Source: Myxococcales bacterium (GTDB lineage: Bacteria > Myxococcota_A > Polyangia > Polyangiales > DASUME01). From it: DNA of 64,000 bases. Below, piece by piece: positions 1-64,000 of the stretch. The DNA lies in assembly GCA_047601445.1 (NCBI GenBank), contig JASGJH010000001.1:3776001-3840000 (forward strand). The letters are read 5' to 3'. Made by a program: the position numbers and the translations under genes. The notes under the pieces were generated by a model, which saw only the letters and a list, made by a program, of their open reading frames with translations, was not told the DNA's origin and did no database searches. Positions within the stretch are counted from its first letter, which is position 1. Every line of letters starts with the position of its first letter.

Positions 1-43
1 CGACCTTGCGGTGCTGCTTCTTCAAGAGCTCGGTGGCCAGCAT
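1..43 (-). CDS. 5' end of probable hemerythrin-domain protein (partial, runs off window start)
   Basis: Minus-strand ATG at 43 reads MLATELLKKQHRKV, resembling the hemerythrin/HHE N-terminal 'AxxLLKxQHxxV' pattern; only 14 codons visible. Confidence 0.45.
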   Translation of the reverse strand, partial: MLATELLKKQHRKV

Positions 44-253
44 GAGACGCTGCTTGTACTCGCGGAGTGAGCCGCGACATTTTGCCCCGCTCGCACGTCG
101 GTGCCCCGGCGCCACGACGCGGACTCGCCTGCGTTAAGGACACCTTCCCAACACGGGAGGTGCCCTGGCCTACGCCCCGGGGCGATTGCCGTGGATGTGC
201 CCTGGTCGAACGCGTCGAACACGCCCGCGGCGCAACGTCGCCGCGCGAGGGGC

Positions 254-1807
254 TCAGCGCAGGAACCCGGTCTGCACCAGGGCTGCGCGCAAGCGCGGGT
301 CGTCGCGCCCGAGCGGTGGCAGGTACGTTCCCACGAGCTCCCGCTTCCACCAGCCTTGTTCGGAGGGCGCCGCGAACCGATAGCGGTAGCGCAGCACGCG
401 CACGTAGCGTGGCGAGCCGCTCTCGAACGGGTCGCGCGCCAGCAGGGTCCGCAGCTGGGCGTCGCCATGCAAGAGCTTCCAAACGAAGTAGAGGGTCCAG
501 GGGGCATCCTGGGGATCGCCCATGGCCGCGAACCAGACCTGCCAGTCGAGCCGCGGCTGGTAGGGGCTAATGACGCAGGGCGCACGCGCCGGATCGCCGG
601 GCTTGCAGGGGAATTCATAGGCGCGCCAGTCCGCGTCCAGGCTGGGTGTCGCGTCCGAGGTGCCCTCGAAGATGAGTTCGTCCCGCTCACGCCCCACGCT
701 GCCAAAGGCCCCATAGGTATTGACCAACATGAAGGGATCGTACGAACCGTTCATGCGCTGGCGGCTCGCGAACAAGTTCAACACCGGGTCCACGCTCAGG
801 AGCGCTACCAAAGCCAGAAGGCCCACGTTCAGCGCGTGCGCGAGTTTCCCGGCAGTGCTCGTCTCCACGAGCCGTCGTCGCAACTCGGCGGGGGTCACCC
901 GCCGCAGCCACGCGTCGTCCAGGCAGGCCACCAGCGGCACCAAGGTCAGCCAGTTCAAGAACGAGAGGTTGCCGCTCACGATCAACGTGACCTGAAAGAC
1001 GATCATCACGAGCGCAGACCAGCGCCGAACGCGAGACGGCGCGAAAATCAGCAGCGGACACAGGAGCTCTGCGACGTGGTTGAACACCACGCCCGCTGCG
1101 TGCACTCCGTGGGGGAGGAAGTGGAAGGCCACGCTGAGCGGATTGGGCAGCGGCTGCGTCTCGAAGTGGAAGTCGAGGCAGGTGAGATCACGCCAGCAGG
1201 GGTCCCCGCGCAGCTTGATCAGCCCTGCCCCCAGCATCACGCGAAAGGCCAGCCAACGCAGCAGCCAGACCACGATTACCGGTGCGCGGGTGGACGGGAA
1301 GGCGCGCGCCCCGCGCAGTGGGCACAGGAAGATCGCCAGAAAGCCCGTCTCGAGCAGTAGGAGCTCCCAGCCATAGCCGTACCAGATCTGGCCGATTGGG
1401 ATGAACGACAGATAGATGGCCCACAACACCAGCATCAGCCCTGCGTTGGTGATGCCGCAAAGCAGCGCGCAAGAGAGCGCCGTTCCGAGCAGTGCGAGCC
1501 CGCGCAAGGCCAAGTCGCTGGGCGTGATCAGGAAGAACAGACTGGGCTCGCGCAGGAAGGCGATCGCCGCGGATCCGTAGCCCGCGCTGGCATCCGACAC
1601 GTAGGTCGCTGCGGGGGTCAGGCCCGTGCGCCCCAGCAAGGGAAGCACCTGATGGCTCATGGAGGCGTAGGCCGCGAGATAGACCAGGCCCAGCAAGCGC
1701 AGCACCCAGAAGCGGACGAGCTCGTGCGGCTCCGAGAGGCCGAGCCAGCGCGAGAGCGCCGAGGGCGGCTGCCAGCGCGCGAGTTCTTCGGTCTGTTCGG
1801 GGTCCAC
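254..1807 (-). CDS. Lipase maturation factor (LMF1) family membrane protein
   Basis: Motifs GQIWYGYGWELLLLETGFL, GAGLIKLRGDPCWRDLTCLDFHFETQPLPNP, YGAFG, PYQPRLDWQVWFAA; multiple TM segments. Confidence 0.9.
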   Translation of the reverse strand: MDPEQTEELARWQPPSALSRWLGLSEPHELVRFWVLRLLGLVYLAAYASMSHQVLPLLGRTGLTPAATYVSDASAGYGSAAIAFLREPSLFFLITPSDLALRGLALLGTALSCALLCGITNAGLMLVLWAIYLSFIPIGQIWYGYGWELLLLETGFLAIFLCPLRGARAFPSTRAPVIVVWLLRWLAFRVMLGAGLIKLRGDPCWRDLTCLDFHFETQPLPNPLSVAFHFLPHGVHAAGVVFNHVAELLCPLLIFAPSRVRRWSALVMIVFQVTLIVSGNLSFLNWLTLVPLVACLDDAWLRRVTPAELRRRLVETSTAGKLAHALNVGLLALVALLSVDPVLNLFASRQRMNGSYDPFMLVNTYGAFGSVGRERDELIFEGTSDATPSLDADWRAYEFPCKPGDPARAPCVISPYQPRLDWQVWFAAMGDPQDAPWTLYFVWKLLHGDAQLRTLLARDPFESGSPRYVRVLRYRYRFAAPSEQGWWKRELVGTYLPPLGRDDPRLRAALVQTGFLR

Positions 1808-1836
1808 TCGGCGCAGTATAGGTCAGCTCGCAGGCC

Positions 1837-2682
1837 CTACTCGAACAGGCGGCAACCCGGGTAGTTGGCGCTGAAGCCGTACCAGCGCAGAAAGAGCTGC
1901 AAGGGGCGTCGACCGTCGGACGTCACTGCGAAGGGCACGCCATCCCTGGGATTGATGGCGACCTTCAGCGTCATACCCGCCCAGCGGTCCTCGATGGCGC
2001 CCGCGCGCAGGCGGTCCTTGGGATAGAAGGTCGCCTGGTCCTTCACGATGACGCCCAGGCCCTGCGCGAACTCCGGTTGGCGCGGATTTGCAGGCGCCAG
2101 CGTGCGGCGAAAGCCGGGCGGGAAGAAGCCGCTTCCGCGCACGGCGCGCATGCACATCATGCTCATCAACCACTGCTTGAGCTTGAGCTTCGAGACCCAA
2201 ATTCGCGCGCAATCGGAGCGCTCGAGCTCGCTGCCCACGGTGGTCATGTGCAGACTGTGAGCGTCAAGCTGCTTCCCTGCGAGCGGACCATGGAGGGCGC
2301 GCCCAGTCATGTGATCCCAGTAGGTGCCGGTCTCGTCGTCGATGAGCAGCGCGACGCCGTTGTACAGCCCCCCGGTGCTCAGGTGCAAGCGGCGCCCCTC
2401 GACGCGCGGGTCGAAGCGCACGCCGCTGTGGCAGATGGCGCAGAAGGAGATCACGAAGGGCTCTCCCATCAGCTCGCCCTCGGCCACGTGGTGGTAGCCC
2501 AGTTGCCGGAGTAGAAAGCCGCGACGCTGGCCCGCCAGGTCGAAGACCAGCAGCTCCTCCTGTTGAGCCACCCGCAACGTCTGGAGCGCCACGGCGGGGT
2601 CAGTCACCCGAAAGCGCTCGAAGAAATCGGGGCGCCCGTAGAGGTCAGCGCGCTCGATTTCGAATGTGGCGCTGCTGCTCAT
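1837..2682 (-). CDS. DUF3179 domain-containing protein
   Basis: FCAICHSGVRFD...GGLYNG..LIDDETGTYWDHMTGRALHGPLAG and C-terminal WYGF pattern; start moved to ATG 2682 to avoid overlap with the divergent gene. Confidence 0.75.
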   Translation of the reverse strand: MSSSATFEIERADLYGRPDFFERFRVTDPAVALQTLRVAQQEELLVFDLAGQRRGFLLRQLGYHHVAEGELMGEPFVISFCAICHSGVRFDPRVEGRRLHLSTGGLYNGVALLIDDETGTYWDHMTGRALHGPLAGKQLDAHSLHMTTVGSELERSDCARIWVSKLKLKQWLMSMMCMRAVRGSGFFPPGFRRTLAPANPRQPEFAQGLGVIVKDQATFYPKDRLRAGAIEDRWAGMTLKVAINPRDGVPFAVTSDGRRPLQLFLRWYGFSANYPGCRLFE

Positions 2683-2737
2683 GCCGAACGTCGTCCAGGT
2701 GGTACCTTCCAAAACGGTGGCACAACCGGCTACGCGA

Positions 2738-3493
2738 ATGAAGTCATGTTTCCTTGCGCTCACCCTGGTGATGGCTTCGCTCGAGCTCGATCAGCGCGCG
2801 AGTCACGCCGAGGACGCTGCCCCCGCGCACTCCGCGGCAGCCGAAGTCAGTGTGAGGCCCGGTGTCAACGCGGACTACTTCAAGCCCGACGCGTTGAGAA
2901 AGTTCACAGGCGTCCTCGAGACCGAGAGCCGCGAAGTCGTGCGCGCGCGAGCCACGATTTTGGCGGCATTGCGGCTCGAACAGGGGAATCGCGTGGCCGA
3001 CCTGGGAGCCGGCACGGGGCTCTTCACGCTCGAGTTGGCGCGCGCCGTGGGGGCCAAGGGCCGAGTGTATGCCGTGGACATCGTGCCGAGCTTCTTGGCT
3101 CGTATCGGCCAGCGCGCACGCCACGCGAAGCTGAGGCAGGTGCAGACGGTGTTGGGCCAGGAGCGCAGCCCAGGATTGCCGCGCGCCAGCGTGGACCTCG
3201 CCTTCATGTGCGACGTGTACCACCACCTCGAGTATCCGCGGGCCTATCTGCAGGCGGTGCGCGCCGCGTTGCGCCCGGGTGGCGAGCTGGTCGTGATCGA
3301 CTTCAAGCGCATTCCCGGCCAGTCCAAGCCGGCAATTCTAAAGCACGTGCGCGCCGGAGAGGACGAGGTCCGAGCCGAGATTGAAGCGGCCGGCTTCGAG
3401 TTCGTGGGCGCGGAGCCAAACCTGTTGGAGGAGAATTATTTACTAAGGTTCCGGGCGCGCGCGAGCCTTGAGCGCCCGCCACTCAAGGAGTAG
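2738..3493 (+). CDS. Class I SAM-dependent methyltransferase with signal peptide
   Basis: VADLGAGTGLFT motif I, VYAVDI, CDVYHH, LRPGGELVVIDF; hydrophobic N-terminus from ATG 2738. Confidence 0.88.
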   Translation: MKSCFLALTLVMASLELDQRASHAEDAAPAHSAAAEVSVRPGVNADYFKPDALRKFTGVLETESREVVRARATILAALRLEQGNRVADLGAGTGLFTLELARAVGAKGRVYAVDIVPSFLARIGQRARHAKLRQVQTVLGQERSPGLPRASVDLAFMCDVYHHLEYPRAYLQAVRAALRPGGELVVIDFKRIPGQSKPAILKHVRAGEDEVRAEIEAAGFEFVGAEPNLLEENYLLRFRARASLERPPLKE

Positions 3494-4178
3494 GCGTGGC
3501 CTGCGCCGCAGCGCTCCCCTGGGCGCGCGCCGTCTGCTTGATGCCCAGCATCCAGGAGTAGAGCTCGGGATCGTCGTAGGCCCGAGTCCAGCAGTCGTGG
3601 GCCAGGTCGTCGTACAGCGTGTACTTCACGGGTGCGCCGACCCTCTCCAGTGCCTCCACCATGCGCTTCGATTCACTCGGGAGCACCACGGTGTCCTTGG
3701 CTCCGTGAAAGGCCCAGGTCGGCAGCCCCTTGAGTCGCGCGGCCCAGGCAGGATCACCGCCTCCACACAGCGGCGCGAGCGCGGCGAAGCGCTCTGGCTG
3801 TTCGGCGGCCAGCTGCCATGCGCCGTAGCCGCCCATGCTGATCCCGGTGAGGTACAAACGCTCGGAGTTGATGGCCGCCTCGGGCACCACCTGGTCGAGC
3901 AAGTCGGAAAGTCCGGCGAGCATGGTGCGCCAAGACACCCCCGCCGGACACTGCGGGGAGATGGTCACGAAGGGCAGATTCTTGCCGCGCTCGATCAAGG
4001 CGGGGATGGCGGTGTTCGTCAAGAGACGCAAGTCCTGGCCACGTTCGCCGCTGCCGTGCAAGAAGAGAAGCCCCGGGCGAAGATCGTTGGCGAACCCGGG
4101 TGGCTCGTGGATCAAGTAGGAGAGCTTTCCGACGCGAGTATCCACGGAGCGTGCGCGCTGCAGCGCGAAGTGAGCCAT
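3483..4178 (-). CDS. Alpha/beta hydrolase (phospholipase/carboxylesterase, predicted peptidase family)
   Basis: LFLHGSGERG, SPQCP, nucleophile GISMGG, WAFHGAKDTVV, catalytic His in AHDCW; GGAGG RBS before ATG 4178. Confidence 0.88.
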   Translation of the reverse strand: MAHFALQRARSVDTRVGKLSYLIHEPPGFANDLRPGLLFLHGSGERGQDLRLLTNTAIPALIERGKNLPFVTISPQCPAGVSWRTMLAGLSDLLDQVVPEAAINSERLYLTGISMGGYGAWQLAAEQPERFAALAPLCGGGDPAWAARLKGLPTWAFHGAKDTVVLPSESKRMVEALERVGAPVKYTLYDDLAHDCWTRAYDDPELYSWMLGIKQTARAQGSAAAQATPTP

Positions 4179-4260
4179 GTTCGACCTCCACCGTCTCGGC
4201 TGGACGCTGCGTAGCATACCGGGCTTTGCGCGGAGCGCGGATCACGCGGCGAAGCGACTC

Positions 4261-4509
4261 TCAGCTGTGGGAGTCGCCCTCGAGCGCGTGGAGCACCTCT
4301 TCGAGTGCGTCGTGGGGGGTCGGGTGCAACGCCGATGGCTCGACGCTGGCGTCCGGCTCCACCCCGTCCTCACTCAGGAAAACGGCCGCGCGAAACTTGC
4401 CCGCCTCGGGATGCACCAGCACGCGAGCACCTGGCCAGCAACGCGCCGCCTCCTGCTCGCACCTCTCGCGCAACCGCTCGTCGGCTCCTTGGAGCGCTAC
4501 TTCATGCAT
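4261..4509 (-). CDS. Small acidic hypothetical protein (82 aa)
   Basis: Fills the gap between co-oriented genes; protein-like composition; no recognisable motif. Confidence 0.5.
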   Translation of the reverse strand: MHEVALQGADERLRERCEQEAARCWPGARVLVHPEAGKFRAAVFLSEDGVEPDASVEPSALHPTPHDALEEVLHALEGDSHS

Positions 4510-4552
4510 ACCCGAGAAAGTGGTTCCCGGGGGGCGCGCAGCAAGACCGGGA

Positions 4553-6163
4553 CTAAGCCGCCGGGCCGTGTCCGCGCTGGTCGAGGCGTTGCACGGTCTG
4601 GAGCAAGCTGCGGAGTTGGTCCATCCCCACCGGCTTGACCAGGTGGTGCTGGAAGCCCGCCTCGAAGGAGCGCTGCCGATCCGCCTCCATGCCCCAGCCC
4701 GTGAGCGCCACCATCATGGGTGCCAGGGACATGCGCCGCACCACGTGGCGGCACAGCTCCACGCCGTCCATGCCCGGCAGGCCGATATCGCATAGCACCA
4801 CGTCTGGTTGCGTCTCGGTGATGGCCGCGAGTCCATCGGGGCCGTTGTGCGCGACGAGCACGTTGTGGCCCAGCAGCTCGAGCCAGGTCGACATCAGCTC
4901 CGCCGAGTCCTCGTTGTCCTCCACCACGACCACCCGCAGCGCCGCGTTGCAAGGCAGGCGCTTGGCTACCACGACCGACGGACGCTCGCTGGCCTTGGGC
5001 AAGTTCCCAGTGGGCAGCGTAAGAATGAAGGAGGAGCCCTTGCCCTCCCCCGCGCTCTCCACGTTCAGGCTCCCACCGTGCAGCTCGGCGAGCTGACGCG
5101 AGAGCGCGAGCCCGATGCCGAGGCCGTCGGACGTATCGTTCGAAGCGCGCTCCACTTTGGCGAACATGGCGAAGATGCGATCGATCTGGTTGGGCGGGAT
5201 GCCGAGCCCGTGATCCGTGACGCGGATCACCGCGGAGCTTCCCGCGCGGCGCAGGTCGATGTTGATGGTGGTGCCAGAGGGCGAAAACTTGGAGGCGTTG
5301 TTGAGCAGGTTGCCCACGATCTGCGTCACGCGGGTGGCGTCCACCGCCGAGCGCACAGACTCATGGGCTTGGAACGCCACGCACTGATCGCGCCGCTCGA
5401 TGAGCGGGCGCGAGGTCTCGATCGCATCTTCGATGACCCTGGAGAGCTCGATGGCCGTGGGTTGAATGTTGAGCGTGCCCCGGCTGATGCGGTTGACGTC
5501 CAACAGGTCGTCGATGAGGCGGACCATGTGCGTGAGCTGACGCTCCATGGCCCCAAGCGTGCGCTTGGCCTGCGTGCTCTGCACCGGCTCGTGCATGAGG
5601 ATTTCGAGCCCCGTCCGCAGCGGAGCGAGTGGATTGCGCAGCTCGTGCGCAAGCGTCGCCAGGAACAGGTCCTTCTGCGCGTCTGCCGCGCGCAGCGCCT
5701 CCTCCGACTTCTCGAGCTCCGCGGTGCGCTCGCGGACGCGCGTCTCGAGGTTCTCGTTCAACTCGGCCAGTGCGCGCGTCTTGCGGTACAGGTCCGCGAA
5801 GATCCCGATCTTGTGGCGCAGGATGGCCGGCTTCACGGGCTTGGTCAGGTAGTCCACGGCGCCCGCGCCGTAGCCCATCAAAACGTCCTGATCCTCGAGC
5901 AAGTGCGCGGTCAGGAACACGATGGGAATCTGCCTGAACTTCTTGGTGCCCTTGATCATCTTGGCCAGCTCGAAGCCGCTGACGACCGGCATTTTGATGT
6001 CGAGCACGATGGCCGCAACGTCGTGCTCCAGCAGCAGGCGCAGGGCCTTCTCGGCGCCGTCCGCGCGCAACAGGCGATAGCTGGGATCGTCGAGCACCGC
6101 CTCGAGCGCATCGAGGTTCCGCTGCTCGTCGTCCACGAGGAGAATGTTGACGGTCTCTGTCAT
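4553..6163 (-). CDS. Hybrid histidine kinase REC-HisKA-HATPase-REC
   Basis: ILLVDD...LDIKMP receiver, LAHELRNPL H-box, NLLNNASKF N-box, GLGIGL G2, second receiver CDIGLPGMDG; 9 bp downstream of the poly-HAMP kinase. Confidence 0.95.
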   Translation of the reverse strand: MTETVNILLVDDEQRNLDALEAVLDDPSYRLLRADGAEKALRLLLEHDVAAIVLDIKMPVVSGFELAKMIKGTKKFRQIPIVFLTAHLLEDQDVLMGYGAGAVDYLTKPVKPAILRHKIGIFADLYRKTRALAELNENLETRVRERTAELEKSEEALRAADAQKDLFLATLAHELRNPLAPLRTGLEILMHEPVQSTQAKRTLGAMERQLTHMVRLIDDLLDVNRISRGTLNIQPTAIELSRVIEDAIETSRPLIERRDQCVAFQAHESVRSAVDATRVTQIVGNLLNNASKFSPSGTTINIDLRRAGSSAVIRVTDHGLGIPPNQIDRIFAMFAKVERASNDTSDGLGIGLALSRQLAELHGGSLNVESAGEGKGSSFILTLPTGNLPKASERPSVVVAKRLPCNAALRVVVVEDNEDSAELMSTWLELLGHNVLVAHNGPDGLAAITETQPDVVLCDIGLPGMDGVELCRHVVRRMSLAPMMVALTGWGMEADRQRSFEAGFQHHLVKPVGMDQLRSLLQTVQRLDQRGHGPAA

Positions 6164-6172
6164 GGCTCCTCC

Positions 6173-11668
<5,496 letters not shown>

Positions 11669-12034
11669 GGGGCTCCCTCTTTGGGCCTAACGCTCAGGGC
11701 TTCGAGTGTTGCACGGGAACAGGGTGGCGCGTAAGGGTCGAACGCCGATCCAGCGGCATGCCATTTTGCTTTGATTCCAGCCGAGTGAGCCACATCTCAG
11801 CCCTCTCGCGTCACGCTACGCGCTGTTCGAAATTCTCGGCTTGGCCGAGCAGACGATGTGCGTGTGGAAAGGCAGCTGGATGACATTCAGGGCCTGACTT
11901 CGGACAATAAAGCCTCGCAAGAACGCCACAGCCCATCGAAGCGACGCAGATTGCCTCACTGGCTAGCCCGCAAAAGTGCCTGCAATTGGCCTCAAACCAG
12001 ATCGATCGTCCGCGCGAACGTGTATGGTCGAGTC

Positions 12035-12442
12035 ATGTCCTCGAAACCGCCCCCTCAGCCGACCGTGTTGGTCGCGGACGATGACGACGATTGCCTCCAA
12101 TTGCTCTCGAGCATGGTGCGAAGGCTCGGATTCGAAGTGCTCGAGGCGCGCAATGGACGCGAACTCTGCGAACAGGCAGCGGAGCGCTACGCAGCCGGCA
12201 GAAACTTGGCAGCTATCGTGACTGACGTCGGGATGCCCGTTTGCACGGGTGTCACCGCGGCGAAATGGATCGGCGCGCTGACCCCCGAGGTGCCCGTGAT
12301 CTTGGTGACCGCGTACCGGGGCACTGCGTTGTGGGAAGAAGCCGCCGCGGCAGGCGTGCGCCGCATCCTGCCCAAGCCCTTTACGGCCGAGCAGCTCACC
12401 GAAACCTTGAAAGCCGTGCAGCAGAAGACCACCAGCGTCTAA
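12035..12442 (+). CDS. Single-domain response regulator
   Basis: VLVADDD, VTDVGMP, VILVTA, LPKPF; start at ATG 12035 inferred. Confidence 0.88.
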   Translation: MSSKPPPQPTVLVADDDDDCLQLLSSMVRRLGFEVLEARNGRELCEQAAERYAAGRNLAAIVTDVGMPVCTGVTAAKWIGALTPEVPVILVTAYRGTALWEEAAAAGVRRILPKPFTAEQLTETLKAVQQKTTSV

Positions 12443-12502
12443 CTGTCTGCGTAGTCCACAGCCCGCGTTTTCGTACGCGTGGACGAGGATTAGCCGCCCA
12501 AA

Positions 12503-13918
12503 TTAGCCGAGCTGTCGCGATGCCAGATGCGCGAGCGTACGAATGCCCTGCTCGAGCGCTGGCGACCACGGATGTCCGTAGTTGATCCTGAGGCAGTTCT
12601 CGAAGCCTCGCTGGGCCGAGAAGATGGGCCCCGGGCTCACGCTGACGTTCGCCTTCATGGCAGCCCTGTAAACGCGCACGGCATCCACGCCCTCGGGCAG
12701 TTCCACCCAAGCGAAGTAGCCGCCGTCGGGTTGGGTCACGCGCGTTCCATCCGGAAAGTAGCGCCGCACTGCCTCGAGCAACCGAACTTGCTGATCGGAC
12801 AAAGCCTTGCGCAGTTGCCGCAGGTGGCGCTCGTAGCCGCCGTGTTTGAGGTACTCCACGATGGCTAGTTGGGCCGGCACGCTCGGAGTCAGCGTGTTGG
12901 AGAGCTGACGCTGCTGCACGCGCTCGGCGCTGCGACCGGCCACCACCCAGCCCACCCGGAAGCCGGGCGCGAGACACTTGGAATACGACGAGCAGTGCAG
13001 CACCAGCCCGTCCTCGTCGAAGGCCTTGGCTGGCTTGGGTCGGGTTCCCTTGAGATGGAGCTCGGCGTAGACATCGTCTTCGATGAGGGGGATCTCGTGG
13101 CGTCGGAGCAGCTCCACGAGCGCGCGCTTCTTCTCGAGGGGCATCAGGCTGCCGAGCGGATTCTGGTAGTTGGTCATGAACCAGCACGCCTTGATGCGAT
13201 GGCGCTTGATGGCTTGCGCGAGGGCGTCGAGGTCGACCCCGCGCAGCGGTTCGGTGGCGACCTCCACGGCGCGCAGCCCCAGCGCCTCGATGATCTGCAG
13301 CGAAGCGTAGAAGGCCGGCGACTCGATGGCGATGAGGTCCCCAGGTCGGGCCACGCTCTGCAGGCACAGGTTCAGCGCCTCCATGGCTCCGCAGGTGATC
13401 AGGATCTCGTCGGGCTTCACGGTGCAGCCGACTTCCAGGTAGCGCCGCGCGATCTGGCGACGCAGCTCGAGGTTGCCCGGCGAGAGATCGCTGACGGTCT
13501 TCCAGGGATCGAGAAAGCGCGCGGCGGCGCCGAACGCGTGGGAGAGCTGCTTGAAGGGGAAGAGCTCCGGGCTCGGGAAGGCCGAACCAAACGGCACCAC
13601 GTTGCGATCGCGCGCCGAGGCGAGAACCTCGAACACCAACTCGCCCATGGCGACCTGGCCCGGGCGCCCGTTGGGCTTGCGTGTCTCGGGCAGGGGCAGT
13701 GGCCCCGGGCCTCGTACCGAGACGTAGTAACCCGAACGGGGCCGCGCCTCGATGCGTCCTTGGTCTTCGAGCACGCCGTAGGCCTGCAGCACCGTGCCGG
13801 GGCTCACCGAGCGGGACCGCGTGAGTTCACGCACGGACGGCACCCGGTCTCCGGGGCGCAACACGCCCGAGTCGATGGAGCGGGTGAGTTCTTCGACGAG
13901 CGTCTCGTAGAGCTTCAC
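12503..13918 (-). CDS. MocR/GntR-family regulator with PLP aminotransferase domain (YdcR-like)
   Basis: wHTH LRPGDRVPSVRELT...EARPRSGYYV; NYQNPLG, IEDDVY, SYSKCLAPGFRVGW (PLP Lys). Confidence 0.95.
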   Translation of the reverse strand: MKLYETLVEELTRSIDSGVLRPGDRVPSVRELTRSRSVSPGTVLQAYGVLEDQGRIEARPRSGYYVSVRGPGPLPLPETRKPNGRPGQVAMGELVFEVLASARDRNVVPFGSAFPSPELFPFKQLSHAFGAAARFLDPWKTVSDLSPGNLELRRQIARRYLEVGCTVKPDEILITCGAMEALNLCLQSVARPGDLIAIESPAFYASLQIIEALGLRAVEVATEPLRGVDLDALAQAIKRHRIKACWFMTNYQNPLGSLMPLEKKRALVELLRRHEIPLIEDDVYAELHLKGTRPKPAKAFDEDGLVLHCSSYSKCLAPGFRVGWVVAGRSAERVQQRQLSNTLTPSVPAQLAIVEYLKHGGYERHLRQLRKALSDQQVRLLEAVRRYFPDGTRVTQPDGGYFAWVELPEGVDAVRVYRAAMKANVSVSPGPIFSAQRGFENCLRINYGHPWSPALEQGIRTLAHLASRQLG

Positions 13919-13933
13919 GGCGCCCCGAGCCGT

Positions 13934-13976
13934 CTGGAACAGTTTCTCGGAACCATCGGTCCGAGTGTAACAGTTT
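13934..13976. promoter_or_regulatory. Putative MocR operator: direct repeats CTGGAACAGTTT / GTGTAACAGTTT, 31 bp apart
   Basis: Boxes at 13934 and 13965, just upstream of the MocR start codon. Confidence 0.55.
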
Positions 13977-13985
13977 AGACGGCCA

Positions 13986-14258
13986 CTATTCCGCGATCTC
14001 GCGCGCCACGCTGGCGCGGATCCAGCGGTTCTCGCTCTTGCGCACCGCGCTGAGATAGAAACTCGTCCCCACCAGGGCCGCCGTCACCATCAGCTCCACC
14101 ATCGCCGCCGGGAACCCCTTGAGGTACCAGACCAGCGGAGCGAGCAGGCCGAACAGCGCGTAGCGCGGGATGCGCTTGAAATGACGCTCGTACTCGGCGA
14201 ACTGCATGTCCAAGCGCTGCAACTCGATCTCGTATTTCTCCCGGCTAGCCTGGTTCAT
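13986..14258 (-). CDS. Small membrane protein (2 predicted TM helices), hypothetical
   Basis: AGGAGG RBS before ATG 14258; two hydrophobic stretches. Confidence 0.7.
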   Translation of the reverse strand: MNQASREKYEIELQRLDMQFAEYERHFKRIPRYALFGLLAPLVWYLKGFPAAMVELMVTAALVGTSFYLSAVRKSENRWIRASVAREIAE

Positions 14259-14316
14259 CTGGCCCTCCTGTAGGCCCGGCGTGGGTCTCAACCCAAAGCT
14301 AGGCCCCCGAGGGCTC

Positions 14317-14358
14317 CTGGAACAGTTACAGAATGTCGCTTAGACGACTGGAACAGAT
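14317..14358. promoter_or_regulatory. Putative MocR operator: direct repeats CTGGAACAGTT / CTGGAACAGAT, 31 bp apart
   Basis: Boxes at 14317 and 14348, upstream of the small membrane-protein gene. Confidence 0.55.
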
Positions 14359-14382
14359 GGAAGGAGCGCAACGTACACGGGG

Positions 14383-15453
14383 CTATGGCGCGGCTCGCTT
14401 GGCCACCTGTTCGAGCTCCTTCGCCACCTCCGCGACGAGAGTCGGATCGAAGTACTGCTCGTAGGGCACGGACGCCTTGTAGACGTCGTTGCGCACCTGG
14501 AACTCGTCGGCCGTCTTGCTCGAGAAGTACGCGCTGGCGAGAGAATCACCGGGCTTGAAGCGCTCGAGTTCATCGGCGAGATCCAGGAAGTAGGTGCCGG
14601 CCATCAGCGGCTTGTATTGCTCGGGCGTGAGGCCCACGCGACCGGCCATCAGCTTGGCGGCCTCCTCCGCGTTGGCCGGGTCCTTGAGGAAGTCCACGAC
14701 ACGGAACCACACCTTCACGAGGCGCTTCCAATCATCGCGACGCTCGGCCAGCGACTTGGGGTTCACCGCCAAGAGATCGTAGATGAGCCCGGGCACGTCG
14801 CGGCTGGTGAAGATGGCGGTCGATCCCGGCACCTCCTTCAAGGCCTGTCCACTACTCGGCTGCCAGGCCACCACGGCGTCGACGCTGCCTGACTTGAGCA
14901 GCTGCGGCGTCTGATCGGTGGGCACGTTGACGAGACTGAGATCGCTGGGGCTCAGGTGCTCCTTCTCGAGCGCCTTGATCAGCAGCAGGTGACTCACGAA
15001 GCCGACCTCCACGCCCACCTTCTTGCCCTTGAGCTCGGTCAGCTTCGTCAGCCCGCGCTTGGCGACGATCATGTCGTTGCCATTGCTGTAGTCGTTGAGC
15101 AGGATGGCCACGCTCTTGGCGCCGCTCGACCCCATCACCAGCGCGTCGCCGTTGGTGACCGAGACCGCGTCGAGCTTGCCAGCGGTGTAAGCCTCCATGG
15201 AGGGCACGTACTCGAACCACACGAAGTCCACGTCGAGCCCCGCCTGCTTGAACCAGCCCTTCTGCAGCGCCACCTCCCAGGCCACGAAGCCTGGCCAGTC
15301 GCTGTAGCCGATGCGCAGGGGCGCCTTCGCGACGGGCGCGCTCGCAGCGCTCGTCTGCCCGCTCGGCGTCGGCGTGGGTGCGGATTCCTTGCTCTTGCCG
15401 CAAGCGCCGAGCAACACGGTGAAGAGCAACAGGCCTTGGAGATACGACTTCAT
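14383..15453 (-). CDS. ABC transporter substrate-binding lipoprotein (NMT1/SsuA-like, putative urea/guanidine-type family)
   Basis: Lipobox [49 protein letters not shown] overlap with the upstream gene. Confidence 0.85.
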
Positions 15454-16292
15454 GAGCTTGCTCCGTGCTGAGTGTTGAAGTGAGCGCGTTGCCGCTTGGC
15501 CATCCAGGTGTTGATCTCTGCCAAATCGGCCACGGGGAGTTTGCTGAAAGGGGCCTCGTGGAGGTAACCGTCGGGTCCGAACTCGGGCGTCATGGTCAGC
15601 ACGCGCAGCCCGCGTCGCTGCGCGCTCTGCCAGATCGCGCTCCACCAGCGCTCGTGCTGAGAGAGCTCGGCGGCATACTCGGGCGCGCGCGGGTCGGGCA
15701 CCTGGGGGCCCTGCGCGTAGCCGACGCGTGCGTGCACGTGGCGGGCTCGCTCGATGGCCGGCTGCAGCGCCTCTGGGTCGTCCACCAAGCGCTCACACAC
15801 CACGCACCAATGGCTAAAGTCGCAAGTGAGCTGGAGCGCGGGCAACGCGCGCAGCAGCTCGCGTGTGCTCCACGGGTTGAAGGTCGGGCGCCCGCGGTGA
15901 GTCTCGAAGGTCACCTCGGCGCCGGCCGAGGCCGACAGCTCGAGCACGCGGCCGAAGTAGTCGATGCACTGGGCGAGGGGCCAGCTATCCGAGCCGGTCA
16001 GGCAATTCACCAGGAAGGCACCCGCCGCGAGCGCGCTGTCGAGCTGCCGCTCGAACTGCTCGAGGTGTTCGGCCTCCGGCACGCGCGAAGCTGGGGCGTA
16101 GTCGCCGCCGGTACAGACCTCGCCGAGGAAAGGCATGCCGTCATCGGAGAGCCGCGTGCGCAGCGCCCGACACGCCGTGGCGTCGCGCGGGGCAGGCCCC
16201 TCCACGCCGTCGAAGCACCCATGAGCGGCCTGTGCGATGCACGCCTCGAGGGAGCCGAAGGTCCAGGCGCTCGCCATGATCAGGAGCTTCAT
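15450..16292 (-). CDS. Sugar phosphate isomerase/epimerase-like TIM-barrel protein
   Basis: Metal-binding motifs FETHRGR, TCDFSHW, HVHARVG, TPEFGP; ATGA overlaps on both sides. Confidence 0.85.
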
Positions 16293-17377
16293 GGGCGCGC
16301 CACCTTGTCGTGGGCGCGGTCGCGACCAAAGGACGACAGCCCAAGCGCGCTGCGAGGTAGCTCGAACTCGCCGCGCTCCATGAGCCGCGTGAAGTACCCG
16401 AAGCTCTGCGCGGTCTGCGCCAGGATGTGCTCGCCCATGATCACGGGCTGGTAACCCGAGCGCTCGTGGAGCGGCGCGAAGCCGGGCAATGGCTCAATGA
16501 CGGTCTGGTAGTCGAGGCTGAAGAACAGCGGAAACGAGTAGCGCTCCTCGGGCACCGGGCGCACGCGATGGGCGGTCGACGCGTAGTGGCCGTTGGTCAG
16601 CACCTCGAGCATGTCGCCGAGATTCACCACGAAGGCCCCAGGGCGCGGGGGTGCATCGATCCAGCGGCCCTCGTCGTTCATAACCTCGAGCCCTGGCGTA
16701 GTCGCCTGCAAGATGGTGAAGACCTCGTAGTCCGTGTGCGAGCCGATGCCCATGCCGCGCTCCGAAGGCTCGCGCGCGGGGTAGTGGAGCAAGCGCAACT
16801 GCGACGGCGGCTTCACCAGCTGGGCCTCGAAATGGTTTTCGGCGAGCCCCAGCGCGAGAGCAAAGCCGCGCAGGAGCCGTCGACCGAGCGCCACCACCTC
16901 GGCGTAGTAGGCGCTGACCACGCGCCGAAACTCGGGCAGCTCCGCAGGCCACACGTTGGGACCGAGCAGGCGATTTCCCGCCAGGTACTCCGGGTCGTCC
17001 GCAGGCAGATCGAGCGAGAGGTCGAAGCCTTCCTTGCTGTCCTTGCTCTGGCCGTAGAAGACCTCTTCGCCGGGCGGCACGTAGCCGCGGTGGTTGCGTG
17101 AGAGGCCGATGTAGTAGCTGTGCTTGACCGCGCTCGGCAGCGCGAAGAACGCGGCGGCCTGGGCCAACAGCGCGCGCGACACGTCGCTGTGCACACCGTG
17201 GTTCGTGACGTAGAGAAAGCCCGCCGTGCGCGCGGCCGCATCGAGCTGCGCAGCCACTGCATGGCGCTCGGCCAGCACGGGGGACGCGAGCCCCGCGAGG
17301 TCCACCAGAGGAATGGCGTCGAAGCGTCCGCGCTTGACCTGCGTTTCGTGCAGATTGCCTTGCGATTGCTTGTTCAC
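16289..17377 (-). CDS. Isopenicillin N synthase family 2OG-Fe(II) oxygenase
   Basis: IPLVDL, GFLYVTNHGV, LRLLHYP, HTD facial triad, NLGDMLE, HRV, RYS 2OG-binding motif. Confidence 0.92.
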   Translation of the reverse strand: MNKQSQGNLHETQVKRGRFDAIPLVDLAGLASPVLAERHAVAAQLDAAARTAGFLYVTNHGVHSDVSRALLAQAAAFFALPSAVKHSYYIGLSRNHRGYVPPGEEVFYGQSKDSKEGFDLSLDLPADDPEYLAGNRLLGPNVWPAELPEFRRVVSAYYAEVVALGRRLLRGFALALGLAENHFEAQLVKPPSQLRLLHYPAREPSERGMGIGSHTDYEVFTILQATTPGLEVMNDEGRWIDAPPRPGAFVVNLGDMLEVLTNGHYASTAHRVRPVPEERYSFPLFFSLDYQTVIEPLPGFAPLHERSGYQPVIMGEHILAQTAQSFGYFTRLMERGEFELPRSALGLSSFGRDRAHDKVARP

Positions 17378-17557
17378 TCTCGACTCTCCCGACGCCAGCG
17401 TTGCAGCGCCCTCGAGTCATCCATTACCGCTTTCCGCGTGCGTCAGACCTTGCGGCGGGCGACAGAGATCTTGTAGATCACGACAGTGCCTCGCAGTTCT
17501 TCGAGCCCGGCATCGCCAGCACGCAACACGGCACACACACGCAAAGGCCGCGAGCCG

Positions 17558-18604
17558 ATGATCGGGTCGCGGGCCACGCTCGGATTACTCGAGTACCTGG
17601 GCGAAGTGGGCTGCGATGCGGCGCCGCTGTTGCGGCGTACGGAGCTCGCGGCTTCACTGTTCGCGGAGCCGGAAGCGCTGCTTCCATTGGCTCGGTTCGT
17701 CCGCTTTTTGGAGCTGTGCGCACAGGCCAGCGGGGACGATTGCTTCGGCGCCCACTACGCGTCGCACTACCCCATTCGCAACACCGGATTGGCCGGCTAT
17801 GCCACCATCGGCAGTACGACGCTGGGCAGCGGCTGCAACGCCGTGGCCCGCTACTACGCACTCCTGGCCGACGCCACCGAGCTCACGCTCACCACGCACG
17901 GCCCGCGGGCACGCCTCTCCTACACGCTCACCGATAGCTCCATTTGGCCCCGACGACAGGACGCGGAGTGCATGCTCACGGTGCTGCTCGGTTGGCTGCG
18001 CGACGCGCTCGGCGCTGCCTGGTCGCCCGAGGAGGTGTGGTTCGAACATGCCAAGCCAAGCGGCGCGCGCGCGCTCATGCGCATCTACCGCTGTCCCATG
18101 CACTTCGACATGCCGTGCAACGCCCTGTTCTTCCCGCGCAGCTTGCTCGAGCGTCGCCTGCACAGCGAGCATCCCGACTTGGCCGGCTTGATCGAGCCCT
18201 ACCTCGAGGAGCTGCTGCGCCAAAAGGCGCAGCCCGCGCAGGTAGACCAGGCCGTCATCAAGCACATCAAGAGCTCACTGAGCCACAGTCCCGCCTCGCT
18301 CGCCGAGGCAGCGCGCGATCAAGGCGTCGGCGCGCGGACGCTACAACGTCGACTGCGCGCTCACGGGCAGTCGTATCAGAAGTTGGTGGATCGCGCGCGC
18401 TACGAGTCCAGTCTGGCCTACTTGGCCGATCGCTCTCTGAGCATCGGCGAGGTGGCGTGCAAGCTGGGATACGCCGACGTGACGGCGTTCAATCGCGCCT
18501 TTCGACGCTGGACAGGGCAGGCGCCGTCACACTATCGGCGCGTGGTCGCCGCAGCACCGACCGCCTGCAGTCAGCCGGAACGCCGAGCCGCTCAGCCGAA
18601 GTGA
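17558..18604 (+). CDS. AraC-family regulator (Arabinose_bd_2 N-domain)
   Basis: RTLQRRL, SIGEVACKLGYADVTAFNRAFRRWTG; divergent from the oxygenase operon. Confidence 0.92.
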   Translation: MIGSRATLGLLEYLGEVGCDAAPLLRRTELAASLFAEPEALLPLARFVRFLELCAQASGDDCFGAHYASHYPIRNTGLAGYATIGSTTLGSGCNAVARYYALLADATELTLTTHGPRARLSYTLTDSSIWPRRQDAECMLTVLLGWLRDALGAAWSPEEVWFEHAKPSGARALMRIYRCPMHFDMPCNALFFPRSLLERRLHSEHPDLAGLIEPYLEELLRQKAQPAQVDQAVIKHIKSSLSHSPASLAEAARDQGVGARTLQRRLRAHGQSYQKLVDRARYESSLAYLADRSLSIGEVACKLGYADVTAFNRAFRRWTGQAPSHYRRVVAAAPTACSQPERRAAQPK

Positions 18605-19572
18605 TAGGCCGAAAACGGCAGCCCAAACAGCTCTCCACTGTACGGCACGCTGCCCTGGTCGCTCCCGGCGGCGCCGGCGATCACCATCATTGGCAGCAGG
18701 TGCTCCTCGCGCGGGTGAGCCATACGGGCCGAGGGAGCGCTGGCCCATGCGACGAGGCGCTCATTGCGCTGGGCCTCGGGTGCAGTGCCCGTCTCCTGCA
18801 GCCAGCGATCGAAGGCCTCGGCATGGGGACGCGCACCGCGCGGATCGCGGAAGGCGCCCATGTTGTGGAAGCTCATGCCGCTCCCCACGATGAACACCCC
18901 CTGGTCGCGCAGCGGCGCGAGAGCACGACCCATCGCCAGGTGCTCGGCGGGATCGAGCCCCGCCTTGAGCGAGAGCTGAACGGTCGGCACGTCCGCGTCC
19001 GGATACGCGAGCTTGAGCGGCACGAAGGTGCCATGGTCGTAGCCGCGCTTTTCGTCGGCGGCCGTGGCGAAGCCCGCGCCTTCGAGCAACTTACGCACCT
19101 CGCCGGCGAGGGCGGGCGCGCCGGGGGCAGGCCACTGCACGCTGTAGGACTCGGGCGGAAAGCCGTAGTAGTCGTAGAGCATGGGCGGCGCCGCGGAAGT
19201 GGTCACGCTAGGCACGCGCTCTTCCCAGTGGGCCGAGATCACGAGCAGCGCCTTGGGCGCGCTCTTGGGCAGGCGACTCAAGGAGCGCAGGTAGCCGGAG
19301 AGCGAATCGAGCTCGTGCTGGGGAAAGCCCAGATTCACGAAGGGCCAAGGCCCGCCGCCGTGCGGCAAGTACACAACTGGCATGCGCTGTTGGACTGCGG
19401 AACCCATGGCGTCGCCTTTCTCGGGAGAAGACTGCGGGTGTGACGTGGATCGGGAAGCGGACGCGCCGGGCCCAGCTCCCTCGCTGCAGCCGGCGAGCCC
19501 GCCCAAAGCAGCGACCCCGACCAGGCCTGCAAGCAGCGCTTCACGCCGCCCTTTGTCACACTCGTCTCGCAT
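18592..19572 (-). CDS. Class III extradiol ring-cleavage dioxygenase (LigB / DODA-like)
   Basis: HGGGP, VISAHWE, YDYYGFP, DHGTFVPL, GSGMSFHN, AHPREEHLLP; start uncertain (19572 gives a Tat/lipobox leader, an internal ATG near 19408 does not). Confidence 0.9.
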   Translation of the reverse strand: MRDECDKGRREALLAGLVGVAALGGLAGCSEGAGPGASASRSTSHPQSSPEKGDAMGSAVQQRMPVVYLPHGGGPWPFVNLGFPQHELDSLSGYLRSLSRLPKSAPKALLVISAHWEERVPSVTTSAAPPMLYDYYGFPPESYSVQWPAPGAPALAGEVRKLLEGAGFATAADEKRGYDHGTFVPLKLAYPDADVPTVQLSLKAGLDPAEHLAMGRALAPLRDQGVFIVGSGMSFHNMGAFRDPRGARPHAEAFDRWLQETGTAPEAQRNERLVAWASAPSARMAHPREEHLLPMMVIAGAAGSDQGSVPYSGELFGLPFSAYHFG

Positions 19573-19701
19573 TCGGCCACCCACTATGGCCACTCCCGAC
19601 GGGCTTGGGAAGTCCCCCGCAGAGCGCCGGCAACGCAGCGCTCTGCCCCGTGCCAGCCTTGCGCCAGCAAGGCGAGGCCGTAGTCCTGCCCGGTCCTTGC
19701 T

Positions 19702-20385
19702 CTAGCGAGTGAGCACTTCCACCTCGTCGCTGCGCCCGACCAGCACCCGACTCGCCTCGTCGAGGAACAACCCATGCCCGAGGAGACCCGGTATCTCGCT
19801 TAGCTTGTTGGCGACCTCGCGAGGACGCTCGAGCGCGCCGAAGGCACAGTCGATCACGTGGTTGTGCTGGTCCGTGAGGTAGGGCCTGCCGTCGGGCTGG
19901 GCGCGCAGGCTCGGCACGCAGCCCAGGTTGCACAGGGCGCGCAACACCACGGGCGTGGCGAAGGGCAGCACCTCCACGGGTAGCGGAAACGCGCCCAGCA
20001 CGTCCACGAGCTTCGACGAGTCCACCACGATGACGGTCTGACGAGCCGCGAAGGCCACGACCTTTTCGCGCAACAATGCCCCTCCCCCGCCCTTGACCAG
20101 GCGCAGCTGCGGGTCGACCTCGTCCGCACCGTCGATGGTCAAATCGAGCTCACTCCCGTGCTCGAAGTCCGACACGTGGATGCCCAGTTGCGTGGCCAGA
20201 GCCTCGGTGGCGCGCGAGGCGGACACCACGCGCACCCGGAGGCCTAGTGTCACGCGTTGCGCGAGCGCGCGCACGACGTGGTTCACGCTGCTCCCGCTGC
20301 CCAGGCCCAGCGCCATACCGTCCGCCACCAGCGCCACCGCGGCCTCGGCGGCGCGCTGCTTCTCCCGTTCTCGATCCGTCGTCAT
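19702..20385 (-). CDS. rpiA: Ribose-5-phosphate isomerase A
   Basis: GLGSGSS, IDGADEVD, KGGGGALLREK, PLPVEV, TDQHNHVID. Confidence 0.95.
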   Translation of the reverse strand: MTTDREREKQRAAEAAVALVADGMALGLGSGSSVNHVVRALAQRVTLGLRVRVVSASRATEALATQLGIHVSDFEHGSELDLTIDGADEVDPQLRLVKGGGGALLREKVVAFAARQTVIVVDSSKLVDVLGAFPLPVEVLPFATPVVLRALCNLGCVPSLRAQPDGRPYLTDQHNHVIDCAFGALERPREVANKLSEIPGLLGHGLFLDEASRVLVGRSDEVEVLTR

Positions 20386-20401
20386 ACGATACCCTTGGCA
20401 C

Positions 20402-21490
20402 ATGAAGCGTTGGTTACTGCTCGGATTGCTGTGCTCGTGCGTGTGGATCGGTGGAATTGTCGAGGTTCAGGCCCAGTCGAACGCAGACGCGGGGGTGGCG
20501 CCAGTGGAGGCCCCCTCCGCTCCCCCTCCCCAGGAAGCCGTGACCCACCGCTCCCATGCCGTGGCCGGCGGTCAGAATCGAGTCGACGTCGGTTTTCACG
20601 TGAATGCCCTGCGCGAGGTGGACGCCCATGCTCAAACCTTCCGGGCCGACCTGTTCTTCTGGCTAATCTACCACCGGCGTACGCCCGGGCTGGTCGACGA
20701 GGAGCTCGAGGAAATCCGCTTCACCAACGGAGACGTGGAGTCGATGGAGCTGGAGGAGCGCAAGGCCCTAGGCGACGACAACTACGTGCTGTATCGGGTC
20801 CGCGCGCAGTTTCATTTTCAGGCCAACTTCCGTCGCTATCCCTTCGATGTGCAGGAGCTGCCCATCGAGGTGCAACACGGCTATCTGCGCTCCGACCAGC
20901 TGGCGATTCACGTGGACCACCCCTCGTACGCCCGTTCGACCGGGCCCCAACACCTCCGCGCCCTGGGCGAGGGCGTCGGCCTGGCGGACATGGTGGTCAG
21001 AGAAGTGCGCCATGAAGAGCTCCAGCGCACCTACCACACCGACTTCGGCGACAGCACGGACCCCGTGGGGTCCACCACGGTCTCGAGCTATCGCATGGTC
21101 ATCGTAGCGGCGCGCGAGGTCTGGCCTTTCTTGATCAAGATCGTGATCCCGCTACTGATCATCCAGATGCTCGCCTATCTGGTGTTCTTCGTGGCGGCCG
21201 ACCGCATCGACGTGGCCGTGGGGCTCACCGTCACGTCGCTCTTGGCCAGCATCGCCTTCCAAATCGCGCTCGCCGACAGCTTGCCCGACATCGGCTACCT
21301 CACGACGGCCGATCGCATCTTCCACCTGTCTTACTTCCTGATCATGGTGGCGATGGGGCAGATGGTCTACGCGTACAACCTATTCACCGCGAACGAGGTG
21401 GAGCGCGCACGCAAGCTCGACATGGCGGGCCGCATCCTGTACCCGCTGGTGTTCTTCGTGGGCGTGGCCCTGATCTGCTGGCGCTTGTGA
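20402..21490 (+). CDS. Prokaryotic pentameric ligand-gated ion channel (GLIC/ELIC-like)
   Basis: Signal peptide; beta-rich ectodomain with Pro-loop RYPFDVQ; M1 KIVIPLLII; M2 DVAVGLTVTSLLASIAFQ; M2-M3 LPDIGYLT; four TM helices. Confidence 0.85.
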   Translation: MKRWLLLGLLCSCVWIGGIVEVQAQSNADAGVAPVEAPSAPPPQEAVTHRSHAVAGGQNRVDVGFHVNALREVDAHAQTFRADLFFWLIYHRRTPGLVDEELEEIRFTNGDVESMELEERKALGDDNYVLYRVRAQFHFQANFRRYPFDVQELPIEVQHGYLRSDQLAIHVDHPSYARSTGPQHLRALGEGVGLADMVVREVRHEELQRTYHTDFGDSTDPVGSTTVSSYRMVIVAAREVWPFLIKIVIPLLIIQMLAYLVFFVAADRIDVAVGLTVTSLLASIAFQIALADSLPDIGYLTTADRIFHLSYFLIMVAMGQMVYAYNLFTANEVERARKLDMAGRILYPLVFFVGVALICWRL

Positions 21491-21494
21491 GGGA

Positions 21495-21745
21495 GCCCCT
21501 GGTAGCGGAGCGCGGACCGCTTCCCTCTGGCTGGCCGAGAGTCGCGCCGTGAGGCAAGCGCCACGCCGTGGGGACGGTCATGGGATTGCTTCTAGTCTTG
21601 GTGCGCAAGGCGCGCAGGAAGCGCGCAGGCTCAGTCTCCGTCGGATCGTTCGCTGATAGGGTCCACCGGTCTCGCTTCGCTTCCAGGCGAGGCGCGCCAA
21701 GACTCGGCGCCAGAGGGAAGCCGTCCGCGCTCCGCTACCAGGGGC
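21495..21745 (+). repeat. Structured repeat element copy 1 (MITE/REP-like or ncRNA), 37-bp terminal inverted repeats
   Basis: 21495-21531 vs 21709-21745 are reverse complements with 1 mismatch; core shared with copy 2. Confidence 0.85.
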
Positions 21746-21759
21746 CTTGTGTGTTCTCT

Positions 21760-22065
21760 CTAAGGATGCTCGAGCGTTCTCATGTGCTCACTCTGGATCA
21801 CTCGAGTGATTCCACGGTCGCCCGAGTTTGCTCAAGTGTCCTCAGGGGTTCACCGTAGTTCGCTCGAGTGTTCTCGCGTGGACGCCCAGGTTCATTTCGC
21901 TGGGCTCATCTGGACCAGTGGGTCCACGCGGGCTCACCTGGACCAGAGAGTCCATTCGAGCGCACTCGCCAAGTGTCCACACGAGCGCACTCGAGCCAAG
22001 AGATCACTGGAGTAGACGCGAGCCAAGAGATCACGCGAGCCAACTCGAGCCCAAATGTGGACACA
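21760..22065. repeat. Degenerate tandem array of CTCGAG-like motifs
   Basis: RCTC(G/A)AGYG units at 21768, 21800, 21830, 21862; doubled GGGCTCAYCTGGACCAG, CGAGCGCACTCG and CGAGCCAAGAGATCAC. Confidence 0.6.
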
Positions 22066-22068
22066 GTG

Positions 22069-22316
22069 GCCTCTGGCAGGAGCGGGGCGGCGGGTCGTCT
22101 GGCGCCGAGTCTTGGCGCGCCCCGACTGGAAGCGAAGCGAGACCGGTGGCCCCTGTCAGCGGCCGATACGACGGAGACTGAGCCTGCGCGCTTCCTGCGC
22201 GCCTTGCGCACCACGACTGGAAGCGACCCCATGACCGTCCCCACCGCGCGCAAGCACGCCCGATGGCGCGACTCTCGGCCAGCCAGACGACCCGCCGCCC
22301 CGCTCCTGCCAGAGGC
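22069..22316 (-). repeat. Structured repeat element copy 2 (inverted relative to copy 1), 35-bp perfect terminal inverted repeats
   Basis: 22069-22103 vs 22282-22316 are perfect reverse complements; reverse complement aligns with copy 1. Confidence 0.85.
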
Positions 22317-22337
22317 TACGGGGGGCCTCGAACGGGC

Positions 22338-23705
22338 TCAGTAGACGTACGGAATGATGCGGTAGGGCACGCGCTCGCTGTAGCGCTTCCAGTCCGCACC
22401 GTACTTCTCGGCGCAGTGGTGGTCGTCGCGGCGTTCGCGGTCGATCAGGAGCGGGGCGAAGTACAGGAAGTAGAAGTACGGCACGATGTGCGAGAAGCCG
22501 CAGGCGAGGCACCAGGCGAGCGCCATCATCAGGTCGCCCAGGTAGTTGCAGTGCCGCGCCAGGCCCCACCAGCCCGCCGCGAGCAGGCGGGTACCACGCT
22601 GGGTCTGGATGAACTCGGGCTCGCGACCCCAGATCTTGGCGCCAGGCACAGTCTTGAAGCGGTGCTTCTGTAGGTTCGCCGAGCGGAAAATGTAGTAGCC
22701 AGCGAAGTTGAGCAGCACGAGGCCGACCACTGCGAGCCCCGACAAGGCGGGCGCGCCGTACACGAGATACTGAGCTTGAAGTGAGAAGTTGAAGGGCATC
22801 CAGACCACGAAGCCGAACGCGAGCATGAAGCCGTAGTTCTCGTAGTTGATGTCCCAGGTGGAAAGCATGGCTTCCTCGAACCAGAAGAAGTCGACCACGT
22901 AGGCGAGCTGAAACAGGCAGACCACGATCATGGCCAGCGAGAGTGCGCCTTCGCGCTCGTACTCCGCGTGGGCCATCAGGAACGTGAGCACGATCCAGGT
23001 GGTCATGCCGATCTTCGACTCGAAGAACATCTTGAGGTCGAGCTTGCCGATGCGCGGATTCAGGGACGTGCCCATGAAGTAGTCGTAGGCGACCTTGTCT
23101 AGGCTCGCGGCCTGGCTGGCCTCGAGCGCCAGGCTGCCGTCCGGCTGCATCACCACGTGCGCGTTCGCCTCGGGCTCCTCCGGCGGGCGATAGCGCTTGC
23201 CGTAGATGTAGAGAAACGCGCTGAGCAAGTAGGCAAACAGAATGGAGGTCACGAGCAGCGGGCCGAGCTGGTCGAGCACCGCGCTGCCGCGCAGCACGCC
23301 CGTGGCGAGCAGCCCGGCGAGGAGTGCCAGCGTGACGAGCAACGAGAAGAAGCCGTTCAGGCGATACACGAGGCGTCGACCGTCGCGCTGGGGCAAGCCC
23401 TTGTAGGCGCGTCCGGGCAGGTAGAGATTGAGGGCCAGCTGGAAGGTCACCCAGGCCACCACCCAAAACACGGAAGCCGCGGTGGGTAGGGGAAACTCGG
23501 CCAAGAGGCGCGCGCTCGGTAGCACCAGGGCGCCCCCGTGCATGTGCACGCAGATCCAGAGGTACACACTCAAGATCGGCAGGAGCACCATCATGGCCGT
23601 GGCGCCGATGGGCCCACCGAAAGCGAGCCGCTCTTCCCCTGGCTTGGCTTCGCTCGCGACCGCGCTGGCGGCGGCCGTACTCGAACCCTCACGAACTTCG
23701 TTCAT
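22338..23705 (-). CDS. ERG4/ERG24-family sterol reductase (Delta14-sterol reductase / DHCR7-like)
   Basis: FGGPIGA, YDYFMGTSLNPRIGKLDLKMFFE, STWDINYENYGFMLAFG, FRSANLQKHRF, GWWGLARHCNYLGD, RDDHHCAEKYG, VPYRIIPYVY. Confidence 0.93.
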   Translation of the reverse strand: MNEVREGSSTAAASAVASEAKPGEERLAFGGPIGATAMMVLLPILSVYLWICVHMHGGALVLPSARLLAEFPLPTAASVFWVVAWVTFQLALNLYLPGRAYKGLPQRDGRRLVYRLNGFFSLLVTLALLAGLLATGVLRGSAVLDQLGPLLVTSILFAYLLSAFLYIYGKRYRPPEEPEANAHVVMQPDGSLALEASQAASLDKVAYDYFMGTSLNPRIGKLDLKMFFESKIGMTTWIVLTFLMAHAEYEREGALSLAMIVVCLFQLAYVVDFFWFEEAMLSTWDINYENYGFMLAFGFVVWMPFNFSLQAQYLVYGAPALSGLAVVGLVLLNFAGYYIFRSANLQKHRFKTVPGAKIWGREPEFIQTQRGTRLLAAGWWGLARHCNYLGDLMMALAWCLACGFSHIVPYFYFLYFAPLLIDRERRDDHHCAEKYGADWKRYSERVPYRIIPYVY

Positions 23706-23891
23706 CGAGCCCCATCCTCGACGCGCTGGCACGAGGCCCCGCAGGGGCCCGACTCGGGCGCGTTCCGGGCCGAGAATGGCGCACGAGCGCGGGCGGCGCC
23801 AGTGTCGCGTGATTGGCGAAATTACGCGAAAAATCTCGGCGTGCACTGCTCACTTGGAGCGGGGCACAGGGGGCGGCCCCATACTCCCTGG

Positions 23892-24299
23892 GTGCCCGTG
23901 CGGACCAAGCGCTGGAACGATCCTGTGGACCCGGACGACGGCCTGCGCATCCTGATCTGCCGTTTCCGACCGCGCGGGGTGAGCGCGAGCGAAGCCACCT
24001 GGTCGGCTTGGTGCCCTGCTCTGGCGCCGAGCAAGCGCCTGCATGCCGACGCCTACGGGAAAGCGGGCGCCCCGATCGCCTTCGAGGAGTACGAGCGGCG
24101 CTTCCTGGGCGAGATGCGCGCGCAGCAGTTTTGGCTCGACGGCTTCGCCAAGAACCTGGTCGCGGGGGAGACCATCACGCTGCTGTGCTCCTCGGCCTGC
24201 GTGGACGAAGCGCGCTGCCATCGCAGGCTCGTCAGACGACTGTTGGAGGAGGCGGCGCGCAAGCTGGGCGAACCTGCGGTCAGCGTGATCCGACGCTGA
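23892..24299 (+). CDS. DUF488 family protein
   Basis: DDGLRILICRFRPRGV, LAPSKRL, FEEYERRF, TITLLCS...CHR. Confidence 0.85.
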   Translation: MPVRTKRWNDPVDPDDGLRILICRFRPRGVSASEATWSAWCPALAPSKRLHADAYGKAGAPIAFEEYERRFLGEMRAQQFWLDGFAKNLVAGETITLLCSSACVDEARCHRRLVRRLLEEAARKLGEPAVSVIRR

Positions 24300-24302
24300 G
24301 CG

Positions 24303-24992
24303 TCACGAGGAGCGCGCGCGGAGCAGCCTGCGCACCAGAAAGCCCACCAGCAAAAGGGCAGCCGCCGCCCCGGCCACACGGCCGAGGGAGAAGTTGTTCG
24401 CACCGCTGACCCAGATGCGCGCACGATCTGCGAACACGGCGATCAAGAGGGTGCCAGGCACGGCGCCCAACGACGAGCCGAGCAAGAACAACGGGAAAGG
24501 GATGCGCATGCTGCCCGCGAGCATGTTCACCACCGTGAAGTTCCCGAGCGGCGCCACGCGCGCGGCGGCGCTGGCCCAGAAGGCGTGAGCCTGCAGGGCC
24601 TGGGTCACGCGCAGGAGCTTCGGCCCGGCCAGGGCGAAGAGGGCGCGGCTGCCCACTGCGCGCCCGGCCCAGTAGGTGGTGCTGGCGGCCAGGGCGATGC
24701 CGCTCAGCGCGAGCACGAAGCCATGACTGGAGCCGAACGTCAGGATCGTGGCCACCACCAGCAACGTGACCGGCAGAAACAGCGAGGTCAGCAGCGCGAA
24801 CCCCAGCACCACGTAGAACTCCACGGCCGGGTCCTCGCGTAGGGAAGCCAACTGGAGCTGCACCTGGTCGAGCGATCGGAACGAGCTCAAGTCGAGGATC
24901 CACCACAGGGACAAGAGCGCGAGCAACGCCGATAGCGGCGGCACCAGGAGGATCCAGCGCGCGCGGCTCGAGGGGCGGAACTCGGTCTTCAT
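24303..24992 (-). CDS. DedA/TVP38 (VTT domain) membrane protein
   Basis: Multi-TM; FLPVTLL, YWAGR, RVAPLGNFTVVNMLAG, FLLGSSLGAVPG. Confidence 0.85.
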   Translation of the reverse strand: MKTEFRPSSRARWILLVPPLSALLALLSLWWILDLSSFRSLDQVQLQLASLREDPAVEFYVVLGFALLTSLFLPVTLLVVATILTFGSSHGFVLALSGIALAASTTYWAGRAVGSRALFALAGPKLLRVTQALQAHAFWASAAARVAPLGNFTVVNMLAGSMRIPFPLFLLGSSLGAVPGTLLIAVFADRARIWVSGANNFSLGRVAGAAAALLLVGFLVRRLLRARSS

Positions 24993-25017
24993 GCAGGGCG
25001 GAGCTTAGCTGCTCCCT

Positions 25018-25788
25018 CTAAGGAATGCCGCAGGGGCCGGGCGCGTCGCTGCGCGCGAGCACCTTGACGGCGCCGGACCTGGCCACGTGGTGGGTGAACA
25101 GCGTGGCGCCGCAACGATGCTCCACCCGCGAACGAATCTCGAAGCCATCCGCGAGGGCCCGCTCACAGGCGGGAAGTTGCAAGCCGCACGCCGGCCATAG
25201 CTTGCGCTCGGCGTACAGCCACAGGCGTGCCTCGGCGGCCGTGTCGATCTCGCCCAGCAGCTGCTTGAGTTCCCGTGGCCCCAGCCAGACGCGCGGCTCT
25301 TCGCCGCTCAGGGTAAGCACGTACACGGCGTCCTGCACCGACGGGTCCGCCTCCACCTGGCGCTCTGCACGCGCAACGCGCTCCTCACAACGGGCCATGT
25401 CAGCGGCCGTGCCGCAGGCCGTCCCTCGGGTGGCCAGATCCTGAAACGCGCTGCTCTGCTCGCGCGAACGCAGCACCATGAAGTCTGGCTGTACGCTGAG
25501 CCTCAGCTGCTCCAGCCGAAACGGCTCCTGCTGAACGTGCTCCTCACCGAGCTCGCGGATCAGGGGGGCTCCCAGAGCCGCGCGCTCTGCCTGGCTGCGG
25601 TAAGCGAACGGCACGCGCCCGGGCTCGGCCGGCTGCCCGACCGCGGAACGCGCGGGCGTTGGTGCCGAGACGGGCGGTTGGGACATCGGCTGCACGCGGC
25701 CGCCTGCGCCTGCACATGCCGAGGAATCGAGCCACAGGATCAGCGCTGCGCCCGTCCGTCGTGTCACTGCCGAGGAGCCGCATGCCAT
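25018..25788 (-). CDS. Hypothetical secreted Cys-containing protein
   Basis: LLGEIDTAAEARL...GFEIRS...HVARSGAV recalls the N-terminal domain of myxobacterial ferritin-like lipoproteins; start uncertain. Confidence 0.55.
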   Translation of the reverse strand: MACGSSAVTRRTGAALILWLDSSACAGAGGRVQPMSQPPVSAPTPARSAVGQPAEPGRVPFAYRSQAERAALGAPLIRELGEEHVQQEPFRLEQLRLSVQPDFMVLRSREQSSAFQDLATRGTACGTAADMARCEERVARAERQVEADPSVQDAVYVLTLSGEEPRVWLGPRELKQLLGEIDTAAEARLWLYAERKLWPACGLQLPACERALADGFEIRSRVEHRCGATLFTHHVARSGAVKVLARSDAPGPCGIP

Positions 25789-25817
25789 GGTGTCGCGACC
25801 TCGAGTATAGATTGAGG

Positions 25818-26027
25818 ATGGCGGACATCATCGACAAGGACGACAATCACCCGCCCACGCGGCTGCTCGTGCTGCGCGAGCGGGACACCATGTTGAAGGC
25901 GGCTCGACTCAAGCTCAGCCCCGGCCAACTGCGGCTGATGAACGAGGAGATCGAGGCCGCTCTCGAGCTCCCCGACGACGAGGCCACGCTCGTGCTAGCC
26001 ACGATCAAGAATGCGTGGCTGGACTAG
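25818..26027 (+). CDS. Small hypothetical protein (69 aa)
   Basis: MADIIDKDDNHPPT...; protein-like helical composition, fills the gap. Confidence 0.6.
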   Translation: MADIIDKDDNHPPTRLLVLRERDTMLKAARLKLSPGQLRLMNEEIEAALELPDDEATLVLATIKNAWLD

Positions 26028-26035
26028 TGGGGCAC

Positions 26036-27064
26036 TTAGACCGCGTCCGGACGCAGCAAGACCTTGCCGCTGTTCTTGTGGTGCTCGAGGCTGGCGAAGG
26101 CCTCGCGGACCTGAGAGAACGGGAAGGTTTGGTCCACGTGCGGACGGATCTTGCCCCGCTCGTAGAGTGAGAAGAGCGCCATCATGGCTTCGCGCAGGAC
26201 CGCGGTCTCCCCGAACAAGCGCCCCATGTTCACGCCTGCGTAGCCCTTGTTGTCGTTCATCAGCTTGATGGGCGTGAGGATCGGCGAATGGGCCAGAACC
26301 TTCAGCAAGCGCAGGAAGCCGCGACGCTCACCGTTGCTCGCGTTGGCGATGCCGAAGGCCACCAGCGTGCCGCCCGGTCGCAGCACCGAGTAGTCGCGTG
26401 ACCAGTCGCGCCCGCCGAGCGCGTTGTACACGAAGTCCACGCCGCGCCCATGAGTGAGCCGGGTGATCTCCTGGATGTAGTCCTGCGTGTGGTAGTCGAT
26501 GACGTGCATCAAGCCCTGCTCGCGCACGTAGTCGTGCTTGCCGGCCGAGCAGGTGCCGTAGGTCGTTACGTCGGGCACGGTGCGGCAGAGCTGAATCAGA
26601 GCGGTGCCCACGCCGCCCGCGGCCATGTGGATCAGCACGTGGTCGCCGGGCGCGATGCGCGTCACGCGAAAGAGCATGTGATACGCGGTCAGGTAGTTGA
26701 CCGGCAGCGCAGCGGCCTCTTCGAAGCTCATGCTGGCCGGCATCTTGTACACGCGCTCATGGGGCACACACACGAGGTCTGCCTGGCCCGAGAAGCGCGA
26801 CACGTAGACCACGCGATCGCCGACCGCGAGCCCGCGCACGCCTGCGCCGACCGAATCCACGACGCCCGCTCCCTCGTAGCCCAGCACGCACGGAGGATGC
26901 GGTGCATCCGGATAGAAGCCCTTGCGGGCCATGATCTCCGCGAAATTCACGCCTGCCGCGGCCACGCGCACGCGGACCTCGTCCGCTGCGGGCACGGGGT
27001 CCGGCCCCTCACGCAGCTCGAGGACTTCAGGACCTCCATGACCGGTCACCCAGATCGACTTCAT
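26036..27064 (-). CDS. Medium-chain NADPH:quinone oxidoreductase (VAT-1-like)
   Basis: GGPEVL, AAGVNFAEIMARKG, LGYEGAG, VLIHMAAGGVG, GKVLL. Confidence 0.92.
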   Translation of the reverse strand: MKSIWVTGHGGPEVLELREGPDPVPAADEVRVRVAAAGVNFAEIMARKGFYPDAPHPPCVLGYEGAGVVDSVGAGVRGLAVGDRVVYVSRFSGQADLVCVPHERVYKMPASMSFEEAAALPVNYLTAYHMLFRVTRIAPGDHVLIHMAAGGVGTALIQLCRTVPDVTTYGTCSAGKHDYVREQGLMHVIDYHTQDYIQEITRLTHGRGVDFVYNALGGRDWSRDYSVLRPGGTLVAFGIANASNGERRGFLRLLKVLAHSPILTPIKLMNDNKGYAGVNMGRLFGETAVLREAMMALFSLYERGKIRPHVDQTFPFSQVREAFASLEHHKNSGKVLLRPDAV

Positions 27065-27250
27065 GCGTTTCACCGTAGAGAGCTGCGCTCGCTGTGTCGA
27101 GTCACGCACTTGCGCACGTCCCAAAAGCGAAATCCAACCTGCTCACTGCGCACTAGCGCGAGCCTGGGAGGCCGCACGCGCTCGCGCAGCAGAACGAGGA
27201 CGCACCGGAACGCAAAGAGTGTCAGGCTTTGAATCGACCTGGAGGTTCGC

Positions 27251-28186
27251 ATGCGCGTCACGCTGCCGAGAACACCCGCTGCCGCACCCCAGATGCCTGC
27301 CATCGCAGAGGTCCTCAAGTCCAAGGACGTGGAGGACCCGGTGAACCTCTGGGTGCACCGGCCGTTGGCTTATCTGTTCTGCCGTGCCGTCTTTCACACG
27401 CGGATTTCGCCGAATCAGATCACGCTGTTTTCCATCTTGCTAGGACTCGCGGCGTCGCTGTGTTGGGTCATGGGCAACTCGCGCGCGATGGTCGTCGGCG
27501 GTGTGCTGCTTTGGGCCTCCGCGATCATGGACGGTGCCGATGGCATTCTCGCGCGCGCCCGCAATGCCCAGTCGGCCTTCGGTCGCGCCCTCGATGGGGC
27601 CGCCGACTGGGTCGTGGGACTCGCCTCGGTGGGGGCTTGCGTGTTCCATCTATGGCAGACCGGGCATCACGCGCTCCTGGCCGCGCTCGCCATGCCCACC
27701 ACGCTTCTCACGGTGCTGCAGTTCAACCTGTTCGACTACTACAAGGAAGTCTTCGTCCACAACACACGGCTCGACCGGCGTCGCGAGGGGCACTTCCTGG
27801 CGGACGTCGAGCGCATGCATGCCTCCGACAGCGTGCAGCACGGCCCATGGTACGTGCGCTGGTCCATGCGGCTCTACGTCGACTACGCCAAGACCCAGGA
27901 CCGCATCATCGACAACACCAACCCCGCGGCCCATATCCTGTTGCGCGAAGGTCCGCGCACCGAGCAAGCCGCCGAGCTCTACCGTCGTGAGAATCTACTC
28001 TCGATGCGCATCTGGGCCATGCTCTCGACCGCACCCCACGCCTACCTGTTCTCCATCTTCGGCATGTTCGATCGACTGGACCTCTACATCGCCTTCCGTT
28101 GCGTGGTTTTCGGAGCGCTCACGGGGGTCGCCCTGATGCTGCAGCGGCGCGCGAGCGAGCGAACCCTGGCCGCCTTTCGAGGTTGA
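27251..28186 (+). CDS. CDP-alcohol phosphatidyltransferase family protein
   Basis: ISPNQIT; signature DGADGILARARNAQSAFGRALDGAAD; GGAGG RBS. Confidence 0.92.
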   Translation: MRVTLPRTPAAAPQMPAIAEVLKSKDVEDPVNLWVHRPLAYLFCRAVFHTRISPNQITLFSILLGLAASLCWVMGNSRAMVVGGVLLWASAIMDGADGILARARNAQSAFGRALDGAADWVVGLASVGACVFHLWQTGHHALLAALAMPTTLLTVLQFNLFDYYKEVFVHNTRLDRRREGHFLADVERMHASDSVQHGPWYVRWSMRLYVDYAKTQDRIIDNTNPAAHILLREGPRTEQAAELYRRENLLSMRIWAMLSTAPHAYLFSIFGMFDRLDLYIAFRCVVFGALTGVALMLQRRASERTLAAFRG

Positions 28187-28214
28187 GGGCGCGAGATTCT
28201 CTGGGCACACTCGG

Positions 28215-28259
28215 TCGTGGTCGTGGTCGTTCCGCATTTTTTCGGAACCACGACCACGA
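28215..28259. terminator. Imperfect hairpin built from TCGTGG repeats, downstream of the CDP-alcohol transferase
   Basis: TCGTGGTCGTGGTCGTTCCG-CATTTTTT-CGGAACCACGACCACGA; the T-run lies in the loop, so it is not a canonical terminator. Confidence 0.35.
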
Positions 28260-28296
28260 ATGTGAGGACGGGGGACTTGGTGTATAAGCGTGTGTC

Positions 28297-29139
28297 GTGG
28301 CCACCCGCTGCACACTGAGAACCGACGTCGCTCGAGCGCGCATGGGCGCGCTGGGACAGACACAGGCTTCGCTCGCTTCCGCCTGTGACATCGACGTGCG
28401 CACCGTGCAGCGCTGGTTCGCGGGTCAGGGCGTCAACCTCGCAGATGCCGAACGCGTGGCGGTGCATCTCGGCGTCGGTACGGGCGATCTGTTCGAAGGG
28501 GTCCCTGCAGAGGCTGGGCCCACGGGCGCCCGGCTGCGCCTCCTGCAGCGCTTGCTCGGTGCGCGCGACATCGCCTTCGCCCAGGGCTTCAGGCTGCTGG
28601 GCGAGCACTTCGACATCGTGCTCGAGTCAGTCTCGTTCGCCGCCCACCCGGTGCATGGATTCGTGTCCCGGCACTCCATCGCGGAGTCTTTCCGTCACGG
28701 CTTCGTCGTGTTCCGACTCGCCTGCGGCGAGCAGGCCGCGAATCTGGAAGTGCGTTGTCAGGTGGGTCGCCAGTTCAGCTACGTGGTCGGCAAGGTGCGC
28801 CTGCGTGGAGATCAGGCGGCGATGGTGGAGACCTTCCAGAACCACTCGATGCTCGCGCGACGCGCGCCGGACGGCTCGCTCGCACTGTGGTTCTGGGTCG
28901 GCGCGGAACACCGCGAAGTGGTGTTCGTGGGTAACCGGGAATTCACCACCACGCTCGAACCGCGCGCGCATTCACAGCTGTGTGCGCTGGACGGCCCCGA
29001 GGCGCCTCACATCCTGTGTTTTCGGCCCAATGTCGTCGACTTGCGCGCAGCAGGACTGCCCAGGGGCTTCGACCGACTGACGGGCCCGCGCGAAGGCCGC
29101 GTGGACGTTCCCTTGAGTTGGGACGACGACCCCAGCTGA
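28297..29139 (+). CDS. XRE/Cro-type HTH protein with uncharacterised C-terminal domain
   Basis: TQASLASACDIDVRTVQRWFAG...AERVAVHLGV N-terminal HTH. Confidence 0.75.
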   Translation: MATRCTLRTDVARARMGALGQTQASLASACDIDVRTVQRWFAGQGVNLADAERVAVHLGVGTGDLFEGVPAEAGPTGARLRLLQRLLGARDIAFAQGFRLLGEHFDIVLESVSFAAHPVHGFVSRHSIAESFRHGFVVFRLACGEQAANLEVRCQVGRQFSYVVGKVRLRGDQAAMVETFQNHSMLARRAPDGSLALWFWVGAEHREVVFVGNREFTTTLEPRAHSQLCALDGPEAPHILCFRPNVVDLRAAGLPRGFDRLTGPREGRVDVPLSWDDDPS

Positions 29140-29262
29140 GCACAGCGCGGGGCGTCGCGACGTGAGCGGGGACACGACAAATGGGCGCGCCAGAGTGCGT
29201 TCCTGTCGTGCGCCAGTCGTTGCGACTTCACGACGACCCGACGTACATCCAGAGAGCCCGTC

Positions 29263-31290
29263 ATGCGACTCCTGGTCCTCTCCAGCTTGCTGCTGCTCGT
29301 CGCCTGCTCCGGGCAGACGGCGCTGCGCTCGCTCGATGAATCCGGCACGGCCTTCGACGACGACGCAGCGGTGCGCGACGATCCCACGTCACCCGGCCAG
29401 CGAACGGGCGTCTACGTGGCGCCTGGTCCCGCGTTCGAGGAGGAGCTCGCGGCCTTGTTGGCGTTTCGGCGTACTGCAGCGGGCGATTGTCCTGGCCTCG
29501 CGCAGGCGGGCGGCTGTGGCAACGGCACGTGCGAGTTGGGCGAGACGCGCAGCACGTGTCCGGCGGACTGCGTATTCCACCTGGTGGGTGCCTACAACGA
29601 TCTACCCATCTGCCCGGACTATCAACGCCGCGTGGTCGCCCACTCCGTGAAAGAGGTGCAGGAAGCCGTGCAGCAAGCGCTCCACGCCGGCCAGCGCGTA
29701 CGCGCCGTGGGAGCGCGCCACTCGGCGAGCGCCGCGATCTGTGGGGACGGCATGGCCATCGACATGAGCGAGTTCGCGGACCTCGAGGCGACGCGCATCG
29801 AGGACGGCGTGGCCTACGTGCAGCCTGGCGTGCGCATGATCGATCTTGGTGACTACCTGTTCGAGCGCGGCTTCGGCATCGGCTTCACGCACCTCGGCTT
29901 CCGCGGCGTCACTGTGGCGGGCGCCATCGGGACCTCCGCGCACGGCTCCTCGCCCATCCACAACAACAGCCTGTCGCACCGCGTGGCGAGCCTTACCCTG
30001 GTGCTCGCCGACGGTTCGCTGCGCACCTACCATGAGCGCGAGACCACCTCGGATCTGTGGAGGGCCCTGACCACGCATCTCGGGCTGCTCGGCGTGATCG
30101 TGGAGGTGGGCGTGCATCTCGAGCCGGCGTTCCAGCTGGACACGCAAATCGACTTGGTGGACGAGAGCACCATGCTCGACGGCGAGGGCGCACGGGCGTT
30201 GCTCGAGGGCTGCGACTGGGGTCAGTTCAACTGGTTCCCACACCACCACCAGGCCTTCCGTTGGTGCGGAACGATCAGCAGCAGCGCAGGCAGCGAACGC
30301 GTCGACAACGTGTTGCTCGACCCAGGTGTCAGTCCCGATCTGGCGGAGCTCGCCAAGGCAGGCTTTCACGCGGGCACTTGCGACGCGGCCTTCAACGCAG
30401 CGCTCGAAGATGCGCGCTTCGACGGCCTCAAGAACAACCCGCCGCTGCGCGTGACCCACGCCGACGGCAGCACCTCCTATGCGGACCACGCCGTCGGACC
30501 GGCGCACCGCATGACCTCGGCAGACCTGATCGCGCTGGGCGACGACAAGTACTTCCAGATGGACTGGGAAGTGGCTGTGCCGCAGCAATACATCGGCGAC
30601 GCGCTACGTGCGGCGAGGCAAGTCTTCGATGCCCACGATGTGAGCCTACCGGGCGTGGGTGTGTTCGTGCGCTTCGGGAAGATCGAGAAGGGCAGCTGGC
30701 TGAGCTATCACAGCGCGGGCGCTGACTTTGCCGAAGGGCAGACCGCCATGTTCTTCGAGACCCCCGTGGCGGTGCCGGCCGGCTACTCGGACGCCGAGCT
30801 GCGCGACTACCTGCGCATCTACCAGGGCTTGATCGGCCTGTTCATCCGGCACTTCGGAGCGCGCGCCCACTGGGGCAAGAATCTCGACGAGGTGTTCGAG
30901 CTGCAACAGGGGGTCGGCACCTACGCCGGACGCCTGGACAAGATGAACCGTGCGGTCGCCATGCTCGACCCGTTCGGTGTGTTTGCCAACGACTTCGCCC
31001 GGCGCATCGGCATCCACTGGCCGCGCCAGACCGAGGGGTTCGACGAGCTCACGTCCGAGGTCCAGCCCTGCGGCGTGGAGGCCGACCCCAAGTGCGCCTA
31101 CCAAGCTCGCGTCACCTACGCCAACGGCTGCCGCGCGCAGGCCGCCGGTGAGGACGCCCAGGGGCTCTTGCCCGGTCCCTGCGACGGGCTGATCTGGGAA
31201 CCCTGCTCGGCCATCGACCCTCGCACCTGCGTCTGGGATCGGAAGCAGCACGAGCAGTCCGCCTTCGCGCCAGCCTTGGTCAGCTACTGA
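29263..31290 (+). CDS. FAD-linked aldonolactone oxidase (GULO/ALO family) lipoprotein with Cys-rich modules
   Basis: Lipobox LVAC; RAVGARHS (covalent FAD His), TVAGAIGTSAHGS, LGLLGVIVEV, RAHWGKN, LDPFGVFAN. Confidence 0.85.
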   Translation: MRLLVLSSLLLLVACSGQTALRSLDESGTAFDDDAAVRDDPTSPGQRTGVYVAPGPAFEEELAALLAFRRTAAGDCPGLAQAGGCGNGTCELGETRSTCPADCVFHLVGAYNDLPICPDYQRRVVAHSVKEVQEAVQQALHAGQRVRAVGARHSASAAICGDGMAIDMSEFADLEATRIEDGVAYVQPGVRMIDLGDYLFERGFGIGFTHLGFRGVTVAGAIGTSAHGSSPIHNNSLSHRVASLTLVLADGSLRTYHERETTSDLWRALTTHLGLLGVIVEVGVHLEPAFQLDTQIDLVDESTMLDGEGARALLEGCDWGQFNWFPHHHQAFRWCGTISSSAGSERVDNVLLDPGVSPDLAELAKAGFHAGTCDAAFNAALEDARFDGLKNNPPLRVTHADGSTSYADHAVGPAHRMTSADLIALGDDKYFQMDWEVAVPQQYIGDALRAARQVFDAHDVSLPGVGVFVRFGKIEKGSWLSYHSAGADFAEGQTAMFFETPVAVPAGYSDAELRDYLRIYQGLIGLFIRHFGARAHWGKNLDEVFELQQGVGTYAGRLDKMNRAVAMLDPFGVFANDFARRIGIHWPRQTEGFDELTSEVQPCGVEADPKCAYQARVTYANGCRAQAAGEDAQGLLPGPCDGLIWEPCSAIDPRTCVWDRKQHEQSAFAPALVSY

Positions 31291-31635
31291 GGAGAACCGA
31301 GGATCCGTCTGGTCTAAGCCCGGAACCTCGCGGCGAACTCAAGCCCTACCCGATCGGGTGGTCTGCCGGAGTCCGCAAGGGTTGGCTGCGGACCACACTG
31401 CTTACACCTACGCCAGTCCACTCCTGCGGCCTCGGTTCGCCGCGCCGCTCATGCGCCGCCAATCCGTGCGCAACATCGCGCGCCACTCCCATTTTTGAGG
31501 GTGTATTTGGCAATCGCCCCACGTAGCCTATGCGGGCACGCGGAGCCGACTCACCGCTGCGGCGGGGAGCTCTGTGGATCGGCGTGGAGGTGCACCGCCT
31601 CCGCGTCAGCGCGCGTCGGACGGGGGACATCGAGA

Positions 31636-33723
31636 ATGAAGCGGCATGCGTGGTTGGGCCTGGGGCTGGGTCTGTGTGTTGGTTTGACGGCTTGCGGCGG
31701 ATCGGACAGCGACGAAGCGGCGCCCGAGAGCGACGCGGGCGTCCCCGACTATACGAACGCCATCAAGCAGCTGCGTGACGACATCAACGGCCTGGGCCAG
31801 ATGTCAGGCGGGCTGGACGGCCGCCTCGACGTGCTCGAGACCCCGAAGACCCCTGGGTCCTGCAGCAAGGGAGAGCTCTGCATCCCGGACGGCGTCAATC
31901 TCGTCGAGGCCGGTCTGCAGCCCCTGGTCGCCGCGCTCTGCGCCTACGAGACCGGCTGCTGCAACCCGGGCGAGCTGAACTACCTGTACGGCCCGGCAGT
32001 GACCTCCGCCGCGGACTGCGAGGCAACCTTCAAGGACCTGCTCAACAACGGCCAGATCAACGGCCCGTACATCTTCGAGGGCAGCCTCCAGCTCCTCGCG
32101 CGAGCGGCCCATGCCTTGAACGACACGGACGTGCTCGTCGAGATCGACCCCGCCGGCGTCGACGCCTGCACCGCGCGCATCAAGGCCGAGAAGTGCGCCA
32201 AGGATGCGGACGACGAGACCGTCTGTACCCCTGGGAAGCTCTACGAGTACGACGACAGCTGCTCATTGCGCAAGATGCTCAAGGGCCTGGAGCGCGAGGG
32301 CGACCCCTGCGAGCCGGGCGAGATCAACGAGTGTGGCGCCGGTCTGGTCTGCCGTGACACGTCCTCCGATGAGACCAGCGGTCAGTCCGGCATCTGCAGC
32401 GCCAAGGCCAGCGCGGGCGATCGCTGCGTGAACAACGACGACTGCGACGATCTCTTCTGCGAGAGCGCCAGCGGTACGTGCAAGGCGCGCGCGAAGGAGG
32501 GCGAGGCATGCAGCTACATCGACCCCACGTTCACGAAGATCGGCGCCTACAGCTACCTGGGTCAGCTCCAGGGCGATAGTTTCACCAACCTCGACTGCGA
32601 GCAGGGCCTCACCTGCAACCCGAGCACCAACAAGTGCGTGAAGGGTTACTGTGCCGAGGGTTCCTTCTGCGACAACAACTCGCAGTGTCCGACTGGCTTG
32701 GTCTGCAGCCGACTGGCGAACGATGCGCTGAACCAGTGGGTTCAGAACGATTTCGTGGGCCTGTGCGCGCCAGGTCGCGCCCAGGATGCCACCTGCGTCG
32801 AGCGCGGCATCATCAACGGTCGCCATGACAACGACTGCGCGAGCAACCAGTGCGCCGATCCGGACGCGAACGATCAGACCACCTGCCAGCCCGCGCTGGT
32901 GGCCGACGGTCAAGCGTGCGACGACGGTGCCGACTGCCTGAGCGGTCACTGCGGCAGCGCCAACACCTGCGCGCCCAAGTGCGACCTCTACTGCGACTCT
33001 GCCGACTGTCTCAAGTGCGCCGCCGGTAGCTTCTGCAACTACGGAGGCAACGGCTACTGGTGCGAGCCCCTGATCGCCACCTCCAGCCCTTGCAACTCCT
33101 ACGACCAACTCAGCTGCGCGAGCGGCTTCTGCAGCGATGATACCGACCTGTGCACTGCCAAGAGCACCAACGGCACCTGCCCCTCGGGTCTCCCCGAACA
33201 GTGCCCGGTCGGTCAGGGCTGCATGCAGGGCAACTGTGTGGCCGGCGCCGCGGTCGGTCAGCCGTGCACCGTGCCCGAGAGCTACAGCTCTGGATGCGTG
33301 GCCGGCGCGTACTGCTGGTGGACCACCCCCGAGCACACTGCCGGCGTCTGCGCGGAGCTCGGCCTCGATCGAGACTCCCTGCGCAAGCTCCCCAATGGCG
33401 CGGAGTGCGAGGGCGCCAACGAATGGTGCGCGAGCGGCGCCTGCATGTACGATGGGACCACCTACGTCTGCCGAGACGCCAGCGAAGGCACCACCTGCAA
33501 TCCGACGAGGGACGCTGGCTGCGGAGATGAGGGGGTATGCGTCCCCGGCGAGACCCCGGTCACCGGCACGTGCAAGAAGGTCCGCAAGACCGGTGAACCC
33601 TGTGATCCCAAGCTCGAGGGCCTCGAGTGCGCCTCGGGCGACTGCGTCGTCGAGCACGAGAGCTTCGTGTGCGCCCCCGGTGGCGAGGGCGAGATCTTCT
33701 GTCACGAGAGCTTCGATCGTTGA
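31636..33723 (+). CDS. Cys-rich repeat lipoprotein (paralog 1)
   Basis: Lipobox LTAC, short coiled coil, dozens of disulfide-type repeats. Confidence 0.85.
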   Translation: MKRHAWLGLGLGLCVGLTACGGSDSDEAAPESDAGVPDYTNAIKQLRDDINGLGQMSGGLDGRLDVLETPKTPGSCSKGELCIPDGVNLVEAGLQPLVAALCAYETGCCNPGELNYLYGPAVTSAADCEATFKDLLNNGQINGPYIFEGSLQLLARAAHALNDTDVLVEIDPAGVDACTARIKAEKCAKDADDETVCTPGKLYEYDDSCSLRKMLKGLEREGDPCEPGEINECGAGLVCRDTSSDETSGQSGICSAKASAGDRCVNNDDCDDLFCESASGTCKARAKEGEACSYIDPTFTKIGAYSYLGQLQGDSFTNLDCEQGLTCNPSTNKCVKGYCAEGSFCDNNSQCPTGLVCSRLANDALNQWVQNDFVGLCAPGRAQDATCVERGIINGRHDNDCASNQCADPDANDQTTCQPALVADGQACDDGADCLSGHCGSANTCAPKCDLYCDSADCLKCAAGSFCNYGGNGYWCEPLIATSSPCNSYDQLSCASGFCSDDTDLCTAKSTNGTCPSGLPEQCPVGQGCMQGNCVAGAAVGQPCTVPESYSSGCVAGAYCWWTTPEHTAGVCAELGLDRDSLRKLPNGAECEGANEWCASGACMYDGTTYVCRDASEGTTCNPTRDAGCGDEGVCVPGETPVTGTCKKVRKTGEPCDPKLEGLECASGDCVVEHESFVCAPGGEGEIFCHESFDR

Positions 33724-33782
33724 AATGGTTCAGGCGGGCCGAGCAGGCTCTGTACGCATCGAACTGGAAAGGGACCTACGAC

Positions 33783-35813
33783 ATGAAGGGTCAAGGTTGG
33801 TTGGCAGCGGGGCTCGGCCTGTCGCTCGCGATCGGTGGCTGTAGCGGCTCGGACGACGACGAACAGTCGGTCGACGTGAGCGCCGACGCGGGAGTCCAGG
33901 ACTTCAGCGACGACATCAAGGGCCTGCGCGATCAGATCGACGGACTCACCCCGCAGTTCGCAGCGCTCGATGGGCGGCTCGACGCGCTCGAGACGCCGCC
34001 CCCGGCGCACTCATGCAGTACGGGCGAGCTCTGTATTCCGGACGGCATCGCCCTGGCGAGCTCGGCCTTCCAGCCGATCATCACGGCCGTGTGCAAGAAG
34101 ATGACCGACTGCTGCGAGGTGCGAGAGCTCTTCTGGCTCTACGGCAAGGCGATCCAGAACGAGGCCGACTGCGAGGCCACGCTCAAGGACCTGATCAACA
34201 ACGGTCAAGCCAACTACGACTACTACTACCAGGGTGCGCTCGGCAACTACGTGCAGATGGTGGTGGAGGCCGGCCACGCGCTCAACGACACCGACGTGCT
34301 GGTCGAAGTGAACACCGCGAGCGTCACGGCCTGCGCCGCCGAGATCGACGCCGAGGTGTGCTACCGCGATCAGACCTATCCCGAGCGCTGCTCCTACGAG
34401 AGCGACACGAGCCCCTGCGATCTCTCGCAGTTGTTCACGGGCAAGGAGCGCGCAGGTGACACCTGCAACTTCGGCTCCGCCATCCAGGAGTGCGGCGCCG
34501 GTTTGGTGTGTCGCGACGCGAAGGGAACCTCTCCGAACCGGACGCCGCCCCCGCAGTCCGGCCTGTGCGCTGCCAAGGCCGCCGCGGGACAACGCTGCAT
34601 TTCGGACGAGGACTGCGACGACCTCTACTGCGATCATGGGACGGGCACCTGCAAGGTGGCGGCCAAGGAGGGCGAGCCTTGCACCTTCGTGGATCCCACC
34701 TTCCTGGATATCGACATCATCGACGGGGAAGTGCTCGTCGTGCCCCCCACGATCATCGACTGCGAGCAGGGACTCGCTTGCAACCCGGTCACGAACACCT
34801 GCGCGAAGGACCACTGCGCGGCGGGCTCGTGGTGCAGAGGCAACTACGATTGCCCCGCAGGCCATGTGTGCACGAACAGCGGCAGCCAAGTCCTGGCCGA
34901 CGCGTCGGAGAGCCAGGGCTATCTGGGTGTGTGCACGCCTGGGCTGGCCGACGGCGCGACCTGCGCAGTGGACACCTTCAACCGGAACGACTGCGCCAAC
35001 TTCGCCTGCAGCGATCCGGACGACGACGGCACCAACACCTGCCAACCTGCGCCCGTGGCTTGCGACTACGGCTGCTATGGCAGCGATTGCCGGACCTGTG
35101 CCGCCGGTTCCTACTGCCACAACCAGAGCAGCACCTGCGAGCCGCTCATCGAGAATGGCCTGGGCTGCTTCGATGACACCGCTTGCAAGAGCGGCTTCTG
35201 CAACGAGGGAACCTGCGAACCGCGCGTAGCCGCGGGCGGATCCTGCCCCACGGGCTCGAACCAGCAGTGCCCGGACGGCCAGTACTGCAACGATGGCACC
35301 TGTGCCCCGGCGGTGGGCCTGGGCGAGCTGTGCGACCTTCCAGGCAGCGACTCCAACTGCTCGCAAGGCCTGCGCTGTCTCGACGTCGATGGTCCGGACG
35401 GCGCGGGCAGCGTCTATCGCTGCTACACGTTCCACAAGAACCGCAACGAGTATGCAAACCTGCCGGATGGCGTGTACTGCGCGGATGTGGACTACGACCA
35501 CTGGTGCACGAGCGGCTTCTGCCGCAAGGACGGCACCAACTACGCCTGCGCCGCCACGCTCGGCGCCGGCGCTGAGTGCGTCCCCACCAACCAGGACACC
35601 TATCGCTGCTCCAGCGACCTCGGCTGCATCGTGAACCAGGCCAGTACCCTGGGTGGCTACTGCGGTCAGTGGAAGCTGCCCGGCGAGGTCTGCGACCCGG
35701 ACCTCAACGAGTGCCGGGGCAATGAGTACTACTGCCAGCTCCACGGGGATAACTGGCTGTGTAGCCCGTACAGCGGCAGCGAAGAGTTCTGCATTCCCAT
35801 AGGCGGAGGCTGA
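33783..35813 (+). CDS. Cys-rich repeat lipoprotein (paralog 2)
   Basis: Lipobox-like IGGC; shares LDGRLDxLETP, GELCIPDG, ADCEATxKDLxNNGQ, HALNDTDVLVE, DCEQGLxCNP with paralog 1. Confidence 0.85.
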   Translation: MKGQGWLAAGLGLSLAIGGCSGSDDDEQSVDVSADAGVQDFSDDIKGLRDQIDGLTPQFAALDGRLDALETPPPAHSCSTGELCIPDGIALASSAFQPIITAVCKKMTDCCEVRELFWLYGKAIQNEADCEATLKDLINNGQANYDYYYQGALGNYVQMVVEAGHALNDTDVLVEVNTASVTACAAEIDAEVCYRDQTYPERCSYESDTSPCDLSQLFTGKERAGDTCNFGSAIQECGAGLVCRDAKGTSPNRTPPPQSGLCAAKAAAGQRCISDEDCDDLYCDHGTGTCKVAAKEGEPCTFVDPTFLDIDIIDGEVLVVPPTIIDCEQGLACNPVTNTCAKDHCAAGSWCRGNYDCPAGHVCTNSGSQVLADASESQGYLGVCTPGLADGATCAVDTFNRNDCANFACSDPDDDGTNTCQPAPVACDYGCYGSDCRTCAAGSYCHNQSSTCEPLIENGLGCFDDTACKSGFCNEGTCEPRVAAGGSCPTGSNQQCPDGQYCNDGTCAPAVGLGELCDLPGSDSNCSQGLRCLDVDGPDGAGSVYRCYTFHKNRNEYANLPDGVYCADVDYDHWCTSGFCRKDGTNYACAATLGAGAECVPTNQDTYRCSSDLGCIVNQASTLGGYCGQWKLPGEVCDPDLNECRGNEYYCQLHGDNWLCSPYSGSEEFCIPIGGG

Positions 35814-35857
35814 GCTAGGCCAGCCGCTTCACCCGAAGCGGGTCATGGGCCTAGCTC
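35812..35857. terminator. Strong 3' stem-loop directly after the paralog 2 stop
   Basis: GAGCTAGGCC/GGCCTAGCTC outer stem and CCGCTTC/GAAGCGG inner stem; no U-tract. Confidence 0.4.
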
Positions 35858-35917
35858 TGGCCAGCGCGGGCAACCTTCTGGTACCCTGCGGTCAATCCCG
35901 ACCTCCACCAAACCAGG

Positions 35918-37318
35918 GTGCAGAAGCAGTTGTCCAACCAGCGAGCCATCGTCGTAGGCGCAAGCATGGTGGGCATGGCGGTGGCGCGAGCTCTCAGCGA
36001 GCGCTTCCACGAAGTCATTCTCATCGAGCGAGACGTGCTGCCCAAGGATGCCCCCGAGCATCGCCGCGGCGTCCCGCAAAGCCTCCACATCCACAACCTG
36101 ATGCTGCGTGGACAGCAGGAGCTGGAGGAGCTCTTCCCGGGCTACTTCGACGAGGCCGTGCGCCTAGGCGCCACGCGCATCGATCACGGGCGCGACGTGG
36201 CACGCTGTACGGACCTCGGGTTCTGCCCGCTGTTCGCGACCGGCTACGAGTCGCTCTCGGCCTCGCGCGCCCTCTTCGAGTTCGCCCAGCGCCAACGCTT
36301 TCGCGCGCTGTGCCCCAACGTCGTCTGCCTCGAGGGGACACGCGTCGAGAAGCTCTTGCTCGAGGGCAGCGGTGAGCAGCGCCGCGTGGTGGGCGTGAGC
36401 ACCGACCATCCGAGCCAGCGCGAGGTCCGTGCCGAGCTGGTGGTGGACTGCTCCGGGCGCAGCTTCCTCTGGAAGAAGTGGTTCGCAGACCTAGGCATCC
36501 CGCTTCCCAAGGAGACCGTCGTCGACTCTCGCTGCGGCTACGCTTCGCGCTTCTATCAGCGCAAGCGGCCGCACACCGAGAACGGCGTGAACGCCATGAT
36601 GGTCGACCCGCTCTATCCCCACCGACCCCAATGGGGCGTGATCGTCCCCATCGAGAAGGACCAGTGGCTCGTAACGCTGGGCGGCTTCAACGAGATGTAT
36701 CCGCCCAACGACGAAGAGGGCTTCGCGCGCTTCGGCGAGACGCTGCAGACCCCGCTGTTCTCCAAGTGGCTGGCAGAGGCCGAGCCGGTGGGCCCCGTGC
36801 GCAACATGCGCCGGCTCGAGAAGCGCTGGAATCACTTCGAGGAGCAGTCACGGCCGCTCGCGGGCTTCTTGGCCGTGGGTGACTCGGCCTGGGCCTTCAA
36901 CCCTCTGTACGGTCAGGGGATGTCCATCGGCATCACCTGCGCGCGCATTCTGCGCGACGTGCTGCGCTCCAACGCGAACGTCGAAGGCTTGCCGCGCCGC
37001 TACTACCGCGCTGCCAAATCCTTCGCGCAACCGCCCTGGCGCGCCGCCGCCCTGCTCGACTTCGCTTGGCCGAAGACGGCCGGTGACCGTCCGTTCTATG
37101 CCGGACTCGCGCAGAAGGTCGGGCACAGCCTCTTGCGCGCAGCCCAGTTCGACAACCACCTGTTCTTGATGCTGCTGCGCGGCGCGCACCTGCTGGCGAA
37201 GCCCCACGAGATCATGACGCCCCGCGTGGCCATCGCGCTGTTGCGCTACTGGACGCTGCGCCTCACTCGCGCACTGCCTCCGAGCGACCTGCTGCGCTTG
37301 CCCGAACGCACGCGCTGA
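35918..37318 (+). CDS. FAD-dependent oxidoreductase/monooxygenase
   Basis: AIVVGASMVG, ERD, RRGVPQSLHIH, LVVDCSGR, GDSAWAFNPLYGQGMS. Confidence 0.9.
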   Translation: MQKQLSNQRAIVVGASMVGMAVARALSERFHEVILIERDVLPKDAPEHRRGVPQSLHIHNLMLRGQQELEELFPGYFDEAVRLGATRIDHGRDVARCTDLGFCPLFATGYESLSASRALFEFAQRQRFRALCPNVVCLEGTRVEKLLLEGSGEQRRVVGVSTDHPSQREVRAELVVDCSGRSFLWKKWFADLGIPLPKETVVDSRCGYASRFYQRKRPHTENGVNAMMVDPLYPHRPQWGVIVPIEKDQWLVTLGGFNEMYPPNDEEGFARFGETLQTPLFSKWLAEAEPVGPVRNMRRLEKRWNHFEEQSRPLAGFLAVGDSAWAFNPLYGQGMSIGITCARILRDVLRSNANVEGLPRRYYRAAKSFAQPPWRAAALLDFAWPKTAGDRPFYAGLAQKVGHSLLRAAQFDNHLFLMLLRGAHLLAKPHEIMTPRVAIALLRYWTLRLTRALPPSDLLRLPERTR

Positions 37319-37553
37319 TCGGGCCACGAAGCAGCGCACCAAGGTGGTCCACGATGACCGCATCTTGGGCTCGTTCGCTCGCGCATGGCGCTTCTCACCG
37401 ACGTGGTCGCGGTGCGTCCAAGCTCGCGCACACCCCGTGATAGCGCGCGCCCACGGCGGCACAGCGCGCGCAACGTGGTAGTGTGAGCAGACGCTCCGAA
37501 CTTGATTTCACGAGTCGAGATGCATCCCTGCTCTCTGCTTCAGTGCCCTCGAT

Positions 37554-39329
37554 GTGGACAGAGCCAACGAGGTCCTCGGACGCATGGACAACGAGGAACA
37601 TCAGCGCACCCACCGGGAGCGCAGGCAGACCGCCCTCACGTTGCTCGCTGCGGGCACGGTGCTGGTGACGCTCGCCCTGCTCGTCTCGTTCATGTTGCGC
37701 CCCGAATCCTTGACCCCTCACGTGCCTTACCTCGGTACGCTGGTGAGTCACGTGGTGGCCCTGCTCCTGATCGCGAAGAGCCGGCTTCGCGCGGGAATCT
37801 GCTTCTTCACGGCCTCCTATCTGGGTGTCATCGGTGGTGAGATCGCGCGTTCGGGAGTGTGCGCACCGCTAGCCTACGTGGCCCTGCCCATCGTGAGCTT
37901 CGTAGGTCTCACCTGGAGCGGCCGCGCGGCTGCCGTGGTGGCCACCGCCAGCTCGGCGATGCTGCTGGCGGGTGCGCTGCTGCAGAACGCGGAGAGCCTT
38001 CCCGCGCCCACGCCGCAGGCGCCGCTGCTGGTGTGGCTGACTGCCACGGTTTGTTTGCTGATCACGGCGACGATGATCTGGGTCGGCCTGGGCATCCTGA
38101 ATCGCTCGCGGGCCGAGGCTGCGGCCCACGAGCGCGCGCGGCGCCATCTGGAGCAACGCCTCGGCGAGGCACAACGTCTCGATTCGGTAGGACGCCTGGC
38201 GGCTGGCGTGGCCCATGACTTCAACAACCTGCTCACGGTGGTGTTCTCGGAGGCCAGCCGCTTGGCGGCCACGCACGCGGGCGCGCGCGCGGGTGCGGAG
38301 AACATCTTGTCCGCCGCCGAGCGCGCCGCGGCCCTGACGCGCAAGCTCCTGACCTTCGGACGGCGCAGGGAGGGGCAAGCGTCCACGTTCGACCTCAACG
38401 AGACCATCCGCGAGCTCCACAATCTGCTCGGCAAGTTCCTGGGCGAAGGCGTGCAGTTCAACCTCGAGCTCGGCCCCGAGCCGCTCTGGGTGCGCGCCGA
38501 CCGCGTGGAGATCGAACAGATCCTGCTCAATCTCGTCACCAACGCGCGCGATGCCATGCCCCGCGGAGGTTCGCTCACCGTGCGCACCGGACGCGCGACG
38601 CGGATTCAACTCGAACATGCCATCCCCCTCTGGAGGGGCAGCTCCGACGCCGTCGCCCTCAGCGTCATCGACACCGGCCTCGGCATGGATCGCGACGTGA
38701 TGCGGCACCTATTCGAGCCCTTCTTCACCACCAAGGAACTCGGCAAGGGCTCGGGCCTCGGGCTCTCCACCGTGCGCCACATCGTGAGTAGCTTGCACGG
38801 AAGCATGCTGGTGGACAGCGCGCCCGGCTACGGCTCGACCTTCACGGTGCTCCTCCCGCTGACGCAGGAGAGTGCGACGGGGCATCCGTTGGAGAGCGTG
38901 CCCCCCGACCGCACCTACGAAGTCCGCGGCGCGCGCATCTTGGTGGTCGACGACGACGATCAAGTCCGTGAGTCCGTGGCCACCGCGCTGCGCTCCGCAG
39001 GCTACGTGGTCGAGGTCGCGCGCTCCGGTGAAGAGGGCTTGACGTTGGTGGAGCGGTCGTCGCAGGGCTTCGATTTGTTGGTGACCGACGTGGTGATGGC
39101 GGGCATGCACGGTCCGGAGCTCGCGAGCCGGGTGCGTCGACTGCGGCCGGAGCAATCCGTGCTGTTCATGTCGGGCTACGAGGAGGAGCGCTTGAGCGAC
39201 GAGCGCCGTGCCATCGAGCAGGCCGAATTCATCTCCAAACCATTTCGCACACCGCAGCTCTTGACCAGTGTTCGCGGCCTGCTGCGGGCGCGACGCCAGC
39301 GTGGGTCTTCGCACTCTCAGGGTAACTAG
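37554..39329 (+). CDS. Membrane hybrid sensor histidine kinase (CckA-type HisKA-HATPase-REC)
   Basis: N-terminal TMs; GVAHDFNNLL, NLVTNARDAM, FEPFFTTK, GSGLGL, LVTDVVM. Confidence 0.93.
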   Translation: MDRANEVLGRMDNEEHQRTHRERRQTALTLLAAGTVLVTLALLVSFMLRPESLTPHVPYLGTLVSHVVALLLIAKSRLRAGICFFTASYLGVIGGEIARSGVCAPLAYVALPIVSFVGLTWSGRAAAVVATASSAMLLAGALLQNAESLPAPTPQAPLLVWLTATVCLLITATMIWVGLGILNRSRAEAAAHERARRHLEQRLGEAQRLDSVGRLAAGVAHDFNNLLTVVFSEASRLAATHAGARAGAENILSAAERAAALTRKLLTFGRRREGQASTFDLNETIRELHNLLGKFLGEGVQFNLELGPEPLWVRADRVEIEQILLNLVTNARDAMPRGGSLTVRTGRATRIQLEHAIPLWRGSSDAVALSVIDTGLGMDRDVMRHLFEPFFTTKELGKGSGLGLSTVRHIVSSLHGSMLVDSAPGYGSTFTVLLPLTQESATGHPLESVPPDRTYEVRGARILVVDDDDQVRESVATALRSAGYVVEVARSGEEGLTLVERSSQGFDLLVTDVVMAGMHGPELASRVRRLRPEQSVLFMSGYEEERLSDERRAIEQAEFISKPFRTPQLLTSVRGLLRARRQRGSSHSQGN

Positions 39330-39496
39330 GGGTTATCGAAAGCGGGTACTCCGGGTGCATTCCGGTGACGATTCTGCGGCAAAGTGGGAAGTAGTGGCGA
39401 ATGGGCCCGATCTCGTGCAACCCAGAAAGAGGCTCGTGACGTCTTGCTTGAACGACAGTTTCGTTCCTTATCACCTTTGGGATCGGAGGCCTGCCC

Positions 39497-39877
39497 ATGG
39501 CTGCCCTAGCTCGCAAGATTCTGGTGGTTGACGACTCGAAACCCTTGCGCGATCTGATGGTGGCGCTCCTGACCGAGGACGGTTACGACGTGACTGCCGT
39601 CGAAAATGGAGCGCAGGCCCTGCACGTGCTTTCGGCACCGCTGCCTCAGCCGGATCTGATCCTGCTCGACCTCGAGATGCCCGTGATGGGCGGCGAAGAG
39701 TTCCTGCAGTCCGCGAGTGAAAACGATCATCTCAGCAGCATGCGCGTGGTGGTCGTCTCCTCGAACACGCTTCAGGAGCCCACGCCCATCCGTCCCCTCG
39801 CGCGACTTGCCAAGCCCTTCACCGCCCAAGCCTTGCTTCGCGTCGTGGAGGAGTACTCGCTGCCGCGCGCGGTGTGA
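39497..39877 (+). CDS. Single-domain response regulator
   Basis: ILVVDD, PDLILLDLEMPVMGG, AKPF; GGAGG RBS. Confidence 0.92.
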   Translation: MAALARKILVVDDSKPLRDLMVALLTEDGYDVTAVENGAQALHVLSAPLPQPDLILLDLEMPVMGGEEFLQSASENDHLSSMRVVVVSSNTLQEPTPIRPLARLAKPFTAQALLRVVEEYSLPRAV

Positions 39878-39890
39878 CGCAGGGATCCCC

Positions 39891-40652
39891 CTAGCGCACC
39901 GCCACCACGAACAAGCGAGGGAACGAGAACAGCCGCTTGCCGTCGCTCCGCGCAGGGTACGCGAGCTCGATGGCCTCACGATAGCCGCGCAGGTATTCGT
40001 CGCGCTCGTCGGCTGTGAGCGTGTCGAGGTAAGGCCGGAGGCCCGTCCCCTTGACCCACTCCACGATGGCAGCCGCATCCGGCATCACGTGCTCGTAGGT
40101 GGTCTGCCAAATGTCGAGGTGCTGCACGCGAGGCGCCAGCAGGTCGTAGTAGTAGGCGGGCGTGCCCACGCGCGGTTCCGTTCGCAGCGCGGCCGTGCGG
40201 GCCGACCAGGGCCCCTTCACCTCACGCATGGCGCGGTGGCTCGGTTCGTCGAAGTTGTTGGGCACCTGAAAGGCTAGCGCTCCGCCCGGCACCAGGGCAT
40301 CCACGAGCGCAGGCACGAACTCGTGATGATTGGGCACCCATTGAAACACCGCATTGGCGAACAGCAAATCCACCGGCCGCTCCGGGCGATAGTCGAAGAC
40401 GTCGGCCTCCACGAAGCTCACGTCGGGTAGCTCGTCGCGCGCACGAGCGAGCATCTCCGGGGAGTTGTCCACGCCGGTTACCTCGGCGAAGGGCCAGCGC
40501 TCGCACAGGAGCTCGGTGGAATTGCCCGGCCCGCAGCCGAGATCGAGCACGCGATGGGGCTTCTCCAAAAAGACCCGCGACAGGAGCTCGCGCGCCGGGC
40601 GCGTGCGTTCATCGGCGAACAGGAGGTATTGGCGGTCGTCCCACTGTGTCAT
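39891..40652 (-). CDS. tam: Trans-aconitate 2-methyltransferase
   Basis: WDDRQYLLFADERTRPA, DLGCGPGNST, ANAVFQWVP, EWVKGTGLRPYL, FPRLFVVA. Confidence 0.92.
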   Translation of the reverse strand: MTQWDDRQYLLFADERTRPARELLSRVFLEKPHRVLDLGCGPGNSTELLCERWPFAEVTGVDNSPEMLARARDELPDVSFVEADVFDYRPERPVDLLFANAVFQWVPNHHEFVPALVDALVPGGALAFQVPNNFDEPSHRAMREVKGPWSARTAALRTEPRVGTPAYYYDLLAPRVQHLDIWQTTYEHVMPDAAAIVEWVKGTGLRPYLDTLTADERDEYLRGYREAIELAYPARSDGKRLFSFPRLFVVAVR

Positions 40653-40706
40653 GGCCCGCTACATACAAGAGGCCCGGGGGAGAGCAACTAGAGCAACGCG
40701 ACGAGA

Positions 40707-41912
40707 TCACCAGGTGGTCTTGAGGTGCTCATAGAGGAGATCTCCCCATTCCGTGCGAGGAAAGTCGTAGCCGCTGGACGCGCTGAGACCGCAGCCGTCC
40801 GGAGCCGTATTTTGCAGCAAGCTGGGCGGACAGTTGTGGTGGAAGGCCCAGGCGATGTGGGGAATCTCGTGCTCCTGCGCCAGCTGCCAGAGCGCACGAA
40901 TGTCGGACTCGTCCATCAGGTCCGTAAGCCCATATTCGCCGATCACGAGTGGTAACGTGGCGCTCGGCTTCGCCAGCAGCGCGTCCAAGTCGCTGGCGCG
41001 ATTGTAGGGGTGCACCTCGTAGGCGATTTGGTCTCCGGCCAGCGGATGCGCGACGAAGTAATCAAGGTCGCGCGCCCATCCTCCTGGTGCTTGCACCACC
41101 ACCACGTGATGCGGCACGCCGTGCTTGTCTTCCACCGCACGGATGGTGGTGATGGCGCGCGCGTAGGCACTCGCTAGCTCGGCCGCATGTTCGGGGCTCG
41201 TGTGGGGCTCGTTGGTGAGGCCGAACAGCACCTTCGGATCATCGTGGAAGGCCTCGGCCAGCGCCGCGTAGCGCGTGTTGGTGTCGCCCATGGAGAACGG
41301 CCATTCGCTGTCGTAGTCGCCGTTGTTGGGCTTCATGGTGGGGTCCATGAACAGCGTGACCAGCACGTACACTCCAGGCTTCTGGGTCATGTGCCGCACG
41401 TTCTGCACGATGGCCGCGAGGTAGGCCGGATCGTCGACCAGGTTGTTCCACTGCAGCTCGTACTGGTTGTACGGAGCGCTCTTCGACGAGAGGACGAAGC
41501 GGATGAAGTTGGCGTGCCAGCCGTCGATCAGCTCGTCGGCCCAACGGTCGATACCCGCGGGATCTGGCGGCGCGAAGGAACACGCGCCGCACGAGCGCAC
41601 GTCGTTGAGGTTGGCCCCACGACCATGGAAGGGAGCACCGTCCAGGAGGATGCGATTACCTTGTACGACCAAGCGGCTCGCCGTGGTTTCTGCGTCGTGT
41701 CCAGCTCTGTCTCCCGGCCCCGCATCGTCCCCGAGCAGCGGCTTCCCCGGCCCGGAATCGCTCGAAATGGGCCGATTTCCGGCGTCGTCCAGGGTCTCCG
41801 AGTCACCGTCTCCGGCCATCACCGGGTCGAGATCCGAGCCTGAAATGATGGTGCCGGGGCCACACGCCATCAGGCCGAACCAAGACACGAGAAGCCAACT
41901 GCGTCCGAACAT
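40707..41912 (-). CDS. Glycoside hydrolase family 5 lipoprotein
   Basis: Lipobox LMAC; acid/base NEP, YEVHPY, nucleophile VIGEYG, AWAF. Confidence 0.85.
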   Translation of the reverse strand: MFGRSWLLVSWFGLMACGPGTIISGSDLDPVMAGDGDSETLDDAGNRPISSDSGPGKPLLGDDAGPGDRAGHDAETTASRLVVQGNRILLDGAPFHGRGANLNDVRSCGACSFAPPDPAGIDRWADELIDGWHANFIRFVLSSKSAPYNQYELQWNNLVDDPAYLAAIVQNVRHMTQKPGVYVLVTLFMDPTMKPNNGDYDSEWPFSMGDTNTRYAALAEAFHDDPKVLFGLTNEPHTSPEHAAELASAYARAITTIRAVEDKHGVPHHVVVVQAPGGWARDLDYFVAHPLAGDQIAYEVHPYNRASDLDALLAKPSATLPLVIGEYGLTDLMDESDIRALWQLAQEHEIPHIAWAFHHNCPPSLLQNTAPDGCGLSASSGYDFPRTEWGDLLYEHLKTTW

Positions 41913-42031
41913 GCCCGAACCTAGCCCAGGTAACCTTCTCCTCGAAAGTTCGAAGTGCCGTCACCATGCGCTCGTATGAGGAGATGTCCGATGGTCTGCG
42001 TCGATGCGAGCTGCGCCCTGGCGCCGAATGA

Positions 42032-43654
42032 TCAGGGTTCGCAATAGCCCTGGGAGCAAGTGGTCCCGCTCGGACAATCTCCCTGCACTTTGCACTCGGC
42101 GCAGTCGGTGCTGCCGGTGGCGCGGATCTCGAAGAGACACGAGCAGGGGCTCTGGGGACGCGACGGCGTGATGTTGCCGCCGTCCATGCTGCGCGTGACG
42201 TGCATGGCGCACTCGGGGACGAGCCCGCTCGAGGCATAGAGGTCGATGAGCTTGATGCCGTTGGGCAGCGCCTTGGTCCCGGATAGATAGCCGATCACAT
42301 CGCTGATCTGCTGACGGGTCATGGGATTGGCAGGCAGCTGGTTGTCGTCGACGCGGTGCAGGAGGTGCATCGGCCCCCACAGCGGATAGTGGCCGTCGCG
42401 CACGTTGCGGCGGTCCTTGGCCGTGTCGTTCGAGTCCGGGTACACAGCGCAGGTCTGGTGGCTGTCGCGGAAGGCGAGCATGCGCACCTGGGCCCGCGAG
42501 ACCTTGCCGTCGATGTAATCCGCGGCGAGGATGCCGATGGTCTTGCTGGCGAGCGCGGCGTCGCTCTCGGCTGCACGCAGGCTGGCATAGACATCATCGG
42601 AGGAAGCGTGTGGCTTGCCGCGCCAACGCGTGGGGGGGACGCCGATGGCCGCCGCGAGCATGGCCTGGGTACCCGAGGATGCCTTGCGCTGCAGGATCTG
42701 CGTCTCGTCGTCCCAGATGGGCGCCTTGCCCGCTGCGTCCAACACACTGCCATCCTTGCCGAAGCCGTACACGAAGTAGGCGGCTTGGGCGCTGATCTCG
42801 CCGTGAGGTGAGTTGGGTGGCACCACGAAGGCCATGGTTTGGATGGGCCCGTGAGCGTCGCGGATCTTGAGGGTCTCCAGGTTGGTCAGCTCGAAACCCG
42901 TACACGTCTGGGCGAACACGTCCGAGATACCCAGGTCTGCGATCACCCCCTCGGTGGGCAAGAGGCAGGGCTCACCCATGCTCGCCGCGCTGCTCCAGAA
43001 GGTGGCCGTCGCCGCGGGCGCTGGTGCGGCGCCGGTCTTCATCGGTGTGCCATTCACGATGGCGTCCACACCGACGCAGGAGCCCGTGGACGTGTACACG
43101 AGGAAGGTGCCTTGAGTGGCGAACTGCTGCGCCACTTTGGCCAGAAAGGGACCTGCCGCCGAGGAGCCCGTGACGTAGACCACCTTGCCGCTGCTCGTCA
43201 CGTCCGCGCAGGCAGGCGCGGACGGCGGAGGAGGTGGCGCTCCCGCGTCGGACTCGCTGCCCGCATCGGCGTCGATCTGTGCCGCGGCCTTGAGGCTGGC
43301 CTCGAGCTGAGGCAGAGCAGGCAACGTGCCGTCGGCGCCGAGCTTGCCCAGCCGCAGTCGGTCGTCGAAGGGTGTGCAGCTCACGTCGGAGCAGGCGTTC
43401 TCGAGCGACACGGTGTCCGTGGCTTCGCAGCGCGAGCAGCCGAGGCCACCGAAGCCACCGGGATCCATGCAGCCGACAGGCCCGCCATCGGCCGAGCCAT
43501 CCAAGCCACCGTCGTTACCGCCCGGAGGACCGTCGACCTGTCCGAGCCGTACCTGATCCGCGGCATCCTTGAGCGGCAGACATGCGGTGCACGTCAAACC
43601 GCACAGCAGGAGAAACGCCGTGCGTGGAGAGAGGGCAGAGTGAAGCGAGAGCAT
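42032..43654 (-). CDS. Lipoprotein with PBP2/PstS-like substrate-binding domain and Cys-rich ends
   Basis: VYVTGSSAAGP, ADLGISDVF, QRKASSGTQ, GHYPLWGP. Confidence 0.7.
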   Translation of the reverse strand: MLSLHSALSPRTAFLLLCGLTCTACLPLKDAADQVRLGQVDGPPGGNDGGLDGSADGGPVGCMDPGGFGGLGCSRCEATDTVSLENACSDVSCTPFDDRLRLGKLGADGTLPALPQLEASLKAAAQIDADAGSESDAGAPPPPPSAPACADVTSSGKVVYVTGSSAAGPFLAKVAQQFATQGTFLVYTSTGSCVGVDAIVNGTPMKTGAAPAPAATATFWSSAASMGEPCLLPTEGVIADLGISDVFAQTCTGFELTNLETLKIRDAHGPIQTMAFVVPPNSPHGEISAQAAYFVYGFGKDGSVLDAAGKAPIWDDETQILQRKASSGTQAMLAAAIGVPPTRWRGKPHASSDDVYASLRAAESDAALASKTIGILAADYIDGKVSRAQVRMLAFRDSHQTCAVYPDSNDTAKDRRNVRDGHYPLWGPMHLLHRVDDNQLPANPMTRQQISDVIGYLSGTKALPNGIKLIDLYASSGLVPECAMHVTRSMDGGNITPSRPQSPCSCLFEIRATGSTDCAECKVQGDCPSGTTCSQGYCEP

Positions 43655-43686
43655 GACGTGAACTCACCGTGGCAACGAAGTTCGTC

Positions 43687-44754
43687 CTAAAAAGCCGCCG
43701 CGCAGCCCAGCCCCAGCGTGCCGGGTCCGGCCTGACAAGCCCAGGAGCGCGCGGTGCGCACCTCCTTGGCTGGCGGTGTCCGTGAGGGGGCCACGAGCGC
43801 GACGATCAGGCCCGTGATCAGCGCGGCGCCGCCGAGGCTGTAGAAGCCGATCGCCAAGCGCTCGAAGTTCTCCATCCGCTCGCGTTCGTGATGACACACC
43901 GATCCGCGCGAGGTGCCGCTGCCATCGCAGCTGCCGGAGTTCCACGCGCGGGCCATCTCCTGACGCTCGAAGTTCGCATAACCAGCCACGCCCACCGAGG
44001 CCGCCCCCAGCAGCAGCATGGTCCCAGCTCCCCAATAGTAGGCGCGGGCCCCGCTGGCGCTGGAAGGCGCAGGCAACGAAGCAGCCGCCACCGCTGTGGG
44101 CTTCGGTGTGGGCGGCTCGAGACGGGCGGGTTGCACGTCGGTGCCATTTTCCCAGATGCGGTTGGCGTTCTCGTCGAGCACGGCCACCGTGTAGAGAAGC
44201 GCGCCGGACTCGGCGGCCGCCAGTGGGATCTGCATGCGGGCGCTGGGTTCCAGGACTTGCTCGACGAAGCTCGGCTGAGTTTCGAAGCGTGCGCGCACGA
44301 TCACGCGCGAGGCGAGCTGGGCCGGGTCGTCGAAGGACAAGGAAAGCGTCTTGCCGTCCGGTGCGAGCTCCGCAGAGACCGCGAAGGGCTGCGGATGCTG
44401 CGACCAAAAGCCACGGGCCTCCATGAACAAGCTGCGCACCCGCACCGCCTCCGACGGCGCGAGCTTCAGGCTGGGGTCCACCGCCAGCGCACGCACGAAC
44501 GCGCCCTGCGCCTCTTCGCCCGCACCGAGCTGAGCCTTGGCGATTCCCAGGGCTCGGTAGAGCGAGGCCAGCTCGGAGCGCGTGAGCCCGCCCTGCGCGA
44601 CGGAATCCGCCGCGAGGCGCGCCGCTTCATCGAAGGCGCCTTGCTCCAGTGCGCGCTCGGCGGCCTCGCTTGCCGGCGCCTGCGCGACGACGGGAGCGAT
44701 CCACGTCACCGCCAAACAAAACCACAAAACCGCGGTCTTCTTGTCGCGTGTCAT
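43687..44754 (-). CDS. Secreted TPR-containing protein with C-terminal hydrophobic helices
   Basis: Signal peptide, LYRALGIAKAQLG...FVRALAVDP TPR; typical partner of myxobacterial kinases. Confidence 0.75.
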   Translation of the reverse strand: MTRDKKTAVLWFCLAVTWIAPVVAQAPASEAAERALEQGAFDEAARLAADSVAQGGLTRSELASLYRALGIAKAQLGAGEEAQGAFVRALAVDPSLKLAPSEAVRVRSLFMEARGFWSQHPQPFAVSAELAPDGKTLSLSFDDPAQLASRVIVRARFETQPSFVEQVLEPSARMQIPLAAAESGALLYTVAVLDENANRIWENGTDVQPARLEPPTPKPTAVAAASLPAPSSASGARAYYWGAGTMLLLGAASVGVAGYANFERQEMARAWNSGSCDGSGTSRGSVCHHERERMENFERLAIGFYSLGGAALITGLIVALVAPSRTPPAKEVRTARSWACQAGPGTLGLGCAAAF

Positions 44755-44758
44755 CCTG

Positions 44759-46570
44759 CTACTCGAGGGCGATGCGCCGCGTCACGCTCTGTCCTTCAGG
44801 AATCTCCACCTCGTACGTGGTGACGATGCCGCGTTCGGGGTTGCGCAGGCTGAGCGTGTGCGTGCTGGCTGGGAGTTCGACGTCGATCGGCGTGATACCG
44901 AGCCGACGCCCGTTCAAACTGACGACTGCGTAGGGCGAGCTATCGAGCCTCAAACGGCCGGTCGCGACCTTGCGTTCTGCCGCAGCGGAGGCGGGCGCAG
45001 CTTCGGCCGGCATGCGTGCTTCCGGCACGGGCACCACCGGCGCGCTGGCGTTCGCCTTCAGCGCGTTCGCATCGGTGGGCTGCAGCTCCGGCGCAGGCAC
45101 ACGCGTCGCGCGACGCGGACGCTTGGAGGCCACCGACGACGCCACCTCGGGTGACTGCACCCGGTCCGCGGAGGGCCTTGGCGCGGGGCGCGCAGTCACG
45201 GCGTGGTTGGGTTGGGACGCCGCCACGGGGAGCTGCTGCTCCGCAGCCATCGCCGCGCCCAAGTTGCTCGGGCTCGGCGCCATCTCAGCGCGTTCGGTGG
45301 GCCCCTGAACCCGCACGGCGGACTCAGCAAAAGCCTTGGAGCCGTCGTCGCGTCCGACCCAGATTGCCACCGAAGCAGCCACCGCGACGGCGCCCATGAT
45401 CGCAGCCAGCTTGAGGCGCTGCTGCTTGGGCTCGGCGCGGCTTATCGAGACGGCTTCGAGGCTCGAGCGCATGGCTTCGACCGGCATCGCCGACTGTCTG
45501 AGCTCACGCTCGGCGTCGAGCTGAGCAATGCACGCGCGCAGTGTCGCCTGCCGTTCGCGAATGGCATCCGCGAACAGACTCTGCATGGTATCGGCCAGCG
45601 AGGGCACGCCGCGGTCCAGTCCCGCAACCGCCTGCTCGGCGAGCCAGCCATCGATGGCGGCCTTCATCTCGAGCGCGCTGTCGTAGCGGTCGTGGGGTTC
45701 GCGCTGGAGGGCCCCTCGCACGATGTGCACCAGACCCGGGGGCACATGCGGATCGAGCTCGCCGAGCATCGGCAGCTCCTCGATCAACACGGCCCGCAGC
45801 ACCTCGACGTCGTCGCCGCGGAAGAGGCGCGTGCCGGAGAGGGCTTCCCAGAGCGTCGTGCCCATGCTCCAGAGATCGGCGCGCCGATCGACCGGCTGAC
45901 CGCGCGCGGCCTCGGGAGCGATGTAGCTCAGCTTGCCGCGGATCAGCCCGGGTCGCGTGAATGCCTGCGAGTTGGAGGCCTTGGCGATGCCGAAGTCGAG
46001 CACCTTGAGTTGCCCGGCCAGGGTCACGAACAGGTTGTGCGGTGAGATGTCGCGATGGACGATGTTGAGGGGCGTGCCGTCGAAGTCCGCGGCCTCGTGG
46101 GCGTAGTGCAGTCCATCGAGAGCCTGGGAGATCAGCTGAGCCGCCAACACCGGATGAAGACGCGCGTTGCGCTCGTGCAAGCGACGCAGGATGCGCTGGA
46201 GCGACTGCCCCTCGAGGTACTCCATGGCCATGAAATGACGACCGTCGGCGAACCCGACCTTGTGCGTCTGCACCACGTTCGGGTGATGCAGGCGTGCGGC
46301 CAGGCGCGCCTCGTGCTGAAACATCTGCACGACGTCGCCGTCTTCATGGAGGTGAGTGTGCAAGCGCTTGATCGCGACGAGTTTGCGAAAGTCATTCGGC
46401 CCCTGTGAAAGGCCGAGGATCACTTCCGCCATTCCGCCCTGACCGAGACGAGCTACCATCACGTACTCGTCGAAATATTCGATGGGCACGAGGGAGAGAG
46501 TCGCGCTGGTGCCCGTAGACGACGTCGCATCGGTACCGGCGACGGCCAACTTGCTCGCCTGGTGGGTCAT
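44759..46570 (-). CDS. Hanks-type Ser/Thr protein kinase with TM helix and PEGA domain
   Basis: LGQGGMAEV, VAIK, HRDISPHN, DFG, APE; C-terminal LDSSPYAVV...GITP PEGA. Confidence 0.95.
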   Translation of the reverse strand: MTHQASKLAVAGTDATSSTGTSATLSLVPIEYFDEYVMVARLGQGGMAEVILGLSQGPNDFRKLVAIKRLHTHLHEDGDVVQMFQHEARLAARLHHPNVVQTHKVGFADGRHFMAMEYLEGQSLQRILRRLHERNARLHPVLAAQLISQALDGLHYAHEAADFDGTPLNIVHRDISPHNLFVTLAGQLKVLDFGIAKASNSQAFTRPGLIRGKLSYIAPEAARGQPVDRRADLWSMGTTLWEALSGTRLFRGDDVEVLRAVLIEELPMLGELDPHVPPGLVHIVRGALQREPHDRYDSALEMKAAIDGWLAEQAVAGLDRGVPSLADTMQSLFADAIRERQATLRACIAQLDAERELRQSAMPVEAMRSSLEAVSISRAEPKQQRLKLAAIMGAVAVAASVAIWVGRDDGSKAFAESAVRVQGPTERAEMAPSPSNLGAAMAAEQQLPVAASQPNHAVTARPAPRPSADRVQSPEVASSVASKRPRRATRVPAPELQPTDANALKANASAPVVPVPEARMPAEAAPASAAAERKVATGRLRLDSSPYAVVSLNGRRLGITPIDVELPASTHTLSLRNPERGIVTTYEVEIPEGQSVTRRIALE

Positions 46571-46814
46571 GGTCCGTCCTTCTTCTGTGACAGACCACTA
46601 TTCCTGCGCACCGCGAGGTCGGCAATAGGCGGCGAGCTCAACGCGCGGAATGTTCACGCGAAGCTGCACTTGCTGCAGATCGCGCACGGAGTCGTCACGC
46701 GTCCGTCGCAGTACTGTCGCATTGCGCTTCGACACCCGTTCATGTGAGAGCGCAGCGCGCCGCGGCTCCCCCCTGGGAACGGGGGCCGCAGGCTCAATTG
46801 CGCTGGGGAGTCCG

Positions 46815-47135
46815 CTACATGCCCGCGAGTGCGAGCACGGCACTGCGGCTGCCGGCACCCAACCGACGCCCTACCTCGCGCCCTCCCCGGAACATGACCA
46901 ACGTGGGTGCCCCGCGAACGCCGAGCTGAGTGGTGAGCGCGGGGCAGGCCTCGATGTCGATCTTGCCGACCTTGAGCGCGCCGACCTTCTCGCGGGCCAG
47001 GCTGTCGAGGAGGGGCTCCATGGCCTTGCAGGGGCCACACCAGGGGGCGTGAAACTCCAGTAGGAACGGGGTCTCGGAGGCGAGCACCTCGCGCTCGAAA
47101 TTGAGCTCGTTGATCTCCTGCACATGCGCTGACAT
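46815..47135 (-). CDS. Thioredoxin
   Basis: FHAPWCGPCK active site, GVRGAPTL; AAAGGA RBS before ATG 47135. Confidence 0.93.
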   Translation of the reverse strand: MSAHVQEINELNFEREVLASETPFLLEFHAPWCGPCKAMEPLLDSLAREKVGALKVGKIDIEACPALTTQLGVRGAPTLVMFRGGREVGRRLGAGSRSAVLALAGM

Positions 47136-47171
47136 CGATGGTCCTTTCGACGCGCTGGGCGTCTCATCCCC

Positions 47172-47197
47172 TAGGTGCCAACCCACCGAGTTCTTAC
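47172..47197 (-). promoter_or_regulatory. Putative ECF promoter GTAAGA-N14-CACCTA facing thioredoxin
   Basis: Minus strand reads GTAAGA actcggtgggttgg CACCTA. Confidence 0.7.
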
Positions 47198-47222
47198 GAA
47201 AAATCACCATGCACGATTTCTT

Positions 47223-47248
47223 GTAAGATCCGCCTTCGCCGACACCTA
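47223..47248 (+). promoter_or_regulatory. Putative autoregulatory ECF promoter GTAAGA-N14-CACCTA
   Basis: Plus strand reads GTAAGA tccgccttcgccga CACCTA. Confidence 0.7.
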
Positions 47249-47269
47249 TCGTCGTGCGCCGTGCCCGCC

Positions 47270-47788
47270 ATGCCCTCCGATCGACTCGAGCAACTGAGCC
47301 TCCTCGTGCGCGCCGAACGCGGCGCCCTCAGCGCGGTGGCGCGCGCCGAGGGCATGTCCCCCGAGGAAGCCCTCGAATGCGTCCAAGAGGCCTTGTCGAC
47401 CTTCCTCAGCCGTCCGGAGCCGATCGCCGACGAACACATGGTGGCGAGCCTCAAGACCATCGTGCGCAACGCGGCCCGCAACGCCCGCCGCAAGCACGCG
47501 CGACTCAAGCAGCACGTGCCACTCGAGGGCCCCGGCGAGCCCGTGGCCGAGCGCGCCGACGTGGAAGACTTGGTGAGCCACGCCGAAGAGGTCGTGCGTC
47601 TGCGACTGTGCGTGGCCGAGCTCTGCGATATCCAGCGCGCCGTGGTTACTCTGCGCTTGCTGGAGGAGCGCTCGGGAGAGGACGTGGCGGAGCTGCTCGG
47701 GGTCTCGCGCAACTACGTCGACGTGTTGGTTCACCGGGCCCGCTCGGCCCTCCACGTCTGCATGCGAGTCCCCCAGCTCAAGCCCTGA
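47270..47788 (+). CDS. ECF RNA polymerase sigma factor
   Basis: Region 2 EEALECVQEA...IVRNAARNARR; region 4 QRAVVTLRLLEERSGEDVAELLGVSRNYVDVLVHRAR. Confidence 0.88.
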   Translation: MPSDRLEQLSLLVRAERGALSAVARAEGMSPEEALECVQEALSTFLSRPEPIADEHMVASLKTIVRNAARNARRKHARLKQHVPLEGPGEPVAERADVEDLVSHAEEVVRLRLCVAELCDIQRAVVTLRLLEERSGEDVAELLGVSRNYVDVLVHRARSALHVCMRVPQLKP

Positions 47789-47879
47789 TTTGAGGCTTCT
47801 CACGCATCTCCGGAGCCGCCGGGAGGCCCCCTGACGAGCGCGCTGTTTTCGGCAGCGGGGCGCGCTGTTCTTTGCGCTA

Positions 47880-49196
47880 GTGCACCCGGCGCGTCCTGGG
47901 CAGAACAGCATGCATACCCGCATGAGCAGCCGAATCCAGACCGCGTCGATCTCGAGTGGACTCGCTGCGCAAGGCGGCGGCGGCTCGCCGAAGCTGCAGC
48001 GTATCGAGCAGGTGCAAGACCGGCTCATCCGCAACGGCCTGGTCACGCTCGGCTACCACGATCTTTCGAAGCGCCTGCGGGCCGCCCTGCGCCGCGAGGA
48101 CGCCAACTGGGCGACCTTCGCGACCTGGACCTCACGGGCGGCCGGCAACTTCATCCGGGGCGACCGCATCCCGGTGCTGGTGCACTCCATTCTGCAGAGC
48201 TCCCAGCGCAACGAAGGTGGGCAGGCGCTCGCCCCCCTGGGAAAGGTGGCGGCCCTACCGGCCCTGCCGAAGCGCAAGGTGGGGCTGCTCTCGGGCCGCG
48301 TGCTCGAGACTGTCTCGGACGTGTTTGCCGAGGCCAACTGGGAGATCTACCGCGAGCTCTCGCCGGTGCTCGACGCGTTCGCGGTTTGGCTCGGTGGGCT
48401 CGCTCGTCCCGACGATGCGGCCCTGCTGCGCTTTTGTGGGCGCCTCGACGGGAGCCCGAGTCGACTCGGTGGCCAAGACCTGCTCGCGCGCGCCTTGCGC
48501 TGCTACCACGCCGCGCGCTTCGAGCGCGAACGCCAGCGCTCGGCCCAGCTGGTGTTGGAGGGCAACATCCTGATCGCCTGGCACGAGCAGTTTCGGCTGC
48601 GCCCCAAGCTGACCATATTGCTCGACGCCCCGGTGGCCGACGTGCTGCACGTCACCGAGCTGGTGGCCGGAACACGGCTGCGCGAGAGCTGGCGCTACCT
48701 GGTCACGCGCACGATGCTCACCTCGTACGTCCCCGAGGCGCGCAGGCTGCCCGTGGGTCCCCGGACTCAGAAGTGCGTCGCCCAATGCCCGCTGCCACTC
48801 GACGCGCTCGAGTCCGAGTTCGACCCGCTCGACACCGCCATGGCCACGACACTGGCCCAAGCCCGTGAGCTCTCGCAGACCTATGCGGACCTGCGCGAGC
48901 GCATGCGGCACACCGCCCAGTGGTACTGGGAGAATCAGCATACCGAAGCTTTGTTTCGTCCTCCTTTCGTGGGTCGCCGCAACGCGCGTTTAATCGCCTT
49001 TTTGGAGGAAGAAGCCCCAGACCTCGCGCCGCATGCGCGCGCCCACAGGGCCCGAGCGGGCCTGGGTGCGAAGCTCGGACAGCGCTACCTGAGCCTCGGC
49101 GTCTCCCCCAGCGACCCCATGCTCGAGGCGGCCCTCGCCATGAGCAGCCCCCGCGTCGCCAACTCCGTTACCCAACGCGATCGGAGGGCGGGTTAG
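47880..49196 (+). CDS. Conserved-looking hypothetical protein
   Basis: TLGYHDLS, ANWATFATWTSRAAG..IRG, GNILIAWHEQFRL motifs; start uncertain. Confidence 0.7.
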   Translation: MHPARPGQNSMHTRMSSRIQTASISSGLAAQGGGGSPKLQRIEQVQDRLIRNGLVTLGYHDLSKRLRAALRREDANWATFATWTSRAAGNFIRGDRIPVLVHSILQSSQRNEGGQALAPLGKVAALPALPKRKVGLLSGRVLETVSDVFAEANWEIYRELSPVLDAFAVWLGGLARPDDAALLRFCGRLDGSPSRLGGQDLLARALRCYHAARFERERQRSAQLVLEGNILIAWHEQFRLRPKLTILLDAPVADVLHVTELVAGTRLRESWRYLVTRTMLTSYVPEARRLPVGPRTQKCVAQCPLPLDALESEFDPLDTAMATTLAQARELSQTYADLRERMRHTAQWYWENQHTEALFRPPFVGRRNARLIAFLEEEAPDLAPHARAHRARAGLGAKLGQRYLSLGVSPSDPMLEAALAMSSPRVANSVTQRDRRAG

Positions 49197-49216
49197 ACTC
49201 TCGGCCGGAGAGCCCT

Positions 49217-50185
49217 TTGCAGGTACCCAAGCGCAACTCGAAGCGGGCCAGCCCCAAGCCCGCGCAGCCGGCCCGCCCGCATCCGCCCCACAAGATCGAC
49301 CCGCCGCGCATCTTCATGTACGTGGACGCCGTCGCGCGCCATGGCTCCATCCGCAAGGCCGCCGAATCCCTGCACGTCGTCTCCTCGGCGCTCAATCGCA
49401 GGATCCTCGACCTCGAGCAGGAGCTCGGCACCGATCTGTTCGAGCGCCTGCCCCGCGGCGTCCGCCCCACGGAGGCAGGTGAGCTGTTCTTGGCCTACGT
49501 GCGGCGCTCCATGCGCGACCTCGACGTGGTTGGAAACCAGATCCAGGGTCTCACGGGCTTGGTCCGCGGACGCGTGCGGGTGGCGGTCGCCGAGTCGGTC
49601 ACGGCCCACTTGCTGCCCGCGGCCGTGGCCAAGTTCCAGGAACGCCACCCGGGCGTGGCCTTCCATGCCTGGGTCGACGGCCCCAAGCGCTTGAACGAAG
49701 CCCTGCTCGCGGACAGCGCCGATCTCATTCTCACTCACGAGATCGCGGATCATCCCGACGTCAGCTTGCTCGCCTCGGTCACCCAGCCCCTGTGCGCGCT
49801 GGTGGCGCCTGATCATCCCCTCGCCAAGCGCAAGAGCGTGCGCATCGGAGCCTGCGTGGCCTATCCCGTGGCACTCCCGGATGAGTCCTTGGCCGCGCGC
49901 GCCCTGATCGACCGCGTCCTGTTGCGCGCCGGACTGCGCATCGAGCCGACCATGGTGTCGAACTCGGTCGAGCTCACCAAGACCTACGCGCGCTGGAACC
50001 ACGCGGTGTGCTTCTCCTTCCGGGTGGGAGGCCAGGTCGATCCTTCGGGTTTGGTCGAGGTTCCCCTGAGCGATCCCGAGCTGAGCCACGCACGCTTGTT
50101 CCTCGCGGCGCGCCGCGGCAGGGTGCTGCCCTCGGTGGCCGCCGCCTTCGCGCAGCAGCTCGTCCAACAGTTCGAGTCGACCTAG
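49217..50185 (+). CDS. LysR-family transcriptional regulator
   Basis: ARHGSIRKAAESLHVVSSALNRRILDLEQELGTDLFERLPRGVRPTEAGE; TTG 49217 follows a GGAGAG RBS (start inferred). Confidence 0.93.
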   Translation: MQVPKRNSKRASPKPAQPARPHPPHKIDPPRIFMYVDAVARHGSIRKAAESLHVVSSALNRRILDLEQELGTDLFERLPRGVRPTEAGELFLAYVRRSMRDLDVVGNQIQGLTGLVRGRVRVAVAESVTAHLLPAAVAKFQERHPGVAFHAWVDGPKRLNEALLADSADLILTHEIADHPDVSLLASVTQPLCALVAPDHPLAKRKSVRIGACVAYPVALPDESLAARALIDRVLLRAGLRIEPTMVSNSVELTKTYARWNHAVCFSFRVGGQVDPSGLVEVPLSDPELSHARLFLAARRGRVLPSVAAAFAQQLVQQFEST

Positions 50186-50197
50186 AGAGAGGGTCCC

Positions 50198-50836
50198 ACG
50201 CGAGTCGTCATCTTCGGTAGTTCGGGCATGGTTGGGCAGGGAGCGCTGCGCGAGGCCCTGCTCGATGCGAGGGTCAGCCAGGTGATCACCGTGGTGCGCG
50301 GCCCGTCGGGGCAGAGCCACCCGAAGCTGCGCGAGATCGTGCACCGCGATTTCACGCGACTCGAGGGCTTGGACCTGCGCTGCGATGCCTGCTTCTTCGC
50401 CATCGGCGTGACCTCCGCCGGCATGAGCGAAGAGGACTACACCAAGGTCACGTACGACACCGCCATGGCAGCAGCCAAGGCCGTGCTGTCGCCGACGACC
50501 ACCTTTGTCTTCGTATCGGGCGCGGGGGCCGACGGCGACAGCATGTGGGCGCGTGTGAAGCGGCGCGCCGAGCAGGACCTGAGCGCGTTGCCCTTCAAGG
50601 CCGTCTACGTCTTTCGCCCTGCGTTCATCAGGCCCATGCACGGCATCAAGTCGCGCACGCCCATGTACAACACCCTGTACGCGCTGCTGTTCCCGTTGAC
50701 CTACCTGGTGCCGAGCCGCGTCAAGTCCACCACCGAGAATCTCGGTCGCGCGATGCTGAACGTGGCCGCGAACGGCTTCGAGAAGCCGCTGCTGAACAGC
50801 CCGGAGATCAACCAGGCTGCTGCCAGTCCGGCGTGA
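50198..50836 (+). CDS. NAD(P)-binding epimerase/dehydratase-like (atypical SDR) protein; apparent ACG start
   Basis: (T)RVVIFGSSGMVGQG Rossmann strand upstream of ATG 50228; DACFFAIGVTSAG, MWARVK, FRPAFI. Confidence 0.8.
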   Translation, partial: TRVVIFGSSGMVGQGALREALLDARVSQVITVVRGPSGQSHPKLREIVHRDFTRLEGLDLRCDACFFAIGVTSAGMSEEDYTKVTYDTAMAAAKAVLSPTTTFVFVSGAGADGDSMWARVKRRAEQDLSALPFKAVYVFRPAFIRPMHGIKSRTPMYNTLYALLFPLTYLVPSRVKSTTENLGRAMLNVAANGFEKPLLNSPEINQAAASPA

Positions 50837-51227
50837 GCTAGAGCGACACCCCACGTCGCCCAAAGCGGAGCTGGCGCACGAGTGCGACAAAGCGATCATG
50901 AGCACGCTGGTCCTGTTGCCTCCGCGCCACTACGTGCCCGTCCGCAAAACCGAACGCCCTGATTGCTCGGGGTGAGCGCCAGCACGCTCGGCGAAGACTT
51001 CAGCGCGTTCACCCTGCATTGCACGAACGCGTGCCTGACACGGAGATTCCAGCGTTTGCGCAGCGATCGCCGACCGGACCGGAGCCCCCTTGGCCCCTGA
51101 TGTGCTCGGGTGTGCACGCTGCCCGCCCATGGATTGGTGCGCTTCCTGCAGAGCCCCCAACGCGACGTTCGGAGCCCCTGACCTTGTGCCACTCCGCGCC
51201 GATCACCCCGTGAGGAGCCCTGCCGCC

Positions 51228-52064
51228 ATGACAATCCGTCACGCCCCGCTCGCCGCTCTGTTGTGCTGCGCCGTGGCCTTCGCTTGCGGAGACGACGAGC
51301 ACGGCAACGCCGGCGGCGCGGACTCCGGTGTGCCGAGCGAAGACGCCGCTGCCGACGCGAGAGCCCCGGAACAGGGCCCCCATGATGCGAGCGCCGACAC
51401 GGGAGGGGACGACGTCGTGCCCGCACAGCCCAAGGCGCGGCGCGGCCGGATGGACCACGTGGACACGCCTCCGCTCCACGAGGTACCCCAGGCCTGCGAG
51501 CTTCTCGAAGCGTGCGATGACGGTCGCGCCCTGGTCGGTAAGATCGACAAGAACTCGATCGTCTGGGAGTCCCCGAACATCGTCTTCTTCCTCGACGCCT
51601 ACGTGATCACGGCCAAACGCAGCGGCTCGCTGAGCGTCGCCTCCAGCGTGCAAGCCATCGGCGACGCCTACGAGTACGGCTACGGCTATCCGCTCAGCGC
51701 CCAGGCCGTCGCCAGCACCGAAGGCTTGCCGACCCTCAGCTCCAAGCTGCCGCTGGTGGTCAGCACGGACAGCTACGAGACCGCCCTCGACGACGGCAAG
51801 GCCAGCATCAGCTTCCACGTCGACGCCGGACAGCAGTACCTGGTGATCTTCAAACAGCTGGTGGGCCCGTCGCGCGACACGAACCGGGCCTGGAACTACA
51901 CGCTGAGCTTCTGCGGCGCCGACTTGTCCATGGTGGGTCGCCTGTGGGTGACCTCGGACCAACAGGACACGGTGCCAGTGGAACCGCTGGTAGAGCCACT
52001 CTCCGAGGCGAGTGCGCCCGGAACCATGGGGCGCTTGGTAGAGGAGCTGGAAGTCTCGCCCTAG
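51228..52064 (+). CDS. Hypothetical lipoprotein (beta-rich C-terminal domain)
   Basis: GAGGAG RBS, lipobox AFAC, acidic DAG-type linker. Confidence 0.75.
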   Translation: MTIRHAPLAALLCCAVAFACGDDEHGNAGGADSGVPSEDAAADARAPEQGPHDASADTGGDDVVPAQPKARRGRMDHVDTPPLHEVPQACELLEACDDGRALVGKIDKNSIVWESPNIVFFLDAYVITAKRSGSLSVASSVQAIGDAYEYGYGYPLSAQAVASTEGLPTLSSKLPLVVSTDSYETALDDGKASISFHVDAGQQYLVIFKQLVGPSRDTNRAWNYTLSFCGADLSMVGRLWVTSDQQDTVPVEPLVEPLSEASAPGTMGRLVEELEVSP

Positions 52065-52079
52065 CGCCCGCGCCCGCCC

Positions 52080-53156
52080 TCACCGAACCGCGCGCACGCT
52101 CAAGATGGCTTGCTGCACGCGAGGCCAGCCGAGCGCACCGTGCGTACAAACCGCGTGGGGCTCCACCAGCCGGCGCGCGTCGTCGACAGCGTTGAAGAAG
52201 CCCATGGCGCAGCTCTGGTGCACGCGCGCCAGGTTGCACACGGCATTGATGGTCGAGACCAGAATCTCCGGGGCTCCGATGTTCTCGATCAGGTCGGCCA
52301 CGGCCACCACGTCCAGACGAGTCGCCTTGACCTCCTCGAGCAGCACCTTGCGCTCGCGGGCGTTGGGGAACGCCACGTCGGCTTCGGCGTCATTGATTAA
52401 CACCACGGGGCGAGCGAGCCTTCGCGCAGCGCGCGTGATGTAGCCCCCGAGGTCGACGGCGGTGCGCTCGTGCATGCGCGCGCGCCATCGCGTGATCAGC
52501 ACATTGCCCACACGAGCGTGTACGTACTCGGGGCCGCTGTGATAGTGCACGAGCTGCCCCGCATCGGCGGCGAGCTCGAGCTCTTCCGAGATGGGCCCCT
52601 GGCCGACCGCACGGGGCGGCGCGATCTCGCGCCTCGGGACGCCGACCAAGTTCACGCGTCGCTGGATGCGCAGCAAATCGCGCAGGGCGGATCGATAGCG
52701 CGAATAGGTCGTGGGCTCCGGCTCCCCCACCACGGACGCCACCACGCGCATGGGCATCTCCCCGCTGCCGTAGAGCGAGAGCAGATCAACCTGCTCTTCC
52801 CCGAGTTCGCTGAGGGCCGCGTCGCTCTCGGCTTCCTCGTCCTGGCGGCGCAGCTGCTCCAGCTGTGGTGGTTCCGAAGGCACGAGCGGCTCGATCTCGC
52901 CATCGACCAGGATGAGACGCTCGTGCTGGCGGCGCTCCCGCGCAGCGATGCGACGGCAGACTTCGCGCAGCCAGGCGAGACGCGCACGGTCATCCGCGAA
53001 GCTCGGGGCCTGATCGAGCGCCAACATCCACACTTGTTGGCTCAAATCGTCGAGGCTCGCGTGCGGCGCACCGAAGCGCCGCAACTGCCAGCGCACGAAG
53101 TTGCGATGCACGAAGAGTCCAGGGTCTTGCTGGTCGATCGCTCGCGGTAACGGCAT
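52080..53156 (-). CDS. ECF sigma factor with ~170-aa C-terminal extension (STAS/SEC14-like)
   Basis: FVRWQLRRFG..SLDDLSQQVW..WLREVCRRIA; region 4 VASVVGEPEPTTYSRYRSA; C-terminal alpha/beta domain ending FFNAVDDARRLV. Confidence 0.75.
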   Translation of the reverse strand: MPLPRAIDQQDPGLFVHRNFVRWQLRRFGAPHASLDDLSQQVWMLALDQAPSFADDRARLAWLREVCRRIAARERRQHERLILVDGEIEPLVPSEPPQLEQLRRQDEEAESDAALSELGEEQVDLLSLYGSGEMPMRVVASVVGEPEPTTYSRYRSALRDLLRIQRRVNLVGVPRREIAPPRAVGQGPISEELELAADAGQLVHYHSGPEYVHARVGNVLITRWRARMHERTAVDLGGYITRAARRLARPVVLINDAEADVAFPNARERKVLLEEVKATRLDVVAVADLIENIGAPEILVSTINAVCNLARVHQSCAMGFFNAVDDARRLVEPHAVCTHGALGWPRVQQAILSVRAVR

Positions 53157-53378
53157 GCGGGCCAGATCGATTTACCTCGAAAATCGCGCGCCAGGTAGGC
53201 CTTTCCACGCGGCGTGCTCGAACTCGAGGTGCGCTCGAGTGCCTCGAACAGTCTTCGAGCAAAAGCACTACACGCGAGGCCACCAGTTTCGGTCATGGCG
53301 CTGCGCAAACCGTCCCCACCCACGCTCGTACGGACACGTGGATGGGGAAACCAACCCGGTGAGCGCGCCCATTCGCGC

Positions 53379-56162
53379 TCACAGAGACATCAGATAGAGC
53401 ACCAGGTCATCCATTTCGCCCGCATTGGCGGCACACCACGGGTGCGGCGCCGCGGGCATGCCGATGGGTTCCGCGCTGCCGATCTCCCAGGGGCCGTACT
53501 CCTTGCGCATCTTCTGGAAGTCCCAGTAGTACGCCGTCGGATCCCAGGGCACCTTGCTGAAGTAGCGATAGCGTTCGACGTGCGCGTTGCGCTGTTTGCC
53601 CACGTCGCTGCTCACATCGGAGCGGATCACGCGGAACACGTCGCCGCGCGCGTTCTCGTTGGGGAGCGTAGCCGGGAAGTCCGGACCCGCCGCGGGCATG
53701 AAGGCAGTCGGCGGGTGAATGGTGTAGTAGCGCTTGTAGAGGTCCGAGCCTTCGCGGCAGCGGTCGGGGTGAACCAACTCCTCGATGTTGCGCACGTGCC
53801 CATCGCTCAAGAGCCCGCGGTGCTGCGTGAAGTAGAGGTCGCGCAGGAACGTGGCGCGGATCGATTGCACCTCCTTCTGATAGATGGTGGGTTCGAAGAA
53901 GCGCCCCACCTGGGAGAGCGGGATCATGCGCTCGTTGCTGAAGCTGCCGGTACCGTCGCCGTGACAGCTCGCACAGCGCTCCACGAAGGTCTGCTTGCCC
54001 TGGTCGAGACGCGTAGCGAGCGCGGGAAAGCTGCGTGCTCCCTTCTGTACGAACTCGCCCTCGCTCTTGACGCCGTGCAGCGCGCTCAACTTCTTGTACT
54101 TGAGCCAACGGTAGAGCCCCACCGACCTCAGGTCATCGTCGTTGGCGTCGAGCTGTCCCATGTAGGCCGTGAGCGCCTTGAGGGACGCCGCGTCCATGGA
54201 GCCCATCGCCCCGTCTGGCTCCTCCGAGTGGATGTACGAGCCCTCGAAGCCCACGTAGGACTCGGTGTGACCCAGCGAGCGCCGGATCGGCAGGTAGTAG
54301 GTCACGTTGGGGATCGCGATGGGAGAGAAGTCGTAGTCGTTGTCGGTGTGACTGCCCTCTCCGTTGATGCGGATCAAGTTGTGTTCGCCGGTGCCCGGCG
54401 GCATCGCGTAGGCGATGGTGGTCTTGTCGATGCGCTGCGTGCCCTGGGCCCAGAGCGGCCCGGGTTCGTCGGCGACCACACCCTTGAAGTTGCCCAACAG
54501 CGACCACTTCATGCTCCAGCGCGGGTTGGGCAGCCCGGGGATCACGCGCGTGATCTGCTGGCCCGGCGCGTTCTCGTAGCTGATGCGATAGCTGTGGCAG
54601 GAAGCACAGTTGAAGCCGATCCACTTGCCGGGTCCCGTGTAGGGATTGACCATCTCAGCATAGCGGTAGCCCACGTAGCCGGAGCTCGACGTGTTGCCCT
54701 TGGCATTCTGGGCGCCGAGCGTGAGGAAGCCCGGGATGGGGCTCTTCATCGGATACGGATCGAAGTACACGTCCTTGATGGCCTCGTCGGGGACCTCCCC
54801 TGCCACCGTGGGATAGGCGCCGAACAACAGCCTGGGATCGGCGGTCTGACCGGTGATGGGGTCCTTGGTCTTGCCCGCGAACATCGCGGTCCAGTCGAGG
54901 CCACGCAGCGCGTGGGCGAGCCCGATGTTGTAGTCGTAGGACCAGAAGATCTCGCGTCCCTTCTTGACCAGGCCCACGAGCCCGGAGTTGTCGACGCTGA
55001 CGGGAATGCGATTGGACACGCGCGCCGCAGAGAGCGTGCTCACCACGTCGCAGCGATACTTGAACGCCGGGTCTTCGACGCGTAGCTGCTGCGTGTCGAG
55101 CACGGCGTGCAGCTCGCCTGGCCGGAGCAGCGAGCCGTTGGCGCCGGTGCGCTTCTGGACCTGCACCATGATCGGCCCGCGCGAGGCGTGACTAGGCACG
55201 CGGAACTCGATGCGGGTATCGCTCCAGGAGAGAATGTCCTTGGGCCACGTGCTGTGCGTCTTGCTGGTCTCGTGATGGACCTGCGTGGAGATGTTGAGCA
55301 CCTGTTCGTACATGAAGAGATCGCTCTCGAGGATGCGCGTGTGGCCGAGCAAGAGCTTCGAGAAATCCACGTCGGTGCCGGCGCCGAAGCCCTGACCATC
55401 GAGCGTCACGCGATCCCCGGTCTTGAGCACTGGAGCGGCCGAGGAGCCGGTCGTCCAAGCCGCTTTGCCGTTGACGCTCACCTGCGTGATGAGCGGCGTC
55501 GCCTCGCTGCGGGCGGATTCGGCGCGCTTGGCCTCGAGCACCGGATCGGCGTCGCAATAGCGCTGAATGCAGGAGTCATCGTGGAACGAGCAGGCCTCGC
55601 TGTCCGGGGAACACGCCACGTTGCATTTCTTCTGGCCGCGCGTGCAGGTTTGCAGTGCCGCGGCGCGACCGAGCGCGCTCGAGGCGTTGGTCAGCGCCGA
55701 GCTCACGTTCGACTCGCCGGTCTTGCCGGCGGCCTTCTCGAACTCCGCCTTGCACGCACCGGTAGCCCCGAACAAGCAGCCGAACGGGCTTGTCCCGCAA
55801 TAGCACTGCATGCCGCTGCAGCCGCTCGCGTGCATGCAAGCCACGGCCGCGCTGCACGCAGTGTCACCCGCGCAGCCCTCGGCCTCGCTCTCACAGCGTC
55901 CGCAGGCACAGCTCGCGCACAGTGCGTTCGAGCCCGCGCTGGCGAGCCCCGTCTGGCACGCGTTGGGAGCCAAATCGACCGCCAGGTCGGTGCCGAGTAC
56001 GTCGACGTTGCTGGTGGTGGGCAACTGGTCGAAGTCCTCCGAATCGTCGTCTTCCTCACGCTCCGCGCCCTGATCGGGCTCCGTGGCGGGCGCTCGATCG
56101 CACGCCCCCAGTGTCCCCAAGCATCCAAACAGCACCGCCAGCAAGCGAAGATGTCTCGCCAT
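53379..56162 (-). CDS. Large di-heme c-type cytochrome lipoprotein (RoxA/MauG/bCcP superfamily-like)
   Basis: GGAGG RBS, lipobox LGAC, Cys-rich module, IPT-like SWSDTRIEFRVP, two CASCH motifs, LLSDGHV, HPW...LVLYLMSL. Confidence 0.8.
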   Translation of the reverse strand: MARHLRLLAVLFGCLGTLGACDRAPATEPDQGAEREEDDDSEDFDQLPTTSNVDVLGTDLAVDLAPNACQTGLASAGSNALCASCACGRCESEAEGCAGDTACSAAVACMHASGCSGMQCYCGTSPFGCLFGATGACKAEFEKAAGKTGESNVSSALTNASSALGRAAALQTCTRGQKKCNVACSPDSEACSFHDDSCIQRYCDADPVLEAKRAESARSEATPLITQVSVNGKAAWTTGSSAAPVLKTGDRVTLDGQGFGAGTDVDFSKLLLGHTRILESDLFMYEQVLNISTQVHHETSKTHSTWPKDILSWSDTRIEFRVPSHASRGPIMVQVQKRTGANGSLLRPGELHAVLDTQQLRVEDPAFKYRCDVVSTLSAARVSNRIPVSVDNSGLVGLVKKGREIFWSYDYNIGLAHALRGLDWTAMFAGKTKDPITGQTADPRLLFGAYPTVAGEVPDEAIKDVYFDPYPMKSPIPGFLTLGAQNAKGNTSSSGYVGYRYAEMVNPYTGPGKWIGFNCASCHSYRISYENAPGQQITRVIPGLPNPRWSMKWSLLGNFKGVVADEPGPLWAQGTQRIDKTTIAYAMPPGTGEHNLIRINGEGSHTDNDYDFSPIAIPNVTYYLPIRRSLGHTESYVGFEGSYIHSEEPDGAMGSMDAASLKALTAYMGQLDANDDDLRSVGLYRWLKYKKLSALHGVKSEGEFVQKGARSFPALATRLDQGKQTFVERCASCHGDGTGSFSNERMIPLSQVGRFFEPTIYQKEVQSIRATFLRDLYFTQHRGLLSDGHVRNIEELVHPDRCREGSDLYKRYYTIHPPTAFMPAAGPDFPATLPNENARGDVFRVIRSDVSSDVGKQRNAHVERYRYFSKVPWDPTAYYWDFQKMRKEYGPWEIGSAEPIGMPAAPHPWCAANAGEMDDLVLYLMSL

Positions 56163-56313
56163 GTCGCCTCCAAGAGTGCGCCCAACATAGAGGCCCCATG
56201 GCGCGCGCCTGTAGGACGCAACTGACGACTCTCTTGACGAGAGTGTCCGCCGCGAACGCCCATGAGCCGATTCGTTCAAGCCCGATGAGCCGGGGCCGTG
56301 GCATCCCAGCGTC

Positions 56314-57327
56314 ATGGCCGTATCCGTGATCCTCGTGCGTGCACTGGTGGAGGCGCTCGCCCGCCGTGGCATCCCCGGCGAAGAGCTCCTGGTGCGCGCG
56401 AATCTCGCCCCCAACTTGCTCGAGGCGCCGTGGGGTCGCATCGAGATGCACGAGTACGAGCGCGCCGCCGAAATCGCACTGGATCTCTCGGGTGATCCCG
56501 CGCTTGGCCTGCACATGGGGGAGCACGCGTCGCCGGCCGCGCTCGGGCTCGCGGGTCAGCTCGCCACCAACTGCCACACGCTGCGCGACTGCATCGACGT
56601 GCTCTTGACCTATTACCCCTTGATCATCGACTTCGCGCCTCCGGTGCTCAGTCAAGGCGCGAAGCTCTCCAGGCTACGCTATCCCTTTCAACACTCCACC
56701 GAGCGCTTGCGTCGCCTGTGCGCCGAGTTCGGGCTCGCGCGTTTCGTGTTGTTCGCGCGTGCCTTCGCGGGGCCCGCGGTAGAAGACGTCGAGGTCTGGT
56801 TCGAGCACAAGGCACCCGAATACGCCGCGGAGTACCTGCGCGTGTTCGGCGGGCCGGTGCGCTGCGAGATGTCCGAGACCGCGCTCGTGTTCCCGAGCAG
56901 TTTGCTCGAGGCTCGCCAGTTCCACTGGGATCCAGTCCTGCATCAGGTGCTGCGCAACGAGGCCGATCGCGCCCTGGCGAACATGCACGCGCAGCCCACC
57001 GCGGAGCGGCTGCGCTCCTCCCTGCTCGCGCAGCGGCCCTGGAAGCGCGCCGGCCTGTCGGACGCAGCACGCTGGCTCGGCATCACGGTACGTGGACTGC
57101 GCAGGCAGCTCCTGCTGGAGGGCACGTCGTTTCGCGCCATCCTGGACGACGCCCAGCGCCAGCGCGCCCTCATCCTCGGCAAGGATCCCATGCGCTCCAC
57201 GGAGTCGATCGCCGAGGAGCTCGGCTACTCGGAGCTGAGTTCCTACTGCCGTGCGTTCAAGCGCTGGACCGGCAGCACACCGCAGCACTACAGGACGCGG
57301 TTCGCCGACCACTGCGAGGGTGCATAG
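56314..57327 (+). CDS. AraC-family regulator (Arabinose_bd_2 N-domain)
   Basis: SGDPALGLHMG, RGLRRQL, IAEELGYSELSSYCRAFKRWTGSTP; divergent from the cytochrome. Confidence 0.93.
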   Translation: MAVSVILVRALVEALARRGIPGEELLVRANLAPNLLEAPWGRIEMHEYERAAEIALDLSGDPALGLHMGEHASPAALGLAGQLATNCHTLRDCIDVLLTYYPLIIDFAPPVLSQGAKLSRLRYPFQHSTERLRRLCAEFGLARFVLFARAFAGPAVEDVEVWFEHKAPEYAAEYLRVFGGPVRCEMSETALVFPSSLLEARQFHWDPVLHQVLRNEADRALANMHAQPTAERLRSSLLAQRPWKRAGLSDAARWLGITVRGLRRQLLLEGTSFRAILDDAQRQRALILGKDPMRSTESIAEELGYSELSSYCRAFKRWTGSTPQHYRTRFADHCEGA

Positions 57328-57460
57328 GCAATCCTTCGCTCCCCATCCTGGGCCGTCACAGTTTCGCCATGACACTGCAAAGGCCGCTGCGGCGCATCCC
57401 CTGCGGGGCCAGCCACGGGCCTGGCGATCGCCGCCATGAGCCGCGCTCGATGACCCGATG

Positions 57461-57485
57461 AGGCCCGCCGTGCGGCCTTTTTGTT
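57461..57485 (+). terminator. Possible intrinsic terminator
   Basis: AGGCC...GGCCT hairpin followed by TTTTGTT. Confidence 0.35.
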
Positions 57486-57563
57486 GGCCAAACCACGGCA
57501 ATCTCCCTTGCCGGACTCACTTTTTTTCAGGAATCGGGCTCCCGACCCGCATTCCACCTACAA

Positions 57564-57941
57564 ATGCAAAGTGTCGAGCCGGAACACGTGTGTCGAATCC
57601 TGGTGGTGGACGATGAGCCCATGCTGAGGGATCTGTGCAGTGCCCTCCTGGCCGATTGGGGCTACGACCCGATGGAGGCGCAGGATGGCCTCGACGCGCT
57701 CGAGAAGCTCGAGGAGACGCCGGTCGACGCCGTCCTGCTGGACGTGAACATGCCTCGCCTGCGCGGAGATGCGCTGCTCGCCAGGCTACGCGAAGAGCGC
57801 CCTCAGCTACCCGTCATCATCATGAGCAGCGAAGCCGACAGCGTGCGTGAGAACGTGCTCGGGCTCGGAGCCAGTAGCTTCCTCGTCAAGCCCTTCCGGC
57901 CCAGCCAGCTCAAGGACCACATCAAGCACGCGCTGCAGTGA
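57564..57941 (+). CDS. Single-domain response regulator
   Basis: ILVVDDE, LLDVNMP, VIIMSS, LVKPF. Confidence 0.92.
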   Translation: MQSVEPEHVCRILVVDDEPMLRDLCSALLADWGYDPMEAQDGLDALEKLEETPVDAVLLDVNMPRLRGDALLARLREERPQLPVIIMSSEADSVRENVLGLGASSFLVKPFRPSQLKDHIKHALQ

Positions 57942-57992
57942 TCGACGGCAGCCCCTGACCTCGCTTCGGAGGACCTTTCCTGCGCTCACGCG

Positions 57993-58565
57993 TCAGGACT
58001 TGACGTTGCCCTCGCAGTGATGCCCCTGGGCCAGCTCGTCCTCGACCAGCCGACCGTCTTTGTTGGCGTCCAGCTTGGCGAACTTCGCACGCACCTTGGC
58101 GAGGACCTCGGCCTGGCTGCGGGGCGCGTCCGGGACCTGTGCAGCGGCCTGTCCATGGGCTGCCCTGGCCTCGGCATGCTTGGCCTTGAAGAAGCTCTTC
58201 ATCTCGTTCTGGTTCAGGCCTCCGCTTTTGTCCGTGTCGATCTTGTGAAACAGCGCTGCGGGCATGCGCTCGAGCTCGGCGCGCTCGAGCACGCCGTCGT
58301 GGTTGATGTCCTGCTCTGCGAAGCGGGCCTTGCCTTGACGCTCGCGCTGGGCACTGCGTTCCTCGGGCGAGACCTTGCCATCGTGATTGGCATCGGCTTC
58401 GGCGAACTTGGCCAGGGCGTGCGCCTCGAACTCCTGCATGCTGACCACGCCGTCGTGGTTCTGATCGAGCAGGCCGAAGCGTTCGCCGCCCTGGGCCCGT
58501 GCCAGCGCCGACATGCCGAGAACCGCCCCCAAACTGGATACGATAATTAGATTGCGCTTCGACAT
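57993..58565 (-). CDS. Secreted EF-hand calcium-binding protein
   Basis: GAGGAG RBS, signal peptide, five DxN/DxDG loops (DQNHDG, DANHDG, DINHDG, DTDKSG, DANKDG). Confidence 0.9.
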   Translation of the reverse strand: MSKRNLIIVSSLGAVLGMSALARAQGGERFGLLDQNHDGVVSMQEFEAHALAKFAEADANHDGKVSPEERSAQRERQGKARFAEQDINHDGVLERAELERMPAALFHKIDTDKSGGLNQNEMKSFFKAKHAEARAAHGQAAAQVPDAPRSQAEVLAKVRAKFAKLDANKDGRLVEDELAQGHHCEGNVKS

Positions 58566-58817
58566 CGAATGCTCCTCCTCGTGGCTGCGGGCCGTGTTTC
58601 GAATCCAACGAGCGAACCCACTCAATCCGTCGCCCTAGAGCGCATTTTTTGCGCCCCTGGTGAGGACGGCGCGAACCCGCCCGCAGATCCCGCCGAGCGC
58701 CGCTCACGCACTGCGCCCAGCGCCGATGGCCTTGCCAGCTCAAAAGCGGGACTTCTCTCAATCAGTGGGTCTCGACGGATCGAACGCACAGATCATCCGA
58801 ACGCGCGCGAGGTCACG

Positions 58818-59948
58818 GTGGCGGATCAGACTGACTTGTACGATGAACTGGGCCTGGCCCGCGGCGCGAGCGAGGACGAAATCCGGCGCGCGTACCGCAA
58901 GCTGGCGCGCCAGCACCATCCGGACGTCAACCCGGGCAAACCGGAAGCGGAGGAGAAGTTCAAGCGCGTCGCGGCTGCCTATGATGTGCTCTCCAACAAG
59001 GAGAAGCGCGCGCTGTACGACGAGTTCGGCAGCGATGGCTTGCGCGGCGGCTTCGATCCCGAGCAAGCCCGCGCCTATCGGCGCTACCAGGAAGGACGTA
59101 GCGCTGCGGGCTCGGGCTCGGGCCAGGAGGTCCCCTTCGATTTCGATTTGGGCGACCTGTTCGGAGCACGCGCAGCCAGGGGAGGAGGAGCGCCGCGCAG
59201 CCATGACTTCGCGATGGCGGGCGAGGACCTCCGGGCGATGGTGGAGCTGGATTTCAAGACCGCGTTGGAAGGCAAGGAAGTCGAGCTCAAGCTGCCCGTG
59301 GAGGGGCCCTGCGAAACCTGCGCGGGTTCGGGCGCAGCCCCGGGCTCCCATCCCGAGACTTGCCCCGAGTGTTCGGGACAGGGTCGCGTGCAAGTGGTGC
59401 GCGGGCCCATGAAGTTCATGAGCACCTGCCCACGCTGCGGCGGCGACGGCAAGATCCACGCGCCCTGCGGCACCTGTCACGGCAGCGGCGTGGTGGCCTT
59501 CACGCGCGACATCAAAGTGCGCTTGCCGCCGGGAGTCGACGACGGCTCCGAGCTGCGCGTGCGCGGCAAGGGCGGCCCGGGCTACCACGGAGGCCCTGAC
59601 GGCGATCTGCTGCTGCTCACGCGGGTCAAGCCCCATCCGCACTTCCGACGCGAGGGACTCGACTTGTATCTCTCGCTACCGGTGACGTTGTCGGAGGCCT
59701 ACTCGGGGACCTCGCTATCGGTGCCCACGCCGACTGGACCCGTGCAGATGAAGGTGCCCGCCCACAGTCAGCAGGGCGCTCGCCTGCGCCTCAAGGGCAA
59801 GGGCGTGAAGCGCGGACAGGAGCTGGGCGACCTCTACGTGGAGCTCCACGTGAAGCTGCCCGAGCAGGCCGACGACGCGCTCTCGGAGGCACTCAAGGCG
59901 AGCGATGCGCTCTACACGCAACCCGTACGTGAGGGGATCACGCTATGA
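58818..59948 (+). CDS. dnaJ: DnaJ-family chaperone with zinc finger
   Basis: J-domain with HPD, G/F region, four CxxCxGxG, C-terminal domain; may be a paralog and not the housekeeping copy (no dnaK/grpE nearby). Confidence 0.88.
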   Translation: MADQTDLYDELGLARGASEDEIRRAYRKLARQHHPDVNPGKPEAEEKFKRVAAAYDVLSNKEKRALYDEFGSDGLRGGFDPEQARAYRRYQEGRSAAGSGSGQEVPFDFDLGDLFGARAARGGGAPRSHDFAMAGEDLRAMVELDFKTALEGKEVELKLPVEGPCETCAGSGAAPGSHPETCPECSGQGRVQVVRGPMKFMSTCPRCGGDGKIHAPCGTCHGSGVVAFTRDIKVRLPPGVDDGSELRVRGKGGPGYHGGPDGDLLLLTRVKPHPHFRREGLDLYLSLPVTLSEAYSGTSLSVPTPTGPVQMKVPAHSQQGARLRLKGKGVKRGQELGDLYVELHVKLPEQADDALSEALKASDALYTQPVREGITL

Positions 59949-60220
59949 GCGACCCACGCTTCAGCCGCGCCGCGCTGCTCGCCCTGATCGAAGGCAACCA
60001 GAGCCTGTACGATCAGCTGCGTGAAGCCGGCTTCTTGCCCGCAGGAGAGGACGCGATCGGCCCCGAACACCTCGAGACCGCGCGCGTGGCCTACACCTTG
60101 ACCAGGGAGCTCGAGGTGAACTGGGAGGGCACCGAGATCGTGCTGCGCATGCGCTCCGAGCTGATCGCATCGCGTCGTCAGGTGGCCGAGCTGCTCGCGC
60201 TGCTGAACAAGAAGGCGTGA
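59945..60220 (+). CDS. CbpM-like chaperone modulator (MerR-like HTH)
   Basis: ATGA overlap with DnaJ; LTRELEVNWEGTEIVLRM resembles the CbpM/MerR_2 pattern. Confidence 0.75.
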   Translation: MSDPRFSRAALLALIEGNQSLYDQLREAGFLPAGEDAIGPEHLETARVAYTLTRELEVNWEGTEIVLRMRSELIASRRQVAELLALLNKKA

Positions 60221-60242
60221 GCGAGCTCGACCTTGGCATGCC

Positions 60243-62204
60243 TCAGAAGAGGCCGCCGCCCGGCTCGTCGTCGCCGTCCCCACTGCCGCTGCCATCTCCG
60301 TCGCCGCTGCCGTTGCCGTCTCCATCCCCGGCGTGACCGTCGCCGTCGCCTCCACCGGATTCCTCGCCACACTGGACGACGCCGGCATCCACCGTCACCA
60401 GCGTGCGGCAGTCGAGGCGCAACGTGGTGCCGCTCGGCTCCGCGCTCGCCGGGTAGAACGACACGCGCCGCTGCTTGTCCGTCGCGCACTGAGCTTGGAC
60501 TCTCAAGCTGAAGGTGTCGTAGAACCAGCCCACCGTGGGATCGACGCCGACCGGTGTCGCTGGATTGGCCAGCATCTCGTGGTTCGGCGATATCCCGAGC
60601 TGGTTGATCGAGCAGACCACGCGGGTGTCGTTGCCCGGCAGGAAGCGATAGCCCTTGAAGACGCGCCCCCGGGAGCCGTCGCAGGCGCTCTCGCCGCTCA
60701 CGCCCTTGGGCATGATCTCCAGCAGATCGCAGTCCACCAGTCCGTCGCTGTCGACCTCGAAGGGACGCTGCAGGCAGGTGCTGGCGAGCCCCCTCGAGAT
60801 CTTGTCGGCGATGGCATTGATGGCGGGCGCGTAGCTCTCGGCGCAGATCGAGCGCACCAGGCCGTTTTCGGCGAAGCCGGCTGCGACCTCCACGAAGCGA
60901 ATCGCGGGCTTGGCTCCGGTGATGATTTCCGGGTTCGGCACCTGCACGTTGCTGGCGTTGAGGACCGTCAAGGGCTCCGCGAAACAGGTGGCCTCGTCCT
61001 TGGTCTTGCAGCGTCGGCAGACGTCGCGAGCGACCGTGTTGGCATTGGTCGGATCGCCGCCACCCGTCTGGGGATCGACCGCGAACGCCATGCGCGGGTG
61101 GGCCAGCATCTCCGGGAAGCTCTTGTCTTGCACTGCTTCCGGGATGCCCACGATGGCCGCGAACATGATTCGCTCCGGGTTGTTGGGCTTGACCACGCGC
61201 TTCAAGTAGGTGAAGTAGCGATTCACCTCGTAGACGAACCCGGCCTGTTCCGCCTGCGATTTGGGCGCGGTGGGATCGCTGCGGTAGACGCAGCGGATAT
61301 TCAGCCCGAGGTTGAGTTGGCTGCCGGGCAGCTTGACGTCTGGGTCGTTGGTGTTCTGGTCGAACAGCACGCCGCCCTTGGGCGTGATCGAGCAATCCTC
61401 TTCGTCGGAGATCGCGATCAGTGCCAGCAGCGCGTCGTCGCGCAAAAAGCCCGCGTTCACGTCGTCCGAGTGGCCCCCTACTCCACCGTCGTACGGCAGC
61501 GTGGCGGGACTGACGGCCTTGAACATCGCCTCGAGCTGCTGCTCGAAGCCGCAGCCTGCGGTGCCCACGTTGGCGATGCAGGTGAAGTCCGCAATGGCTT
61601 GATCCAGCGCGGCCGCGTCGGAGAGCTGACTTGGCACGTAGTTCAAGTAGCCAGCGGGCGCCGTGGCGGTGCAGCCCGCGTGACTCTTCACGAGCTTGCC
61701 GTCGTCACCGAGACCCGCGCAGCTCGGTGGGAGGCTGATCTTGCTCCCGTTGGTGCCCAGGTCCGTGGTCACCACGCCCACGTGCAGATCGCTCACCGGC
61801 GTGAAGGTCGTGCCGTCTTCGCGCACGCCGCTGATCAAGCTGCGCAACAAGCGCGGCAGCTGTTCGGCCAGTTTGCCCTGTTCCTGCGCCATCGAGCCCG
61901 AGTCGTCGATCACGAAGAGCAGGTCGACCTTGTCGAGCGGCGCCACCGAACCGCTCAGCGCCAGCGACACCTTTCCGGAGACCGCGGCGTCCGCTCCACA
62001 GGAAGCCATGTGGTTTCCCGAGTCGGACGCGTCGACTGCCGCGTCGAGCCCATCGCCAGCGTCTTCGTCATCGTAGGGACCTGCGTCCCCAGCGTCCTGC
62101 AGCGCTCCGGCGTCATCATCGACCGGGCCCCTGTGCACGACTTCCTCACTACAGGCGGCCAGCCCATACGCTGCGACCGCAACACCAAGAAAGCGCCTCA
62201 ACAT
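60243..62204 (-). CDS. Myxobacterial vWA-like lipoprotein
   Basis: Lipobox LAAC; MIDAS-like DLLFVIDDSGSM, LHVGVVTTD, GCGFEQQLEA, GFLRDDA, SDEEDCS. Confidence 0.82.
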   Translation of the reverse strand: MLRRFLGVAVAAYGLAACSEEVVHRGPVDDDAGALQDAGDAGPYDDEDAGDGLDAAVDASDSGNHMASCGADAAVSGKVSLALSGSVAPLDKVDLLFVIDDSGSMAQEQGKLAEQLPRLLRSLISGVREDGTTFTPVSDLHVGVVTTDLGTNGSKISLPPSCAGLGDDGKLVKSHAGCTATAPAGYLNYVPSQLSDAAALDQAIADFTCIANVGTAGCGFEQQLEAMFKAVSPATLPYDGGVGGHSDDVNAGFLRDDALLALIAISDEEDCSITPKGGVLFDQNTNDPDVKLPGSQLNLGLNIRCVYRSDPTAPKSQAEQAGFVYEVNRYFTYLKRVVKPNNPERIMFAAIVGIPEAVQDKSFPEMLAHPRMAFAVDPQTGGGDPTNANTVARDVCRRCKTKDEATCFAEPLTVLNASNVQVPNPEIITGAKPAIRFVEVAAGFAENGLVRSICAESYAPAINAIADKISRGLASTCLQRPFEVDSDGLVDCDLLEIMPKGVSGESACDGSRGRVFKGYRFLPGNDTRVVCSINQLGISPNHEMLANPATPVGVDPTVGWFYDTFSLRVQAQCATDKQRRVSFYPASAEPSGTTLRLDCRTLVTVDAGVVQCGEESGGGDGDGHAGDGDGNGSGDGDGSGSGDGDDEPGGGLF

Positions 62205-62316
62205 GGCCGGATGCTGACACGAAGGGGTCGTACGCTGCAGCCACGTGAGCGCGCTCCGAGAGGTCCTTCACCCTGGCTTTCGGTGAGCTGGAGTACAGCG
62301 ACCAACCATGGCGAGC

Positions 62317-62685
62317 TCATGGGGTACCGTAGTCGCCCGTGATCACGCTCAGCAGGCGGCCGTCCTCGAAGACCACGGTGAGCACGAACTGTGTGGGCCC
62401 AAAGTCATAGGTCCACTCATCGATCTGCACCTCGACGGTGGACTCGACGAACTGACCGCAGCGCGTGTCTTGCGACGAACAGGGCCCGTCGATCCAGCGC
62501 CGCTGCCTGCGCACCTCCACGCGATGCAGCTTGAACTTGGGCTCGCCGCAGCGAGTGTGGACCTCGTACAAGCTGTCTCCGTCGGACACGAGCTTGGTCC
62601 CGCAGCGCATGCTGTCGGCGCGCACGGCGACGGGCAGGAGCAAAGCAGAGAGGGCCAAGAGGGCGCTCAGCGCACTGACTCGCAT
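62317..62685 (-). CDS. DUF2845 domain-containing secreted protein
   Basis: ADSMRCGTKLVSDGD...CGEP...DEWTYDFGP...FEDGRL. Confidence 0.85.
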   Translation of the reverse strand: MRVSALSALLALSALLLPVAVRADSMRCGTKLVSDGDSLYEVHTRCGEPKFKLHRVEVRRQRRWIDGPCSSQDTRCGQFVESTVEVQIDEWTYDFGPTQFVLTVVFEDGRLLSVITGDYGTP

Positions 62686-62879
62686 GGTGGTAGCTCCAGG
62701 GAAGAAGGGCCGAGCCAACATAGCCCGCACGGGTGGTCGACGAGCTGGCCTTTACAGATCTTCACGCCTGCCGGGCGCCCCAAACTCGGATGAGCGTCCC
62801 TGAGAAGGCACAGAGCGTGTGGGCTGCGCGGATTTTTCCTGCATGGGGATACCCGCGGGCGGCCACTCACCCCGTGTCC

Positions 62880-64000
62880 ATGCCCTTGCGCCTTCGTGGT
62901 CTTCTTCCAAGTCTGTTCAGCACTTTCTTGCTCGGAGCGTGCGCCGACGACTCCCACGTCGGGCCACGCGACACGGGTCACCACGGCGACGACGCCGGTG
63001 CACGCGACGGCGGCGAGGATCCGGCCGAGCTTCCCGACGCAGCTGTACCCGATGCGCACGTACCCGCGGATGCCGGGGCCCAATCCGACGCCGCGAGCAA
63101 CGACGATGCGGGTCCATCGGAGGACGATGCGAGCGCTCCCCAGCCGACCTATTGGTACGACGCGAAGAGCGCGGTGGGACTCTCCATCTCGGGCCCCTTG
63201 AGTGATGCCTTCGGAGCCGCTTTTGCAGGCACGCCCGACGGCATCATCCCACCCGTGCGCAACAAGGATCCCTTCGCAGGCGGAATGGCCTACATCAATG
63301 CGGACAAGTCCGCGCGGGCACCGCAGGTGGAGCTCGCCGTGCGCGGCAATTCCAGCTTGCAAGAGTGCGTCTTCCCCAAGCTCAAGGTCTCCTTCGACAA
63401 GCGCGTCGATGCCACGAGCGACCTTTTTTACGACACCAAGAAGGTCAAGATCGGCACCCACTGCGGGGAGGAGGACAGCGTCAACGGCACCATCGGTCGA
63501 CTCCGCAACGAGAAGGCAGCCTGGCGTGAAGAGGTGGCCTACCAGCTGGCGCGCGCGCTCGGCATCACCGTCATGCAAACGCGACCGGCCGTGATCACTT
63601 ACACGGACACGTCGCAGACTTCGTCGTTCGAATCGCCCCTCACCCGCAAGGCATTCCTGCTCGAGCACGTGGACGAGCTCGCGCGCCGATTGGGCGCCAC
63701 GGCCCTCAAAGATCCCATCGACTGCGGCGACAACCCCGACGCGCGCCCCGATGCAACGGCAGTGCTACGCGTGAAGTTCTTCCATGCTCTGATCGGCAAC
63801 TGGGACTGGATGCTCGGCCCACCCGAAACCCACGGCTGCGGCACCCTGATGAACACCGAAGTGCTGGTCCACGGGGATGGCTCGCTCACGCTGGTGCCCG
63901 CCGACTTCGACCTGGCCGCCTTGGTCGTGGGCGAGGTGCGCAATCCAGACACCAACCAGGTGGAGCCCATCGAGGTCGAGAACTCCGCAGCCGCAGCGCG
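62880..64000 (+). CDS. CotH-kinase-like lipoprotein (partial, runs off window end; absent from ORF track)
   Basis: My translation from ATG 62880: lipobox LLGAC, VRGNSSLQECVFPKLKV, THC, REEVAYQL, ALIGNWDW, N...LVPADFDLA. Confidence 0.75.
   Translation, partial: MPLRLRGLLPSLFSTFLLGACADDSHVGPRDTGHHGDDAGARDGGEDPAELPDAAVPDAHVPADAGAQSDAASNDDAGPSEDDASAPQPTYWYDAKSAVGLSISGPLSDAFGAAFAGTPDGIIPPVRNKDPFAGGMAYINADKSARAPQVELAVRGNSSLQECVFPKLKVSFDKRVDATSDLFYDTKKVKIGTHCGEEDSVNGTIGRLRNEKAAWREEVAYQLARALGITVMQTRPAVITYTDTSQTSSFESPLTRKAFLLEHVDELARRLGATALKDPIDCGDNPDARPDATAVLRVKFFHALIGNWDWMLGPPETHGCGTLMNTEVLVHGDGSLTLVPADFDLAALVVGEVRNPDTNQVEPIEVENSAAAA

Follow-up and report, generated by a model that had tools for sequence, protein, structure and literature searches.

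A repeat family with variable complementary arms around a conserved core in one myxobacterial genus

Two inverted elements located between convergent genes in a 64,000-nucleotide stretch of a myxobacterial genome (hereafter the window) are members of a family of repeats, each about 250 bases in length, that is restricted to one myxobacterial genus. The family is apparently undescribed, as no earlier record was found in the open main-text literature. Our preferred reading, which we hold with moderate confidence, is that these repeats are non-autonomous mobile DNA confined to the genus, resembling a giant REPIN or TIR dimer and folded as a single strand. A first-pass annotation of the window had proposed an undescribed structured RNA or single-stranded DNA (ssDNA) element. 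Part of that proposal stands, namely the undescribed status of the family, the covariation of its closing stem, the lack of an Rfam match and its probable nature as a non-autonomous mobile element, but the reading as an RNA has been weakened.

The window locus and the repeat family

The two window copies are indeed inverted relative to each other at the positions originally given for them (Table 1), and their cores, compared over 170 nt, are 88% alike. A recount agrees with the 11 substitutions reported over 147 nt from position 21568, and the terminal stems likewise proved to be as described, in that the 37-nt arms of copy 1 are 97% complementary and the 35-nt arms of copy 2 are perfectly so. 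The closing stem of copy 1 is extended, with bulges, by the core ends at 21534-21548 and 21691-21708. The distances between stop codons and elements were also measured correctly. The channel gene yielded a match to Cys-loop ligand-gated channels in the PDB (E 3e-13) and no match in a Pfam search. Between 21300 and 22500, a scan for sigma-70 promoters returned no sites and a scan for terminator-like structures returned two weak sites versus 0.4 expected by chance. The spacer between the two copies exhibits partial homology with the spacers of three other doublets (e4e5, e6e7 and f1f2). Elsewhere in the window, eight tandem 276-nt repeats reside inside a coding region at 8945-11400, which we take from reading the sequence to encode a poly-HAMP sensor, and two paralogous cysteine-rich genes lie about 2.15 kb apart at 31800-35500.

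Table 1. The window doublet and its host genes, in window coordinates
Feature	Position	Strand	Remarks
Cys-loop (pentameric) ligand-gated ion channel homologue	20402..21490	+	Host gene; copy 1 begins 4 nt past its stop
Copy 1 (e1, alpha subfamily), gene-proximal arm, type A	21495..21531	+	One C.C mismatch
Copy 1 core, 177 nt	21532..21708	+	
Inner helix of the first-pass annotation, 21568-21578 with 21665-21675	21568..21675	+	Inner half alone kept across copies
Copy 1 small internal hairpin	21610..21626	+	Sequence and loop vary by subfamily
Copy 1 tail-proximal arm	21709..21745	+	
Spacer, 323 nt	21746..22068	none	Consists of two degenerate tails, rich in CTCGAG/GTGTTCTC, that face each other
Copy 2 (e2) tail-proximal arm, type B	22069..22103	-	GTGG adjoins outside
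Copy 2 core, 178 nt	22104..22281	-	
Copy 2 gene-proximal arm, type B	22282..22316	-	GTAG adjoins outside (22316-22319, minus strand)
ERG4/ERG24 sterol reductase	22338..23705	-	Host gene; copy 2 begins 21 nt past its stop

The genome under study is a single contig of 9.5 Mb with a GC content of 66%, taken as myxobacterial on the strength of its genes and of a related copy in a contig labelled Myxococcales (L052). BLAST and profile searches of this genome identified nine full copies of the subfamily that includes the window pair (alpha), and a census of long inverted repeats, which found 129 in total, revealed two further subfamilies of the same plan, with nine (beta) and six (gamma) full copies. 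The genome-wide count, a check proposed in the first-pass annotation, stands at 24 full copies in three subfamilies, to which a joint profile adds three half copies. Each unit consists of an arm, a core of 161-182 nt, a complementary arm (35-45 bp or more) and a degenerate tail rich in CTCGAG or GTGTTCTC. A GTRG tag adjoins an arm in 5 of the 24 copies, two of which carry it at both ends, and seven copies have one to three extra gene-proximal arms in tandem.

Sixteen of the full copies are arranged tail to tail as eight close doublets, in which 181-340 nt of spacer separates the two units. A gene lies between f3 and f15, the partners of e3 and f11 are truncated, and the remaining four copies are single. 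The truncated copies seen have lost the tail end but still carry the gene-proximal arm. Full copies are confined to 3.80-6.49 Mb, around the replication origin (skew minimum at 5.775 Mb, dnaA at 5.773 Mb), and the clustering of the 14 merged loci is significant (p 6e-4). When 3175 intergenic regions are ranked by a score trained on the tails, 14 of the 17 highest are known regions, a ranking that is circular for those 14; the score also singles out a separate repeat family. When the arms were searched across the genome, they matched their own family alone.

Several other repeats were encountered in this genome. A 'delta' family of about 270 nt has covarying arms of 26-41 bp, inner hairpins, doublets and the same tails as the family described here, is spread round the chromosome (9222791-9223456, 9269712, 168602, 8307526, 2519639, 4756928, 263489, 4708878, 6006048 and other loci) and shows no profile match to it. 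Insertion-sequence genes, presumably IS3-like as judged by reading them, reside among delta copies at 1.653-1.657 Mb. An 'epsilon' repeat of about 160 nt has a conserved core within variable, perfect arms of 26-28 bp (810213, 1945699 and 3468805), and also occurs in the tail of a copy in the congener G005 (contig C646, locus L173). Repeats with arms starting GGGGTGTCCC or GGGGACGGTT were found at 5029741, 2541597, 1901939, 5888569, 6657062 and 7630429. Because the GGGGACGGTT motif also lies beside RAYT-like genes in the congeners G008 and G009 (L118 and L120), these repeats may be TIRYT-type elements. Finally, arrays of short units of the GCCATC and GTCAAC types form long inverted repeats at 6311000, 6326645, 6696470, 7709349 and 6053214.

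Arms, cores and the possible folding strand

The arms of different copies are much less alike than the cores. Within subfamilies, median identity is 0.55-0.66 for arms versus 0.84-0.86 for cores (0.57-0.61 for cores of different subfamilies), and within each copy the two arms pair almost perfectly. The covariation that the first-pass annotation saw in the closing stem extends to the family: in a set of ten alpha-type sequences, double changes were seen at 30 of the 42 outer pairs, a count that is inflated by kinship among the copies and that 0 of 500 shuffles reached, and slid controls fall to 36-48% paired. Two inner helices examined in the same ten sequences have no double changes.

Relatives provide a test of the stem, because the search models comprised the core plus at most about 10 nt of arm and were therefore nearly blind to arm sequence. 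One copy in G008 (contig C642) carries a new 42-nt arm pair that is 90% complementary, five further full copies in relatives have arms of at least 32-35 nt (86-100%), and each of three weak matches in G005 (E 6e-5 to 2.5e-4) has 35-nt arms (91-97%). These previously unseen arms support the closing stem independently of the kinship-inflated counts.

The core presents a different picture. Whole copies fold far better than 200 shuffles (z -9.65 for copy 1 and -8.03 for copy 2), and this is because of the arms; in all 13 trimmed cores tested, of 24 in the alignment, folding was no better than that of 30 shuffles each on either strand (z from -1.9 to +1.5). Core covariation in an alignment of 33 sequences is weak, with no run of covarying pairs except at the foot of the small hairpin and in a single 4-bp helix, the latter with a compensatory swap between subfamilies. 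The inner helix proposed earlier stands in part: its inner five pairs show 92.6% pairing and include two double changes, whereas two of the outer pairs are disrupted, one in 5 and the other in 6 of 11 copies, and the score of the whole helix was matched by 2 of 500 shuffles. The accompanying view, in which structure rather than sequence is under selection, is not supported for the core, which is conserved mainly in sequence. No Rfam covariance model came near its gathering score for alpha, beta or gamma copies or for a G008 copy.

Other identities for the unit were tried and rejected. A coding remnant does not fit because copies 1 and 2 also differ at codon positions other than the third and because indels in some copies shift the frame. 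A GGA loop of the CsrA type was dismissed because the loop differs between subfamilies, and a tRNA-like minihelix because relaxed ARAGORN calls, made in 10 of 24 copies, are inconsistent or unrelated. Likeness to a XerC half-site was discarded because the dif-like site of this genome, at 1.214 Mb, differs.

Possible traces of exchange are visible in both parts of the unit. At the e6/e7 locus, a stray arm ahead of e6 matches the far arm of e7 at 36 of 38 positions, and the gene-proximal arm of e7 is a chimera, being of the e6 type at positions 9-22 (13/14) and of the stray type over its last 12 positions (12/12). This chimeric arm is consistent with arm exchange and partial recopying, without proving them. 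Cores are mosaic in all three subfamilies, and 115 of 171 core site pairs in alpha are incompatible, a figure in which recurrent mutation is not separated out. Template switching can perfect inverted repeats and make multi-base compensatory changes, according to the available portions of two papers (PMC5941160, PMC8794818). The best reading is that the arms are kept matched at the DNA level.

The G-U pairs of the inner helix had been taken to favour the sense strand of the upstream gene. That argument is not supported, given that this strand is rich in G and T (G 1679, C 1318, T 893, A 498) and that cores fold like shuffles on both strands. Although the sense strand is better folded as RNA in 24 of 24 copies, its shuffles also fold better, and the advantage is therefore due to base composition.

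RNA helices under selection are usually rich in G-U pairs. Strictly aligned arms from 34 copies, read on the sense strand, contain 1051 Watson-Crick pairs, 24 A.C, 4 G.T and 21 other mismatches; the corresponding counts are 772, 16, 2 and 16 in this genome, 198, 7, 1 and 1 in seven copies from relatives, and 81, 1, 1 and 4 in G005. The excess of A.C over G.T has a binomial p of 1.8e-4 if mismatches are independent; they lie mostly at different sites, and f15 alone contributes four. A looser alignment with flanks gave 50 versus 19 in the same direction. As A.C on the sense strand corresponds to G.T on the antisense strand, these wobble mismatches favour the antisense strand, although gamma copies and relatives retain a sense-strand G.T at the stem top (33-sequence alignment). 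The A.C excess could also stem from strand-biased mutation or repair rather than from selection for an antisense hairpin, and because either process could give the same pattern, the case against a selected sense RNA helix is firmer than the proof of an antisense hairpin. In attC sites, the folded strand is marked by G:T mispairs, as stated in the accessible part of PMC5027507.

Placement, distribution and the search for an enzyme

The first-pass annotation placed both window copies at gene 3' ends in the sense orientation. For the family in this genome this is true of 17 of 26 copies, whereas the other nine face the start of a divergent gene. Fifteen of the 26 begin no more than 170 nt after a sense stop codon, and another two overlap a gene end missed by the codon-score gene caller made for this analysis. 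The e8/e9 doublet sits between divergent genes. Convergent regions account for 9 of 15 classifiable locations versus 1231 of 6562 gene pairs (19%; p 5e-4), with two regions unclassified. Gene labels such as DnaK-like, TetR-like (for a gene in G007), MYXO-CTERM and aspartokinase were read off translations and are presumptive.

Neither a target-site duplication nor a nearby transposase had been noticed at the window locus, and both observations extend to the family. With outer doublet boundaries placed by eye, no consistent abutting direct repeat was found at any of the eight doublets, and 32 neighbouring proteins that were scanned belong to unrelated families, none of them a transposase.

Orthologous sites were located through genes that, in a relative, lie ahead of a copy or face one. 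Nine queries gave seven usable sites, as one had no match and one match of 40% identity was set aside. Four of the seven are empty in this genome, including one where just 9 bp separate the gene from the next. The other three are occupied in both genomes, two by the family described here and one by another repeat family. At argJ, the copy is of the beta type here and gamma-like in G004, and the ERG24 region holds alpha copies here and a gamma-like copy plus an assembly gap in G004. Sites occupied in two genomes are also compatible with long retention.

Beta spacers are alike among the doublets f1f2, f5f6 and f8f9, and arm types are paired in the same way at different, unrelated sites, so the doublet has been copied as one piece. 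Some copies enclose genes. The copies f7 and f8, which agree at 306 of 314 nt, lie as direct repeats on either side of a lone gene for a PycTM-like effector (5683842-5684480, E 5.5e-21), which a split kinase gene adjoins; no cyclase was found among the neighbours scanned. In an array at 5.033-5.038 Mb, gamma copies alternate with three genes whose GC3 of 0.68-0.70 lies below the 5th percentile of the genome (0.76). Two paralogous, low-GC3 genes of secreted type at 5033372-5035949 have their last codons inside gamma arms. The combination of empty orthologous sites, common spacers and gene-enclosing arrays points to mobility.

Copies were found in four of nine congeners (six matches in G004, five in G007, two in G008 and three in G005), whose genomes are fragmented and 72-99% complete. 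No match at E 0.001 was obtained in the fragmented assemblies of G001, G002, G003, G006 and G009. Most of the copies viewed in relatives also follow a sense stop codon. In one G004 doublet (contig C56), no transposase-like frame was recognized by eye in the 1.2-kb interior, which includes an assembly gap. Outside the genus, 0 of 146 genomes gave a match with model R1 and 0 of 150 with model R2, in searches that scored 17 candidates per genome and that missed the G005 copies, such that distant subfamilies could escape them. An exact-pattern scan for alpha in 400 genomes of the order returned one congener and one chance match in a coding region. Among 32 matches to the same pattern in genome contigs, one is real, in the contig L052 with its Myxococcales label, which we do not add to the tally of genomes, and the single match in metagenomes is due to chance. 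Exact-pattern scans of viral contigs yielded 0, 0 and 31 matches, none real, and plasmids and phages gave no match.

A mobilizing enzyme for the family was not found in this genome. Its sole Y1 transposase is encoded by an IS200-like gene that lies far from any copy. Searches for IS110 recombinases and TnpB returned no matches while their controls worked, whereas a search for Y2 (IS91) transposases was silent for this genome and for its controls alike and is uninformative. No RAYT gene was found in this genome. RAYT-like genes in G008 and G009 have inverted repeats of their own (22-29 bp) and no copy nearby, and because the relatives are fragmented, a linked RAYT gene could be unassembled. Integron integrases are absent from this genome and score above the cut-off in 2 of 10 genomes (G007 and G001), in neither case near a copy. 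Two reverse transcriptases (RTs) in this genome match no retron model above its cut-off and have no copy nearby. One RT, of 515 aa (L022:1216-2763, about 4.494 Mb), falls below every NCBIfam cut-off and gives its best matches to group II RTs and Drt3a, and at about 1.213-1.214 Mb (L023) a 5'-truncated RT of a group II intron adjoins the dif-like site.

Likeness to known elements and the origin of the family

Functionally the family is nearest to REPINs and TIR dimers, with a strand bias reminiscent of attC, but it fails a defining feature of each of the REPIN, TIR, attC, MITE and retron systems. REPINs and BIMEs come close, as described in the available text of PMC3337134, because they too are extragenic, multi-copy and non-autonomous, have complementary ends and form higher-order inverted arrangements. 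REPIN spacers vary in sequence yet remain hairpins, and the present family shares this retention of pairing by variable sequence, along with the absence of a target duplication. However, its arms vary while its inside is conserved, which is the reverse of REPINs, and its units measure about 250 nt in 24 copies, in contrast to about 90 nt in hundreds of copies (same text). In addition, no short REP palindrome is common to all copies and no RAYT gene lies beside any. TIR/TIRYT elements, as far as described in the portion of PMC3733652 consulted, similarly have long terminal inverted repeats arranged as dimers, with frequent heterodimers and spacers of variable sequence, but the GGGGWSAS motif is present in only 2 of our 24 copies and no TIRYT gene resides between arms. 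The words Sorangium, Myxococc and Haliangium are absent from the main text of that paper.

We consider it unlikely that the units are sense-strand structured RNAs in 3' untranslated regions (UTRs), acting as stabilizers, attenuators or processed small RNAs and selected for RNA structure. The 17 of 26 copies that follow a sense stop here, as do most of those viewed in relatives, would suit such a role, as would the presence of copies in the argJ and ERG24 regions of two species. E. coli REPs act as 3' UTR stabilizers and terminators, according to the part of a preprint that was available (bioRxiv 10.64898/2026.03.23.713779), and the two double changes in the inner half of the proposed helix, the 4-bp core-helix swap and the stem-top G.T on the sense strand of gamma copies and relatives also agree with an RNA. 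Against it, cores fold like shuffles, sense-strand arms hold 4 G.T versus 24 A.C in 1100 positions, 9 of 26 copies (including e8/e9) lack an upstream sense gene and four of seven orthologous sites are empty. Quite unlikely, in our estimation, is an ssDNA recombination site resembling attC, in which the antisense strand folds and a recombinase stacks gene cassettes behind host genes. The available text of PMC5027507 describes structure kept over sequence, placement after stop codons and strand-marking wobbles, which parallel the antisense wobble bias of our arms, the stop codons that adjoin copies and two cassette-like arrays, namely the f7/f8 direct repeats around the PycTM-like gene and the gamma array with its three low-GC3 genes. 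Yet the family lacks R boxes (RYYYAAC in 0 of 24 copies; six GTTRRRY matches without a partner) and a linked IntI, as integrases above the cut-off occur only in G007 and G001, unlinked to copies. Its 161-182 nt conserved core is not a simple hairpin, its doublets are tail to tail, its upstream genes are mostly ordinary host genes, and homologous recombination between repeats accounts for both arrays with no special enzyme.

A retro-element product, either SINE-like or similar to a retron msr-msd region with a terminal stem that mimics a1/a2 and a repeat tail added by RT, is very unlikely. A variable closing stem around a conserved core, a polar repeat tail and a myxobacterial host recall retrons as described in the consulted portion of PMC6868368, and msDNA-like repeats in Nannocystis are known to us from a title among its references; the likeness of the closing stem to a1/a2 is a resemblance only. 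The core contains no long hairpin of the msd type, there is no retron RT (neither of the two RTs matches a retron model above its cut-off or has a copy nearby), the many copies are dispersed in doublets, and truncated copies keep the gene-proximal arm, the reverse of the outcome expected from tail priming. Least probable is that the units are classical MITEs, with a DDE transposase binding the arms and moving them. Chunjie, Nezha and ERIC, as covered in the available text of PMC3184786, resemble the family in size, terminal inverted repeats, stable predicted folds, extragenic placement and empty versus filled sites. However, arm sequence is not conserved between copies, no consistent target duplication exists at any of the eight doublets, no cognate IS was found and arms match their own family alone in the genome.

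Under our preferred reading of a mobile DNA repeat, the unit would fold as ssDNA, most likely from the strand antisense to the upstream gene, into its long closing stem. An enzyme supplied in trans would then read the conserved stem top and core and move the unit or the doublet without target duplication. Arms could drift because only pairing would be needed, template switching or conversion would recopy one arm from the other, and recombination would mix cores between copies. A HUH (Y1) transposase is a first guess for the mover, by analogy only, and such a mover is absent or unrecognized in this genome. Insertions would survive best between convergent genes, and any effects on mRNA 3' ends would be a by-product.

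A more far-reaching possibility, which we advance only tentatively and regard as doubtful, is that the family represents a new class of structure-specific ssDNA element. On the antisense strand, its long, sequence-free stem would display the conserved core of 170 nt to an enzyme outside all described transposase families. Such an element would regenerate one arm from the other as it moves, travel as doublets and offer a landing site at which foreign genes, among them a defence effector, are stacked behind host genes close to the replication origin. If this were true, an unknown enzyme acting on single-stranded DNA and a route of gene capture outside integrons would be implied.

If the preferred reading is correct, REPIN-like elements of reversed design, with variable arms and a conserved inside, exist in a lineage for which we found no such elements in the literature. 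The family also offers many natural replicates for the question of how long inverted repeats stay perfect amid sequence turnover. For RNA discovery, it carries a caution: a closing stem can come to covary strongly through processes at the DNA level, and a G/T-rich strand can fake a strand preference.
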